Shown: positions 1 through 54,249, numbered from the stretch's first letter. The stretch is 54,249 nucleotides of DNA from a virus (IMGVR_UViG_3300049846_001989:1-54249), one strand, 5' to 3'. Notes: generated from the sequence alone by a model not told the origin. Program-made: numbers and translations.

Positions 1-2
1 AA

Positions 3-287
3 ACACAGATCGCCGAGTACTTGGAAGATTGCCCACGATTCATCCGCGGTATTTACAACAAGCGCGGTGATTCGAAGGTAGACGTTTATGACGTGACCAA
101 CCGGGTCATTCACCAGTGCGTGCCACAACGGGTACAGTACTCACTTCCTGAAGAAACTCGTACGCGACTTGACCAGTTGATCACGACCAATGTCCAGAAA
201 CGCACATATCAATACCAGCGCCAGACGATCGCTCCAGTATACGGCGGCGCCGGGTACAATAATTTCGATGACATCGGGAGATACTGA
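3..287 (+). CDS. 5'-truncated ORF; probable C-terminal part of a JAB/MPN-family peptidase
   Basis: Frame is open from the window edge (TQIAEYLEDCPRFIRGIYNKRGDSKVDVYD). This resembles the segment that follows the HxH...D motif in prokaryotic JABs. Catalytic residues would lie outside the window. TGATG overlap with the E2-like gene. Confidence 0.45.
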   Translation, partial: TQIAEYLEDCPRFIRGIYNKRGDSKVDVYDVTNRVIHQCVPQRVQYSLPEETRTRLDQLITTNVQKRTYQYQRQTIAPVYGGAGYNNFDDIGRY

Positions 288-1711
288 TGACTACGACTTA
301 TGCCCTTCCCAATGATATAACTACCAAGATTGCCAGTCTGAAACGCGACATTTCACACTATGTCGAAGCTATTGCCAACGAGGAAAAAAGTAAAACACAA
401 TATATAGAAAGCCGTGACAAGGTGGTCCGACACTTCAGTGCATGGAAAGCTTTCTTCAAAGACAACCCACTTCCATCCGAACTACAAGAATATGCCTGGA
501 AAGATTCACGTTTTGAGTCAGCGATTCGTGAGTATTCCCAAGCTATACAAGGAAAAGAAGACGAGATCAAAGGTCTTCAAAGTCAGATCAAGAAATACGA
601 AGCTGCAATAGCCAAGTTCGAAGACGACCTGGCCAAGACCCCAATCAAATCCTACACCAAAGAACAGCTTAAAGCGGCTATGCCCGAGTTTGTCGCTGAT
701 GTAGGAATGGTTGACGGCAAGATCAAAATCACTACCAAGCCGATTCTGGCAACAATCAACCGCGTTAATCCACGCTTCCAGGTTTTCGAGAACAAGATCC
801 CGATCAAACCGATGAATGTTTACATTCATGGAAGCGCAGGTCTGGTTAAATTCCACGCAATCGGCGAAAACGGCTACGACAGCGGGTTCCTGACCAATTC
901 CCCACACCCCCACATCATGGGTGATAATAAGGCATGTCTCGGCGATTTCGCCGACCCGTTAATACAAGCCTGGAGAACTAATGACCTGGTCATGTATTTA
1001 GAAATTATCCATCTGTTCCTGAGCCAGGTTAACGCCGACGGTGACCGGGCAGGCGAGAGCTGGCCGCGCATGTTTTTTGATCGTGAGCAACTGGCTGATG
1101 AAGAAAACACTTTCGTTATCGACTACCGCACGAATACAGCGAAGGTCTGTGTCGAAGAAGTGGAAACCCCGGCCTCCTTCCAGATGGAACTTCAAGGCGT
1201 CGTCTGGAACTGCGCCGGTCCACGAAACATACCGACAGATAACGACCTTATCTCGGCGCCCTCTGGCAAGATCTTCGTACGCCGACTCGACGGCTCACTG
1301 TACGCAGCCAGTGACTACTTCACAGCCCCGATCAAGGAGCTCGTTCCGAAATTCACTGGTACGATCAAACCACGCCCGTGGAAACGCGAGTGGATGGCGT
1401 TCTGGAAGACTACGTACGACACTGTGTGGAAAATCCAGTATGAGAAGGCCTGCGCAGCGGCCACACCAGTGGCTGAAGCTGAACCGCTCGTAGCTGAAAC
1501 GCCCAAACCCAAGCGGGTACGTCGGAAGAAGCCAGTAGAAGCCCCGGCCGAGCCAGCCACAGCCGTAGTTACAGCCCCGACGGTTGTTATGGAAGCAGAC
1601 CACGTAGCCGAAGCCCCTAGACAACGTCCGCGCCCGGCAGTAGATCCCACTATGGCTGAACTGGACCGTATTATGGCCGAAGCCCCTGTAGGAGCAGAGA
1701 TAGATGGCTAA
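287..1711 (+). CDS. Prokaryotic E2 (UBC-fold)-like protein with N-terminal coiled coil and Pro/Ala-rich tail
   Basis: Motif SPHPHIMGDNKACLG (His207, Cys217) followed by helix LEIIHLFLSQVN, matching the E2 HPN/H-x-C-L active-site layout. Confidence 0.65.
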   Translation: MTTTYALPNDITTKIASLKRDISHYVEAIANEEKSKTQYIESRDKVVRHFSAWKAFFKDNPLPSELQEYAWKDSRFESAIREYSQAIQGKEDEIKGLQSQIKKYEAAIAKFEDDLAKTPIKSYTKEQLKAAMPEFVADVGMVDGKIKITTKPILATINRVNPRFQVFENKIPIKPMNVYIHGSAGLVKFHAIGENGYDSGFLTNSPHPHIMGDNKACLGDFADPLIQAWRTNDLVMYLEIIHLFLSQVNADGDRAGESWPRMFFDREQLADEENTFVIDYRTNTAKVCVEEVETPASFQMELQGVVWNCAGPRNIPTDNDLISAPSGKIFVRRLDGSLYAASDYFTAPIKELVPKFTGTIKPRPWKREWMAFWKTTYDTVWKIQYEKACAAATPVAEAEPLVAETPKPKRVRRKKPVEAPAEPATAVVTAPTVVMEADHVAEAPRQRPRPAVDPTMAELDRIMAEAPVGAEIDG

Positions 1712-2354
1712 CTACTACGCGCCATTCGCAGAGTATGCCCGTTGCCGGGAAATCAACAACTTGATTGTACAAGGAGCCGATTTAACTGACCTCGTTCAGA
1801 CTGGAGAAGTAATTTCAGACGAACATATAGACCTTATACGGTGTGAACATCCGCAACTGGACCGCATATCGCTCGTAAATCATTCAAATCTATATCTGAC
1901 CTTTAAGCAGGGTACTGTGTTTCATCACTATGGCGGATTTAGCCTTATAAATAGCGGCGGCCCGTTCAAGCTGAAACTCCAGGCTTTTACGATAAATTGC
2001 GATGTGAGAAACACGTGGCGCGCTGGATACCTGAATATAAAGTGCGAAGGGTGGCGACAGAAACACTGCCGACGAGTCGGACGACAATACCACCCTCTAC
2101 AAATGACACCGCGCTTGCAGTCGTATATTCAGAATGACCTCGGAACCCGCGAACTTCAGACAGAAAACAAACAGCGCCTGGACTTCGCAGGCGTAATAAA
2201 TACCATCATAAACCGGGTTACACGATACGAACCTGAAGACGCAATTAATCATGTGTATTGCCATATTCCACCGTTCATAAAAATGGACGGAACATACCCA
2301 GATCCTGAAAAGCAGTATACCGAAACTTCACTCGGGGAGTTCACAGAATGTTAA
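1704..2354 (+). CDS. Hypothetical protein (possibly a degenerate E2-like fold)
   Basis: 216-aa ORF overlapping the previous stop; YHPL motif but no downstream Cys. Confidence 0.6.
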   Translation: MANYYAPFAEYARCREINNLIVQGADLTDLVQTGEVISDEHIDLIRCEHPQLDRISLVNHSNLYLTFKQGTVFHHYGGFSLINSGGPFKLKLQAFTINCDVRNTWRAGYLNIKCEGWRQKHCRRVGRQYHPLQMTPRLQSYIQNDLGTRELQTENKQRLDFAGVINTIINRVTRYEPEDAINHVYCHIPPFIKMDGTYPDPEKQYTETSLGEFTEC

Positions 2355-2584
2355 CCGTAATCCAGCTCATAGAAGCCTTGGTAACCCTGCCACCCGATAC
2401 CCCCGTCGCTATGGTCATGCACGACGATCCTGCCATGGAAATGTACGCCGTAGGCGAGGTCAAGCTTGGCGAAGAATTTGGCTTCGAAAGTGATAATCAC
2501 TGGATGACTGATGAATCGGCCGTAGTACTGATTTCTGAGGACATAGTACTGGTAGACCCCGAGGAGTTCGAGGAGGTCAAGTGA
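2348..2584 (+). CDS. Small acidic hypothetical protein
   Basis: GGGGAG RBS; overlapping operon; MTVxQLIExL N-terminus common in phage small proteins. Confidence 0.7.
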   Translation: MLTVIQLIEALVTLPPDTPVAMVMHDDPAMEMYAVGEVKLGEEFGFESDNHWMTDESAVVLISEDIVLVDPEEFEEVK

Positions 2585-2781
2585 TTACGTATGAAGATAT
2601 GCGTAGCGTATTAACTGATGAAGAATGGACAGCTTTACATAAAGCGTCCTCTAGAACTTACCTTCGAAACTTTACAGCCAAAAGTTATAAACAATGGCTG
2701 TATAAGTTCCATAACTGGGCCAGTACCCCACAAGGATATGATTACAGGTCCAGTGTCTATTCCCGTTTTGCGGTGCTTTAA
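2581..2781 (+). CDS. W-x-x-TPQG paralog family, member A
   Basis: MITYEDMRSVLTDEEW...WASTPQGYDY; GAGGAGG RBS. Confidence 0.75.
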   Translation: MITYEDMRSVLTDEEWTALHKASSRTYLRNFTAKSYKQWLYKFHNWASTPQGYDYRSSVYSRFAVL

Positions 2782-2782
2782 T

Positions 2783-2995
2783 ATGCTCACATTCGACGAC
2801 ATGCGCGATGTACTGACTGACAAAGATTTTGCAAAACTTGTGTTTTTAACGCGCAATTCCCCAGCAGCCAGAAAAACCATGGCTCCAAACTATGCCGACC
2901 TTCTTCAAGCTGTTTGGATAGCACTGCCTTACGAGCAACGTACAAACTCGGCCTTTTGGGGCAAGGTTTACGACCGGTTAAAGATACTCCAATGA
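2783..2995 (+). CDS. Paralog family, member B (diverged)
   Basis: MLTFDDMRDVLTDKDF...FWGKVYDRL; start reassigned to ATG 2783. Confidence 0.7.
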   Translation: MLTFDDMRDVLTDKDFAKLVFLTRNSPAARKTMAPNYADLLQAVWIALPYEQRTNSAFWGKVYDRLKILQ

Positions 2996-3201
2996 GCACG
3001 TTTAACGACATGCGCGATGTTTTGACTGCCAAGAAGTGGGCGGCTCTGAACCGCTTAGCAAAAAACAGCATAATTTCCAGAACGCGTGTCTCTGAAAACT
3101 ATTGGCGTTATATCCTAGGCATGTGCACTTGGGAAGTCACTCCAGAAGGGTGGCATTATTGGAACAGAGTCCACGACCGTCTACGTAGAGAACTTGAATA
3201 A
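2992..3201 (+). CDS. Paralog family, member C
   Basis: MSTFNDMRDVLT...WEVTPEGWHYW; ATGA overlap. Confidence 0.75.
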   Translation: MSTFNDMRDVLTAKKWAALNRLAKNSIISRTRVSENYWRYILGMCTWEVTPEGWHYWNRVHDRLRRELE

Positions 3202-3431
3202 TGATTACATTCAACGACATGCACGACGTTTTGACCGATGAAGAGTGGGAGGCCCTGAACCTCATCGCTTCTACCAAGCCCGCATTAAAAAGAGAAGAAA
3301 GCAACTCCTACGCAGAATGGTTGTTTGAAAACTTTACCTGGAGCCGCGCACCACAAGGCATAGAGTTTTGGCGAGCTATACATGGACGACTGGAAGTGCT
3401 GGATGACGGGCCAAACAATGCTGCGTTTTGA
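3201..3431 (+). CDS. Paralog family, member D
   Basis: MITFNDMHDVLTDEEW...WSRAPQGIEFW; TAATG overlap. Confidence 0.75.
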   Translation: MITFNDMHDVLTDEEWEALNLIASTKPALKREESNSYAEWLFENFTWSRAPQGIEFWRAIHGRLEVLDDGPNNAAF

Positions 3432-3621
3432 AGACCTCAAAGACATCCTGACCGAAGAAGAATACGCGGCAGCAGAAAAAGCCCGCATACCCTCTAAAAA
3501 CCAGTCGTTTCACAACTATGCCAATTTAATGCTCCACACGTTTGCCTGGAACAAAACGCCAGGTTTTTCACCAGACCACTGGAAAAACAAACACACCAAT
3601 CTTTTTTTACTTATACGATAG
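3418..3621 (+). CDS. Paralog family, member E
   Basis: MLRFEDLKDILTEEEY...FAWNKTPG...HW. Confidence 0.7.
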   Translation: MLRFEDLKDILTEEEYAAAEKARIPSKNQSFHNYANLMLHTFAWNKTPGFSPDHWKNKHTNLFLLIR

Positions 3622-3631
3622 GAGAAACAAC

Positions 3632-3967
3632 ATGAAATTCAATGACTTCGTAATGAAACTTGCCAAAAATTGTGGCCTCGAAGACTATCCTGAAGATTTG
3701 GCGTTCCTCGAAAGAGCACTTGATGCAATCCGACGTTCGACTGATCAGGATTTCTACGTAAATATCGTAGACCCCAATTCGGACCGCAACCTTCGAGACC
3801 ATGAAATCATCATACGCCCTGAATGGGACAGCTATAACGACACCGTCGAAATCGTAGTTCCTTTCGATAATGAAGCCACCAAGCCGAAGAAATCCCCAAC
3901 AATTCCTGACGAAGACCTTGACGACCGCGTCTTCAATGCCAGACTGGGGGAGCATATTGCCGGTTAG
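3632..3967 (+). CDS. Hypothetical protein
   Basis: AGGAG RBS before ATG 3632. Confidence 0.7.
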   Translation: MKFNDFVMKLAKNCGLEDYPEDLAFLERALDAIRRSTDQDFYVNIVDPNSDRNLRDHEIIIRPEWDSYNDTVEIVVPFDNEATKPKKSPTIPDEDLDDRVFNARLGEHIAG

Positions 3968-4011
3968 CCCGTAACGGGATATCCTGACATACCCACACAG
4001 TCTGGTGCTTT

Positions 4012-6354
4012 ATGAAGATCAATTTCCTGAGTGCGCAGTTCCCAATAACAAAGACTTACAGCCAGACCAGGTCAGGTAACATAAACAAGACGCCCTATCC
4101 CTTTGTTTATGAAGTAAATTCTTTCGAATACCAGGTCCCTACGCTCGAGGCCCTATTCCCCCTGATACAACAGCACGCGGGGCAAGGGCACTGTCTCCTG
4201 AAAGGCGAGCTGGCCCGCCCCCTCGTCTCCGAGTCCCGGGCTGGCAGCACTGACCCCAAGCAGAAGACCGAGTGGGTGTGCCTGGACCTGGACGGGATTG
4301 GCGGGTACTCGACCGTGGACCAGTTCCTCCAGGACGTGGGTTGTGGTGAGACGGACTACATCCTTCAGTGGTCTGCCAGCCAGGGCGTGGGCGGCGCCCC
4401 CGAACTGCGCTGCCACATCTTCATGATGCTCGACGCGCCCAGGACCCCCGAGTTCCTGAAGCGCTGGCTGATGACCCTGAATCTGACCTGCTCACGGCTC
4501 AAGGAGCAGCTCCGACTCACACGTACCAACTGCAGCTTACGCTGGGGGCTCGACATCACGACCTGCCAGAACGACAAGCTGCTATACATCGCACCACCGC
4601 TGTTCGAGAACATGGAAGACCCCCTGGCCGGACAGGCCCGAATCTCATTCCACAAAGGCAAGCGCCGGCGCCTAGCTATTGGCACCCAGGTCCTCGAACG
4701 TGAGGCCCTGAGGAACCTGTCAGACCAACGGATCAACGAGCTGCGTCTCGGCAGCAGCATGCCCAAGCGCAAGACCACGAAGTACAAGGTACAGGGCTCT
4801 GTGGAATACATGCAGAACCCGGACACGGCCACCGTGACGGACATCAAGATCGAACGTGGCTTTGTCTACCTGAACCTCAACGGCGGGGACTCCTGGGCGT
4901 ATTACCACCCGGAGAACAACCCGTCGTTTATATACAACTTCAAGGGCGAGCCAGTCTATAAAACTGACGAGCTCTTGCCCGAATACTGGGCCGAGATTGC
5001 CCGACGTGCCCAGGACTACCAGCCAGACACCTCTGGAACGATCTACCTGGCCTTCAGGGAGTTTCGGACCGGTAACTACTATAACGGCACCTTCGATGGC
5101 GAGACAAGCCGCCTGAACCTGGCCATGGCCAAGAACGAGACACAACTCAAGCACTTCCTCAAGCAGCACGGGCAGCCGGTAGGCGACTATGTACCTGACT
5201 GGGACCTGGTGTTCGACCCCCACAGCGAGATCACTCTCGATGTGATGAACCGCACCGTGAACACGTACGTACCAAGCGTGTACATGGAGGACCGCTCGCC
5301 CCCCAAGGTGACGACTATCCCTCCCGTGTGCAACAAGATCATCAGGCACGTACTGGGCGACGACGAGGAGTGTGTACTGCGCTTCCTCAACTGGCTGGCC
5401 TGTGTGGTGCAGTTCAAGGACCGGACAGGCACCGCCTGGGTCCTGCACGGCACGCAGGGGACGGGCAAAGGCCTGCTGTTCCACCATATCATTGCCCCCA
5501 TCCTCGGAGAGCACAACACCTCGGCCAAGCGGATGGAGGAGCTGGAGAGTGAGTTCACAGGCTTCGTAGAGAACAAGTTCGTCACGGCTATTGACGAGAT
5601 CGAGGTGGGCAGCTCGCTGTACCACGCCAAGATCACTGCCAAGCTCAAGAACCTGATCGTGGAACCGAGTATCTCGATCCGCAAGATGTACACTCCGGCA
5701 TATATGTCCCGGAACTACAACAACATGCTCTTCATGAGTAACCAGTCCGAGCCGCTACAGGTGTCGCCGGACGACCGCCGCTTCAACGTGGCTCCATACC
5801 AGTTCAACAAGCTCCAGATCACGACCACCGAGGTGGACTCGATCGAGAAAGAACTCAAGCAGATGTATGCGTACCTGATGCACTACCCGGCGAACCGCGA
5901 CATGGCTCGCACGCCGCTGATCAACCAGGCACGTGAGACATTGATAGACATCAGCCGGTCAGCCGTGGACGTCGTAAGTGACGCCCTGCTGGCAGGCAAT
6001 TTCGGATTTTTCTGGGATCAGCTCCCGTCACAAAAACCGCCGGAGAGTGGGGCGATAACCAACCCGAACCACTTCAAGTATATGCGGTATCGAGAGCTGC
6101 TCCTGGGCATACTGGAACGTACAGAACCCTGTGCCCTGTCACGGGATGACCTGTACACCATGTATGACTGGTGCGATGGCAAGGTACCATCAAGCCCCAA
6201 CAAGTTCACGGCCCTGCTCAAGCATCACCGTATTCACTTGACCCCTGTCTGGGTGGGCAAGCGGACAACTCGAGGGATTGAAGTACAGTGGGACTTCTCA
6301 GATAAAGAGTGGGTAGCGGCCTTGAAAGAAGAAGTCAAAAACAACACAGTCTGA
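4012..6354 (+). CDS. Primase/polymerase-SF3 helicase fusion (NrS-1-like / DUF5906 C-terminus)
   Basis: N-terminal LDLDG and CH motifs of prim-pol type; Walker A GTQGTGKG, Walker B IDE, DDRRF. Confidence 0.85.
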   Translation: MKINFLSAQFPITKTYSQTRSGNINKTPYPFVYEVNSFEYQVPTLEALFPLIQQHAGQGHCLLKGELARPLVSESRAGSTDPKQKTEWVCLDLDGIGGYSTVDQFLQDVGCGETDYILQWSASQGVGGAPELRCHIFMMLDAPRTPEFLKRWLMTLNLTCSRLKEQLRLTRTNCSLRWGLDITTCQNDKLLYIAPPLFENMEDPLAGQARISFHKGKRRRLAIGTQVLEREALRNLSDQRINELRLGSSMPKRKTTKYKVQGSVEYMQNPDTATVTDIKIERGFVYLNLNGGDSWAYYHPENNPSFIYNFKGEPVYKTDELLPEYWAEIARRAQDYQPDTSGTIYLAFREFRTGNYYNGTFDGETSRLNLAMAKNETQLKHFLKQHGQPVGDYVPDWDLVFDPHSEITLDVMNRTVNTYVPSVYMEDRSPPKVTTIPPVCNKIIRHVLGDDEECVLRFLNWLACVVQFKDRTGTAWVLHGTQGTGKGLLFHHIIAPILGEHNTSAKRMEELESEFTGFVENKFVTAIDEIEVGSSLYHAKITAKLKNLIVEPSISIRKMYTPAYMSRNYNNMLFMSNQSEPLQVSPDDRRFNVAPYQFNKLQITTTEVDSIEKELKQMYAYLMHYPANRDMARTPLINQARETLIDISRSAVDVVSDALLAGNFGFFWDQLPSQKPPESGAITNPNHFKYMRYRELLLGILERTEPCALSRDDLYTMYDWCDGKVPSSPNKFTALLKHHRIHLTPVWVGKRTTRGIEVQWDFSDKEWVAALKEEVKNNTV

Positions 6355-6364
6355 GGAGTAGTAC

Positions 6365-6541
6365 ATGAAGCGCTTGTTCCAGATAACGGATACCCAGAGC
6401 GGAAAACAGCACGGCACGACATTTTACGGTGACAAGATGGTAGCGAAGCGTGAGCGTAAGCGCCTGAACGACGAGTGTGGGCACGAAACCCGCTTCGTTG
6501 TGTCGCCAGGGCCAGACCATCATAAGAAACAAGATGTCTGA
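6365..6541 (+). CDS. Small basic hypothetical protein (58 aa, below the ORF-track cutoff)
   Basis: GAGGAG RBS; MKRLFQITD...FYGDKMVAKRERK...VVSPGPDHHK. Confidence 0.65.
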   Translation: MKRLFQITDTQSGKQHGTTFYGDKMVAKRERKRLNDECGHETRFVVSPGPDHHKKQDV

Positions 6542-6734
6542 CGCCCGCACAGCAGCCATCGCGCGCCGCGAGCGCATTTACAAGCGCGAACGCCCGTGTA
6601 TCTGCGGTGAAGACAAGTTCTACAGTTTATCGAACCGGTGCACAACCTGTTCGAGAAAAAACGGCAGAGATTCGCCCACTACGAATTGCTGTCGTCTAAC
6701 CAATCCTGAAACGCCTGGACAACGTGAAGGGTAA
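6534..6734 (+). CDS. Small Cys-rich putative zinc-finger protein
   Basis: PCICG...Y...NRCTTC; resembles ORF 17032-17190. Confidence 0.6.
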   Translation: MSDARTAAIARRERIYKRERPCICGEDKFYSLSNRCTTCSRKNGRDSPTTNCCRLTNPETPGQREG

Positions 6735-6772
6735 TTCGAACGTCCACATCAACTCTCATGAGGAGAAATACC

Positions 6773-6982
6773 ATGATCAATGTACGTGTAGCTCGTGTAC
6801 CTGGCACTGTCCAGGAAGTAGCCCTGAACGATGGCGCCTCCGTAGGTGACGCACTCGGCCAACTGGGCATGCGCGTTGAGTCAGGCGAAGCCCTGAAAGT
6901 CAACGGCGCAGACGCCACTACCTCTACTACCCTGAGCGACGGTGACCGGGTTATCCTGGTTAAAGGCGCCAAGGGGAACTGA
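6773..6982 (+). CDS. Ubiquitin-like beta-grasp protein (ThiS/MoaD-like), C-terminus GAKGN
   Basis: 69 aa with GAGGAG RBS; pattern INVRV...EVAL.DGASVGDAL...VNG......LSDGDRVILV is typical of ThiS/MoaD/Ubl. Confidence 0.85.
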   Translation: MINVRVARVPGTVQEVALNDGASVGDALGQLGMRVESGEALKVNGADATTSTTLSDGDRVILVKGAKGN

Positions 6983-7202
6983 GATGAACTACGCAGGAGT
7001 AATAATCTGCGTAGCTGGTTCGGAAACTTCCGTCTTGGTGCGCTCGCCAGGCACCTTGGCGGAAGCCCTCCCACCTAACCATCCGGCGTGGAAACACTTC
7101 CCACTGGAAACGCTCGTTGCCACTCGCCACTTTATTGAAGGGCAGCGCTTTTCCTGCATCAACTCAACAGAATCCAAACCAGCTCAAAAGGAGCAATTCG
7201 AT

Positions 7203-7418
7203 ATGTCAGCACCAATCGTTCAAGACATCAAGCAATACCGCGGCCGCGACATCACGTCGCTGTCTCCCCAGGCAATCATGGACGCCATCAAGGCAGACAA
7301 GAGAGCCATCCGGGACCTGCAAGACACAGGCGTTGAATCTACCTACATCACTGCAGAAGTTGCCCGCATCCAGACCGGCATCGACGCACTGGTAGCGGAA
7401 CTCAACACCCGAGTGTAA
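7203..7418 (+). CDS. Small helical hypothetical protein
   Basis: AAGGAG RBS before ATG 7203; frame is also open back to 6984. Confidence 0.65.
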   Translation: MSAPIVQDIKQYRGRDITSLSPQAIMDAIKADKRAIRDLQDTGVESTYITAEVARIQTGIDALVAELNTRV

Positions 7419-7542
7419 GACCTTCCCCCGAAGGGAAACGAGGAAGCTGCGTTAAGGCTAGCCCCGGGCACTCCCACCCGGGCACCAATTCAAAGCGAAT
7501 CCCAGCGAATCTTTACCCATAACTAACCTATGCTGAGGTTCT

Positions 7543-8910
7543 ATGCGCACGCCACCGCCACTTTACGACCACCAGGTCAGGGACGTACAGTTCTGTCTTG
7601 ATAACCCACGAGTCTTCGATTCATCAGACCCCGGCTGCGGGAAAACCCGCGTGCAGATCGAGACATTCAGGATCAGGCGGCAACGTGGTGGCAAGTGCCT
7701 GCTAGTTATTTGCCCGAAATCCCTCCTGCGCTCAGCGTGGGAGAACGATTTCCACAAATTCGCACCAGAGATCACAGTCTCTGTTGCTCCGGCGGCCAAG
7801 CGTGAAGAGGCTTTCCAACGCGAGGCTGACGCTTACATTACCAATACCGACGCAGTCGTGTGGCTGGCCAAACAGCCGCCGCGCTTCTTCGCCAAGTTTG
7901 ACACGCTGGTTATCGACGAGATCACCGCGTTCAAGCATCACACCAGTCAGCGCTCGAAGGCTCTTGCCAAGATCCGCAAGCACTTCATCAACCGCGCTGG
8001 CCTGACAGGAACGCCAAACTCCAACACCATCGCAGACCTGTGGCACCCGATTTTCATCATCGACGACGGTAAGCGACTGGGGACAAGTTTTTACCAGTTC
8101 CGTGCTTCAGTGTGTTCGCCAAAACAAGTCGGCCCTGACCCTAACATGGTCAAGTGGGAAGATCGTGACGGCGCAGAGCTGGCTGTCGGCGGGCTGCTGA
8201 AAGACATCACGATCCGTAATATCTTCGAACAGTGTCACGATATTCCGGAGAATCTCCAGACTGTTATGCCATACCAGATGTCGCCCAAGCAGCGCAAGGC
8301 ATACGACCAAATGGAGAAGGCGGCCATCACACTCGTGAACAACAACGAGGTGGTGTCTGCCATCAATGCTGCAGTTGTGGCCAACAAACTCCTGCAGATT
8401 GCCTCAGGCGCTGTGTATGGTGACGAGGAAGAATACTCAGTCGTGGATCTCGACCGCTACGAGCTTGTAGCACAGCTCGTACAGGAGCGTACCAACCCGT
8501 GTGTCGTGTTCTTCAACTGGCGGCACCAGCGCGATGGACTAATAGAGGAGTTCGACCGGCGCGGGATTATTTACACGCTGGTTGATGGAACGACGACAGA
8601 CAAGAATCGTGAGGAGGCCGTACGCCTGTTCCAGGCCGGGTTCTACCACGTCTTCCTGGCACACCCTGCTTCTGCCGCACACGGCCTGACACTGACCAAG
8701 GCGACGACGACAATCTGGACAAGCCCGGTGTATAACCTTGAGCACTTTGTACAGGGTAACCGGCGTACGTACCGTGCAGGCCAGACCCAGCGGACCGAGA
8801 CGATCACACTCCTGGCTGAAGGCACCATCGAGACGAAGGTATATGAAAAAATGACCGCGAAAAATGTTCGTCAGCTCAACATGTTGTCAATTCTCAAGGA
8901 GCTCTCATGA
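7543..8910 (+). CDS. SNF2-like (SF2) DNA helicase
   Basis: DPGCGKT, IDEIT, GLTGTP, HGLTL and QGNRRTYRAGQ motifs. Confidence 0.9.
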   Translation: MRTPPPLYDHQVRDVQFCLDNPRVFDSSDPGCGKTRVQIETFRIRRQRGGKCLLVICPKSLLRSAWENDFHKFAPEITVSVAPAAKREEAFQREADAYITNTDAVVWLAKQPPRFFAKFDTLVIDEITAFKHHTSQRSKALAKIRKHFINRAGLTGTPNSNTIADLWHPIFIIDDGKRLGTSFYQFRASVCSPKQVGPDPNMVKWEDRDGAELAVGGLLKDITIRNIFEQCHDIPENLQTVMPYQMSPKQRKAYDQMEKAAITLVNNNEVVSAINAAVVANKLLQIASGAVYGDEEEYSVVDLDRYELVAQLVQERTNPCVVFFNWRHQRDGLIEEFDRRGIIYTLVDGTTTDKNREEAVRLFQAGFYHVFLAHPASAAHGLTLTKATTTIWTSPVYNLEHFVQGNRRTYRAGQTQRTETITLLAEGTIETKVYEKMTAKNVRQLNMLSILKELS

Positions 8911-8949
8911 CGAAACCCTGGTGGCAGGGCTGCCGCGCTAGTTAGAGAT

Positions 8950-9381
8950 GTGACTACTACCCGCCCAACCGTTGACTTCGGCGTACTGACTAATGAAGCG
9001 CGTGCTGCGTGGGCGGCTAATACTTTTCAAACGGCGCAAAACCGCGGGTTTGTGGAGCGGTTTTTAAGAGACAACATAAACGGTATACCAGACCAGGAGA
9101 ACGAGAACGTGGATTCAGAAAAACCAATAACTTACATCACCATGTTGCAGCTCATGACTCCTGAGGAACTGGAAGCGTTCGACATCGCATGGGAATCTGC
9201 CGGTGGGTATAGAAGGGGCTCAAGCTTACCCCCACTCCCAGAACTCAAAGCCAGAACACCACGCAGTTTTATAGATCGAACCCTGTATTGGAGAAAAACC
9301 CCACAAGGACACGATTATTGGGACGCTCTCAGCAATAAATTAAACAAAAGGTGGCAAGATGGCCTCCGTCACATACAATAA
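8950..9381 (+). CDS. Fusion of a capsid-N-terminus-like segment and a W-x-x-TPQG paralog domain (member F)
   Basis: Residues 8-39 align ungapped to capsid residues 4-35; C-terminal part has YWRKTPQGHDYW; alternative GTG start at 9109. Confidence 0.65.
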   Translation: MTTTRPTVDFGVLTNEARAAWAANTFQTAQNRGFVERFLRDNINGIPDQENENVDSEKPITYITMLQLMTPEELEAFDIAWESAGGYRRGSSLPPLPELKARTPRSFIDRTLYWRKTPQGHDYWDALSNKLNKRWQDGLRHIQ

Positions 9382-9604
9382 TATCCACAAATTCTTGCGT
9401 AAAAGTGCCATGCAAGAGCTGGAGCTTGCGCTTATAGACTCCCGCACCGTGTTCACAGAATACACCGTCGCAGATCTCGTACGCCCGTGCGCCTCCGACT
9501 GGATCCACGATCTGTTCAACTGGGAGAGTTCACCCCAAGGGCCCTATTATTGGTTCGATACGTATCAATCCTTGCTCGAAAGAGAGGAGAAAGAATCGTG
9601 GTAA
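9359..9604 (+). CDS. Paralog family, member G
   Basis: VTYNNIHKFL...FNWESSPQGPYYW. Confidence 0.75.
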   Translation: MASVTYNNIHKFLRKSAMQELELALIDSRTVFTEYTVADLVRPCASDWIHDLFNWESSPQGPYYWFDTYQSLLEREEKESW

Positions 9605-9825
9605 CCTACGCCGATATGCACACATACCTGACTCATGAAGAAATGGAAGCGCTGGAAACGGCGCTGAGCAGTCCTGATACAAACGTTCTTGATAAACCTC
9701 TGCCAGAATTTAAAAGAAACTGTGCATCATCGTGGTTATTCTGGTTTTTTAACTGGGGGTCTTCTCCACAAGGACACAACTACTGGAGTAGCGTACACAA
9801 GCGCTTGGAACGGGAAAAGGTATGA
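9598..9825 (+). CDS. Paralog family, member H
   Basis: VTYADMHTYLTHEEMEAL...FNWGSSPQGHNYW; GAGGA RBS. Confidence 0.75.
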   Translation: MVTYADMHTYLTHEEMEALETALSSPDTNVLDKPLPEFKRNCASSWLFWFFNWGSSPQGHNYWSSVHKRLEREKV

Positions 9826-11690
9826 CAATCGAAATCCGTAACCGCGAATACCAGATCGTCACTCTCGATTTCGAGACGTACTACGACACTGCCAAGGTGT
9901 ATTCACTCAAGAGCCCGTTCCTGAACCTGTCAGAGTACGTCCGGCACGAGCTGTTCAAGGCGCATGGTGTGGGGATCAAGATCGAGCAGGGCAAGACGCG
10001 CTGGTATACTGGCGCGAAGGCTGAAAAGGAAATCCAGAAAATCGACTGGGACAACACAGCACTTCTGTGCCACAACACCTATTTCGACGGCTTCATCCTG
10101 CACGAACACTACGGCGTGCACCCGGGCTTCTACATGGATACCATGTGCATGGCCCTGGCCGCCCACGGAGCTAACTCCAAGGTAGGCCTGGACTTCCTGG
10201 CCCGGCTCCACGGACTGAGCGGCAAGACCAAGGCGCACGCGCTGGTCAACACACTCGGCAAGCGCGACCTGTCGAAGGAAGAACTCAAGGCGCTGGGCGA
10301 GTACTGCGCCGACGATTGTGACGACACGTACGCGCTGTTCCATAAACTGTACACTTACGTGCCAGACGACGAGCTGCGCCTGATCGACCTGACGCTGCGC
10401 ATGTTCTGCGATCCCGTTATCTACCTTGACGAAGCCAGATGCCGGGCAGAGTATGACCGCGAAGTGCGGGAGAAACAGGAGGCGATCGAGTTCGTCAAGG
10501 AACTGTGTACTGTCACCGAGCTGCAGAGCAATGAGAAATTCGCTGATCTGCTCCGGGCGCAAGGCGTGGAACCGCCGATGAAGATCAGCCTGACTACACA
10601 GAAACCGACGTACGCCTTCGCCAAGACAGATTTCGATTTCGTGGACCTCATGGAAAACGGCACTCCAGTGGTCCAAGCGCTGTGTAATGCCCGGGTCCGA
10701 AATAAAACAACAACGAACGAGACCCGGGCATTGCGCTTCCTCGAAGCAGGCAAATGTGGCGCGCCTATTCCTGTGTACCTGAAATACTGCGGCGCCCACA
10801 CGTTCAGGTGGAGTGGCGGCAACAAGCTCAACCTCCAGAACCTGATGCGCGGTGGCGAGTTGCGCCGTTCACTACTAGCCCCGCCCGGTTATCGCCTGGT
10901 TGTAGCAGACAGTGCCCAGATTGAAGCCCGTACACTCGCGTGGCTGTCCGGCGAGCACGCCATTATCGAAGCGTTCGCTAACAAGCGCGACGTTTACAAG
11001 ATGATGGCCTCGGCGATTTACAACGTCCCGGAAGACCAGGTTGACAAGGAGCAGCGCTTCGTAGGTAAGGTCTGCGTTCTCGGCCTCGGGTACGGGATGG
11101 GGGGCAGCAAGCTGAACGACACACTGGCCAAAGGTGCCATGGGGCCGAAAGTCGTACTACCTACCGAAGAAACCACACGTATCGTCGCTGCGTACCGGGC
11201 TGCCAATAAGGCGATCGTCGGTATGTGGCGCCGCGCTGAAGAAATTCTGATTGACATGATTCTCGGCAATACCGGCTCGTACGGCCCGCTTACATGGGGC
11301 AAGGGCTTCATCAAGATGCCCAACGGGCTCTTCATGCAGTACGCCAACCTGAGCGGAGAAATCCGTTACGACCGTAGCGGTCGTGCGCGGTTGAGTGACG
11401 CGTGGTACGAAGGTAAACGCGGTGTCAAGACCTACATTTACGGTGGGTCTGCCACAGAAAACTGGGTCCAGAGCCTAGCACGGTGTATCGTAGCTGGTCA
11501 GATGTTGACGATCAGTGAGCGCTACCGTGTAGTCACCATGTCACACGACGAAATCGTATGCCTGGCCAAAGAGGACGAAGCCGATGAGTGCTTGCGCTTC
11601 ATGATCGAGACCATGTCAACTGCGCCACCTTGGGCCGAAGGCCTACCACTCGCGGCAGAAGGAGGCCACGATGTCTGTTACTCGAAGTGA
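9822..11690 (+). CDS. DNA polymerase, family A, with 3'-5' exonuclease
   Basis: Exo I LDFET; RWSGG.KLNLQNL; motif A DSAQIEAR; motif B R..GK..VLGLGYG; motif C HDEIV. Confidence 0.95.
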   Translation: MTIEIRNREYQIVTLDFETYYDTAKVYSLKSPFLNLSEYVRHELFKAHGVGIKIEQGKTRWYTGAKAEKEIQKIDWDNTALLCHNTYFDGFILHEHYGVHPGFYMDTMCMALAAHGANSKVGLDFLARLHGLSGKTKAHALVNTLGKRDLSKEELKALGEYCADDCDDTYALFHKLYTYVPDDELRLIDLTLRMFCDPVIYLDEARCRAEYDREVREKQEAIEFVKELCTVTELQSNEKFADLLRAQGVEPPMKISLTTQKPTYAFAKTDFDFVDLMENGTPVVQALCNARVRNKTTTNETRALRFLEAGKCGAPIPVYLKYCGAHTFRWSGGNKLNLQNLMRGGELRRSLLAPPGYRLVVADSAQIEARTLAWLSGEHAIIEAFANKRDVYKMMASAIYNVPEDQVDKEQRFVGKVCVLGLGYGMGGSKLNDTLAKGAMGPKVVLPTEETTRIVAAYRAANKAIVGMWRRAEEILIDMILGNTGSYGPLTWGKGFIKMPNGLFMQYANLSGEIRYDRSGRARLSDAWYEGKRGVKTYIYGGSATENWVQSLARCIVAGQMLTISERYRVVTMSHDEIVCLAKEDEADECLRFMIETMSTAPPWAEGLPLAAEGGHDVCYSK

Positions 11691-11895
11691 AATCCAACTC
11701 GACCTGTTCGAAGGCATGTACCGCACTCCTTGTGGCGAAGTTATTCGCGGCGAGGAGCAGGCGCACGTGCACCTGAAAGACTGCCCGAATAACGAGTGCT
11801 CCAAGCTGGCCTACTTGGCCAAGATCTGCCGTATAGGCGAGCACGGCTTTTCCTATATCCCCGTTTTGGAGAAGGTCAATGCTGATACGAAATAG
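11671..11895 (+). CDS. Small Cys/His-rich hypothetical protein
   Basis: AGGAGG RBS; PCG...H...CPNNEC. Confidence 0.6.
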   Translation: MSVTRSEIQLDLFEGMYRTPCGEVIRGEEQAHVHLKDCPNNECSKLAYLAKICRIGEHGFSYIPVLEKVNADTK

Positions 11896-12151
11896 GAGCC
11901 AGGCGCTAGTCGTCCTGAAGCTGCCCGAAGATGCCGAGGATGCGGTGATCAAGGCACACTGCAAGAAGCTGCTGATGGACAACCACCCCGATAAGGGCGG
12001 TGATGTAGAAGTGTTCATGCAGGTATGCCGTGCACGCGATTTCCTGCTGCGCAAGGTGTGCCCGCTGTGTGAAGGGTCCGGGATTATCCGTACCAAGATG
12101 GGGCGGATGACACAGGTCAATGAGTGTAGTTGTATGAAGAGGGGTGGGTGA
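11879..12151 (+). CDS. J-domain protein with a DnaJ-type Zn-finger segment
   Basis: NHPDKGG followed by CPLCEGSG...CSC. Confidence 0.8.
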   Translation: MLIRNRSQALVVLKLPEDAEDAVIKAHCKKLLMDNHPDKGGDVEVFMQVCRARDFLLRKVCPLCEGSGIIRTKMGRMTQVNECSCMKRGG

Positions 12152-12513
12152 TGGCCGTAACCACGTTCGTAACAAACGGTATCGCTGTCGGCGATTGGGT
12201 CGGTTATAAAGGCGAGCGCTACATGTGTATGCGCATACACGAGACGGGGCTCGAGATAGACATTGAACACCCGAGAACTCGCGCGCGGTTTATAGTCGAC
12301 GCGAAGGACTGCAAACTTGTCCACACTCAAAGAACTATGTATCAGATCTTGTTCTTCACAGAGGACGGCGATGAAGATTATTACTGTTGGGCGGCGTCGC
12401 CAGCTGAAGCTGTAAAACTGTTTAAGGGAGATCATGAGAGTTTGCCGATTTACAAGGTTTTTGAAATGCGGGAAATAGACCGCGAATTGTGGGATAACCA
12501 ACCTGAGACGTGA
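12151..12513 (+). CDS. Hypothetical protein
   Basis: TGATG overlap; in operon. Confidence 0.6.
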   Translation: MAVTTFVTNGIAVGDWVGYKGERYMCMRIHETGLEIDIEHPRTRARFIVDAKDCKLVHTQRTMYQILFFTEDGDEDYYCWAASPAEAVKLFKGDHESLPIYKVFEMREIDRELWDNQPET

Positions 12514-12524
12514 AGGAGAAGAGC

Positions 12525-12905
12525 ATGCCAGAGCTTTTAACGATCAATGACAAGATCGACGCGATGTTCAAGATACGCGAAGCAGTGCGAAAAAAAGAAG
12601 GGGAAATCAAGGAGTTAAACGCGGAGCGTGAAGCGATTGAAGTCGAGCTGTTGAAGCAGATGGACGCAGAAGGAATGACCAGGGCGGCGGGTGCCAAAGC
12701 CTCCGTCACGGTTACCGAGAGTGTAAAGCCGTCCGTAGAGGACTGGGACAGCTTCTACAAATACATACATCGGATGAAATACTACCACCTACTCGAACGT
12801 AGACCCTCAGTGACAGGATGTCGTGAGTTATTTGAAAAACGTGGTAGAATACCCGGCGTTGTGCCGTTTTTACAACGTCAAATCCAGATGCGAACCAACA
12901 AATGA
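12525..12905 (+). CDS. Conserved coiled-coil phage replication-module protein
   Basis: AAGGAG RBS; V.DWDSFYKYI...LLERR...IPGV pattern typical of genes beside PolA and SSB. Confidence 0.75.
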   Translation: MPELLTINDKIDAMFKIREAVRKKEGEIKELNAEREAIEVELLKQMDAEGMTRAAGAKASVTVTESVKPSVEDWDSFYKYIHRMKYYHLLERRPSVTGCRELFEKRGRIPGVVPFLQRQIQMRTNK

Positions 12906-12916
12906 GGTAAGTCAAC

Positions 12917-13642
12917 ATGGCTAAAGCCGAACGTCCCACCGCCAGCATGCCGCTGGATATCCAAGCCCAACTCGCCGCCGAGGCAGCCCTGATCCACAAG
13001 CGTATCGCAGCCCCCACAGGCGACCGCATCCGCTATAAGAACAGTCAGGCCCTGATCGCCCCGGACGGCTCTGAAGGCGCGGAAATGGAAGTCGTCATCA
13101 TCGACTTCGTCAGTACCAACTTCTACTACGACCGCCCATACGACAAGGACGTGGTTCATCCACCTGCCTGCTTCGCCATTGGCCCTGAGCCCTCGCTGCT
13201 CGTTCCTGACGCTACCAGCCCGGTACGCCAGGCCGATACCTGCTCAGGCTGCCCGCATAACCAGTTCGGTTCTGCGATCAACGGCAAGGGCAAGGCCTGC
13301 AAGAACGGCCGTCTGGTGGCAGTAACGCCAGCCGATGCAACCGAGGGCGACGCGCCTGTGTGGATCCTGTCAGTACCGCCAGCCAGCATCAAGACTTTCG
13401 ATGCCTACGTCAGCAACCTGGCAGTGCGCAACAAGACCATCCCACTGGGCGTCAAGACCCGGGTATCCATGGACACCACCCAGCAGTACGCTACCCCGCT
13501 CTTCGACTTGATCGCACCGCTGACGGCCGAGGAACTGCCCCTCTTCATGGCTAACCGCGATGAAGCCAAGCAGCGCCTGACCACGCCTCCTGACGTGTCT
13601 GGCTACGAGCCTCCCAAAGCTGCACGCGGAGTCCGCAGATAA
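12917..13642 (+). CDS. Putative ssDNA-binding / recombination protein with a Zn site
   Basis: PACF...CSGCPHNQFGSA..GKGKACKN; position in the replication module. Confidence 0.6.
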   Translation: MAKAERPTASMPLDIQAQLAAEAALIHKRIAAPTGDRIRYKNSQALIAPDGSEGAEMEVVIIDFVSTNFYYDRPYDKDVVHPPACFAIGPEPSLLVPDATSPVRQADTCSGCPHNQFGSAINGKGKACKNGRLVAVTPADATEGDAPVWILSVPPASIKTFDAYVSNLAVRNKTIPLGVKTRVSMDTTQQYATPLFDLIAPLTAEELPLFMANRDEAKQRLTTPPDVSGYEPPKAARGVRR

Positions 13643-13651
13643 GGGGGAGTT

Positions 13652-13846
13652 ATGGCGAGGAAGCCGAGTATGATCCTCGGGCTGAAGGGGGCTGCCAAGC
13701 CCCCCGAACCCCGCAAGACCAGCCTGCAGGAAGCACAACTGGAACTCAAGAGTATCAAGCGCAAGATCAAGGCCCTGGAGAAGTCGCAGGAGAACCTGAT
13801 CAAGCGCATCAGCGTGCTGGAGGAGAGTGACCATGGCACCCCCTGA
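13652..13846 (+). CDS. Small coiled-coil hypothetical protein
   Basis: GGGGAG RBS. Confidence 0.65.
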   Translation: MARKPSMILGLKGAAKPPEPRKTSLQEAQLELKSIKRKIKALEKSQENLIKRISVLEESDHGTP

Positions 13847-14273
13847 TGAGAAAGACCCGTTCGGAACTGACCCACACGCCGCTGGTGCCAAGCTGGACCA
13901 CGGCAAGCTCCGTGCGGCCCTGGTGCTTGGGGATTTCTCCAACGCACTGACAGAAGTGTGTAAAGTCGGCACGTTCGGCGCTAGTAAGTACTCACCTTCA
14001 GGGTGGCTGGCTGTGCCTAACGCGGCCGAACGGTATGAAGACGCTATGATGCGCCACTGGCTGAAGAAATGTAGCGGTGAACATGACGACCCGGATTCCG
14101 GGCTGTCACACATGGCCCACTTTGCATGGAACGCGCTGGCTCTGATCGAGCTGGAGATACGGAACAGAAGTACCGGCCATGGAGCATGCGGGGCGATTAT
14201 TCCTATGTCAGAAGCCGAGTACGCCGCAGCAATACGTGGTTGCCCGCACCCCTCAAGTCTTGGCAAACCATGA
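13833..14273 (+). CDS. dATP/dGTP diphosphohydrolase (DUF5664-like)
   Basis: GAKLDHGK, FGASKY, DAMMRH and DPDSGLSHMAHFAWNAL motifs. Confidence 0.85.
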   Translation: MAPPDEKDPFGTDPHAAGAKLDHGKLRAALVLGDFSNALTEVCKVGTFGASKYSPSGWLAVPNAAERYEDAMMRHWLKKCSGEHDDPDSGLSHMAHFAWNALALIELEIRNRSTGHGACGAIIPMSEAEYAAAIRGCPHPSSLGKP

Positions 14274-14686
14274 GCGTAAAACCTGAAACCCGCTACATCG
14301 GGCTGATCCACAAGAAACTGCCCGGGCGCGTCTACTACGAGAAGATGCACAACCCCTACCGCTCCGGTACCGCTGACGTGTGGTACAGCGGAGTGGAAGG
14401 AGACCTGTGGGTTGAATATAAGAACATACAAGCGATACCAAAGCGAACCGTAGTCCTCCCCGATTTATCAGACCGCCAGAAGCGGTGGCTTGGAAACAGG
14501 TTGGATGAAGGGCGCAATGTAGCAGTTGTGCTTGGAACGCCAGAAGGCGGTGTTATCTATCGGGATCGTGCGTGGCTCGATCCACTTACCCCGGACGAGC
14601 TGCGAAGCCGTCTGGTCAGCAACCAACAGGTGGCTGACTGGATTTATTCACAGACCGGAGATTCCAGATGGGACACCATTCAGTAA
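14270..14686 (+). CDS. PD-(D/E)xK nuclease (VRR-NUC / Holliday resolvase-like)
   Basis: GTADV...WVEYK...LSDRQKRWL; ATGA overlap at 14270. Confidence 0.8.
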   Translation: MSVKPETRYIGLIHKKLPGRVYYEKMHNPYRSGTADVWYSGVEGDLWVEYKNIQAIPKRTVVLPDLSDRQKRWLGNRLDEGRNVAVVLGTPEGGVIYRDRAWLDPLTPDELRSRLVSNQQVADWIYSQTGDSRWDTIQ

Positions 14687-14832
14687 TACATCGCACCGCG
14701 CATTTATCGGGTGCCTTGTACAGCATAGCCTTGGCCTTGGTCACAGGCTATTTTTTATTCCAGACAATGGCCGACGACATCCGTCATCGGCGTGAACGAC
14801 GTAAAAAGGAGAAACAGAATGCTTCCGATTGA
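14668..14832 (+). CDS. Small membrane protein (54 aa, not in the ORF track)
   Basis: GGAG RBS; hydrophobic LSGALYSIALALVTGYFLF followed by a basic tail. Confidence 0.55.
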   Translation: MGHHSVIHRTAHLSGALYSIALALVTGYFLFQTMADDIRHRRERRKKEKQNASD

Positions 14833-15043
14833 TAAAGGCATCCCCATGCCAAATACGCCTGGTATCGGCGGAATCCGCAAGTACCCGTTCCACGACATGG
14901 AAATCGGTGACAGTTTCGGCTTGACCTGCAAGGAAGACGCCCGTCGTGCAGTAGCCTGCGCAGCGTCGAACACCAAGCGGACCGGTTTCAGGTTTTCTAT
15001 CCAGAAACACGGTACCGGGTGGCGCTGCTGGAGGATTGCGTGA
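14819..15043 (+). CDS. Small putative DNA-binding protein
   Basis: IDKGIPMP...KYPFHDMEIGDSF...RCWR family pattern; AAGGAG RBS. Confidence 0.7.
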   Translation: MLPIDKGIPMPNTPGIGGIRKYPFHDMEIGDSFGLTCKEDARRAVACAASNTKRTGFRFSIQKHGTGWRCWRIA

Positions 15044-15234
15044 TCTACGAAACCCCCGAAGAAAAATGCCCGCACTGTGGTGTGGAGCTTCGGGGGGACC
15101 GTATACCTGAAGACCGCAGGGAGGCCTACGGCCAGACACACTTTGGCAGGAAGATCGCGATTTATAGTCTCGAACAGGACAGAACCACCCACTACATCTG
15201 CCCCGACTGTCGGGGCGTAATACCGAGGAGATGA
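15040..15234 (+). CDS. Zinc-ribbon protein
   Basis: CPHC...CPDC; GGAGG RBS. Confidence 0.7.
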   Translation: MIYETPEEKCPHCGVELRGDRIPEDRREAYGQTHFGRKIAIYSLEQDRTTHYICPDCRGVIPRR

Positions 15235-15527
15235 TTATGGCAATTGCAATAGGCGGAGGACTTCAAAATGAAGCAACAAAACGCCCCGCAGTAGAAGAAT
15301 CGTTGTGTGAACTTGGCACAAACATCACCTATCTGGAAGAATGCGTATTATCTCTTTTGGAAAGGCTCCGTCCAATCCGGTCTAACGGCGACGCGACTTG
15401 TAAGGAGCAAACTTCACCAGTTCCGTGTGATGTTTGTATTTTATCTGGGGCTATATCAGACCAAGCGCGTCGTGTTGTGAACTTGGCGCATAGAGTTAGA
15501 GAGTGTACCGGTTCGTTGGAAATTTAA
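15231..15527 (+). CDS. Hypothetical coiled-coil protein
   Basis: GAGGAG RBS; in operon. Confidence 0.65.
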   Translation: MIMAIAIGGGLQNEATKRPAVEESLCELGTNITYLEECVLSLLERLRPIRSNGDATCKEQTSPVPCDVCILSGAISDQARRVVNLAHRVRECTGSLEI

Positions 15528-15541
15528 CTTAGGAGAAAACC

Positions 15542-15784
15542 ATGAAACTGTTATTTCAAATGAAAGAAAGTTCGCCGATCTTCGCAAGCCTTGAACAGGG
15601 TTACGTCATACAGGTCGCTGGTGTGTTCGAAGGCGACAACGACAACGTGTGGGCAGACACCCCGTACGGACGTCTCGTTATTGGCCGCGAGTTCATCGGC
15701 CCGTTCATGCTGTTCCTTGACGACGCTTTCGACCTGTCGACGCTGGCTGATCGCCCCGAAATTCTGCTCGTGAATAACGGCTAA
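15542..15784 (+). CDS. Hypothetical protein
   Basis: AGGAG RBS. Confidence 0.7.
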   Translation: MKLLFQMKESSPIFASLEQGYVIQVAGVFEGDNDNVWADTPYGRLVIGREFIGPFMLFLDDAFDLSTLADRPEILLVNNG

Positions 15785-15793
15785 GGGGGCAGT

Positions 15794-16054
15794 ATGTTTT
15801 ATGTCGTGGCTTATCTCGCCGTTAGTTTGGTTTTCTGTTTTATTCTGTCGATTTGTATGAGCCACTGGCGTAGGCAAGCCGCGTCTGATACTGCGCTGGC
15901 CCACCGGGATTTCGACGACTTGCATAGACTCTTGTTGTCGGGGGTAGCTGCCAGTGGGCAGATCCCCTGGCAATTAGAAATTATGGACGAGTTGATAGCC
16001 CGTGGGTACAGTCCGAATGCGGAGAAGCTCCTTATATGGATGGACGAACGATAA
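15794..16054 (+). CDS. Membrane-anchored hypothetical protein
   Basis: N-terminal hydrophobic helix; GGGGG RBS. Confidence 0.65.
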   Translation: MFYVVAYLAVSLVFCFILSICMSHWRRQAASDTALAHRDFDDLHRLLLSGVAASGQIPWQLEIMDELIARGYSPNAEKLLIWMDER

Positions 16055-16317
16055 ACGATTTTCGAGAAGAGTACCGGCGAAGGGTGGTAAAAACAATGTC
16101 TAATAATTTTATAAAAACCGCCGAAGTGTTTATGGACCATTTTTTTGCGTCCGGTTGCCCAGAAGAACTCCACCAGGACTTCCTACACTGGTGCGGGCTT
16201 GCTCTAGGCTTTGGACTCGGGGAAGAACTGCTAGAAACTATAAACAAAAAACGAGAGGAGTACGCTGATGTCGAATGCAGTAATGCTGGACCTGGAAACA
16301 ATGAGCACGGCGCCTAA
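16036..16317 (+). CDS. Hypothetical protein
   Basis: Fills an operon gap; start uncertain. Confidence 0.5.
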   Translation: MDGRTINDFREEYRRRVVKTMSNNFIKTAEVFMDHFFASGCPEELHQDFLHWCGLALGFGLGEELLETINKKREEYADVECSNAGPGNNEHGA

Positions 16318-16831
16318 TGCTGCAATCATCTCGATTGGAGCCGTGACGTTCGATACTATCGCCTGTACCGTAGGACCTGACAAGTTCTACCGGCGTATCG
16401 ACCTGCGCACGTGCAAAGGCGCGATGGACCCGGACACGATCCTGTGGTGGATGGGGCAGGAAGAAGCCGCACGCAAGGAGTTTACCGATAACATGGCAAG
16501 TCAGGTGCCCGAAGTACAGGCGCTGAGGGACTTCATCGCATGGTTAAACTGCTGCCCACTCGCGAAAGATTACACCCTGTGGGCTAATGGGGCGAACTTC
16601 GATCCTGTGATCGTGCGCAGTGCACTCAAGGCGCACCACATCGACTCGGGCTTCGTCCCTTACTACCGCGACCGGTGCTATCGTACGGCGATAAAACTGT
16701 TGCCCGAAGTACCTGAACCTGTTATGCCTGAGTTTGTGGCGCATAACGCGCTTCACGATGCGACGTATCAGGCGCTTCGGCTTGTAGAGGCGTTGAGAGT
16801 GCAGAGGGGTGCGTATGAAGACCGCCCTTGA
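16268..16831 (+). CDS. DEDDh 3'-5' exonuclease (exoribonuclease-like)
   Basis: MLDLET, WANGANFD, RCYRT and HNALHDA motifs. Confidence 0.9.
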   Translation: MSNAVMLDLETMSTAPNAAIISIGAVTFDTIACTVGPDKFYRRIDLRTCKGAMDPDTILWWMGQEEAARKEFTDNMASQVPEVQALRDFIAWLNCCPLAKDYTLWANGANFDPVIVRSALKAHHIDSGFVPYYRDRCYRTAIKLLPEVPEPVMPEFVAHNALHDATYQALRLVEALRVQRGAYEDRP

Positions 16832-17045
16832 TGATTTCATTGACGATGCGATCCAGGCTTTTACCGAGTCCAGCCCTGAACTGATGTTCTATGCGCGCAT
16901 GGACTATCCTACACCCCCATATGTGGCTATTAAAAACAGGAATAGTGTTCTGTTTTTGAACGCTGACACCGAAGAGCTATTCGCAAAGCGGCCGCTTCAC
17001 GAGCGCTGCAAAACTTGCGGGCAGGAAATCCATGCTTCGCGCTAG
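16815..17045 (+). CDS. Hypothetical protein
   Basis: GAGGGG RBS; C-terminal CKTCG. Confidence 0.6.
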   Translation: MKTALDDFIDDAIQAFTESSPELMFYARMDYPTPPYVAIKNRNSVLFLNADTEELFAKRPLHERCKTCGQEIHASR

Positions 17046-17190
17046 GGAACAGGCCGTGGAACGCGGGCGCAAGCGCTATGTGAGCGTGCCGTGTTCCAAA
17101 GGTCACACTGAACGATACACTTCGAACCGGTCGTGCTGCGAGTGCCAGCGCGAGCGGTTGCAGAAGAACTGGAGGAAGTATGGAAAATAA
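17032..17190 (+). CDS. Small zinc-finger protein (52 aa, not in the ORF track)
   Basis: AREQAVERGRKRYVSVPCSKGHTERYTSNRSCCEC; AGGA RBS. Confidence 0.65.
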   Translation: MLRAREQAVERGRKRYVSVPCSKGHTERYTSNRSCCECQRERLQKNWRKYGK

Positions 17191-17359
17191 ATATATTCAC
17201 GCCATCTCGTGGGAAGTCATCCGCCTTACCGAAAGGGTTATAGACGCCCCACATAAGAGGCATAAGGTAGACCGCTGGCGCAAGTTAAAGAAATATCAGG
17301 CGCGATCTGTTTTTGGCAATAAAGGGAGGAAACCCGATGTTCTGGGGAAAAAAGACTGA
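17180..17359 (+). CDS. Small basic hypothetical protein (59 aa, not in the ORF track)
   Basis: GGAGG RBS; MENKYIHAISWEVIRL... Confidence 0.55.
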   Translation: MENKYIHAISWEVIRLTERVIDAPHKRHKVDRWRKLKKYQARSVFGNKGRKPDVLGKKD

Positions 17360-17546
17360 CTATGTAACGCCCGCAGTTACTACGGTAACTACATACACCA
17401 GCAACAACACGCGTGATATACGCGTTGACACAGCCCGTCTATGTGTGGAAATGGCCTCCGCTGCGGCTGATGAGGGCGATGTCATGGCTACACGCCGGCA
17501 CTTAGCGCATGCGATGAAGACCCTGCAGGAGATGTGCAATGGCTAA
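17337..17546 (+). CDS. Hypothetical protein
   Basis: GGGAGG RBS before ATG 17337. Confidence 0.65.
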   Translation: MFWGKKTDYVTPAVTTVTTYTSNNTRDIRVDTARLCVEMASAAADEGDVMATRRHLAHAMKTLQEMCNG

Positions 17547-17742
17547 TCCTCAGCTCACCGATCAGAACTTCCTGGAAGACTTCCGCCGAGCGCTAAACGA
17601 GAGTATGCAGAAAGCGGCGGAACCGGTTATAGCCGCTGCGCTTCAGGAAGTGGAGCGCACCATGCGCAGGCGGGTGAGTGAAATCTGCTGCGATATGGTC
17701 CAAGGCGAGATTGATATGCTCAGGCAGCGGGACCGGTCGTGA
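17539..17742 (+). CDS. Hypothetical protein
   Basis: AGGAG RBS; overlap with the previous gene. Confidence 0.65.
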   Translation: MANPQLTDQNFLEDFRRALNESMQKAAEPVIAAALQEVERTMRRRVSEICCDMVQGEIDMLRQRDRS

Positions 17743-17846
17743 CAAAGATGGTTGTGGCGAAAAACCGACACGCCCCAACAGGCACATGCTTTGTAGCGCA
17801 CCGTGGAGACATTAGCAGGTTTGATAACATGATGAGAGGCGCATGA
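17739..17846 (+). pseudogene. DnaB-helicase C-terminal fragment (35-aa mini-ORF)
   Basis: VTKMVVAKNRHAPTGTCFVAHRGDISRFDNM matches the DnaB consensus I(I/V)AK(N/Q)R(N/H)GPTG...F.G..SRF.N; GTGA and ATGA overlaps on both sides. Confidence 0.65.
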
Positions 17847-18070
17847 TGAGCGTCAATTCAGAGCTTGAGTCAGCAAAAAGAATGGCGGCATACTGGGAAG
17901 ACCGCTGGCGCAAGACCAACCAGGATCTTTATATCCAATGCCAAACAACCGGCAAGATGCGAGAACGCATCTTTGAACTGACCGGAGAGTGGCTCGGGCC
18001 TGACATGAAGCCAGTTGATGTTGAGGCTGTGAAAAGGATGTACGACAATATTGGCAGCAGGCTTGATTAA
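17843..18070 (+). CDS. Hypothetical protein
   Basis: GAGG RBS; ATGA overlap. Confidence 0.65.
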   Translation: MMSVNSELESAKRMAAYWEDRWRKTNQDLYIQCQTTGKMRERIFELTGEWLGPDMKPVDVEAVKRMYDNIGSRLD

Positions 18071-18132
18071 CGCCAGCGATCAGCGGCTCGTCCGCTGCAT
18101 CGCGTGGTTCTCGCAAGCACAGGAGACAGGCA

Positions 18133-18321
18133 GTGAGCGAAGCAAAAACGATTCGGGTTCGCATAGCGGTGTGCGTGGCGGAGAATGGCGACTACTCCGC
18201 AAACGGCTGGCGCAACGCTGGTCGCGAAGCCGCTAACATGGCGTATGAGTGCATGGAAGGAAACGGTTATTCTTCCTCTTCAGGATCCAGCTGGTCACAC
18301 CAGCTAATAAGAACCATGTGA
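18133..18321 (+). CDS. Hypothetical protein, possibly 3'-truncated
   Basis: AGGAG RBS; last ~18 codons are the antisense of the convergent gene. Confidence 0.5.
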   Translation: MSEAKTIRVRIAVCVAENGDYSANGWRNAGREAANMAYECMEGNGYSSSSGSSWSHQLIRTM

Positions 18322-18482
18322 AAATGGCCACACTCTTCATTCGCGCAGGCGAAGGACGCGGGGCTTAAATTGAGCCCGTCATTTTCCAGGGTCATTATTG
18401 TAAAGGCCTCCCCCGAACATTCGGGGCATATTAATTGATACGCTTTAGCGGTTGGGGCCGGAAATTTTATAATCTTTGCCAT
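18267..18482 (-). CDS. Small zinc-binding hypothetical protein
   Basis: MAKIIKFP...CPECS...CANEECG; acidic tail; GGGGG upstream. Confidence 0.65.
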   Translation of the reverse strand: MAKIIKFPAPTAKAYQLICPECSGEAFTIMTLENDGLNLSPASFACANEECGHFHMVLISWCDQLDPEEEE

Positions 18483-18505
18483 ATCTCGCGCGGCCCCCTG
18501 TTTTT

Positions 18506-18544
18506 AAGAAAAGGCCCCCACCCGTCCCACCACGGGCGAGAGCC
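18506..18544 (-). terminator. Rho-independent terminator after the large ejection gene
   Basis: GGCTCTCGCCCGT-ggtggg-ACGGGTGGGGGCC hairpin (with G-U pairs) then TTTTCTT. Confidence 0.6.
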
Positions 18545-18574
18545 GCCAGTGCATGAGGACACACCGACGGCCTA

Positions 18575-21500
18575 TTATAGCACCTTGGCGGGCAGGAACG
18601 TGTGGGTAGCGAACTGTTCCCAGTTGCCCTGGCCGGCCCGCATCAGGTTCTCCAGGGTGGGGCCGAACTCCACATTCATAAGCCCGTCGCCCGGCTGCGG
18701 CCCGAAAAACGCCCCCTCCCGGCCAGTGATGCCGGCCCGGTTCAGACCGTGCTGCATATAGTCCGCCCAACCCCAGTTCGCAGTACTGGGCCCCCCGAAC
18801 AGTGACCACTTGACCATATCGGTAGCGATCATCAGTGGTACGCCAGCCATCAGGTACGCCATCGGCCTCCAGTTGCCCTTGCCCAGCTGGTTTACACCCC
18901 GCTGCAGCAGGACTTTGTCGAAGGCGTAGGCGAAGCGCTTCATGTGAGCCAGCAGGGCGAAGCGGGGGTCAGCCATCCACGTGGGCTGATGAGCCGCATT
19001 CGGGTGCAATACGGCGCTTTCCACGAAGCGGTACACGGCCCTGGACATGCTGTCCGAGTTCACAATCGGGTCGCCGTCCTCGTCAAACTGCATATTCTTC
19101 ACGTCCTGCGCGTTCAGGCCTAGCTCCTTGAGCGCCGGCGGGTTGGCCAGGTTCTCTTTTATGTACTTCAGGCCGGCCCGGGTGGCGGCTACGCGCATGC
19201 TGTTGTTGAAGGCCTGCATGCCGTTGACTTTGAAGAACACGCTATTGATCTTGCGGTTCACCTGACCCATGCTCATGGCCATGCCGGCCATGGTCTGGGC
19301 AGCCACGTCGTCCTGTATCGCGCCGACCATTTCAGCCAGCTCGCGGTATTTGTCGGGCGACTTGCTGAATACCCGGCGGATGTCTTTCAGGGCCTGCAGG
19401 TATGCCCTGCCAGCGTCGGACAGCTTGCCAGACCGGGCAGCTATGGCCAGCGGGTCGATGAACTGCGAGAACACGGCCAGCGGGAGCATGGCGGTATTCT
19501 GGAGTGTCATGGCAGCACCTGTAGCGGTGCGCATCAGCGGGGTCAGCGCGTGCTGCTGGAGTGTGCCCTCGACTGCCTGCACTGCCTTGCCTGCCTGCTC
19601 GATCTCGCGCTCTGTAGCGCCCTGCTCGCGTGCCTTGTCCATCAGGTCCTTGATCACAGCCCCGTCGTCGTTGAACATGCGGGCGTATTCCGTGCGGTGC
19701 ACGCCGGCTCGGATGTAGTTCTCCAGTATGTAGCTGATGTCGTCGTGCTGGAACTTGACGAACTTGTGCGCGTTCTTCGGGGTGATGAACTTCATCTGCC
19801 GCTCTTCGTGTGAGGCAGCGAACGGTGTGTACCCGAGGTGGTGCTCGTTCTCGGCCAGGTCGATCTGGCCAGACCCGTGCAGGATGTTCTGGACGATGTT
19901 GTCCGCCGCGAGCAGGTCCATGTTGCCTTCGTCGATCAGCAGCTGGCGGAACTCGTCCGGGCGGTCAGCGATGGCTGAAGCGTCCCAGCTACGCGGAAAG
20001 TAGTCCTTGACCTGACGGACTTCGATTCCGGAATCGCGCATATACCGGTAGAAGTTATCCAGCAGCTCGCGCACGGCTTTTTCAGCCGGCGAGGTGGCTG
20101 GCTGCATGGCCTGCAGGTTCTTCATCGCTTCGTGCAGCTCTTCCTTGGAGAACTCCTCCAGCGTCTTGCCCATCGCCACGTTCCAGCGGCCCATCATCCG
20201 GCCGCGTTGTTCGACGAAATCGGTACCCGCACCCTGGTCGTTCACTTCCTTGTAGAGCATATCGGCCAGCTCGGTCAGGGCCGGGACGTTAGCCCGGCGC
20301 ATGTTCTCCAGGCCAGTGTTGACTGCTTTGTAATACAGGTCTGCCACCGGGCCGGCGACGCTTTCGAACTTGTCGCGCATGCTCTGGCCCATGATCGTGC
20401 GCATGGCTGTCGGGGCAGTCCTCGGGTTGCTCAGCTTGCCGTTGTACAGGGCCATGAAGAACCGGTCGGCCTGCTGCGATTCAGACAGTACACCGACCAG
20501 GTCGCGCAGGAACTGCAGGACCTTGCGGAACACGGTGTCTGTCTCCGGGTTCACCAGCTTGCGGATCTCGGGGTCGGCTACCCACATCTGGAACAGGTAC
20601 GCCACGCGCTCCTCGGGATCAGCCATGACCTGCTCGATTTTCTGCACGTTGGCCCGGGCGATTTCAGCCTCGGACATACCCGCGCGCTGTTCGGCGCTTA
20701 GCATACCGCCCGCGTCGAATAGGCGGCGTTTGACAGCGCTGAGTACGGCTGGACGCGACGCTGCGGCTTCGATCCGGGCCTTGAGCTGCCGCACTTCACG
20801 GGTACTGCCCAAGGCGTGCCACACAGCGTGCAGGGCCTCGTGGTGCGCTACGCTCATCGGGTTCACCGCGTCGATTGCCACCTCGATGATGCGCTTCTTG
20901 TTCGCTTCGGAGCGGAACTCGCCCGAACCGCCCAGTTGTGAAGCCAGGCGGTTGAATTTGACATCAATCTCCTTGCCGGCGATCCGGTAAATCTCCTGGA
21001 ACATCTTCTCACGCAGCGCAGCGCGGTCTTCACTGATCGTCGTGAATTCCCCGTCTATGCCGTCAGGTGACTGCTCATTTTTCTTTACGGTCGAGGTATT
21101 GTTCCCACCCTTTTTTTCTGTGGATACGCCGGCCTCTGCTTTCGCCGCATTTCTAGCGGCCTGTTCAGCCAGGAGTGCGCGCATACGGGCGCGACGCCCT
21201 GCCGGGGAGTTCGGGCTAGGTTCCCGCTTTTGTTCTGTACGCACTTGTCTAGCGACGGGTTCGGCAGTTCTTACCGCCGTGTCGGGCGCAGGCTTGGCGT
21301 ATTTATTAACAAGCGCGTCGGACTTTTTCTTCAGTTCGTCGATGCGGGCGGTAGAATTCTCTACGCCCTCCAAGGACTTGATCTCAGCCTGATACCCCTT
21401 CCACAGGTTCCGGTCTCTCTGTGTCGCGCGCTCGGTAAAATACGCCACCGCGTTTTCAACCCCCTGCCTACCTTCGGCAGACTTCATCCGCGCACGTGCA

Positions 21501-24500
21501 CGCTCTGCTGGAGTGGTCGTACCTTTGCCGGGGGGGTTTTTAGGTTCGACGTAACGGGTCTGCGGCGTCGTTTCACGGTCTGAGCGCGTCAACAGCTCTA
21601 TTTCTGCCTCAGCAGCCTGCCTACGCGCCGTAATCGAGTTCCCCCTAAATTTTTTCCGCTCGGCTGGAGTACTAAATTTTTCCGAAACCTTATCAAGCGC
21701 CAACAGCTCGGCACGCAACTCTGCCAAGCGTTTTGAAACCCCGGTCTCCTTTGTGTCCTGCATATCAACGCGATTTTCTACTAGCGGATCAGGGTTAGCC
21801 CCAATGTCCGCAGCAACTTTGGCGCGATATGAACCGCCCTCGTTAAACTTGGCGTCGAACTCCTGCTGCTTGTTCGCCAGGTTCTTTTCCAATTCAAGGA
21901 GCAGGGGCTCGTCTACCATGGGGGCGCTTTTAACAGCGGCGATGCGCTCTTGCACGGCCTCGATGTTGGCAGCGGCGTCAGACTCGCGGGCTTGGTCCAG
22001 CTCGTTGAACATCTCCGTCTCTGTAGTACCAGTGATGACGTCACTACGGTCTTCCGCATATGGGAACGCCTCAGCCAGCTCGCGGCGGACAATGGCGCGC
22101 ATGGCCAGAACATTGGCGCGCGGATCGTAGTTTGTAGTACCACGAGTAGCGTCCCGTTCAGCAGCGCGATTGGCTTGTGAGAGCGCTAAGAGCGAAGCCT
22201 CTAGCCGGAATTGACCAGCGCGTTCTACTGGGCGCTCTCCAGGCGCAGTTGTGTAAGGCCGCATACCGTACCCAGCGAGATCTGCGGCCAACTTGTCAAC
22301 ATACTCCTCGCGCGCCTTGTCGTTTCGCAGTTTTGTAAAACTCTTCTCCGACACTTTCGCGAGCTGCTTGGCTAATACCATGCGGACTGCCTGCTGGCGA
22401 ACAGACGCTGGGGCGTTGCGCAACTTCTCTTGTGTTGGGTCTTGCATGGCGATGTCGATCGCTTCGGCAGTAGATTTGGCGCCACCGTTTTTCGCCCGCT
22501 TAAACGCGGCCTCGAAAGGCCCGGCCACGTCTGTGCCTATATTCTGGCGATATTGTCTGGCCAACTCGGTGTAAGCAGTGTTTTCGGGGCCGAAAGCATG
22601 CTCTACGTCAGCGGCGTAATTCTTCACGCGAGCCTGGACGTCACGACGCAGAAAGTTTGCTTCCTTCTCTACGAATTTGGCTTTTTCAAGCGTCGTTCCG
22701 CGTTTCGGACCGACATCCTCCACAGCTGGCTTCGGCGCGCGCTTCTTCGCATCAGACTTCAGCGCCAGGTCGCCCCAGCGCAGTACTTTTCCGTTCGAAG
22801 CGGTATGTAGTATTGTGTCGGGTGGGACATCTGCATTCATCGCACCGTCGCGAATGACGTCGATCTTGACCGGCTCACCAGCCTCGTTCTTGCCAGTCAG
22901 CTGCAGGCCAGTCAGGTCTTCGCGAGCAATGAGTCCGGTCAGCACCCGCATGAATTTCTCGGCCGGCTTATACTCCCGGTCGGTGGTGATATTGCCGACA
23001 CGCGTGCGGCTCATCATCAACTGGGTAGACAAGTTTACGGGGCGCGACTTACCTTCGCCATCAGTGAAGAAGGCTTTCAATACGGCGCCTTTTTCGTCCG
23101 CGCCGCTACCCGCCATGAAATCGCCCAGCTCGCGGTTTGACATCGTCGCTGTCTGTGAATCCCCACGACCCGCCCCGGTCTGCACCGGCTCTATGTTCTG
23201 AACATCGACGTTCAGCTTGTCCATGTAGCTGTTATCGCCGGTGCGCGCCTTGGCGATAGCGTCATCCAGCGTGTTGATCAGGTTCGTCGTGTGCTCGATT
23301 TCCGGCTTGGCCGCTTCCTGATCCTTGGCTCTCAGCAGGTTGTTCAGGTGGCGTTCTTCACCGCGACGCGCGCGGACGAGCTCCATAACCGGCGTGGTGT
23401 CGTCGGGCATGTACCGCTGGAAGTAGTCCTTACCAGACACGCGCATGCGGTTATCTTCCAGCTGCTGCGGGGTGGTGAGTGGTTGGTCGGCCAGTGTAAT
23501 AGCCCTGTGCGGGGCATTACGCGGCCCAGCAGCGTAGGCGCCGGGTTCTACGGCGTTGATTCCGTCGAGCGGAGAAACCGGTGTTTCTGACCCACCGCCT
23601 TCTTCGTCTACACTGAGACCGGCTTTTCTAAGCGCCGCCTGCATGGCGCTTTCGATCTCAGTGCCGGCCTGCAGGTTCATCTTGCTGACCGCACCTCCCG
23701 CCGACGTCACCCAGCTGTTTAACGCATCCCCGGCTGCGGTAACTCCACGCGCAGCTACGTCTTTTGCCGTGCCCAACCCTTGTTTTGCCATCTGTTTGGA
23801 CAGTTCGCCGATGCGGTTTGCACCGAGTTCGAGAACTGCGTTTCGTATGTCGCTCACTGCGTTTTCGTCGAGGGCGCTTTCACCTGTCAGAATTTGAAGC
23901 ATATACTGTTGCGTAGTTACGTCCCCAGCTTGTTCGGCCAGCTGGCGGGCGATGTCTGCCTGCATCAGCGTTTCGCTCAGTTTTTTCTTCTCGGTGAGTC
24001 CTAGCTTGGCATTCCATTCAGGTTTGTCTGCCAGATAGAAGTTGAGCAGCTCTGCCTTGGCCCTCTCGCGTTCGGCACCAAACTGTGGCACCAACGTCTG
24101 TTTACCCTCAGTAGCCTGGCGGATACCCTCCAGTGTTTCTACCAGAACATCCGGGTTATATAAAGCGTGTAGAGCCGGAAACTTATCCGCCACAAACAGC
24201 GCGTCGTTCTTGGCAGCCTGCGCCAAGTTTTTGATGATCCCCGCGGTCGCGGCCAGGCCGGGGTTGGCTTGCACCGTTTTGTTGATCGCTTCCATCGTCT
24301 TGGAAGCCAGACCCTGGGTTGCCTCGGGCGTAGTCTTGAGCGCATCCATACCTTGGGCGGCCAGTGCTTTGGCCTTGTTCACGCCGGGTTGGGCCATGTT
24401 CACGCCGGAAGCGATGGCCTGGCGGGCAGCGTCGGGCACTGTGGCCAGGGCTGCGTTGCCGCCGGCGCCGGCAGCAGCTACGCCGCCACCTTGCAGGGCC

Positions 24501-25348
24501 CCGCCGACGGCAGATTCGCCCAGCTGCCACATACCTTGCGTAGAGGTTGGGTCGAAGTCTGCGCCCCCCATCTGCTCGATGGTCATCGCTGTGTTGGCGT
24601 CCTGCGCAGCTTCCGGGATGGCCTCGGCGGCGGTACCGGCGACTGTGGTAGTGATAGGCGAACGGGGCCCGCCGAGAAGGGCTTTTTTTGCGCCCCGCAG
24701 TGCACCGGAGGCTATCAGACCGGGGCCGACGTCCACGGCAGTATTTTGCAGGGCGGCGGTGCCTGCAGACGACAATACTTCGCCGGGGGAGGACTCGAAC
24801 TGCTGACGGACCGTCGGATCGGCGTACATCTGGTTCAGTACGTCGCCCTTGTTCATTCCGTAACCAGAGGCAGCACCGGCGACCAAGGCGCCGGGCACAC
24901 CGGCCAACAACTTACCGGCGGCGCCAGCGGCGACTTGCGGCAACAGGTTTACTGGCGCGCCACCGATTGTCTCGGCGGCGTAATCTAGTAAGTTGTTGTT
25001 TTCGTAGGCATTTCGCAGACCGCCGACGCTGTTTTCGGCGCTGGCCTGCGCTTTGGTCTGCGTCTGTTGCAGGGCGTCGGTCAAAACCTTCTCTGCATAC
25101 GGGTCCTGAGCCACGCGCGCTTTCAGCAGGGCGCCTAACAGCTCACCTTGTTGCGCCTGTTGAACCGCGGTGTTGAAACCGCGCTCGAGGGAACCGGCGG
25201 AGCGCAGCGCGCCTAGCTGCTGGGCCTGGGCGGCGTCGGCTTGCTGCCGAATTGCGGCGTCGGCCGCGGCGGCGTCGACCGCGTTTTGTTGTTGCACCAG
25301 TGAGGTGGCTGCGAGCGGGTTGAACTGGCGCAGGATTTCGTTGGCCAT
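18575..25348 (-). CDS. Giant internal virion (ejection) protein with a zincin-like HExxH motif
   Basis: 2257 aa, Ala-rich and helical, last gene of the structural operon; VAHHEALH...EERVAYLF; YFPRSWD motif. Confidence 0.75.
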   Translation of the reverse strand: MANEILRQFNPLAATSLVQQQNAVDAAAADAAIRQQADAAQAQQLGALRSAGSLERGFNTAVQQAQQGELLGALLKARVAQDPYAEKVLTDALQQTQTKAQASAENSVGGLRNAYENNNLLDYAAETIGGAPVNLLPQVAAGAAGKLLAGVPGALVAGAASGYGMNKGDVLNQMYADPTVRQQFESSPGEVLSSAGTAALQNTAVDVGPGLIASGALRGAKKALLGGPRSPITTTVAGTAAEAIPEAAQDANTAMTIEQMGGADFDPTSTQGMWQLGESAVGGALQGGGVAAAGAGGNAALATVPDAARQAIASGVNMAQPGVNKAKALAAQGMDALKTTPEATQGLASKTMEAINKTVQANPGLAATAGIIKNLAQAAKNDALFVADKFPALHALYNPDVLVETLEGIRQATEGKQTLVPQFGAERERAKAELLNFYLADKPEWNAKLGLTEKKKLSETLMQADIARQLAEQAGDVTTQQYMLQILTGESALDENAVSDIRNAVLELGANRIGELSKQMAKQGLGTAKDVAARGVTAAGDALNSWVTSAGGAVSKMNLQAGTEIESAMQAALRKAGLSVDEEGGGSETPVSPLDGINAVEPGAYAAGPRNAPHRAITLADQPLTTPQQLEDNRMRVSGKDYFQRYMPDDTTPVMELVRARRGEERHLNNLLRAKDQEAAKPEIEHTTNLINTLDDAIAKARTGDNSYMDKLNVDVQNIEPVQTGAGRGDSQTATMSNRELGDFMAGSGADEKGAVLKAFFTDGEGKSRPVNLSTQLMMSRTRVGNITTDREYKPAEKFMRVLTGLIAREDLTGLQLTGKNEAGEPVKIDVIRDGAMNADVPPDTILHTASNGKVLRWGDLALKSDAKKRAPKPAVEDVGPKRGTTLEKAKFVEKEANFLRRDVQARVKNYAADVEHAFGPENTAYTELARQYRQNIGTDVAGPFEAAFKRAKNGGAKSTAEAIDIAMQDPTQEKLRNAPASVRQQAVRMVLAKQLAKVSEKSFTKLRNDKAREEYVDKLAADLAGYGMRPYTTAPGERPVERAGQFRLEASLLALSQANRAAERDATRGTTNYDPRANVLAMRAIVRRELAEAFPYAEDRSDVITGTTETEMFNELDQARESDAAANIEAVQERIAAVKSAPMVDEPLLLELEKNLANKQQEFDAKFNEGGSYRAKVAADIGANPDPLVENRVDMQDTKETGVSKRLAELRAELLALDKVSEKFSTPAERKKFRGNSITARRQAAEAEIELLTRSDRETTPQTRYVEPKNPPGKGTTTPAERARARMKSAEGRQGVENAVAYFTERATQRDRNLWKGYQAEIKSLEGVENSTARIDELKKKSDALVNKYAKPAPDTAVRTAEPVARQVRTEQKREPSPNSPAGRRARMRALLAEQAARNAAKAEAGVSTEKKGGNNTSTVKKNEQSPDGIDGEFTTISEDRAALREKMFQEIYRIAGKEIDVKFNRLASQLGGSGEFRSEANKKRIIEVAIDAVNPMSVAHHEALHAVWHALGSTREVRQLKARIEAAASRPAVLSAVKRRLFDAGGMLSAEQRAGMSEAEIARANVQKIEQVMADPEERVAYLFQMWVADPEIRKLVNPETDTVFRKVLQFLRDLVGVLSESQQADRFFMALYNGKLSNPRTAPTAMRTIMGQSMRDKFESVAGPVADLYYKAVNTGLENMRRANVPALTELADMLYKEVNDQGAGTDFVEQRGRMMGRWNVAMGKTLEEFSKEELHEAMKNLQAMQPATSPAEKAVRELLDNFYRYMRDSGIEVRQVKDYFPRSWDASAIADRPDEFRQLLIDEGNMDLLAADNIVQNILHGSGQIDLAENEHHLGYTPFAASHEERQMKFITPKNAHKFVKFQHDDISYILENYIRAGVHRTEYARMFNDDGAVIKDLMDKAREQGATEREIEQAGKAVQAVEGTLQQHALTPLMRTATGAAMTLQNTAMLPLAVFSQFIDPLAIAARSGKLSDAGRAYLQALKDIRRVFSKSPDKYRELAEMVGAIQDDVAAQTMAGMAMSMGQVNRKINSVFFKVNGMQAFNNSMRVAATRAGLKYIKENLANPPALKELGLNAQDVKNMQFDEDGDPIVNSDSMSRAVYRFVESAVLHPNAAHQPTWMADPRFALLAHMKRFAYAFDKVLLQRGVNQLGKGNWRPMAYLMAGVPLMIATDMVKWSLFGGPSTANWGWADYMQHGLNRAGITGREGAFFGPQPGDGLMNVEFGPTLENLMRAGQGNWEQFATHTFLPAKVL

Positions 25349-25365
25349 TAGGTGGGCTCCGCTTG

Positions 25366-27864
25366 TTAGTTACCGTATTGGCGCAGTATAGCAGCTACGT
25401 GGGGGTCATAGGCGTTTGATTTCCTCACAATCGAGCCGCCGGGCCCCACGTTCAGGTCGTAGGTGGGGTCAAAAGCGTCCCGTAGTGCTGGTAGATACCC
25501 GATTGTTTCTCCAGTGTTAAAAAATGACGACGGAGCATCTACTGACTGCGCGGCTTGCGCCGCCGGGAGCTGCTCCCACGACAGTGCGGTTCCGCCTTTC
25601 GTCTTAACATTCTTCGTCGTAAACTCGGCGATCTTGCGTGCAGCCGCTACGTCTTTGTCCGGAGCGCCGGAATAAAGTTGGGGATACATCGCGAACACCT
25701 TATTGATCGCGTCCTTGTCCTTGTCATCCTTTATCAGGTTCTGGAAGTCCTGGTGGTACTTCATGTCGCGATCGCCAGCGCGTTCCTGAGCGGCGGCCTG
25801 GTCCTTCATCGCACCGTATTGGGCTTGGGCAGCCGCCGTTTCTCTAGCCATAGCGTCGGCGACAATCTGCTGGTTCTGCAGGTAGCGGTGCGGGTTGCGG
25901 CGGATCCACTCCTCAGACCGAAACTTGTTGTCGTTCCGAGCGTCATCCACGCGGCGGCGCTCTTCCTGCGAGGCGACTTCGTAAGGCGTGTCTTTTACCC
26001 CAGTACCTTCGAAACGGTTCTTACCTGTCTGGGTAATGCCTGCTGGCATCTGGTCAGCCTGTGGTGTCCCACGAAGTCCGGCGGGTTTCTGGCCAGCCTG
26101 CGGCGCGCCGCGGAGCCCGACGGGCTGGGACGGCGATACCGGCGACTCTTCTCCAACAGGGGTGTAATTCTTATCTGCAAACATACCAAAACGCTCTGGC
26201 ATACCGAGTGCAGCAGCGTTTATTACATCTGATGCGACGCCGACGCCGCGGACCCCCAGGTCTTTTAGCGTACTCAGCCCTTCGGTTGACGGGTCGAGTC
26301 CCAGACGCTCGTAATAGGCCGACGTTGGAGTGTTGTATCCTTCGTACGCGCCTTGAATTCCAGCGCCGGCGAGGTACGTTGATTTGATCGGGTTGCGTTT
26401 TACCGCGTCCCTCGCCGTATTCACTACTGCGCGCAGCCCTTTGGGTGGGGGTTTGGCCGCCGGTTCTTTATCCATAAAAATTGGTTTTGGATTCTTGGCA
26501 GAGTTAATAAGCGCGTCATTATATGCCGCGTTAGCCGCAGCTTCCTCGGCCGCGAGCGACGCGGTCTTGGCAGCCTGGGCGTTCGTATTCGGAAAAGGTG
26601 TCCACTCCTTCCCAGAAGCATAGTGCCGCAGCCCTTTGCCATCTGCGAAGGAGAAGAAACTATCATTTTTGGCGGCCTCCTCAGCGGCTTTTTTCGCAGC
26701 GAGTTCTGCCTGATATTTATCGTACGCCGCTTTTTGTGCAGCAGCCTGTTCTTGCGACGTACGAGCCATATCGGCTAAGGCGGCCTCTGACGCTTTCACC
26801 TGTTCTTGTGACGGCGCCACGCCTGTGTGCAGGCTGTCTACTGCCGTGGACGCCCCGCTCGGCGGGGCTGCCACTGTCACGGCCGGCGTCAATACCTGCG
26901 TGGTAGCGGCATCAGTAATAGCGTCGATCTGTTGGTCCCGATTGCGCAGGGCGTTGGCAGCATTCTGCGTGTCCCCGCTATCAAGCGGCTTCAGTACTTC
27001 GCCTGCGGTATCCGCCAAATCGTTCACGTCTTTGCCTTCCTGGTAAAACCGCAGTCCATCCGCGCAGCGCTTGGCGCTCTTGCCATCTTTGGCGGTCGTC
27101 GGGACCTCGGGGGATTCTTCGCCGTGCTGGGCAGCGAACTGGCGCAGGGCGTCCGGGCCGCCGACTTTCTTGATCCGGCGGTTCCAGTCTGTTTGGCTGC
27201 CTACAGGTTCGTGGTTTACCAACACGTATTTCTCCACTCCTTGTGGGTCCCCATCAAAAAAGTCCTCGTTCATCTCGTCGACGGTATCGGCCGGAATTAC
27301 AGCCTCACCTTTGGACAACATGGCGCGTTCGCCGCTTTCTGGCAGGCGGGCTGGGCCGACGCTGTCGCTGGTACCAGTACCGGGGCCTTCGACCATACCG
27401 GGCATGTGCATGCCGTTTTTCATGGACTTACCGTCGGCGTAGCCGTATCGCAATGAGCTCTTGCGGCCGGTGCCGAGCGGATTACCGAGGGCGTCTGTCT
27501 GGCCGGCTAGCGATTGTACGCCTGTCGGTGAGTAGCCTGCGTCGGTATAGGTCCGGCCTGGGGCCGAATAATCAGTAACTACCGGGCCCATAGATGGCTG
27601 CGCGGGGGCGGCGGGCGTGGATGCGGACATACCGCCTGCGCCGAACTCACTGAGGTTTCCTGCGCCGGCTACGGTCGGGCGCGCCATGTTACGCAGGCTC
27701 TCTTGCCGGGTAGACATCCACCGGGTATCGTCGCCAAAACCAAATCCGCCGTCAGCCGCGCGGCGTACGTTGCCGGGAGGGCGGACGCCAGGCTGGCTCA
27801 CCTTCGGGGGCAGACCGGGCTTGATCGGGCGCATGCCCTTGGCTTTACCTGATTTCTTTGCCAT
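25366..27864 (-). CDS. Internal virion / ejection protein
   Basis: GPGTGTSDSV...MLSKGEAVIPA motif; low complexity; repeated ADG(K/G) and (G/A/S)LR motifs. Confidence 0.65.
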   Translation of the reverse strand: MAKKSGKAKGMRPIKPGLPPKVSQPGVRPPGNVRRAADGGFGFGDDTRWMSTRQESLRNMARPTVAGAGNLSEFGAGGMSASTPAAPAQPSMGPVVTDYSAPGRTYTDAGYSPTGVQSLAGQTDALGNPLGTGRKSSLRYGYADGKSMKNGMHMPGMVEGPGTGTSDSVGPARLPESGERAMLSKGEAVIPADTVDEMNEDFFDGDPQGVEKYVLVNHEPVGSQTDWNRRIKKVGGPDALRQFAAQHGEESPEVPTTAKDGKSAKRCADGLRFYQEGKDVNDLADTAGEVLKPLDSGDTQNAANALRNRDQQIDAITDAATTQVLTPAVTVAAPPSGASTAVDSLHTGVAPSQEQVKASEAALADMARTSQEQAAAQKAAYDKYQAELAAKKAAEEAAKNDSFFSFADGKGLRHYASGKEWTPFPNTNAQAAKTASLAAEEAAANAAYNDALINSAKNPKPIFMDKEPAAKPPPKGLRAVVNTARDAVKRNPIKSTYLAGAGIQGAYEGYNTPTSAYYERLGLDPSTEGLSTLKDLGVRGVGVASDVINAAALGMPERFGMFADKNYTPVGEESPVSPSQPVGLRGAPQAGQKPAGLRGTPQADQMPAGITQTGKNRFEGTGVKDTPYEVASQEERRRVDDARNDNKFRSEEWIRRNPHRYLQNQQIVADAMARETAAAQAQYGAMKDQAAAQERAGDRDMKYHQDFQNLIKDDKDKDAINKVFAMYPQLYSGAPDKDVAAARKIAEFTTKNVKTKGGTALSWEQLPAAQAAQSVDAPSSFFNTGETIGYLPALRDAFDPTYDLNVGPGGSIVRKSNAYDPHVAAILRQYGN

Positions 27865-27877
27865 TACCGCGTCCTCG

Positions 27878-29119
27878 TTATGTCGGCGTATACGATGGAA
27901 CTGAGTTGATTTCTTCGGAACATCTTACCTCATTTTGCCAGAAACCGGCAGGGGTCGGGTAGTTAGCACCGTGTAGCGGGGCCGGTAGCGTCGTGCTTCC
28001 AGCGACGAAGTCTGTGCCGCCAGTGCCGCCGTTTATAGCCGCCCAGTCCATATCGGCGACCGCCGCGAAGCAGGTGTTGGCGAAGTCTACTGTCGGCGTG
28101 TAGGTAGAAGTTGTGGTAGTGGTGTACGCGGCTAAATAGTTGGCCTCCTGCAGATAGGCCACCACTGAAACTTCATACCCGCCATTATAGTCGGTGGCGT
28201 TGGCGCCAGCGCTCGGTGTGTTCCCTGTCGCCGTCATGTGAAACTTGATGTTGCGTTTGTGGCCGTCTGTAGCCGCGAAAGTGCCAGTCTGGAGCACCTG
28301 TCCGTTGGCTATCAGCTTCCAAGTTTCACCCTGCATCAAAACGCCGAGCTTGACATCTGCGTTGGCCAGAGACCCTGCGGTCACAGCCATTCCGGTGCTC
28401 TGATCCAGAAAGCCTATAAACATGTTTCTGGACGCTGCCCAACCGGAATACGCGGTCGTCGCGCCGGGGTTGTAGCTGATAGATACGGCGTCTGATACGG
28501 CCGGGGTGTGCGTAACCCCGTTGTGTATGAAACGCGGGGCAAGGTTTTTGACAACTGTACGGTCCGGGCTATCGCCAGCAGTGTCGTTGTCCATAAAACC
28601 GATATACGACATGACCGGGCCGTCTAGCGACGTACCTGAAAATTGAACCAGGCTGGCTCTGGCGACGTGTGAAAACTTGAAATAGGTCAGGTCCGTGTTG
28701 TTAGCGGCTATGTCAGCGTAATAATCCGCCTGGGCTACCGTCGCGATCTGCAGTTTGCCGACCGTTCCTGATGCGTTCACTGTTACGTTAGCGAAATTCT
28801 TACTGGTATTCCCGGCGTAATACGCTTTCGCTACCGAGGGGTAGGCCACCGCGCTTTCTACTGCTGTAGCACCCGAAACCGAGGCTGGAGGGATAACAGA
28901 CACGTCGCTGGAGCTCGTGATTACCCCCGGAGTCCCGGTATATTGGGTCAAGTCCTGTTGGACAATAACGGTGTGTACGTTCGACGATGCCGCGAACGCC
29001 TTGCGGTTCGTGGCGACAAAAAACGCTGACCCGGCTGCGTCGTTGTCATTCGACCGCCAGCGGTAGTCCTTCACCAACAAATCGGGATGCCACGCTGGAA
29101 AAACCTCTGTCGTATACAT
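27878..29119 (-). CDS. Putative virion structural protein (beta-rich)
   Basis: Thr/Ser/Ala-rich, within the tail operon. Confidence 0.6.
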   Translation of the reverse strand: MYTTEVFPAWHPDLLVKDYRWRSNDNDAAGSAFFVATNRKAFAASSNVHTVIVQQDLTQYTGTPGVITSSSDVSVIPPASVSGATAVESAVAYPSVAKAYYAGNTSKNFANVTVNASGTVGKLQIATVAQADYYADIAANNTDLTYFKFSHVARASLVQFSGTSLDGPVMSYIGFMDNDTAGDSPDRTVVKNLAPRFIHNGVTHTPAVSDAVSISYNPGATTAYSGWAASRNMFIGFLDQSTGMAVTAGSLANADVKLGVLMQGETWKLIANGQVLQTGTFAATDGHKRNIKFHMTATGNTPSAGANATDYNGGYEVSVVAYLQEANYLAAYTTTTTSTYTPTVDFANTCFAAVADMDWAAINGGTGGTDFVAGSTTLPAPLHGANYPTPAGFWQNEVRCSEEINSVPSYTPT

Positions 29120-30081
29120 TACAGGCTCTCGATCTGGGCAACCAGGGTGCTGGCTGCGCTGGCTGCGCCGGAGGCCACGTCGCCGTAGGCGGCAGCTGCC
29201 TGACCCAGCGGGGCGATGTTCGACCGATTGTTGACCTCGGCAGCAGCAATGTCGTTACGTACGTTGGCGATGTCGACGTCTGCGTCCATACCGGCGGCTT
29301 TCAGGCGCATCTCCTCGAATGCCAGCTCGACTTTGTGGTAGTCAGAAATAGCGTTGTAGTAAGAAGCCATGGCCATGGCCCGGGCTTTCTCGCGCTCGAC
29401 CTGGTTGTTGGGGATGAGCACCCACGTCTTGTACATATCGGCCATAGCCTGCAGCAGGCCGATTTTGTATCGGATGGCCTGTTCTTCGGCGAACTTCAGC
29501 AACTCGTGCTTGATCTCCGCGTCCTTGATCATGGCGTCGCGGTTAGCGTCGGCCACCATGTCTGAGATCTTCTGCTCCATGGCCATAGTAAGGTCGACGA
29601 GAGCGCCGTTGGGTAAAGAAAACCCGCGAGCGGACATGTTGGCGATCAGGGAGCGAGCTTCACTGGTGGCCTGGGCGCGGGCACGGTCGCGTACGCGCTG
29701 CCACACCATGTCGAAGATTGTGCTGTCAATCCCGAACGGTTTGACCCCGCTGATCACATTGCACAGCCATTCTTCGGGGATCGTCTTCAAACAGGCGGTC
29801 AAGTGCGGGAAATACTTGGCGATGTACTCGTCCATATCGTCGTTGATACGACGAATCTCGGGGTCAGTGTTGTCGATCCCGGTGAACATGTCACTGAACT
29901 TCGGGGGTTCCCCCATGTTCGGCTGATTCACCGTGAACTGGAAATTTACGTCCTTTGCACGGGCGCTGCCCTGTGAAGACAGGTTGACGATGTTCCCACG
30001 TACGTTATCCAGCCCTACGATCGCCCGGTTGGCCAGCGTCTGCAGGTATGATGTGGTTGCACTGTAATCTGCGCTGGACAT
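29119..30081 (-). CDS. Putative virion protein (helical)
   Basis: SARGFSLPNGAL motif; coiled coil; GAGG RBS. Confidence 0.65.
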   Translation of the reverse strand: MSSADYSATTSYLQTLANRAIVGLDNVRGNIVNLSSQGSARAKDVNFQFTVNQPNMGEPPKFSDMFTGIDNTDPEIRRINDDMDEYIAKYFPHLTACLKTIPEEWLCNVISGVKPFGIDSTIFDMVWQRVRDRARAQATSEARSLIANMSARGFSLPNGALVDLTMAMEQKISDMVADANRDAMIKDAEIKHELLKFAEEQAIRYKIGLLQAMADMYKTWVLIPNNQVEREKARAMAMASYYNAISDYHKVELAFEEMRLKAAGMDADVDIANVRNDIAAAEVNNRSNIAPLGQAAAAYGDVASGAASAASTLVAQIESL

Positions 30082-30088
30082 GGCGGCC

Positions 30089-32398
30089 TCATAGAGAAAG
30101 TGTGCGTGGACGAAGCGCAGTGCCCAGGCAATACACCTCGGCGCCTACGTCCTCCATGACGCGGTCCCAGTTTCGACCTCCGTCACGGCTGATCATAACA
30201 TACCGGTGGAACTCGGGGTAGTCCGCACTTGAACAGTTGAAATCGTCGAATAGCTGGGCTTCAGAACGCGGGAAGTCGCCCCCCACCCCTCGGCCGTGCA
30301 GCCAGTCCTCGACCTTAGCCACGTTGTACGGGGGCACGTCGTTGATAGCCCCGGGGGAATTCACCGCTACGACCAGTACTGCCTCAGTCGTTACGTTGCC
30401 ATCCACGTCGGCGCGTTCCGGCTCGATCACGTTGACCGAGACCCAGTTGCTGGACTCCAGAGGGAGGTCGGCCACCACCTGACTGCGGATTTCGACTAGC
30501 GCGCCGGTGGACTCGGCCACGACGCCGAGTGACCACGACACTGTGGTCCCACTATTGATCAGCGCCCCATCTGTCAGCAGGCAGGCCACCCGGCCGTTCC
30601 CCATGTAGGCGGCAATGCGCTGCGCCCCGGTCTGGTACGCTGCCACTGTCCTGCGGTTCCACAAATCGGTGGTGCTGGGGAAGGGCTCGGAAGACGCCAG
30701 TTCTACCGTACGGCTCTCGGACCCTACGGTGTCTGGGTAATACTGGAACTGCGTGTACCGGCTGGGGTATGTGTTTATCCCGCGCATAACGGGAAACGGC
30801 GGCACCCAGCCGTCCAGCACATAGTCGATCTTCGTCCCACCGGGGTAGATCATGTGCAGGGTTACATCGGCGCTATCAATGTACCCGTTGAACTCTGTCG
30901 GCCAGCTCGGCATGGGGGTGGACATGTCAACAAACGGTTGGCGCACGACCGGTACACATCTTCCGGCGCTGGCGTACACACTGTAAAAATCGAAATCGTC
31001 GTAGCTAGTAATCGGGTCCGACACAGTAACAACTGTCTCTGTAGTGGCCCCGTCGGCCAGCTCTGTCGTCAAGGCCACCACCCCATAGCGCAGTTCGAAT
31101 GTGTCTGGGGTTGGCGACGTCTCTACCGTGCGCTGGCGTACGTTGCACGACAGGACTGTCAGTAGTTGTGCGGGGGCGTCGGTAACCGGGACCTCGGTAG
31201 CGGCCGGGACCTCATCCGTAACCGGCTCGCGCACGCTGCACGCGTAGCTCGTGATCTCTGACTCATCCCACTGCCATGCGAAGTGTGTACCGTCGAGGTT
31301 AAACTCGGACTCAGTGTCCCCGGTGTGCTCCTGTGGCACCAGGCCACCACTCGCGGAATCGGCCAGTGACCACGTCGTGGTCCACACGGTGGACAACACG
31401 TAGCTCGGTGTTATCTCGTATGGAGTGTGAAACCTGCCAATAGCCACGCCTGCTGGTGAGCCGTTCCAGCCGTCGCGGATATTTTCGCGGTCGCTCTGGG
31501 TCGGCGCGTCGTTATCTTCCCACAACTGGTGCAGTTCAGTGTATCTGGTGGGGGCTGCGCCGATACGCCCGGCGTACACCACAGCGAAATCCGCGTAACG
31601 TAGCGGCTGCTCCGCACCGTCGACAACCTCGGGCGTGGCTTCCTTGACGACGAACACGTTGGGTGTATTGGCGATGTTGTGCGCCCCGCCGCACAGGGTG
31701 TCCCAGTTGGATGTGAAGTCTGCGTCGAAATTCGCATCGTCCACCTGGATTACCATGGCGTTCGAACGCGATGCGCTGGGGCTGTCCACGTCCGCTGCCG
31801 GGTCCATGTCTGTCGTCGACGTGGCGCCCGCTGTCGCGTACGTAAGCACGGCGCCGGCCTGCCGCCATCCGTTGGCTGTCTCACCTTCGTCGTATGCGTT
31901 GGTAAAGAACGAGTTGCGGGTGATATACGGCCCAACCACGCCATTGGGGCCGTCGCTGCGCAGTTCGCCAGTCACTGTGTACCACGCCGGTGTCAAAGTG
32001 CCCGCGCCCGTCACTTGGTAGCGCTTCATCCGCGTAGTGTCCAGCGCTGCGGATTCTACAGACGGGCGGTCTGCCGTTGGGACGTCGGGCGAAACTGGTA
32101 TGCGCAGCCAGCCGGGTAGGCTGTATTCCCACCGGGGCAGTCGGTTTAACGGGGTATCTGTGTAGTTAAAGAAGTACCCACGATAGAAGCTGCTCGCCAC
32201 GAACCAGTTATCGGGCGGGGCGACTATGTAGACAACGACGAGTAATTTACTCACTACTGCTCGTAAAATGTAACCGTCGAAGAATGTGTTGTACACCCCG
32301 TCGTTCGAATCCAGCTTGCTGAACCCGAAGCGCTTGGCGCGGGCCCTTACAGTGCCGGGGATGCCCAGTGCAGCGTCGCGTACCGTTACGACTCTCAT
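30089..32398 (-). CDS. Putative tail / receptor-binding structural protein
   Basis: 769 aa; BNR-like SRDGGRNW near the C-terminus. Confidence 0.6.
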   Translation of the reverse strand: MRVVTVRDAALGIPGTVRARAKRFGFSKLDSNDGVYNTFFDGYILRAVVSKLLVVVYIVAPPDNWFVASSFYRGYFFNYTDTPLNRLPRWEYSLPGWLRIPVSPDVPTADRPSVESAALDTTRMKRYQVTGAGTLTPAWYTVTGELRSDGPNGVVGPYITRNSFFTNAYDEGETANGWRQAGAVLTYATAGATSTTDMDPAADVDSPSASRSNAMVIQVDDANFDADFTSNWDTLCGGAHNIANTPNVFVVKEATPEVVDGAEQPLRYADFAVVYAGRIGAAPTRYTELHQLWEDNDAPTQSDRENIRDGWNGSPAGVAIGRFHTPYEITPSYVLSTVWTTTWSLADSASGGLVPQEHTGDTESEFNLDGTHFAWQWDESEITSYACSVREPVTDEVPAATEVPVTDAPAQLLTVLSCNVRQRTVETSPTPDTFELRYGVVALTTELADGATTETVVTVSDPITSYDDFDFYSVYASAGRCVPVVRQPFVDMSTPMPSWPTEFNGYIDSADVTLHMIYPGGTKIDYVLDGWVPPFPVMRGINTYPSRYTQFQYYPDTVGSESRTVELASSEPFPSTTDLWNRRTVAAYQTGAQRIAAYMGNGRVACLLTDGALINSGTTVSWSLGVVAESTGALVEIRSQVVADLPLESSNWVSVNVIEPERADVDGNVTTEAVLVVAVNSPGAINDVPPYNVAKVEDWLHGRGVGGDFPRSEAQLFDDFNCSSADYPEFHRYVMISRDGGRNWDRVMEDVGAEVYCLGTALRPRTLSL

Positions 32399-34152
32399 GG
32401 CATCCGCCTGTTCGTGGCAACCCCTACAGAAAACTCCACGTTGTCAAGTTCGAACGCCCCGGCGTCGATAATGTCGAGGCGCAGCCCCCAGCGGCGGGCG
32501 GAGACACCGCGACCGGCGATCACGCGTGCGGTTGGCGTGGTCTGCGTAACTGTGTAGTAGTTGTCGTCGCCGGCGTCGGTAGTCAGACGCGCGAACACTT
32601 CGCCGCTGTTATTCATGCCGAGGTACAGCGAGTCGATGTTCTTGCGTGCTGCGGTGCCGAAATCGGAGTCGCCGAAGTCGATGTGTGCGCTGAACGGAAT
32701 GCCGTCGTCGTCAGCCCCGTATTCCAGTTTGTAGAGCCCGCCGGGTTTGATCGCGTATGTGTCTGCACCGACCCGGTAAAACGCTGTGAAGCCGAAATCG
32801 CGGTACGTGGACAATGCACCAGTGGCGGCGTTTACCGCGTACTGGATCAGATCCATCTCCTGTTCCGGCATGCGGTTGGAGATGGTGAACCCGTCCTGGA
32901 TCAGGGCGTATAGGATCTGCCCGATTTCCCACGACTCTGTTGCTGTCAACGTCTCATCAAACTGGGTGTCATCAGTGATGAGCGTCGCCGTGATTTCGAA
33001 CGTATTCGTCAGGGTAGCCGGGAGCGTGGCGTGCAGGATGTTGTCGCCAGAAAACGCGACGCGAACTCCAAGCACTTCAAAAATCTCGTACGAGAACCAG
33101 TCGCCGAAGCCGTCGTCGAAATACGCCCGCATGACGGGGGATTGGAAAAGCATCGGCGCGCCGATGCGGCCGAAGTTGGCGATTTTGAAATCCGCCGGGG
33201 AATCCAGATCGCCGCTAAACATGCAGTCGATTGCTGGCAACGTCGTGTCTATAGAAATCGGGTAAGATGCCCAGCCGTGTAGATACCCAATTACTGGCGG
33301 GAGCTGCGGCAAAAACCACGCGATATTGGCGTAGTTTGTGGTCGTTCCATTCATCAGCACTGTCGGCGCAGGCAATTCCCCGTCAAACCCGGCGTAAATC
33401 TTGTTACTCCATTTTACGTCCAGCGCGGGGGTCGTTGCGCTGATGTGGAGGTAGTTAGTCAGAGTAAGCGTGGATGTGAACGCGGGCAGAGGCATGTCGA
33501 CCGACATGATCCGGTCGTTCGCGCTGGCCAGCGTGATTGTGCCAACCGTAGCGGGGAACGCGCCTATACCGGTCGTCGAACCCCAGAAATGCGCATCAGC
33601 GGCGGGTGCACTGATCTCGAAAAAGCCTGAAGCGAACACCGGTGTTCCGGCCCCTATGAACGGGTTCTCGACGTAGTCGGACGCCCGATAGAGTGACGCA
33701 TCCATATAAACTTCTTCGGTAGACATGCGCGTCGATGTATATACCAACACGTCGTTTACGTAATACTTCACAACGCCTGACGTGCGCTGGATGCGGTACA
33801 GCTTACCAACCTCGGGAACAGAGAGCGCGCCAAAAGCGGACAGGCTCGAATACCCCATCACAGGTTCGTAAATGAAGATTTCAGTAGCTGTAATATAAAA
33901 CGCGTGCGTGCAGTCCCACGGCGACGTGCTCGTTCCATCTACGCTACTCGGCGTTATCCCACATATTACCCCAACAGGGGTTCCGGTCGTAAACTCAATC
34001 AAACCGTCGGTGTTTGCTGCAATCGTGTCGATGCTGCGGGCGGTAGAGTTCCACCCGAGTTGGAGATCGACTGTCACAACGGGGTCTGTAGCGGGGCGGG
34101 CCTCTACCGCGTCGTAGCATGTCTCGCCGGTGGAATAGACATAGGTTCCCAT
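32395..34152 (-). CDS. Tail structural protein with a SPRY/ConA-like N-terminal domain
   Basis: YRIQRTSGVVKYYVNDVLVYTS; C-terminal YAVN..TGALSTY and DFG tail-tube-like motifs. Confidence 0.65.
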   Translation of the reverse strand: MGTYVYSTGETCYDAVEARPATDPVVTVDLQLGWNSTARSIDTIAANTDGLIEFTTGTPVGVICGITPSSVDGTSTSPWDCTHAFYITATEIFIYEPVMGYSSLSAFGALSVPEVGKLYRIQRTSGVVKYYVNDVLVYTSTRMSTEEVYMDASLYRASDYVENPFIGAGTPVFASGFFEISAPAADAHFWGSTTGIGAFPATVGTITLASANDRIMSVDMPLPAFTSTLTLTNYLHISATTPALDVKWSNKIYAGFDGELPAPTVLMNGTTTNYANIAWFLPQLPPVIGYLHGWASYPISIDTTLPAIDCMFSGDLDSPADFKIANFGRIGAPMLFQSPVMRAYFDDGFGDWFSYEIFEVLGVRVAFSGDNILHATLPATLTNTFEITATLITDDTQFDETLTATESWEIGQILYALIQDGFTISNRMPEQEMDLIQYAVNAATGALSTYRDFGFTAFYRVGADTYAIKPGGLYKLEYGADDDGIPFSAHIDFGDSDFGTAARKNIDSLYLGMNNSGEVFARLTTDAGDDNYYTVTQTTPTARVIAGRGVSARRWGLRLDIIDAGAFELDNVEFSVGVATNRRMP

Positions 34153-34388
34153 TAGAACGCCGCCTGTACGCCGCCGATTTCAGGCGTTGGGTCCGTAAGG
34201 ACTAATGTGAAATATGTATCCCCCGCAGTTCGGGCGTAAGCGCCAAAACCGCTGCCGCTGCTAACCCGGTTAACACCCGCAGTGGGGACGCTCGCGTAAT
34301 TTGTTACGCAATACGCAGGCTGATACACAGTTGCGGGGGTGCCGGGGGTGTACGTGGTCAACGCCTCTTTAGAAAGACGGTTTGGCAT
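34152..34388 (-). CDS. Small virion protein (may be a split N-terminus of the next gene)
   Basis: GAGGGG RBS; TAATG overlap. Confidence 0.55.
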   Translation of the reverse strand: MPNRLSKEALTTYTPGTPATVYQPAYCVTNYASVPTAGVNRVSSGSGFGAYARTAGDTYFTLVLTDPTPEIGGVQAAF

Positions 34389-34412
34389 GACACACCCCTC
34401 ATTTCGGCGCTA

Positions 34413-34886
34413 TCAAGAAGTTGGAATACCGATGCTGAAATAGTCGATATACTGCGTACCGCCAGACGTCAGCGAAGTGCTGGACAGGTTGCCGTCCGCG
34501 CCTGCGGTGCCGATTGTGCCCTGGATACGAATTTTGGTAGCGTCAGCCGCTTTTCCGCCGTCAGTCTGGATGTTAGTAGCGTAGTCATCTTTGTCGATCA
34601 TGCGCCAGAATGTAGCCGTACCAGTAGCCAAAATCGTACCCGACCAGGTGTTGCCGCTCTTCTGCATCGCGCCGCTGGCTGCAGTGCCGAACGTCAACGT
34701 GGTCATCGAGCCGTATGAAGCGCTGGTTTCGCCTATGATGCACAGGATCGTCCCAGTTACGGCCGCGTCCGCGTCTGCAGGCACAGTGCCTGAATAGATG
34801 ATAATCCGCGAATCATTGAACGCGGTCTCCAGGTTTGCGGTGTCCAGCAGGGTGTTGCGGAGACCGGTGCTCAGTGAAATTGCCAT
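34413..34886 (-). CDS. Tail structural protein
   Basis: LSTGLRN...IYSGTVPADAD...GTATFWR pattern of phage tail proteins. Confidence 0.75.
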   Translation of the reverse strand: MAISLSTGLRNTLLDTANLETAFNDSRIIIYSGTVPADADAAVTGTILCIIGETSASYGSMTTLTFGTAASGAMQKSGNTWSGTILATGTATFWRMIDKDDYATNIQTDGGKAADATKIRIQGTIGTAGADGNLSSTSLTSGGTQYIDYFSIGIPTS

Positions 34887-34898
34887 GGAGTTATCCTC

Positions 34899-35396
34899 TT
34901 ACGCAGAAGCCAGGGTTAATGATGCAGTGATGCGCAGGATACCGTCGTCGGTGAGCGTGCGCGCGGTACTGAATTTTACGGCGGAGAGCAGGTAGCCGGT
35001 GTCTGAACCCTTCGCAGAGCTCGACGCCAGAAACGCTCCGTACACAGTGTCGCCAGTAGAGAACGTGAACTCTGCCTTGGCGGCGGAGTTGGTAATCAGG
35101 TACTCGTCGTCATACACCCACGTCCAGGCTTCGCGAGTCGCTTCATCATACCCGGTGATCTCCTGGGCCGCCATGTTCGTCATGGTGGAGGCTGCCACCG
35201 GGGTGTAATTCTCTAACAGGCCGATGTACCAACTGCCCGTCGGGGTAGTGCCGCCATCGTCCGTTATCGCGCCGACGATGTAGTTCATACCCACGATCGG
35301 GATGATGTTTTCTTCGACAGAGGCTTCGACCACGTTGCCGTTCTTGTCGAGCACCTCAACGAGGTATTTGAATCCTGGAATCAGGCCGTTCTTCAT
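34899..35396 (-). CDS. Tail structural protein
   Basis: ENII...G...WYIGL...ITNS...FTF...YGAFL pattern. Confidence 0.75.
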   Translation of the reverse strand: MKNGLIPGFKYLVEVLDKNGNVVEASVEENIIPIVGMNYIVGAITDDGGTTPTGSWYIGLLENYTPVAASTMTNMAAQEITGYDEATREAWTWVYDDEYLITNSAAKAEFTFSTGDTVYGAFLASSSAKGSDTGYLLSAVKFSTARTLTDDGILRITASLTLASA

Positions 35397-37063
35397 GGTG
35401 GCGCCCCTACAATCTCTGCAACAAATTCGAAATCAAGCGAAAGGGTTGGTTCGTCTTTCGCCACCTGGATCACATCTACGTCGTAATAATCCGTTGCGGC
35501 CAGAGAAGAGGTCTCGGGTGATCCGCGCAACGTCGTAACTATTGTTTCCAGACCATTGCCCCGTACTATACCAGCTGCGGCGGACGTAGCCAATAGGGGC
35601 GAGTATAATCCTCTGTTCGGCAGCTCGACCTGGCCACCCGGGGCTGCGATGGCCTGGCCCCACTCAGTCATCCACGCGGCGCGATTCCCGAAGGTCACGC
35701 CGGTGTTGGGGTAGCCGCCAAACTCGAAGATCTGCCGCTGCGACGGGGTCTGGGTCTCCACGTCGGTCAGGAAATATGTCCGGTCCGCTGTGACGTATAC
35801 GCCGTCGTCTACCGGCACTACGTTGGTGATGTCGGCCGGGTACTGGAAGAACCCCCGGATCATGTCGCAGGCGTGCGGCCGCATCGGCGTCGTCATCCAC
35901 AAAGTTGGACCGTCAGCGATTAGAATTATCCCGCCATAGTCGGCCAGTATCGAGCCGGCCGGCGGTTCGCGCAGAAACGGGTTGTCCAACGTCATACCCT
36001 CAGTTGTTACGCTGTAGAGTGTGGTCGACGCCCCGGTGCCCTCAGCCTGCAGGTATAGAGTGGAGCCGTTGGCGGTTGTCGCGTATAGCCTCCAGGTGTG
36101 GTCTGTCGGCGGGGTGGGGATGTTCTGTATTACCAGGGTACCCGTAGCGGTTAGTTCTGCTGACGGCAGGTCCCACGTACCGGACTCTTCGCCGTACGCG
36201 TTCACGAACGTAGTAGCGGTCTTGTAGACCCCGGGGGGACATGCGCCAACTGCACCGGCTGTGTACGGCACGACCCGTACGATGTCGTTGTTCGAAAAAC
36301 TGCCCGCATGCGACACGTACGTCAGCGGGATGTCGTCGTAAGTGCCGCTGTCCACGAAGCCGACATCCAGCTCATAGACGGCCATGACCGCCGGGTTGCT
36401 CACCTTGTAGACGGCAATCCTGGGGCGCGGGGTCTGGCCGGGGCTTGCGAAGGCGGCTACCAGCCAGGCCATATCGTTGCCGTTGCGGTCCAGCTCGCTG
36501 ATCAGCAGCTTGGTGGCAGTAGCGAAAGATGCGGCGTTTATCCCGATGCGGCCATCGCCCGGGGCGCCTGTGATAGATGTAGTCCACGCGTATTCGAGCT
36601 GGACAGCGAAATCTGTGTCCGGCGCAGACTGGGTGGTGGCCGTGACTGTCTGGCGGGTTACTGGTGCCTGCACACCCCAGCGGCGGAGTGTGGTGCCGTC
36701 GTACCGGTACTGCAGGCCTGCTACAGAGAAAAAAGCCTCCCCGTTGTGTTCACAACCTGCCAGTTCGCCGTAGCCGGGGATCGTAGCCAGCGTGGTCAGG
36801 ACGTTCTGGGTTACGTCGTACTGGTGCAGGCTTGTGCCGTCTGCTACCACCAGCTTGTCGCCACAACCCACCATACCTCGTGGGGCGGTCAGGCTTGCGA
36901 CGTTGGTGTACCCGATGCGGCCGCGGAATTCCCCGCCAGCCATGATGTCGACGTTGACTGCCTGACGGACGGACCGGACCCCCCGGTCAACCGGGAGCTG
37001 GGCGCGACCCGCCACGTTGTTGGAGCCGAGGCTCCAATTTTCCTGGCGGACGAGTTTTGACAC
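35393..37063 (-). CDS. Tail tube / nozzle-like protein
   Basis: GSNNV...RQAVNVDI..GG..RGRIGY N-terminus; beta-propeller-like C-terminus. Confidence 0.65.
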   Translation of the reverse strand: MSKLVRQENWSLGSNNVAGRAQLPVDRGVRSVRQAVNVDIMAGGEFRGRIGYTNVASLTAPRGMVGCGDKLVVADGTSLHQYDVTQNVLTTLATIPGYGELAGCEHNGEAFFSVAGLQYRYDGTTLRRWGVQAPVTRQTVTATTQSAPDTDFAVQLEYAWTTSITGAPGDGRIGINAASFATATKLLISELDRNGNDMAWLVAAFASPGQTPRPRIAVYKVSNPAVMAVYELDVGFVDSGTYDDIPLTYVSHAGSFSNNDIVRVVPYTAGAVGACPPGVYKTATTFVNAYGEESGTWDLPSAELTATGTLVIQNIPTPPTDHTWRLYATTANGSTLYLQAEGTGASTTLYSVTTEGMTLDNPFLREPPAGSILADYGGIILIADGPTLWMTTPMRPHACDMIRGFFQYPADITNVVPVDDGVYVTADRTYFLTDVETQTPSQRQIFEFGGYPNTGVTFGNRAAWMTEWGQAIAAPGGQVELPNRGLYSPLLATSAAAGIVRGNGLETIVTTLRGSPETSSLAATDYYDVDVIQVAKDEPTLSLDFEFVAEIVGAPP

Positions 37064-37066
37064 GAG

Positions 37067-37417
37067 TTACCTCGAAGCGTCTACGATCAGCGTGATGGTC
37101 AGGGGGCCGCCGGTTTCGGAGGCGTCAGATACAAAGCGAATGTGCTTCATCGAGTACAGCTGATATGGGCGGGTTTCGTGCCACAGCGCGGTGGCGCCAG
37201 TCCCGATCTCGAACGGCGTCGTACCGTAATCTGTGATCCCATACCAGGTGGACCCGTCCAGGGAAGCTTGGGCGGTTAGCTTGGTACCGACCGTCGCCGG
37301 AGTGATAACACCGACGATCGTCGGGCTTCTGCGGATGGCCGGGTCGGCGTTCTGAGAGAAATCGTATGAAGTGCTCTCCGTCCCGTTGTCTGCGATAGTC
37401 AGGTTGATGTGCTGCAT
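37067..37417 (-). CDS. Small beta-rich hypothetical (virion?) protein
   Basis: GAGG RBS; QASLDGSTWY motif. Confidence 0.65.
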   Translation of the reverse strand: MQHINLTIADNGTESTSYDFSQNADPAIRRSPTIVGVITPATVGTKLTAQASLDGSTWYGITDYGTTPFEIGTGATALWHETRPYQLYSMKHIRFVSDASETGGPLTITLIVDASR

Positions 37418-37426
37418 GGCCGTTCC

Positions 37427-38038
37427 TCAAATAGTTGCGGGGATCTTGTTCAAGGTCCCCATCCACCCGGCCAGTGTACATTTTCTGTCGAGCATTGGGA
37501 AGGCGCTGCAGTGTACTTTGATCGGGGCGCCGTCGGCGTCCCGCAGCGAAAACTCGGCTGTAAACTCCCGCTCCTGGCTTATGGCATCCAGCCAGTCGCT
37601 GTATACGCTGACGCGGTCTGCGGGCGACAGGGTGTTCACCCAACCATTGCCCGTCAACTCGCTCTGCGAGCGCCCAGTCCAGCGGGCGAAGGTGCGGTTT
37701 ACGTGGATAAACTCGCCTGCGGCGTCCGCCTCGAATACGGCCATCGGGCTGTCCATGCACAGCAGTTTTGCGCGCTGTTCGGTCAGGATCATGCGGGTTT
37801 CAATGCGGTCGACGGCGTCGCGCAGGCTGGATCCGCCGTTGGGTGTGAGCTGGTGCTTGATCTCCTCGATATTAGCGAGGACCGACGTCAGGTTGCGCAT
37901 GTATCGCGCTGTCGGGGACAGGACAGTTTTCCAGAGGGTGATCGCTGCGGTTACAGCCGCTGCGGCGGTTATTAACCCGGCAGCCCAGTGATTCAGGTCC
38001 AACGGGCTCATCTGTCCTACTCCCGAGTTAGTCGTCAT
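37427..38038 (-). CDS. Membrane-anchored PAS-domain protein in the lysis cassette
   Basis: One TM helix, coiled coil with PNGGSSLRDAVDRIE, then PAS: SPMAVFEADAAGEFIHVNRTFARWTGRSQSELTGNGWVNTLSPADR...W...EFSLRDADG...GWMGT. Confidence 0.85.
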   Translation of the reverse strand: MTTNSGVGQMSPLDLNHWAAGLITAAAAVTAAITLWKTVLSPTARYMRNLTSVLANIEEIKHQLTPNGGSSLRDAVDRIETRMILTEQRAKLLCMDSPMAVFEADAAGEFIHVNRTFARWTGRSQSELTGNGWVNTLSPADRVSVYSDWLDAISQEREFTAEFSLRDADGAPIKVHCSAFPMLDRKCTLAGWMGTLNKIPATI

Positions 38039-38388
38039 TTGGAGGCTGGCTCCACAGTATGTAAGTCACCAACGCTGCTGCTGTCACCAGCATCAACGCC
38101 GCTACCGGATACCAGAACTGTGCTTCGCTCGGAGTCAGGTGCATGCTTACATACCTCTACCAGGGCCTCGTGCCGTATCCGGCACCTCTCGTACATGGTA
38201 CCCCAAATAATCATGGTATCCAAGACTGCCTGGCCGTCAACGCCCTGTAGATCCGGTAAGCGTGGGCACGCTGCCGTAGTGTTGGCCGGCGGCCGCTCCA
38301 CCTTTGGCGGCGTTGATAAGCTGCACGCCATCAGGGTCAAGACACTGGTTGCGATACACAGGTTTTTCGATAATCTTGTTGCGGTCAC
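38035..38388 (-). CDS. Rz1: o-spanin (Rz1-like lipoprotein)
   Basis: Lipobox LTLMA-C, Pro-rich linker, YERCRIRHEALV; overlaps the i-spanin in another frame; GTG start inferred. Confidence 0.75.
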   Translation of the reverse strand: MTATRLSKNLCIATSVLTLMACSLSTPPKVERPPANTTAACPRLPDLQGVDGQAVLDTMIIWGTMYERCRIRHEALVEVCKHAPDSERSTVLVSGSGVDAGDSSSVGDLHTVEPASK

Positions 38389-38608
38389 GGAACACCACCC
38401 ACGTTTTGTTATCAAGGACAGACAGCTTGTCTTCAAGGGTTTTGGAAATTGCGTGTTCGCGCTCGCGCTCGGCCTGGGCGACCAGCTCAGCACCACGAAC
38501 TTCGGCGAGTAGTAGTGAATCCGTGCGGTACTGGTTTACTTTCCACCCGGCGGCGAAACAAAGCGCTGCGGCCAGCAAGCCGACGACGATTTTAAGGTTG
38601 GCGCCCAT
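38237..38608 (-). CDS. Rz: i-spanin (Rz-like)
   Basis: N-terminal TM (FAAGWKV), coiled coil, KIIEKPVYRNQCLDPDG. Confidence 0.8.
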   Translation of the reverse strand: MGANLKIVVGLLAAALCFAAGWKVNQYRTDSLLLAEVRGAELVAQAEREREHAISKTLEDKLSVLDNKTWVVFRDRNKIIEKPVYRNQCLDPDGVQLINAAKGGAAAGQHYGSVPTLTGSTGR

Positions 38609-38609
38609 A

Positions 38610-39152
38610 TCAAGCCTCGTTCTCCGAAACCGCGCCAGATGGCGCCAAGTGGATGGCGCGAACTGACTCGGGTTTGGCGCGATACGCGCAACGCGAGGCC
38701 AGGATGCGGGACTTGGGGATGCGTGTGATGCACACACAATCGCGCTGGTTGCCGCCCAGGACGTGGAAACACTCGTTATCTTCCCCGACATACAGGCCGA
38801 CGTGGCCGCTAACGTCCCCGCGCGCAAAAACGAGGATGCAGCCGAGTTCTGGCTGCGTGCTTGTACCCCATTTGGCCCAGTCGCGGGCCCACAACGGGTT
38901 CTTCGGCAGGGGTTTGCCGGCGCGTTTGGCAATGATGGCCGCGAACAGCCCGCACCACGGGGTTTCTGTACGCTTGTACACGTTGTCGAGACCAAGTTCC
39001 TTGGCCCAGGACAGCACTTCGGGGTTGTCCTTATATGCTTTATCTCTCGCCGGGAGCCGTTCTACAACGCCGTACAATTTCAGCGCTTCGATCAACATCC
39101 TCGGCGCCGTTTCATTAGCCAGCCAGGCGTATTGTGCGGGGAGCTCAGTCAT
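38610..39152 (-). CDS. Endolysin, TIGR02594 / NlpC-P60-like peptidase
   Basis: ETPWCGLF, ARDWAKWG, GHVGLY and VLGGNQ motifs; directly upstream of the spanins. Confidence 0.85.
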   Translation of the reverse strand: MTELPAQYAWLANETAPRMLIEALKLYGVVERLPARDKAYKDNPEVLSWAKELGLDNVYKRTETPWCGLFAAIIAKRAGKPLPKNPLWARDWAKWGTSTQPELGCILVFARGDVSGHVGLYVGEDNECFHVLGGNQRDCVCITRIPKSRILASRCAYRAKPESVRAIHLAPSGAVSENEA

Positions 39153-39155
39153 GCG

Positions 39156-40253
39156 TCATGGGTCCAGCGTTATTTGCGTACGTTCGCTCCCCACCATATC
39201 CGCGGTCACGCGGGCGGTGGCTCCATCCTGCGACTTAAACACTACGGTCGCTGTATTGTTGCCATTATCCGTTATTGTTGTTTCGCCGGCAACTGCGGCG
39301 AGGATAATACGCATTACATCCCCAGCAGACAGAGCGCCTTCGATGTTTCCGACCCACGGGTCCCCCGCCGCGCCCGCGGCGTTTAGTTTTTCGCCCATAG
39401 ACCCGGTATCGTCGAAGGTGGCGCTAACCGCATTCCACACGGCTGCTGCCAGGTTCTGAGGGGACAGTTCTGTGTACGGAGTTATATCCCCGGACAAGGC
39501 GCCGGTCGCCCGTATCGTGGTGTTGGTCGAGACAGTGGCGGCGGCCGAGGCGACAAGATCTACGACCCCGCCCAACAACACTGCGGGAGCGGTAATAGTT
39601 ATGTCGGCCGAGCCGACTGCGTTTTTTCCCGCCGCCGCGGCGGCGTCGACCGAAAACGCTGAGGCGGCCGCCCCATCCAGCACTGCTACCCCCATTAACA
39701 GGGACGTTGGGGAAAACGAAACCGTGGCCTCCCCAAGTGCATAGAGCGCGGCGGCTAAGTTAGCTGACGAAGAAAACGAGAAAGTGTCTGAGGCCGTTAT
39801 TGGTGCGACGGCTGTCAGATCTGCGGCCGGCGTATGTGAGGTTGCAGCCGCGCCGCCCATAAAGCCAAGAGCCAAGAGCTCCGCAGCTTGTGTTACGGTC
39901 AGAGTCGCTGTGCCGGCCCCGAAAGTTAGTGCTGAAATGTCCGCCGCTTGTGACACAGTTATTGTTGTGTCAGCGAGTGCGTTCCGCCCCCCGGCTAGCA
40001 CAAGCGTACCGGTCATACCGTGGTCTGCAGTGCGGGCTGCGGACAGGCCGCCTGCTACACGGGGTTGGGCCCACGCGTACTGCTCACTATATCCGTTCTG
40101 AAAACCGCTCTTGTTAGTTTCGGACGACGCCGCGTCCCCAACATAAAAATTCTGTATTATCTGGGGGCGAAGGTATGCGTGTGGATTAGAAAACGCCGCG
40201 CCGAAATCGGCGGCAGTGTTTCTGTTAACTTGCGCGTAGTTAGCCAGCAGCAT
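39156..40253 (-). CDS. Ala-rich tail-associated structural protein
   Basis: Ala/Thr repeats; LAAAVWN...GSMGEKL motif; start reassigned to ATG 40253. Confidence 0.65.
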   Translation of the reverse strand: MLLANYAQVNRNTAADFGAAFSNPHAYLRPQIIQNFYVGDAASSETNKSGFQNGYSEQYAWAQPRVAGGLSAARTADHGMTGTLVLAGGRNALADTTITVSQAADISALTFGAGTATLTVTQAAELLALGFMGGAAATSHTPAADLTAVAPITASDTFSFSSSANLAAALYALGEATVSFSPTSLLMGVAVLDGAAASAFSVDAAAAAGKNAVGSADITITAPAVLLGGVVDLVASAAATVSTNTTIRATGALSGDITPYTELSPQNLAAAVWNAVSATFDDTGSMGEKLNAAGAAGDPWVGNIEGALSAGDVMRIILAAVAGETTITDNGNNTATVVFKSQDGATARVTADMVGSERTQITLDP

Positions 40254-40254
40254 G

Positions 40255-41427
40255 TTAGTTCCAGACAAAATTCAAGTACCCCGAAAACGCACTGTTCGCG
40301 GGTGTGGCAACTCCCGAACCCCACACCCAGTAAAGGGCCGCCCCATCATAAACTCTGGGTAGAGACGGTAGCCCGAAAGCAAAGTTCTGCTCCGCCGCTA
40401 AGCCTAGTGTAGAAAGCGGAATTTGCGCCAATTCGCGGATGAGGGCGACGGTATATTCGCCGGACACATAAGAGACAGAATTTTGTATTGTGTTGATTTC
40501 GGCGATGCCCGCATCTCCAGCCTGTAGGGGCATCTGATAGTTGTATTTGCCCGTTCCAGTCGCGCCTGTATAAATAATGTGGCTATTAGAAGCGGCGGAT
40601 TTGCCTATCGGCAGTGTTGTTGGCGTGGCGCGCGAAGTCGCTTGCGCCGAGTTTGTATACCCCAGCGACATGTTCGGTGTGGCGGCTCCAAGCGCTGTGG
40701 AGTTGCTGTTAAATATAATGGCCTGGACCCCAGCGCCGTTTGTATATCTAGGAAGGAGCCAGGACATTGTGTGCGTACCAGTACCGGCGTCGGTTATGTT
40801 GATCGCAGTGCCTGCGATGGCGTTGGCGTAGGACGTAGCCAGCTTACAAGTGGCGTCAGAAACTCGGATCACATAATAATCTGTGGCAAGCGCCAGGCCC
40901 GCAGGTAGTGTTGTTGTGGTGGTTAAACGGACGCGCGTCCCCGTCAGCAAGTTGCTCGGGATGTTCGCAGTGCTCGTGTACGTTATGACGTCCGTAGACG
41001 CATCTGCTGTGAACGTATCAGACTGCCCCAAAGTATTTGTCGTCGCCTGTGCGGTAGCAGTGGTGACCGATGTGACCCGATAAAACCCGATCACATCTAC
41101 TAAAGCCAATACCCCCGGAACTACGGTTGCTGCAGCAGAGACCGCTGACGCGCTGGCCAGATACTTGTAGTACGTCGGCTGCACGTTTCCGCCGTGCTGC
41201 ATGGCCCCGGCGGACGCAGTATTTTCTTTCACTGCTTGGAACGTAAGGTTCGTACCCGCATTAAAGATTGCATCCGCGCCGGGATTTCCGCCGCCACGAA
41301 AGAGGGTGTGCCACTCGTTGGCTACTGCCGCAGCTGTCGGATTGAATGCTTTTCCCCAATTGCTGCGGAACGTCTGCCCAGCACTGAAGGCCGAGATCAA
41401 TTGGTCTGTGCTTGCTATGCCGGGCAT
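40255..41427 (-). CDS. Tail-associated structural protein (paralog of 41436-42299)
   Basis: LPRYTNGAGVQ, YTN and LQAGDAG motifs; GAGGTG RBS. Confidence 0.7.
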   Translation of the reverse strand: MPGIASTDQLISAFSAGQTFRSNWGKAFNPTAAAVANEWHTLFRGGGNPGADAIFNAGTNLTFQAVKENTASAGAMQHGGNVQPTYYKYLASASAVSAAATVVPGVLALVDVIGFYRVTSVTTATAQATTNTLGQSDTFTADASTDVITYTSTANIPSNLLTGTRVRLTTTTTLPAGLALATDYYVIRVSDATCKLATSYANAIAGTAINITDAGTGTHTMSWLLPRYTNGAGVQAIIFNSNSTALGAATPNMSLGYTNSAQATSRATPTTLPIGKSAASNSHIIYTGATGTGKYNYQMPLQAGDAGIAEINTIQNSVSYVSGEYTVALIRELAQIPLSTLGLAAEQNFAFGLPSLPRVYDGAALYWVWGSGVATPANSAFSGYLNFVWN

Positions 41428-41435
41428 GATCCACC

Positions 41436-42299
41436 TCAATTCCAAATAGTTGTTAGTCCGCCGCGAATAGAAACTCCGGACAGGGACCCTTGGGGCAATA
41501 CGACAGCTGATAAAAACGCGTCGTCCTGTATCTCCGGGAGTTCATTCGCCATGATCAACAGGTCTTTCTCGTAAACAGCGTCGGTTGACCTGACTACAGA
41601 ATACGCTATCGGGCGGACCAGGACTATGGAAAAAAACCCCGTGTCCGCGCCCAACATAGTAACAGACTGTACTGACCTTACACCAGTATCCCCGTCTTGC
41701 AGTCCTATAAATGGCCCGGCTGCGCCGGCCGTTGCGGTTGCTGATGTCACCACTGTCCCGGGGGCGGCGGCCGAATTCTGTGTCACTGTCTGGCTTGTCC
41801 TACCAGCCACGCCGTCTTGGTTCGTGTAACTCACTGTAAATTGTTGCCCACCCGTCCGGGATGAGATTGTAACCGCCATCATCTGAACCCCGGCTCCGGT
41901 CGTGTACCTGGGGAGCGATAACGTGTTGGTCATTACTTGGGGCTCAAGAACTCCGTCCTCTACAGACGGGTAATAGAGCAGATAATCCATAAGTATTAAC
42001 GGTAGTGGGAGTGGGGTTGCACTAACACACTGCAAACGAAGTTTTCTGGCATATTTCGTCGCCGTGCCTGAGAGCGCAGCACCGTGGTATATCCCACCGT
42101 CCCCAGACTGCGTAACCTGCTGGGCCACCAACGGTGTGGCGTCAAACCATTGTTTTGACTTCGGGTTACCAGAAGCCCCAGTCACGTCGTACCACAGCCC
42201 GGCCGTCGTAACCTGGTTCACTATCTTCACCCACTCTGTGAACCTGCTACGGCCTTCAAGCTCCGCTTGGCAGGCCGTCAGGGCGTTGGTAACCGGCAT
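41436..42299 (-). CDS. Tail-associated structural protein
   Basis: LPRYTTGAGVQ, YTNQDG and LQDGDTG motifs. Confidence 0.7.
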   Translation of the reverse strand: MPVTNALTACQAELEGRSRFTEWVKIVNQVTTAGLWYDVTGASGNPKSKQWFDATPLVAQQVTQSGDGGIYHGAALSGTATKYARKLRLQCVSATPLPLPLILMDYLLYYPSVEDGVLEPQVMTNTLSLPRYTTGAGVQMMAVTISSRTGGQQFTVSYTNQDGVAGRTSQTVTQNSAAAPGTVVTSATATAGAAGPFIGLQDGDTGVRSVQSVTMLGADTGFFSIVLVRPIAYSVVRSTDAVYEKDLLIMANELPEIQDDAFLSAVVLPQGSLSGVSIRGGLTTIWN

Positions 42300-42739
42300 T
42301 AGTCAACGGTGGCTGTCAAGGCCGCCGCGGCAAACTGTGGCTGAATACCGTTTGAAACGGACAGCGACGACGACAGCGCGCCGGACAAGATGATTTGCCC
42401 CGCCCCTGAAGATAGGGTGCCGATCGAAAAGTGTGTAATCGTGTTGGTCCCGCCCGTGGCTTGGGGAAACTGAACCAACGCCGTGTTACTGATGGTAGAC
42501 GACGAACGCGTCCACCCGCCAGCCGACCGGGCAACCGCGACGCGAGCGTACGAGGTGTAAGTCGCCTCGTTCGTGGTCTGGTCGCCAGCTTCGCCAGGGT
42601 CAGAAGTGTGCAACGCTATGTAGAAGCTGCCGGCCGCCGCGCTGTTTTGCAGCCCGCCGGCGTCGCCCACATTCGCCCAATCCGTGTTGAGGAACAGTAG
42701 ATCCAGAAGGGCTGCTTCGGCCGCGTTACTCATACTCAT
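42299..42739 (-). CDS. Minor tail protein
   Basis: YIALHTSDPGEAG...EATYTSYARVAV...ITHFSIG pattern. Confidence 0.75.
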   Translation of the reverse strand: MSMSNAAEAALLDLLFLNTDWANVGDAGGLQNSAAAGSFYIALHTSDPGEAGDQTTNEATYTSYARVAVARSAGGWTRSSSTISNTALVQFPQATGGTNTITHFSIGTLSSGAGQIILSGALSSSLSVSNGIQPQFAAAALTATVD

Positions 42740-42754
42740 GTCTGTACCCTCAAC

Positions 42755-42991
42755 TCACCACCCCGAAGGGAAATATGCGTTTCCGCCGGCCGCCCCTGGG
42801 GGGCCCTGCGGTCCTGGGGGGCCTTGAGGCCCCTGTTCTAACCCGAATATTACCACGGTCTCGGGCTCTGTGGTAGTGACGGTGTCTTCGTCATAAGACT
42901 CTATAACGACAGTCTCGCTATCCTCGTATACGACCGTTGTCTGCGTATCCGTTTCTATGATGACTATAGAGTCTTCAGGGCCGTTAGACAC
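42755..42991 (-). CDS. Small acidic protein with a short collagen-like repeat
   Basis: GPQGPPGPQGPPG. Confidence 0.65.
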   Translation of the reverse strand: MSNGPEDSIVIIETDTQTTVVYEDSETVVIESYDEDTVTTTEPETVVIFGLEQGPQGPPGPQGPPGAAGGNAYFPSGW

Positions 42992-43337
42992 CGCGTGTTA
43001 CCTCTTTCTCCAAATGAACCGCGCCACGACACAGTCTTATGACCTCGCCGTCCCCATCTACCAACTCGAGATCATAAACCGCGTCGGTAAAGGTTAAGGC
43101 CGCCGTGTCCGCCGACGCGACAAATAACGTTAGCTTGCCTTCATCCGCCGTTATGGTTATCCGCCCATTCTCCGTAGTTAATTCCAAGAGCACTGCGTTG
43201 CTGGCCACAGTCTGACGTACCTGCATTCGAGCTGTGTACCCCGTAAGATCCGCTGCCACGTTGTTTGGCTTGTAATATAGGACCTTGTCGAAGCGGGCGC
43301 CCTGCTCTATGGTCAAGTCTATTTGTGCCGGCTTCAT
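42984..43337 (-). CDS. BppU/LtfC-like Ig-fold tail adaptor protein
   Basis: IEQGA.F...DLTGYTARMQVR...YDLEL...G; start reassigned to ATG 43337. Confidence 0.75.
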   Translation of the reverse strand: MKPAQIDLTIEQGARFDKVLYYKPNNVAADLTGYTARMQVRQTVASNAVLLELTTENGRITITADEGKLTLFVASADTAALTFTDAVYDLELVDGDGEVIRLCRGAVHLEKEVTRGV

Positions 43338-43990
43338 CACAACCCCCTGTAAACAACTTCGCGCGGACGATGCTCCCGACGCTCCCGCTCGGCCTTGGCT
43401 TGATCGCAATACCGGCGAAACACGGCTTCGAATTCTGAGGATTTCGTCGGGTCGAACGTCTCAGCATCCCGTTTACGGTACGCATACATCGCGATCCCAT
43501 CCACCAAATGAATGTGGTGCTGCTCCTGAATCTCCAGCTCCCCGCTGCCGGTCGATGTTATATCCGTTAGCGGGAGACGGTACACTACCAGTTTTACCTG
43601 TTCAGCGGCGTTTGGGATAGGCACCGCGCGTACGTAGTTTTGGTCCAGCCCCGTGACGAGGATTTCTATCGCCCCGGTCGCTGTGGAGAACGCAATCCCG
43701 GCGTCTTCCATATTTTCAATGTTAAAGACGTCGACGGCGGTGCCGTCAGACACCCGGTACGCACTGCGTATCTTTAAAACGCGGGGGGACAGCGTGTAGT
43801 ACTCCACACCGTCCACCAGATTCAAACTTGTTACCCCGGATCTGGAATCTCCGATACCGCCGGTCAGAGCACAGAAATCTTTCTGCGCGCTATCCATATA
43901 CCGATAAATGTCCGCGTCGGACCACAGGTACGGCTCAACCTCGTCCCGCATCTCCGAACGAAAAACCGCCAAAAGTTGAGCGGGCGTCAT
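43337..43990 (-). CDS. Head-tail adaptor protein
   Basis: FRSEMRDEVEPYLWSD...AYRKRDAETFD; follows the capsid genes. Confidence 0.7.
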   Translation of the reverse strand: MTPAQLLAVFRSEMRDEVEPYLWSDADIYRYMDSAQKDFCALTGGIGDSRSGVTSLNLVDGVEYYTLSPRVLKIRSAYRVSDGTAVDVFNIENMEDAGIAFSTATGAIEILVTGLDQNYVRAVPIPNAAEQVKLVVYRLPLTDITSTGSGELEIQEQHHIHLVDGIAMYAYRKRDAETFDPTKSSEFEAVFRRYCDQAKAERERREHRPREVVYRGL

Positions 43991-43992
43991 TA

Positions 43993-44469
43993 TTATTCGT
44001 CCTTATCAACGGCTGCGGAGTCCGCGGCCGGCATGAACTTCACACCGAGTACTTTGTCCAGACGCGCTTGGTTCGCCTTCTCTTCAGCGATGCGCTTGCG
44101 CACATCCCACAGCCCGTTGATCTCGCGTTGTGAAACCGAGAAGCGCGCGATGGTGGATACTGTTTTGTACGCGGGTACACCGGCTGCGGTGAAGTCCTTC
44201 GGGTCGTTGCGGTCGGCGATTTCTTCCAGGATGCTGTTCAGGAGTTGTTCGCGCTCCGCAGCGTTTGACGGTTCCGGGTTGATGTGCTTCGGAGCCAGGA
44301 CTTCTTCGGTCTTGTCTTCGGCAACGAACGTCATGCCGGCGGCGATGGCATCTTGAATCATGGCGCGAGGGATCCGGATAGGTTGCCCGGCGCGCACGTT
44401 GAAACTGAGCGGGTGAGTAGTCACCAGCTGGAAATTGCGGCTTGAAACCATTAATTCTGAAGCGGCCAT
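43993..44469 (-). CDS. Hypothetical head-associated protein
   Basis: DFTAAGVP motif; post-capsid position. Confidence 0.65.
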   Translation of the reverse strand: MAASELMVSSRNFQLVTTHPLSFNVRAGQPIRIPRAMIQDAIAAGMTFVAEDKTEEVLAPKHINPEPSNAAEREQLLNSILEEIADRNDPKDFTAAGVPAYKTVSTIARFSVSQREINGLWDVRKRIAEEKANQARLDKVLGVKFMPAADSAAVDKDE

Positions 44470-44495
44470 AAAAATCTCTCGTGGGGGAGGGGTTT

Positions 44496-44519
44496 AAAAA
44501 AGGCCCCCGAAGGGGCCTT
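44496..44519 (-). terminator. Rho-independent terminator after the capsid and decoration genes
   Basis: AAGGCCCC-TTCG-GGGGCCTT followed by a T-run. Confidence 0.85.
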
Positions 44520-44533
44520 CCGTAGGGCTCTTG

Positions 44534-44977
44534 TTACGCAGTGACTTCGCTTGCCTTGCCGCGAACGATATACTCCACACGAATGCGGATTTTACCGGCA
44601 GAGGCGGCCGCGACAGTAAGTGACGCGATAGTGAGGCGAATTGGCAACCCGTTGGTGTTGACATACCCAGTAGGAACCAGGGCGGTGCGCCCGGAAGTGC
44701 CCATGATGTCTGTCGTACCAAGGTACCTATTTGCCGTATCGCTATCCCCAATAGTCACGGTGAAAGCGGTCGGGCCGGCGTAGGCGGTCTCTTCGACCAT
44801 CTCGCCGCCGACAACAACAGAGTTCGCCGGCAGTTCGATGATGTCATATGCCCGTGCGCCGGTATCGTTGAAGTCGATAACCGTGCCGGAAGTAGACGCC
44901 ATATCGTCGTTCCAGTTGAAAACAAACTCCGCGCTCATTACCTGCTGAGCTGCGTCCGTAGAAAGTAAAGTTGCCAT
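44534..44977 (-). CDS. Putative capsid decoration / cement protein
   Basis: Directly after the MCP; LPANSVV.GG...TIGD...RYL beta-sandwich pattern. Confidence 0.7.
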   Translation of the reverse strand: MATLLSTDAAQQVMSAEFVFNWNDDMASTSGTVIDFNDTGARAYDIIELPANSVVVGGEMVEETAYAGPTAFTVTIGDSDTANRYLGTTDIMGTSGRTALVPTGYVNTNGLPIRLTIASLTVAAASAGKIRIRVEYIVRGKASEVTA

Positions 44978-44992
44978 GTCTGTTCTCCTAAA

Positions 44993-46102
44993 TTAAGCGT
45001 GAGCGACGAAGCAGTTGAGGACGCCAAAATCCTGGGCAGTAGCGGAACCGGAGTACTGGTTCACATACTGTGGCTTCAGGAAGCCGAGGATCTTGCCAGT
45101 AGAAATACCCAACTGGTTGCCGTAATCGAACTCTTTCTCGTTCCACTCAGGAGCGCCCAGATCTGCCATGCCCAGCGCCTGGGCGCCGCAGAACAGAACG
45201 TGAGAACCTTCAGCGATGTCAGAAGAGTCGCCGAAGTCGTTGGTGGTAGAGGTCCACTGTGGTACGTGGCGGAATTCGTGAAGCATAACTCCGTCGATCA
45301 GTACGCTGTCGCCAGTGAACAGTTCGTTGCCGCCGCCGCGAGTCTGAGCGTAGCGCAGGTTCTGTTTGTAGTCGTCGCTCTGCTTCAACAGCATCATAGC
45401 CTGCGGGCACAGGAACGCGTGGTAGATCTCCTGGCTGCCGTTCTTCACGCCGCGGATATACTGCTCTTTGGCGTACTTCTTCAGCTCCATGATCATGTTC
45501 CACGTCGGCGTGTCGCCAGCGTCTACGTCGCCAATGGCGGCGGTCGTTTCCAGGCCAGTAGAAGCGTCCCAACGGCAGCGGCGCAGATCGGATGCAGCAG
45601 CTACGTCAGCGGCGAATTCCAGGTTCTGGAGGTCAGAGCCTACGCGGGCTACACCTTTAGGGGTGTATGCGTAGCTACGACCGGCCAGGGTCAAGAACGC
45701 CAGCTGGTCGATACGGTCTGCCAGCCAGTACGCGAGAACGTCGCGGCTGTTAGAGCGGAACTCAACAATAGACTTCTGGTCGCTGATGCGGCCCTTGCTA
45801 CGGTTGGCGTGGCGCAACTGATCGACGCGGATGACCTGTTCGTAGGTCTTCATCGCCTCTTCATTGCCTTCCAGCGTGCGGTCGCCCGCTACACCGTCGC
45901 CTTCGAGGTCAGCCAACAGAGTCATAACGGCGCGGGCGCCCTTCTCTGATTTTTTAACTTCAGTGACGTGCTGGATCAGGCTGTTCGGGCCTTTGCCGAG
46001 AAATTGTGAAACGAAGGACTGGTTCCGGGCGTGTTTCCACAGATCCATACTCCAAGCTGTTTTTTGCTCGCTGGTCAAAGCGGCGAAATTGGTAAGTGCC
46101 AT
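44993..46102 (-). CDS. Major capsid protein (N4-gp56 / DUF4043-like)
   Basis: GDGVAGDRTLEGNEE, DQLRHA and FCGAQALG motifs; GAGGAGG RBS. Confidence 0.9.
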   Translation of the reverse strand: MALTNFAALTSEQKTAWSMDLWKHARNQSFVSQFLGKGPNSLIQHVTEVKKSEKGARAVMTLLADLEGDGVAGDRTLEGNEEAMKTYEQVIRVDQLRHANRSKGRISDQKSIVEFRSNSRDVLAYWLADRIDQLAFLTLAGRSYAYTPKGVARVGSDLQNLEFAADVAAASDLRRCRWDASTGLETTAAIGDVDAGDTPTWNMIMELKKYAKEQYIRGVKNGSQEIYHAFLCPQAMMLLKQSDDYKQNLRYAQTRGGGNELFTGDSVLIDGVMLHEFRHVPQWTSTTNDFGDSSDIAEGSHVLFCGAQALGMADLGAPEWNEKEFDYGNQLGISTGKILGFLKPQYVNQYSGSATAQDFGVLNCFVAHA

Positions 46103-46178
46103 GACGGCCTCCTCAAAAAATTCGGGTTTGGGTGTCTTTTACTTGCCGAATTTCGCCTCGGGCATGCGATATGTGTTC

Positions 46179-46207
46179 TTTGTACCAATAAAAACAAACA
46201 GTGTCAA
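46179..46207 (-). promoter_or_regulatory. Putative sigma70 promoter for the capsid gene
   Basis: TTGACA-17 nt-TACAAA with TG upstream of the -10. Confidence 0.55.
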
Positions 46208-46356
46208 GCGTTGTCCCGCGCCAAGTACGCCGCCAGTGTGTCGCCGGTGAGCACTGAAATATGCGCGCCATTGTGTACCAGCGCGTGTTCCGGGTTCGCT
46301 TCGAGGTATTCTTCGAGCTGCGCTGCCTGGGCTGGATATTCAAAAGTCTGGATCAT
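46204..46356 (-). CDS. Small hypothetical protein (50 aa)
   Basis: ATGA overlap with the upstream gene; GAGG RBS. Confidence 0.55.
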   Translation of the reverse strand: MIQTFEYPAQAAQLEEYLEANPEHALVHNGAHISVLTGDTLAAYLARDNA

Positions 46357-47240
46357 ACGGGAACCTCGGCAGTGATTAGCATGGCGGAGCACCCAATAAC
46401 GTCAGTAGCCGCGCCGCTGTGCTTGAGTGAGTAGAAGAGGTAGAAATCGCTCTCTGTATCCACGGACGCTGTGTATGGGGTGCCCGAACCAGTGGTGGTG
46501 TTCTGGTAGTTCGGAGCGGAGCGCTGCGCGTCTGTAGCGCGGTTACGAATCACGTGCCGGCCGCTACAGGTGCTAGCTGACGCCAACGACTGTAGCCCAA
46601 CCATCGTGTTGTTTCCAAGGGTCGCAGTGTCGGTGCCGATATAAACGTAGGTGTTTTTGGCCCCGGCGGTACTTGCAGCCTCGAACAGCGCTTCGGAATA
46701 CATCGCTCCGTATGCGCCCAATATAGTACCGGGTACCTGCTGCACAAAGAATGTGACCTCAGATGTGGAGCCCGTCAAACTACCGCCTGATAGATCTGCG
46801 AACGCCGTCGGCGACGCAGGTGCTATCGGCAGGGTACCGGCCGCCGGCGTGTAAGTGTTGTTATACACGACGCCTGCAGTGGTCGAACTCATAGTCGCGT
46901 AGTAGAAGCCTGCAGCGCTGGCGGTGTACAGGGCGCCTGCGGCAAAATACATGTAGCACTTCGTGTATTTCGTTGTCACGGCTGTGCCAAGTACGAATGC
47001 GCCCACTGCGCTGATAGACGATAGTGTGGGTGCGATGACACAGGGGAGCGGCATGTAACCGAGCAACACCCGGGCGTGGGACGGGACCCAACGGGTGCCA
47101 TTGCTACGGAACTCTGTCCCGGACGGGCCGATGTCTGTAACGAAGATCGTCTGGTTGGGGTACGAACCGGCTTCGATCCGGTTCGCCCACGTGCTTACAT
47201 CAATCGCGTCGTTGGAACGCGGCTGGAGGTATCTGGACAT
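46353..47240 (-). CDS. Putative virion appendage / head-fibre protein
   Basis: Thr/Ala/Gly-rich beta protein; IFVTDIG...F.SNGTRW motif. Confidence 0.6.
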   Translation of the reverse strand: MSRYLQPRSNDAIDVSTWANRIEAGSYPNQTIFVTDIGPSGTEFRSNGTRWVPSHARVLLGYMPLPCVIAPTLSSISAVGAFVLGTAVTTKYTKCYMYFAAGALYTASAAGFYYATMSSTTAGVVYNNTYTPAAGTLPIAPASPTAFADLSGGSLTGSTSEVTFFVQQVPGTILGAYGAMYSEALFEAASTAGAKNTYVYIGTDTATLGNNTMVGLQSLASASTCSGRHVIRNRATDAQRSAPNYQNTTTGSGTPYTASVDTESDFYLFYSLKHSGAATDVIGCSAMLITAEVPV

Positions 47241-47241
47241 G

Positions 47242-47469
47242 TCACTCCCCTTTCTTTTCAGACAACAGGCCGCCGAACGCTGCGGCGACGACCGAAGCGA
47301 CCAGCGACAGATTCTGAACGAGGCTCGGAATAGCCAGGTCCAACTGGGCCTGCTGCTCCGGGGTAATCACACCGAACAGGGCCAGCATGGCTGCCAGGGC
47401 CGCGTATGAGGACGGCTCCCGCAGGCGGGCTACGAAATACGTAACGATTTTTTGAGCTTTCGTAGACAT
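47242..47469 (-). CDS. Putative holin
   Basis: Two hydrophobic helices, RLREPSSYAAL motif, charged C-terminus EKKGE; GGAGG RBS. Confidence 0.6.
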   Translation of the reverse strand: MSTKAQKIVTYFVARLREPSSYAALAAMLALFGVITPEQQAQLDLAIPSLVQNLSLVASVVAAAFGGLLSEKKGE

Positions 47470-47633
47470 GACGTCCTCCACGTGTGTAATTTTCGGCAAA
47501 AACTGCGCATGTTCGCAAAATCATCTGTCCAGACCCCCGCCACGAAGGCGGGCAGCAGGGTCAGGCAGATACATAATAGCGTAAAAACCCCGAGCACGTA
47601 CAGTAGTGCCTGCACGGCCCGGGTTATCACCAT
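47430..47633 (-). CDS. Small membrane protein
   Basis: Long hydrophobic stretch then a basic tail; start uncertain. Confidence 0.4.
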   Translation of the reverse strand: MVITRAVQALLYVLGVFTLLCICLTLLPAFVAGVWTDDFANMRSFCRKLHTWRTSCLRKLKKSLRIS

Positions 47634-47643
47634 GTCGACCTGA

Positions 47644-48621
47644 TCAGAGTTCATCACCGCGCATCTTGGCCAGATCGGCTTCCGGGATCTTGGCAAACTG
47701 CTCCAGCGTCATCCGCTTGATCGTCGGCGCTGCCGGCGGGGCTGCAGTCTTGCCACGAAGGTCCGTAGGCTGGGGCTGGGCTGCGGCGGCTGCGGCTGCC
47801 TTGCGGCGGGCCTGCTCCTCGCGGCTGGCGGGTGCGTTGGCCGCTTGTTTGGCCGGTTCCTGCGGCGCACCAGCGACATATTTAACTGCCCGCTGCAGCG
47901 CCTGCACCTGCTCCATGCCCGAGAGCATGAGCGAGCGCATCAGGCCTGCAACCTCGTCAGCCATGACCTGGTCATACTCATCCGCCCGGTCCGGGTTCAG
48001 CGCCGGGTACTGCTGCTCGATACTGGCCAGCGTGGACTCATACTTCAGGGTGCCGAGCGTGCGGGCGCGTGCGGTCTCTGCCAACTGGTTGGCCCGCTCC
48101 GTCTGGATATACTCCTGGAGCTGGTTAATCTGCTTGCGGACTTCACGAGCCTGCTCGCGCTCACCGTCTACCAGCAGCTCCTCGTATTTGTCCTGCAGGG
48201 TATCCAGCTGCTGGGCAGCTGCGGCCACCACATCGGGCTTGGCCGGGGCGGCCTGCTGGCGCTGGGCGGCCTCGAAGGCGGCCAGGCGGGCTTCGGCCGC
48301 CTCTGCACGGGCGCGTTCGCGGCCTACAGCCTCGTCGAAGCGGGTTTTAGGGATACGGATGCGGGCTTCGCGCGCTATCCGGGCCTCCTCCGCCTCGCGC
48401 TCAATGCGCTCTTCGTCCGTTTCCTCGCCTTCAGCATCAAGATCCGGACTCGCGCCCGCGTCATCGTCTGTTTCGACCGGTTTGGCGTCATCGTCGACCT
48501 CCAGATCGGTGTCTGTGGGGGTAAAGTCGTTACCAAACGGGTCGTCAACTACCGGAACGGCCGAACCGCCCAGGTCTGTGCCGTCGCCGGCGGGAGAAAG
48601 CAAGAAATGGCGGGTTTTCAT
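47644..48621 (-). CDS. Capsid scaffolding protein
   Basis: Acidic N-terminus, IPKTRFDE motif, coiled coil, C-terminal LAKMRGD; lies between portal and MCP. Confidence 0.8.
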   Translation of the reverse strand: MKTRHFLLSPAGDGTDLGGSAVPVVDDPFGNDFTPTDTDLEVDDDAKPVETDDDAGASPDLDAEGEETDEERIEREAEEARIAREARIRIPKTRFDEAVGRERARAEAAEARLAAFEAAQRQQAAPAKPDVVAAAAQQLDTLQDKYEELLVDGEREQAREVRKQINQLQEYIQTERANQLAETARARTLGTLKYESTLASIEQQYPALNPDRADEYDQVMADEVAGLMRSLMLSGMEQVQALQRAVKYVAGAPQEPAKQAANAPASREEQARRKAAAAAAAQPQPTDLRGKTAAPPAAPTIKRMTLEQFAKIPEADLAKMRGDEL

Positions 48622-50786
48622 GTTTTATTTTCCTCTGGTGGGGGAGAAAGTGCCTGTCTCACAGCGTCCAGGCGGGCTGTTTTTACTTCATTTTCACGGT
48701 CCAGCTGGGCTTGGCGCGCCTCGGCGGCGTGTTTGTCCCGCTCCAACTGGATTTTTGCGTCAAGTTCGCGCTGTTTCTGCGCCAAAGTGACGTCGATCTC
48801 ATATTTCTTCATCGCCAGCTCTTTTTCTGCCTGCTGGATCTCCGCCTGCAGCTTCTGTGCCTCCAGCGACAGCTCCTGCGGGAGAGAAGCGTCCGTGCCA
48901 GCCGGTTGACCGGCCTCCTGAGCCTGGGCGAGTGCCTTCTGGGCCTGGGCCTGTTTCAACCCGACATCTGCTTCGAGACCGGCAACTTCCGCCTCAGCCT
49001 TCCGGGCAGCCAGTTCTTTCTGCTTCTGGGCTTCAGGAGAGTTCTGGTCACCTTCCATGGCCTGAACAATCTCGGCCTTGTCTTTCAGGCGCGACGATTG
49101 TATCAGATATTTGTCCGGCAGCTGTACACCGGCTTCAGTGCGCAGGCGCAGGGCCTGGTCAAACTGTGTTTCCTCGAACGTGTCACGATCCGGCTGGTTC
49201 GTAATCACGACGGCGTATTCGCCCAGCGTCAGGTCGTTGAGGATCTGGCCTTCCGGCGTTGGCTGGTTCACCTGCACGGTGTCCGTGCGGTTCGTCATCT
49301 TGTCGGTGGTGATGCGCACCAGGCGAGGCTCTGTGTAGTACTCCTGCACGATGTCCAGGATGTTCCTGGCCAGCAGGTAGTCTGTGCGGTTCAGGTTGTC
49401 CTGGACCTTGGCCAGGTTCGACGAACCACCAGCCTGGTTGGCCTTGACCGACTTGGCCGACACGTCTTCGCGTGCAAACCCGGTCATGTAATCGCTCACA
49501 CCCGAAATGCTCTTGACGTGCTCTTCCGCCTTGTAGCTGATGCGGTCGAGCCCCGTAGGCGTCGGGTTCGGCGTGATCTTCTCGAGGTTGTTCAGGTCGT
49601 CGAGCTCGATCACGATGCCGCTCTGGGCGCCGCGCTGCTCGAGCTCGCCAGCAGACATGTTCTGCAGGGCGTTGCGCTTGACCTTGTAGCCGCTGTTGGC
49701 CGTGGTGTTCACCACGTGCAGCTCCTGGCTCGACACCTTGTTCAGCAATTCCTGCGGGCCCAGCAGGTTCTCGACGATGCCCACAGTCTTGCCACGGCGG
49801 AAGTGCGGGAAATAAGGCACGATCGTGAAGTGTTTGTAGGGGGACCAGTCGTCGTGCAGGACCTCGTCGCCGGCCACCACGGTCCAGCGGATGCGCTTGA
49901 CCAGCTTCGTGGTGATGGCCTGGTCAGGGTTGCCCGCCAGGTACTGGTCTACCCGTGCGCGGTCCCAGCTATCCGGTACCGGGCGCATGTCGCCCGTCTG
50001 CACATCGACGAAGTGCATGAGTTTGTCCAGCCGCTTCCACTGGTAATCCAGTACGCGGATGCGGCGGTTGTGCCGGGCGGCTACCTCGGAGCTGTCCGCC
50101 TGGCCATAAGGCACAGACAGGCCGAAGCGGTCGCGGTTCATGTACAGGTCGTCTGACGCCCCGTCCACAATCGTATCCGACGCAGACTCCAGTTTATCGG
50201 CTACGGCCTTGCCGTACATCATCTCGATGTCGTCAAGTGACTGCCATTCGGTATAAATAACATCGGCCCAACCGTCGGGGTCGTAGGAATCCGCGTCGTT
50301 GTCGATCAGTACGTTCTTGCAATTCCGCTGGGTGACCCGCACCTCGCCGCGCAGGTTATCGGTGAAGTCCAGGCGGACGTCGTAGAAACCCCGGCTCGTG
50401 ATGATCCCATCTGCGAACACGTCGCTGCGGACCCACGTCAGCTGGTTGTTGTCCCCGATCTGCATGTAGACCTTGGTCAGGGCGTCGGCGACTTCAGCGG
50501 TGGCCCCCTCGTTACGAGGCTTGAATGCGGTGTCTGTGCGGTTGAAGATCTGGGCGCCCATCACGTTGCTGATGGTACTGATGATCTTGTTGATCGTCAG
50601 GGCGGGGCGCTTGACTGACTTAAGGTACGCGAGGTCCTCCTTCTCCCACTGCTGGCCGGCGAAGAAATTCTCACACTTCTCGGCCTTCAGCACATAGTCC
50701 ATGTGCCCGTTGTCACGTAGGAACGTGTACCTGGCCCAGATCTGGCGCGCCAGGTCAGTTCCGGTTATTGTGCGCTTCTGGGCCAT
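48618..50786 (-). CDS. Portal protein (P22-like)
   Basis: FFAGQQW, RPALTINKI, SPYKHFTIVPY, PQELLNK motifs; follows TerL. Confidence 0.9.
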   Translation of the reverse strand: MAQKRTITGTDLARQIWARYTFLRDNGHMDYVLKAEKCENFFAGQQWEKEDLAYLKSVKRPALTINKIISTISNVMGAQIFNRTDTAFKPRNEGATAEVADALTKVYMQIGDNNQLTWVRSDVFADGIITSRGFYDVRLDFTDNLRGEVRVTQRNCKNVLIDNDADSYDPDGWADVIYTEWQSLDDIEMMYGKAVADKLESASDTIVDGASDDLYMNRDRFGLSVPYGQADSSEVAARHNRRIRVLDYQWKRLDKLMHFVDVQTGDMRPVPDSWDRARVDQYLAGNPDQAITTKLVKRIRWTVVAGDEVLHDDWSPYKHFTIVPYFPHFRRGKTVGIVENLLGPQELLNKVSSQELHVVNTTANSGYKVKRNALQNMSAGELEQRGAQSGIVIELDDLNNLEKITPNPTPTGLDRISYKAEEHVKSISGVSDYMTGFAREDVSAKSVKANQAGGSSNLAKVQDNLNRTDYLLARNILDIVQEYYTEPRLVRITTDKMTNRTDTVQVNQPTPEGQILNDLTLGEYAVVITNQPDRDTFEETQFDQALRLRTEAGVQLPDKYLIQSSRLKDKAEIVQAMEGDQNSPEAQKQKELAARKAEAEVAGLEADVGLKQAQAQKALAQAQEAGQPAGTDASLPQELSLEAQKLQAEIQQAEKELAMKKYEIDVTLAQKQRELDAKIQLERDKHAAEARQAQLDRENEVKTARLDAVRQALSPPPEENKT

Positions 50787-50799
50787 CTGGGTCTCCGGG

Positions 50800-53433
50800 T
50801 CACGAGGTCATGTGGGTCAGGTTGCCACCCGACACCGTGTTGAGTATCTTATCACGCCACGATGGTACCTTGGGCGGGTCCGGAAGTCTAGGAGGCGCCG
50901 CATTTGTTATCAGCCTGATCGCCCAGGCCAGGGCATCCACGATGTCGTCGTGCCCGCCACCAGGGAACTGCAGCATCTCCTGTAGGAGTTCAGTCTTCCA
51001 CGGCGGGTCCATCGGGAACGATACTTTCCCCTGCTGCATCCGGCCCTGCAGGGGCCTGGCCCGGGCCACTTTATCCGTCAGCGGTTTCATCACTTCGATG
51101 GTAGGAAACACCTTCCGCTCATCCATGCGCTTGCGCAATAGCGGCTCAATTGACCGCCAGATCTGGCCGTCTTCGACCCCGACTACGTAGCGTCCACCGG
51201 ATATCCGCATGTAGCGCTCGGCTACCGTCACGATGGAATCCACGATCTCGAAACTGTCGCCCCTGAAGCGTACGAGATCCGCCACGTATGCGTGGTCATA
51301 GTCGTCGTGCGCGATCGTCGCCCCTACCGTGAAGTCGTTCTGCTGCTTCAAGCCAATCGCGAAGTCCCAGGCGGTGTAGTAATTCACGTGCTCGCCGAGA
51401 GGCGGCAAGTGCTCGAACCTGAAGTGCTCCTTCCTGAAGTACAGGCCTTCGTCGGGGACAGGCGCCTGCTGGTAGAGGGCAGACCATATCCGCGGCTGCA
51501 GGTTGGCCCGTATCTTGTGCAGGGCGTTTGTGGAGTAGCGCTCCTCGTGCAGCGCCTGGTCTGGACCGCGCAACAGGGTGTAGTGTTCCGGGGCGTCCTT
51601 GATCGGCTCTGCCGTCCGGATGATCTCATGCCTGGGCGACTCCTCGTCGCGGTACTCATACGTAGCACTGAGGGCCGGGTACAGCACCACCTCGAACTGG
51701 TCAGCCATCGGATCCAGGCGCATGCGCTGCTGCAGCCTGCCGGCGAGGTCGTCGTAGTTCCACCACGTCTCGATGAGCAGTATCCCGCCGCCAGGGGCGA
51801 CACGCGTCGAGGCTGTGGACTGGTACCACTCGTCGATCAGCTGGCGGCGGTCTGCGCTGTCCGCCTCCTCCATATTCTTAATTGGGTCGTCTATAATTAA
51901 GATATGGCAGCCCTTGCCAGTTAATCCGCCCCCCACGCCGGCAGCTACGAATCCGCCGCCCGCGGTCGTGGCCCAGGTCTCTGTGGCCTGTGACTCGGGG
52001 TCCAGCTGGGTGTCCGGAAAAATCGAGTGGTAGTAGGGATCGCGCAGCAAGCCCCGAACCTTGCGCGAGAAAATCATGGGAAGGTCCAGGTTGTACCCCG
52101 CATTGATTATCCCGTGCGTCGGATTGTGCCCCAGGTGCCAGGCGGGTAACCGGATCGAGGCCAGCTCGCTGTTATGCGTCGGGATCAGTGCCTCGCCAAC
52201 CAGGTACAGGCCGTCGGAGGAGACAACCTCGACGCACCGGGCGGAAAATGGCTCGACCCTGCGCACTGCGCGGACGGTCCGGTACTTGGGCCGGCCAGAC
52301 CGCGTCGGTATCTTGCGCTCCAGTGCGAGGCCCCCACCACTGCGGTCATAGGGGACCCAGCCGACCACCCAGTACCCGCCACCTCGGACCGTCGCACCAG
52401 ACCAGCGGATCTTTCTCTCGCGGCGGTCAGCCGGGCGGTACTGGATCGTCACCCGGTAGCCGAGGCTTCGGGCCAGGCGCCGGATATCGTAGGCCAGGCC
52501 GAGGACGTTCGTGCACACCCGGACCCTCCCGTCGCGCCTGCACAGTGACCCGTCTGTATCAACGATGCCGCCGAGCAGCTCGCGCCTGTGCTGTTCAGGC
52601 AGTGAGAAGTAGACTTCTGGTATGTGCTTACAGCCGAGTACGCCGAGTGCCCGCAGCTTGGCACGTATGTGCAAGAGGCACACATACTTGCAGCCCGTAT
52701 TCGCGTGTATTCGCACGGCACCGAATTCCTGGTAGGAAGGAAGACGTGCCAGGATCTTGTCCAGATCCTCGGGTGCGCCGCAAATCACCCCGGAGTCAGT
52801 CATCCCGTCACCGAGCCACACGCCCAGGGTGTAGGGGTCGACCGGGACCTTGGTATGCCGGCCGTGTAACGGGAAAGTCGGGGGGAGCAGCAGCTCGCCC
52901 CGGGTGCTCTTGGCCAGGATGTCGGGGAGCTCGCGGGTTTCGTAGGTGGCCCACTGCGCCCGGCGGCGATCGTAGACAGTCCACTCGTGGTTCTCGTGAC
53001 ACCTGATCTTCTCCCCGTCGGAGAACTCCACCTCACAGTCGCCCATGACCGGGTCGGCCACTTCCTTGATCACTACCGGTCGGCCACTCGGGTGGAAGAC
53101 CATGTCCCCGGGGAGCAGCTCGCCGTGGGTGATCCACCCTCGGGTCTGGGTGAAGACCGGGGTTTCGTCGTAGATGGCTTTTCCGTGGCGGGGAGGGACC
53201 AACAACATCAGCCGGGGGGACTTCTTCTCGGTCACCTCTCTGGAGAAGCGCTCGAGTCGAGCAGCCATGTCGTTGTGTACCCAACCCGCCTCGTACTCAG
53301 GGAGCGTGGACTTGGTAAAGTGGATTAGCCTGCGGCGGGACAGGATCCTCTTGGCCAGCTCTTGTTTTGCCAGGTCCCCCGGTGGGAGGGGTTGTTCCTG
53401 GTTCTCGTTATTGTCCGTTGGTGGTTGAGTCAT
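50800..53433 (-). CDS. terL: Terminase large subunit (intein-containing)
   Basis: Walker A PPRHGK|S split by the intein; Walker B IIDDP; ALYQQAP; nuclease AWDFA and HDDIVDAL motifs. Confidence 0.95.
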   Translation of the reverse strand: MTQPPTDNNENQEQPLPPGDLAKQELAKRILSRRRLIHFTKSTLPEYEAGWVHNDMAARLERFSREVTEKKSPRLMLLVPPRHGKAIYDETPVFTQTRGWITHGELLPGDMVFHPSGRPVVIKEVADPVMGDCEVEFSDGEKIRCHENHEWTVYDRRRAQWATYETRELPDILAKSTRGELLLPPTFPLHGRHTKVPVDPYTLGVWLGDGMTDSGVICGAPEDLDKILARLPSYQEFGAVRIHANTGCKYVCLLHIRAKLRALGVLGCKHIPEVYFSLPEQHRRELLGGIVDTDGSLCRRDGRVRVCTNVLGLAYDIRRLARSLGYRVTIQYRPADRRERKIRWSGATVRGGGYWVVGWVPYDRSGGGLALERKIPTRSGRPKYRTVRAVRRVEPFSARCVEVVSSDGLYLVGEALIPTHNSELASIRLPAWHLGHNPTHGIINAGYNLDLPMIFSRKVRGLLRDPYYHSIFPDTQLDPESQATETWATTAGGGFVAAGVGGGLTGKGCHILIIDDPIKNMEEADSADRRQLIDEWYQSTASTRVAPGGGILLIETWWNYDDLAGRLQQRMRLDPMADQFEVVLYPALSATYEYRDEESPRHEIIRTAEPIKDAPEHYTLLRGPDQALHEERYSTNALHKIRANLQPRIWSALYQQAPVPDEGLYFRKEHFRFEHLPPLGEHVNYYTAWDFAIGLKQQNDFTVGATIAHDDYDHAYVADLVRFRGDSFEIVDSIVTVAERYMRISGGRYVVGVEDGQIWRSIEPLLRKRMDERKVFPTIEVMKPLTDKVARARPLQGRMQQGKVSFPMDPPWKTELLQEMLQFPGGGHDDIVDALAWAIRLITNAAPPRLPDPPKVPSWRDKILNTVSGGNLTHMTS
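52171..53178 (-). mobile_element. 336-aa class 3 intein with LAGLIDADG homing endonuclease
   Basis: Starts with Ala (AIYDETPV) and ends PTHN|S; W in HENHEW, C in ARCVEV, T in PTHN; endonuclease motifs LGVWLGDG and LLGGIVDTDG. Confidence 0.9.
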
Positions 53434-54043
53434 CGTCTACCCTTTCGAAAGATCCATCCACAATTTCACCCCGTTCGTTGATCTGGCCACCCGATACCAG
53501 GCGGAGCAGTTCGTCGTCGGAAAGCTGGTTCAAACGGGCCGACAAAGAGGCTCCAGAAGCCCCAACTTCGACCTTTACCTTGACCGCTTCGTAAAATCCG
53601 CACACGCGCCCTATCTCTCGCCAGCCTGCAATCATGGTCATGGGCTCGGCCAAAGTCTTCGCCATCTCGATTGCTTCGAGCATTCCGTTAACTACATTGT
53701 CACGGCGGATGTTGTGTTCCAGCGCGGTCTGGGCCCGATACTCAGTAACCATCTTCTTGACGTATGGGCGCTCAAAAATGTCTTTTGCATTAACCTCCGC
53801 TCTCAGCCTGTCTTCCGCCGCGCGGTTTGGGTGTGAAGGGTCGACGGGCATGCCGACGGACATCGCAGCGTCTGCATACGTTGCACCGCAAGCGACAGCA
53901 CTGACTATTGAACGGATTCGTTTGGTGGGGTTGCCCTTCATAGCGTTCTTCGCTTTGATCTCCCGGAGGCCAGGAGGCGGGCCCTTACCTTTCTTAGGTT
54001 TCTGGGAAATGAGATCGTCGGAAGGGTCTTTGTGGTCGGTCAT
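53408..54043 (-). CDS. terS: Terminase small subunit
   Basis: Directly upstream of terL; HTH-like ATYADAAMSVG; REIGRVCGFY; LSDDELL tail. Confidence 0.8.
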   Translation of the reverse strand: MTDHKDPSDDLISQKPKKGKGPPPGLREIKAKNAMKGNPTKRIRSIVSAVACGATYADAAMSVGMPVDPSHPNRAAEDRLRAEVNAKDIFERPYVKKMVTEYRAQTALEHNIRRDNVVNGMLEAIEMAKTLAEPMTMIAGWREIGRVCGFYEAVKVKVEVGASGASLSARLNQLSDDELLRLVSGGQINERGEIVDGSFERVDDDSTTNGQ

Positions 54044-54076
54044 ATCGAAGCCGAAGTCGGGGTAGAGGTATGCAAG

Positions 54077-54105
54077 ATAGTACCCAAAACGGTGGAGGGT
54101 GTCAA
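54077..54105 (-). promoter_or_regulatory. Sigma70-type promoter for the packaging/structural operon
   Basis: TTGACA-17 nt-TACTAT. Confidence 0.8.
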
Positions 54106-54124
54106 CACATTAAAAAAAGTCCTT

Positions 54125-54231
54125 TAAAATCAAACACCTTACACTTTGAAGAAATTCCTTACACTTTTTGTAAGGGCCTAACCCTTTGATTTTAATCAGG
54201 AAAACACGATTCCTTACGATCCTTACACTTT
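54125..54231. repeat. AT-rich array of CCTTACACTTT direct repeats plus inverted repeats
   Basis: CCTTACACTTT at 54137, 54157 and 54221; CCTTAC at 54212; inverted TGTAAGG at 54169; TAAAATCAAA (54125) / TTTGATTTTA (54185). Confidence 0.8.
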
Positions 54232-54249
54232 TTTTGGAAACTTTTATTT

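Follow-up and report, generated by a model that had tools for sequence, protein, structure and literature searches.

A diverged copy of the major capsid protein N-arm in a 5'-truncated accessory gene of an uncultured phage

Introduction

The internal proteins of phage T4 carry a capsid targeting sequence, an N-terminal peptide some 10 residues long that attaches to the scaffold core and is removed by the prohead protease. In procapsids of phage 80alpha, the C-terminal helix-and-hook of the scaffold contacts mainly the N-arm helix of the capsid protein, and in SaPI1 the proteins CpmA and CpmB redirect capsid size (PMC5644958). In phage GP4, the N-arm tip and the E-loops carry the cement trimers (PMC9698820). 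The pirate element SaPIbov5 encodes Ccm, a full-length capsid homologue that is incorporated as pentamers and interferes with assembly (PMC8569155).

Here we analyse a 54,249-bp phage record from IMG/VR with an estimated completeness of 84% (the whole stretch of DNA is called the window throughout), for which it had been predicted that a small early gene carries a copy of the N-terminus of the phage's own major capsid protein (MCP). The segment concerned is homologous over positions 4-55 to the N-arms of PF13252 MCPs such as A1002 gp50 (26DE/44NY) and GP4 gp2 (8H89). Unlike in these proteins, the arm occurs alone, inside a non-structural accessory protein of the replication module, and it is only 31-38% identical to capsid arms, whereas the first 70 residues of the MCP family show a mean column identity of 87% among themselves. 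Like Ccm, the segment is derived from a capsid protein, is encoded elsewhere than in the capsid gene and could interact with the assembly machinery; unlike Ccm, it comprises only about 55 residues, lies in the phage's own genome and lacks the complete capsid fold. The C-terminal helix of the 80alpha scaffold and of SaPI1 CpmB marks the N-arm helix as a docking site for assembly factors (PMC5644958). Those proteins represent the partner's side of that interface, whereas the copy described here would represent the arm side. The parallel with the T4 capsid targeting sequence, likewise a short module that routes a non-structural protein into proheads, is one of idea only, as the T4 signal is not capsid-derived and has no sequence relation to the copy, which is internal in the long allele of its gene.

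Results

Genome organization and head genes

The plus strand of the window carries replication genes from position 1 to about 17 kb, and the minus strand carries the head and tail genes, including terminase, portal, a scaffold-like protein and the MCP. The genes that frame the present analysis are as follows.

4012-6354, plus strand: primase-like protein
7543-8910, plus strand: SNF2-type helicase (Pfam SNF2-rel_dom 1e-20 together with Helicase_C; phrog_62 4.5e-104)
8950-9381, plus strand: residual ORF of 143 aa from GTG 8950, between helicase and polymerase
9822-11690, plus strand: family A DNA polymerase
44993-46102, minus strand: MCP (PF13252 2.3e-39; phrog_334 6.4e-73)
47644-48621, minus strand: candidate scaffolding protein of 325 aa, between portal and MCP
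48618-50786, minus strand: portal (phrog_156)

Judged by the MCP, the cultured phages closest to this one are KPP25, phiR18 and CRPAP1904, which are podoviruses of Pseudomonas (54.6% identity), and the capsid of A1002 (26DE/44NY), a phage of the same genus as these three, matches the window MCP at E 2.3e-125. We infer from position and composition that the product of 47644-48621 is the scaffold: its N-terminus is acidic, its middle is rich in Ala, Glu and Arg, its C-terminal motif is conserved and ends in RGD, and in 55 of the loci searched a homologue is encoded upstream of the MCP. This C-terminal motif (hydrophobic-K-M-S..EF.KL.E..LAKLRGD) is found at 47647-47730 on the minus strand and in 41 related loci (alignment A2), with F, R, G and D invariant, and judged from sequence conservation it is likely the capsid-binding end of the protein.

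Two further features of the head region were observed. Between the scaffold candidate and the MCP, at 46353-47240 on the minus strand, lies a 295-aa ORF that is rich in Thr, Ser, Ala and Gly and matches no known family; since in many related loci no more than about 150-190 nt separate the end of the scaffold gene from the start of the MCP, this ORF looks like an insertion into the head module. The ORF of the terminase large subunit (50800-53433, minus strand) encodes 877 aa, against 623 aa annotated in CRPAP1904, and its PHROG matches fall into two parts (about 51-447 and 422-854), with a weak match to a DNA-primase family at 83-312, which suggests an N-terminal extension or an inserted domain.

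Similarity of the segment to the MCP N-arm

Residues 8-39 of the residual ORF (8971-9066) align without gaps to MCP residues 4-35 (46093-45998, reverse strand) with 12 of 32 positions identical, exactly as in the original prediction, and BLASTP widens the ungapped match to 18 of 58 identical residues (31%; E 4e-7 as a single comparison). The two counterparts are:

8971-9126, plus strand: MCP N-arm-like module, corresponding to MCP profile positions 4-55
45932-46093, minus strand: part of the MCP gene encoding residues 4-57, the N-arm and beginning of the E-loop, to which the copy corresponds

Shuffled sequences had been named as the yardstick for this alignment, and the similarity stands well clear of them. 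The Smith-Waterman score is 81, against a mean of 27 (sd 4.2, maximum 50) for shuffles of N66, the 66-residue N-terminal piece of the 143-aa ORF, none of which reaches 81 in 5000 trials; nor does any of 2000 shuffles of the MCP (highest 53), and the Gumbel P for this score is 5e-8. In an all-versus-all comparison of the 278 ORFs of at least 60 aa in the window, the pair formed by the copy and the MCP ranks 12th at E 4.1e-5, behind 11 pairs that are all pairs of paralogues; the best plainly spurious pair appears at 4e-4. Multiplying the E of 4.1e-5 by the 278 queries gives a window-wide corrected significance of about 0.01. A profile built from 47 MCP N-termini of IMG/VR relatives (alignment A1) matches two sites in the genome, the MCP itself and 8971-9126, the latter at E 2.2e-8, and hhalign yields a probability of 90.9 and E 1.1e-6. 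The same register recurs in matches to other capsid proteins. When the 143-aa protein is compared by phmmer with all PDB sequences, the best match is the A1002 capsid N-terminus (26de_S, E 0.036), with query residues 9-60 on chain residues 11-62 in the register of the window's own MCP, and by tblastn 18 of 80 MCP loci match the copy at 32-38% identity, again in that register.

The resemblance is confined to the arm. Only MCP positions 4-57 align with the copy, which has no E-loop hairpin, P-domain or A-domain, and neither the 143-aa protein nor the 66-aa piece has any Pfam or phrog_334 match, the segment having diverged too far for the Pfam and PHROG capsid models. A phmmer search of 1.84 billion representative proteins with the 66-residue piece returned no capsid protein at E 0.001; its three matches at E ≤0.001 were the 109-aa call of the gene itself and two repetitive proteins (9 and 6 stretches), which we take as spurious. 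The segment was also considered as a degenerate TPQG domain, the small domain that follows it, and none of the eight paralogues of that domain was significantly similar (P 0.054-0.9).

Chance or convergence between two amphipathic helical segments, instead of common descent, would be in keeping with an identity of only 31% over a short stretch and with the failure of the Pfam and PHROG capsid models and of the large protein search to connect the segment to capsids. We consider such an origin very improbable, as composition-keeping shuffles never come near the observed score, the similarity is significant after the window-wide correction and with the family profile, the match is collinear, ungapped and begins at the start of the MCP, and a blind PDB search arrives at a capsid N-arm in the same register. 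With BLASTP, shuffles, hhalign and profile in agreement, the prediction that the segment copies the N-terminus of the phage's own MCP holds, and at the level of sequence 8971-9126 is a genuine, strongly diverged duplicate of the MCP N-arm.

Extent and conservation of the copied segment

Domain limits for the MCP were taken from its homologues A1002 gp50 and GP4 gp2. The N-arm of A1002 gp50 spans residues 3-51 and its E-loop residues 52-98 (PMC13730344), and the N-arm of GP4 gp2 spans residues 2-47 (PMC9698820). By these limits the copy takes in nearly all of the N-arm and the opening residues of the E-loop, with no other part of the HK97 fold. It keeps the invariant residues F6, L9, T10, W17, A25, N27, F30 and F34 of the PF13252 family. 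The N-arm is the best-conserved part of the MCP in this family, whose whole proteins are about 63-66% identical to the window MCP. Even a near-identical version of the phage's own MCP type (L032) is only 34% identical to the copy, within the 32-38% range of the others, so no sampled capsid gene is a closer donor.

Identities between copy and MCP by codon position number 27, 29 and 12 of 58, and Nei-Gojobori estimates (NG86) over 54 codons give a saturated pS of 0.98 and a pN of 0.50, with no indel. Saturation at synonymous sites alone, together with the intact frame, speaks for an old or fast-evolving copy that was kept as protein and against a freshly decaying non-coding scrap. Identities fall on 13 of 32 columns that are conserved in the MCP and on 4 of 22 others, a difference that is not significant (Fisher p 0.14).

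A 295-residue allele and the putative deletion in the window

In the protein collection the same gene is represented by a 109-aa call from GTG 9052 (P0001, 3 contigs), and a longer protein of 295 aa, P0004, encoded on a 2214-bp contig, falls into the same 90% cluster. Residues 1-7 of P0004 (MTKPWWQ) are those of the seven codons from ATG 8907 (8907-8927); after them P0004 carries 137 residues that are absent from the window; and its residues 145-295 then align over 151 residues with 8926-9378, in the frame of the ORF 8950-9381, with three substitutions, all within the C-terminal 30 residues. The residual ORF equals residues 153-295 of the long allele, which is laid out as a mostly helical N-terminal region of 144 residues, the N-arm-like module (residues 160-213) and the small TPQG domain. 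A single-sequence fold of P0004 has a pLDDT of 46. Rather than forming the N-terminus of its gene, as had been proposed, the capsid-like segment is internal in the intact allele, behind the 144-residue region. The traces of this allele in the window are:

8907-8945, plus strand: stub ORF of 12 codons (MTKPWWQGCRAS) followed by the stop TAG 8943-8945
8925-8928, plus strand: CAGG, the deletion junction, a 4-bp microhomology that flanks the missing stretch on either side in the long allele

We infer from the comparison of the two sequences that the window allele is the product of a 413-nt frameshifting deletion between two CAGG tetramers, the figure of 413 nt being derived from the length of P0004 and two 30-nt loose contig ends. 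The missing stretch amounts to codons 8-144 plus 2 nt and hence shifts the frame. The stub is what is left of the original 5' end of the gene for the 295-aa protein, with which it shares its first seven codons. The long form is ancestral, since a seven-codon remnant, a strong Shine-Dalgarno (SD) sequence and an ATGA coupling in front of a 12-codon stub would otherwise be unexplained.

Public contigs were compared over 8300-9900 in four runs. All are assembled from DNA, so that rare variants are lost and translation starts are not visible. Run X3 includes a contig that departs from the window at 8928 and another that joins it at 8925, which places the long form on both sides of the junction. 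In run X2, from a different study, a 1857-nt contig covers 8300-9589 without gaps in the window's short form (depth 7) and a second contig departs at 8928 into the long form (depth 4.6), so that both forms are present in one sample. Run X1, possibly the source of the window itself, contains the short form only. The loose contig ends translate to P0004 residues 8-18 behind 8928 (X2 and X3) and to residues 136-144 before 8925 (X3). The deletion allele is present in the data of at least two studies, which indicates that the phage can do without the N-terminal 137 residues and perhaps without the entire gene.

The X3 contig of the long allele also differs from the window at seven positions, all within 63 nt (9265-9327) near the contig end; two of the seven fall inside the TPQG codons, and none is listed in 8929-9264. 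These differences may stem from a patch of recombination or from gene conversion among paralogues, or they may be an artefact of the contig end.

The TPQG domain and its paralogues

The in-frame fusion of the capsid-like segment to a paralogue of a small TPQG domain, the other half of the original prediction, was borne out. A profile of the paralogues matches 9127-9363 at E 9.5e-26 (this copy being part of the model), and its start at 9127 directly abuts the end of the capsid-like match at 9126. Further support comes from phrog_16354 (E 7.4e-7, residues 109-134) and from BLASTP against paralogue 3 (E 7.8e-9). The window contains eight TPQG copies in two arrays (2581-3621 and 9127-9825), arranged as follows.

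2581-3621, plus strand: tandem array of five TPQG paralogues
9127-9381, plus strand: TPQG paralogue 1 (phrog_16354-like), a small domain with four helices joined by two short bridges
9359-9604, plus strand: TPQG paralogue 2, free-standing, starting with ATG
9598-9825, plus strand: TPQG paralogue 3, free-standing, starting with GTG; the DNA polymerase follows from 9822

The seven other paralogues are free-standing genes of 66-81 aa that start at the same motif; the one at 2783-2983 is degenerate and has lost the motif. The small phage proteins of phrog_16354, which the C-terminal domain of the gene matches, are encoded by separate genes of 66-81 aa in tandem, both in the window and in the loci L004 and L005. 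Unlike the other copies of this type, only the one at 9127-9381 has an N-terminal extension. Free-standing tandem TPQG copies are also found in unrelated phage contigs, and no TPQG domain is present in three related records (G001-G003). An AlphaFold2 model of the domain is a small helical unit with a pLDDT of 87. Searched with Foldseek, this model found nothing in the PDB at E ≤0.001 and in BFVD reached E 0.18 at best, with uncharacterised phage proteins; in a wide structure search with VIA the best Z was only 3.7. From its sequence the gene looks like a young mosaic, in which a free-standing TPQG gene that retained its ribosome-binding site was fused behind an ORF ending in the N-arm copy.

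Start sites in the window allele

SD duplex energies were computed against a generic anti-SD motif, with a mean of -5.7 kcal/mol over 23 reference genes. The candidate starts compare as follows, all on the plus strand.

ATG 8907: native start, strong, with AAGGAG upstream (-7.7 kcal/mol)
GTG 8950: weak (-2.9 kcal/mol; 47% of random positions are as good)
GTG 9052: -3.3 kcal/mol (35% of random positions are as good)
GTG 9109: strong (-7.4 kcal/mol; 4% of random positions are as good)
9096-9111: internal ribosome-binding site (AGGAG, 8 nt, GTG 9109) just before the TPQG domain

The choice between starts at 8950 and 9109, on which the original prediction had turned, proves to be one between two secondary sites. 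The native ATG 8907, which overlaps the helicase stop TGA 8908-8910 in an ATGA, is out of frame with the residual ORF in the window and yields the 12-codon stub, and in this allele the N-arm-like module is left without a good start. GTG 9109 is placed after most of the capsid-like segment and just before the [IV]TY motif that opens the free-standing TPQG paralogues. From its strong SD and its paralogue-like position, the predicted default product is a 90-aa TPQG protein, which keeps only the last six residues of the capsid-like match. Judged by these sequence signals, the capsid-like module is probably not made in this genome, or made only at a low level. Low-level synthesis could proceed by re-initiation at GTG 8950, which lies 4 nt behind the stub stop, or by read-through of the helicase TGA, which is conceivable as the residual ORF is in frame with the helicase.

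Only TGA 8908-8910 separates the residual ORF from the helicase, and after the deletion 156 open codons lie behind it. A C after a stop codon makes a weak termination context.

It is possible, although we would not expect it, that the 143-aa protein is made from GTG 8950 by re-initiation and works as an N-arm-tagged TPQG protein, the deletion having trimmed a dispensable region. The stub whose TAG precedes GTG 8950 by 4 nt retains its strong SD and its ATGA coupling to the helicase, the residual frame is open for 143 codons, and the persistence of the deletion allele in at least two studies can be read in the same way. Identity with the long allele points in this direction as well, with no listed difference over 8929-9264 in X2 or X3, but it may merely reflect a recent deletion. 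The SD before 8950 is no better than 47% of random positions, the automatic gene call picked 9052 and not 8950, and, given a strong start of its own at 9109, the short product is the default.

Distribution among relatives and databases

In the two closest relatives found (G002 and G003; helicase 69-71% and polymerase 58-66% identical), there is no TPQG domain and no second N-arm, and only an unrelated 59-aa gene lies between helicase and polymerase. The original prediction had named absence or decay of the segment in all relatives as what would refute it; absence does hold for these two. Among other large records that contain this MCP family, six of them at least 90% complete, the N-arm profile finds the MCP alone in 10 of 10. 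The 59-aa gene of G002 and G003 was tested as a homologue of the capsid-like segment (P 0.2 and 0.026) and of the MCP (P 0.94 and 0.26) and is related to neither. Its two copies, at 5366-5545 in L006 and about 5377-5556 in L007, are the small ORFs of L027 and L030; they are mutually related (P 1e-8) and unrelated to anything at that place in the window.

Wider searches gave the same picture. A homologous-protein search with the 143-aa protein returned only its own 109-aa call, residues 1-66 were not found as a region of longer proteins, and P0004 as query found no homologous protein and no usable match in the ESM Atlas. IMG/VR and metagenome scans with the 143-aa protein and P0004 returned only matches to the TPQG domain (L004/L113, L005 and L112). 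Against GenBank phages, blastn found no match and tblastn only two TPQG matches (E 0.3-0.4). A weak tblastn match in L008/L025 (E 0.87), which falls in the wrong frame of an unrelated ORF of 245 aa, was set aside as chance. In the records and databases covered, the capsid-arm copy is by its sequence lineage-specific, restricted to one uncultured lineage, with no closer source among the 1.84 billion representatives.

This distribution bears on whether the segment is a functionless mosaic relic, a piece of a capsid gene captured by illegitimate recombination, held open only through translation of the TPQG domain and free of selection for binding. Such an origin would sit well with a copy confined to one lineage, absent from G002, G003 and the 10 other large records and lacking any relative in the large protein search. 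It would also suit an internal SD and GTG 9109 that look vestigial of a recently fused free-standing gene, a viable deletion allele and an enrichment at conserved MCP columns that is not significant. Free drift is hard to square with a pS of 0.98 beside a pN of 0.50 over 54 codons without an indel, an objection that fails if the donor was an unsampled, already divergent capsid gene. We regard the relic explanation as doubtful for the gene, while the label suits the window's own allele fairly well.

Discussion

The comparisons presented here provide an anatomical and evolutionary account of the ORF at 8950-9381, which we consider likely to be correct: a diverged N-arm copy resides in a lineage-specific accessory gene, and the window's allele of this gene is derived by deletion. 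The readings of its function that we weigh as rivals overlap with this account and are not in competition with it. A literature search turned up no earlier description of a capsid N-arm duplicated into a non-structural phage gene, and the case is one of sequence from a capsid protein finding a second use elsewhere in the genome, as part of ordinary phage mosaicism.

The role of the N-arm helix as a docking site in 80alpha and SaPI1 suggests how the module could act. In the intact protein an N-arm mimic would engage the partners of the capsid N-arm, the candidates being the C-terminal end of the scaffold in procapsids or neighbouring capsid or cement subunits, and by analogy such binding would tether the intact protein to assembling heads or modulate their assembly. 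Among the ideas put forward in the original prediction, routing or partner binding would by this analogy fit established N-arm biology best, and both sides of the proposed interface, the N-terminal 70 residues of the MCP and the C-terminal motif of the scaffold candidate, are strongly conserved in the family. The proposal that the module engages the scaffold C-terminus or capsid neighbours, and thereby tethers the protein or modulates assembly, is nevertheless a tentative one to which we give a minority share of belief. The gene sits in the replication module and not among the head genes. A long protein that has no detectable relative and folds with a pLDDT of 46 supports no particular function.

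Some bacterial defences, such as CapRel and Lit, sense capsid proteins, and capsid proteins are prominent triggers of bacterial immunity. An early-made N-arm copy could in this setting serve as a decoy or trigger that binds or saturates a sensor, with deletion where it becomes a liability. The gene does lie within arrays of fast-diversifying small early genes, with eight TPQG paralogues in the window and none in relatives, and alleles with and without the module coexist in one sample (X2). Even so we hold this role to be quite unlikely, as no known anti-defence family was matched in a search scope that had no dedicated anti-defence library, the phage is uncultured and without a known host or defence system, and the other 240 residues of the long protein would be left unexplained. 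A broader proposal combines both roles, such that the intact 295-aa protein would be an early-made N-arm mimic that docks on scaffold or procapsid, or is read by a host sensor, and the deletion would be a natural off-switch where the protein is costly; this is unlikely as well, if somewhat less so than the decoy taken by itself.

The locus also holds a lesson for annotation. The ORF is a 5'-truncated allele whose apparent N-terminus is a deletion artefact, which came to light only once alleles from different metagenomes were compared. If the module is inert, the case still documents, together with its junction, the origin and decay of mosaic phage genes. If the N-arm mimic is real, this would be a first example of a phage that has turned part of its own capsid protein into a working module of a non-structural gene. 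Scaffolding proteins, and the pirate-element proteins that mimic them, take hold of capsid subunits by the N-arm, and a second, diverged N-arm in an early accessory protein would be a natural probe for a scaffold or immunity interaction, one whose testing is helped by the coexistence of intact and start-less alleles in nature.
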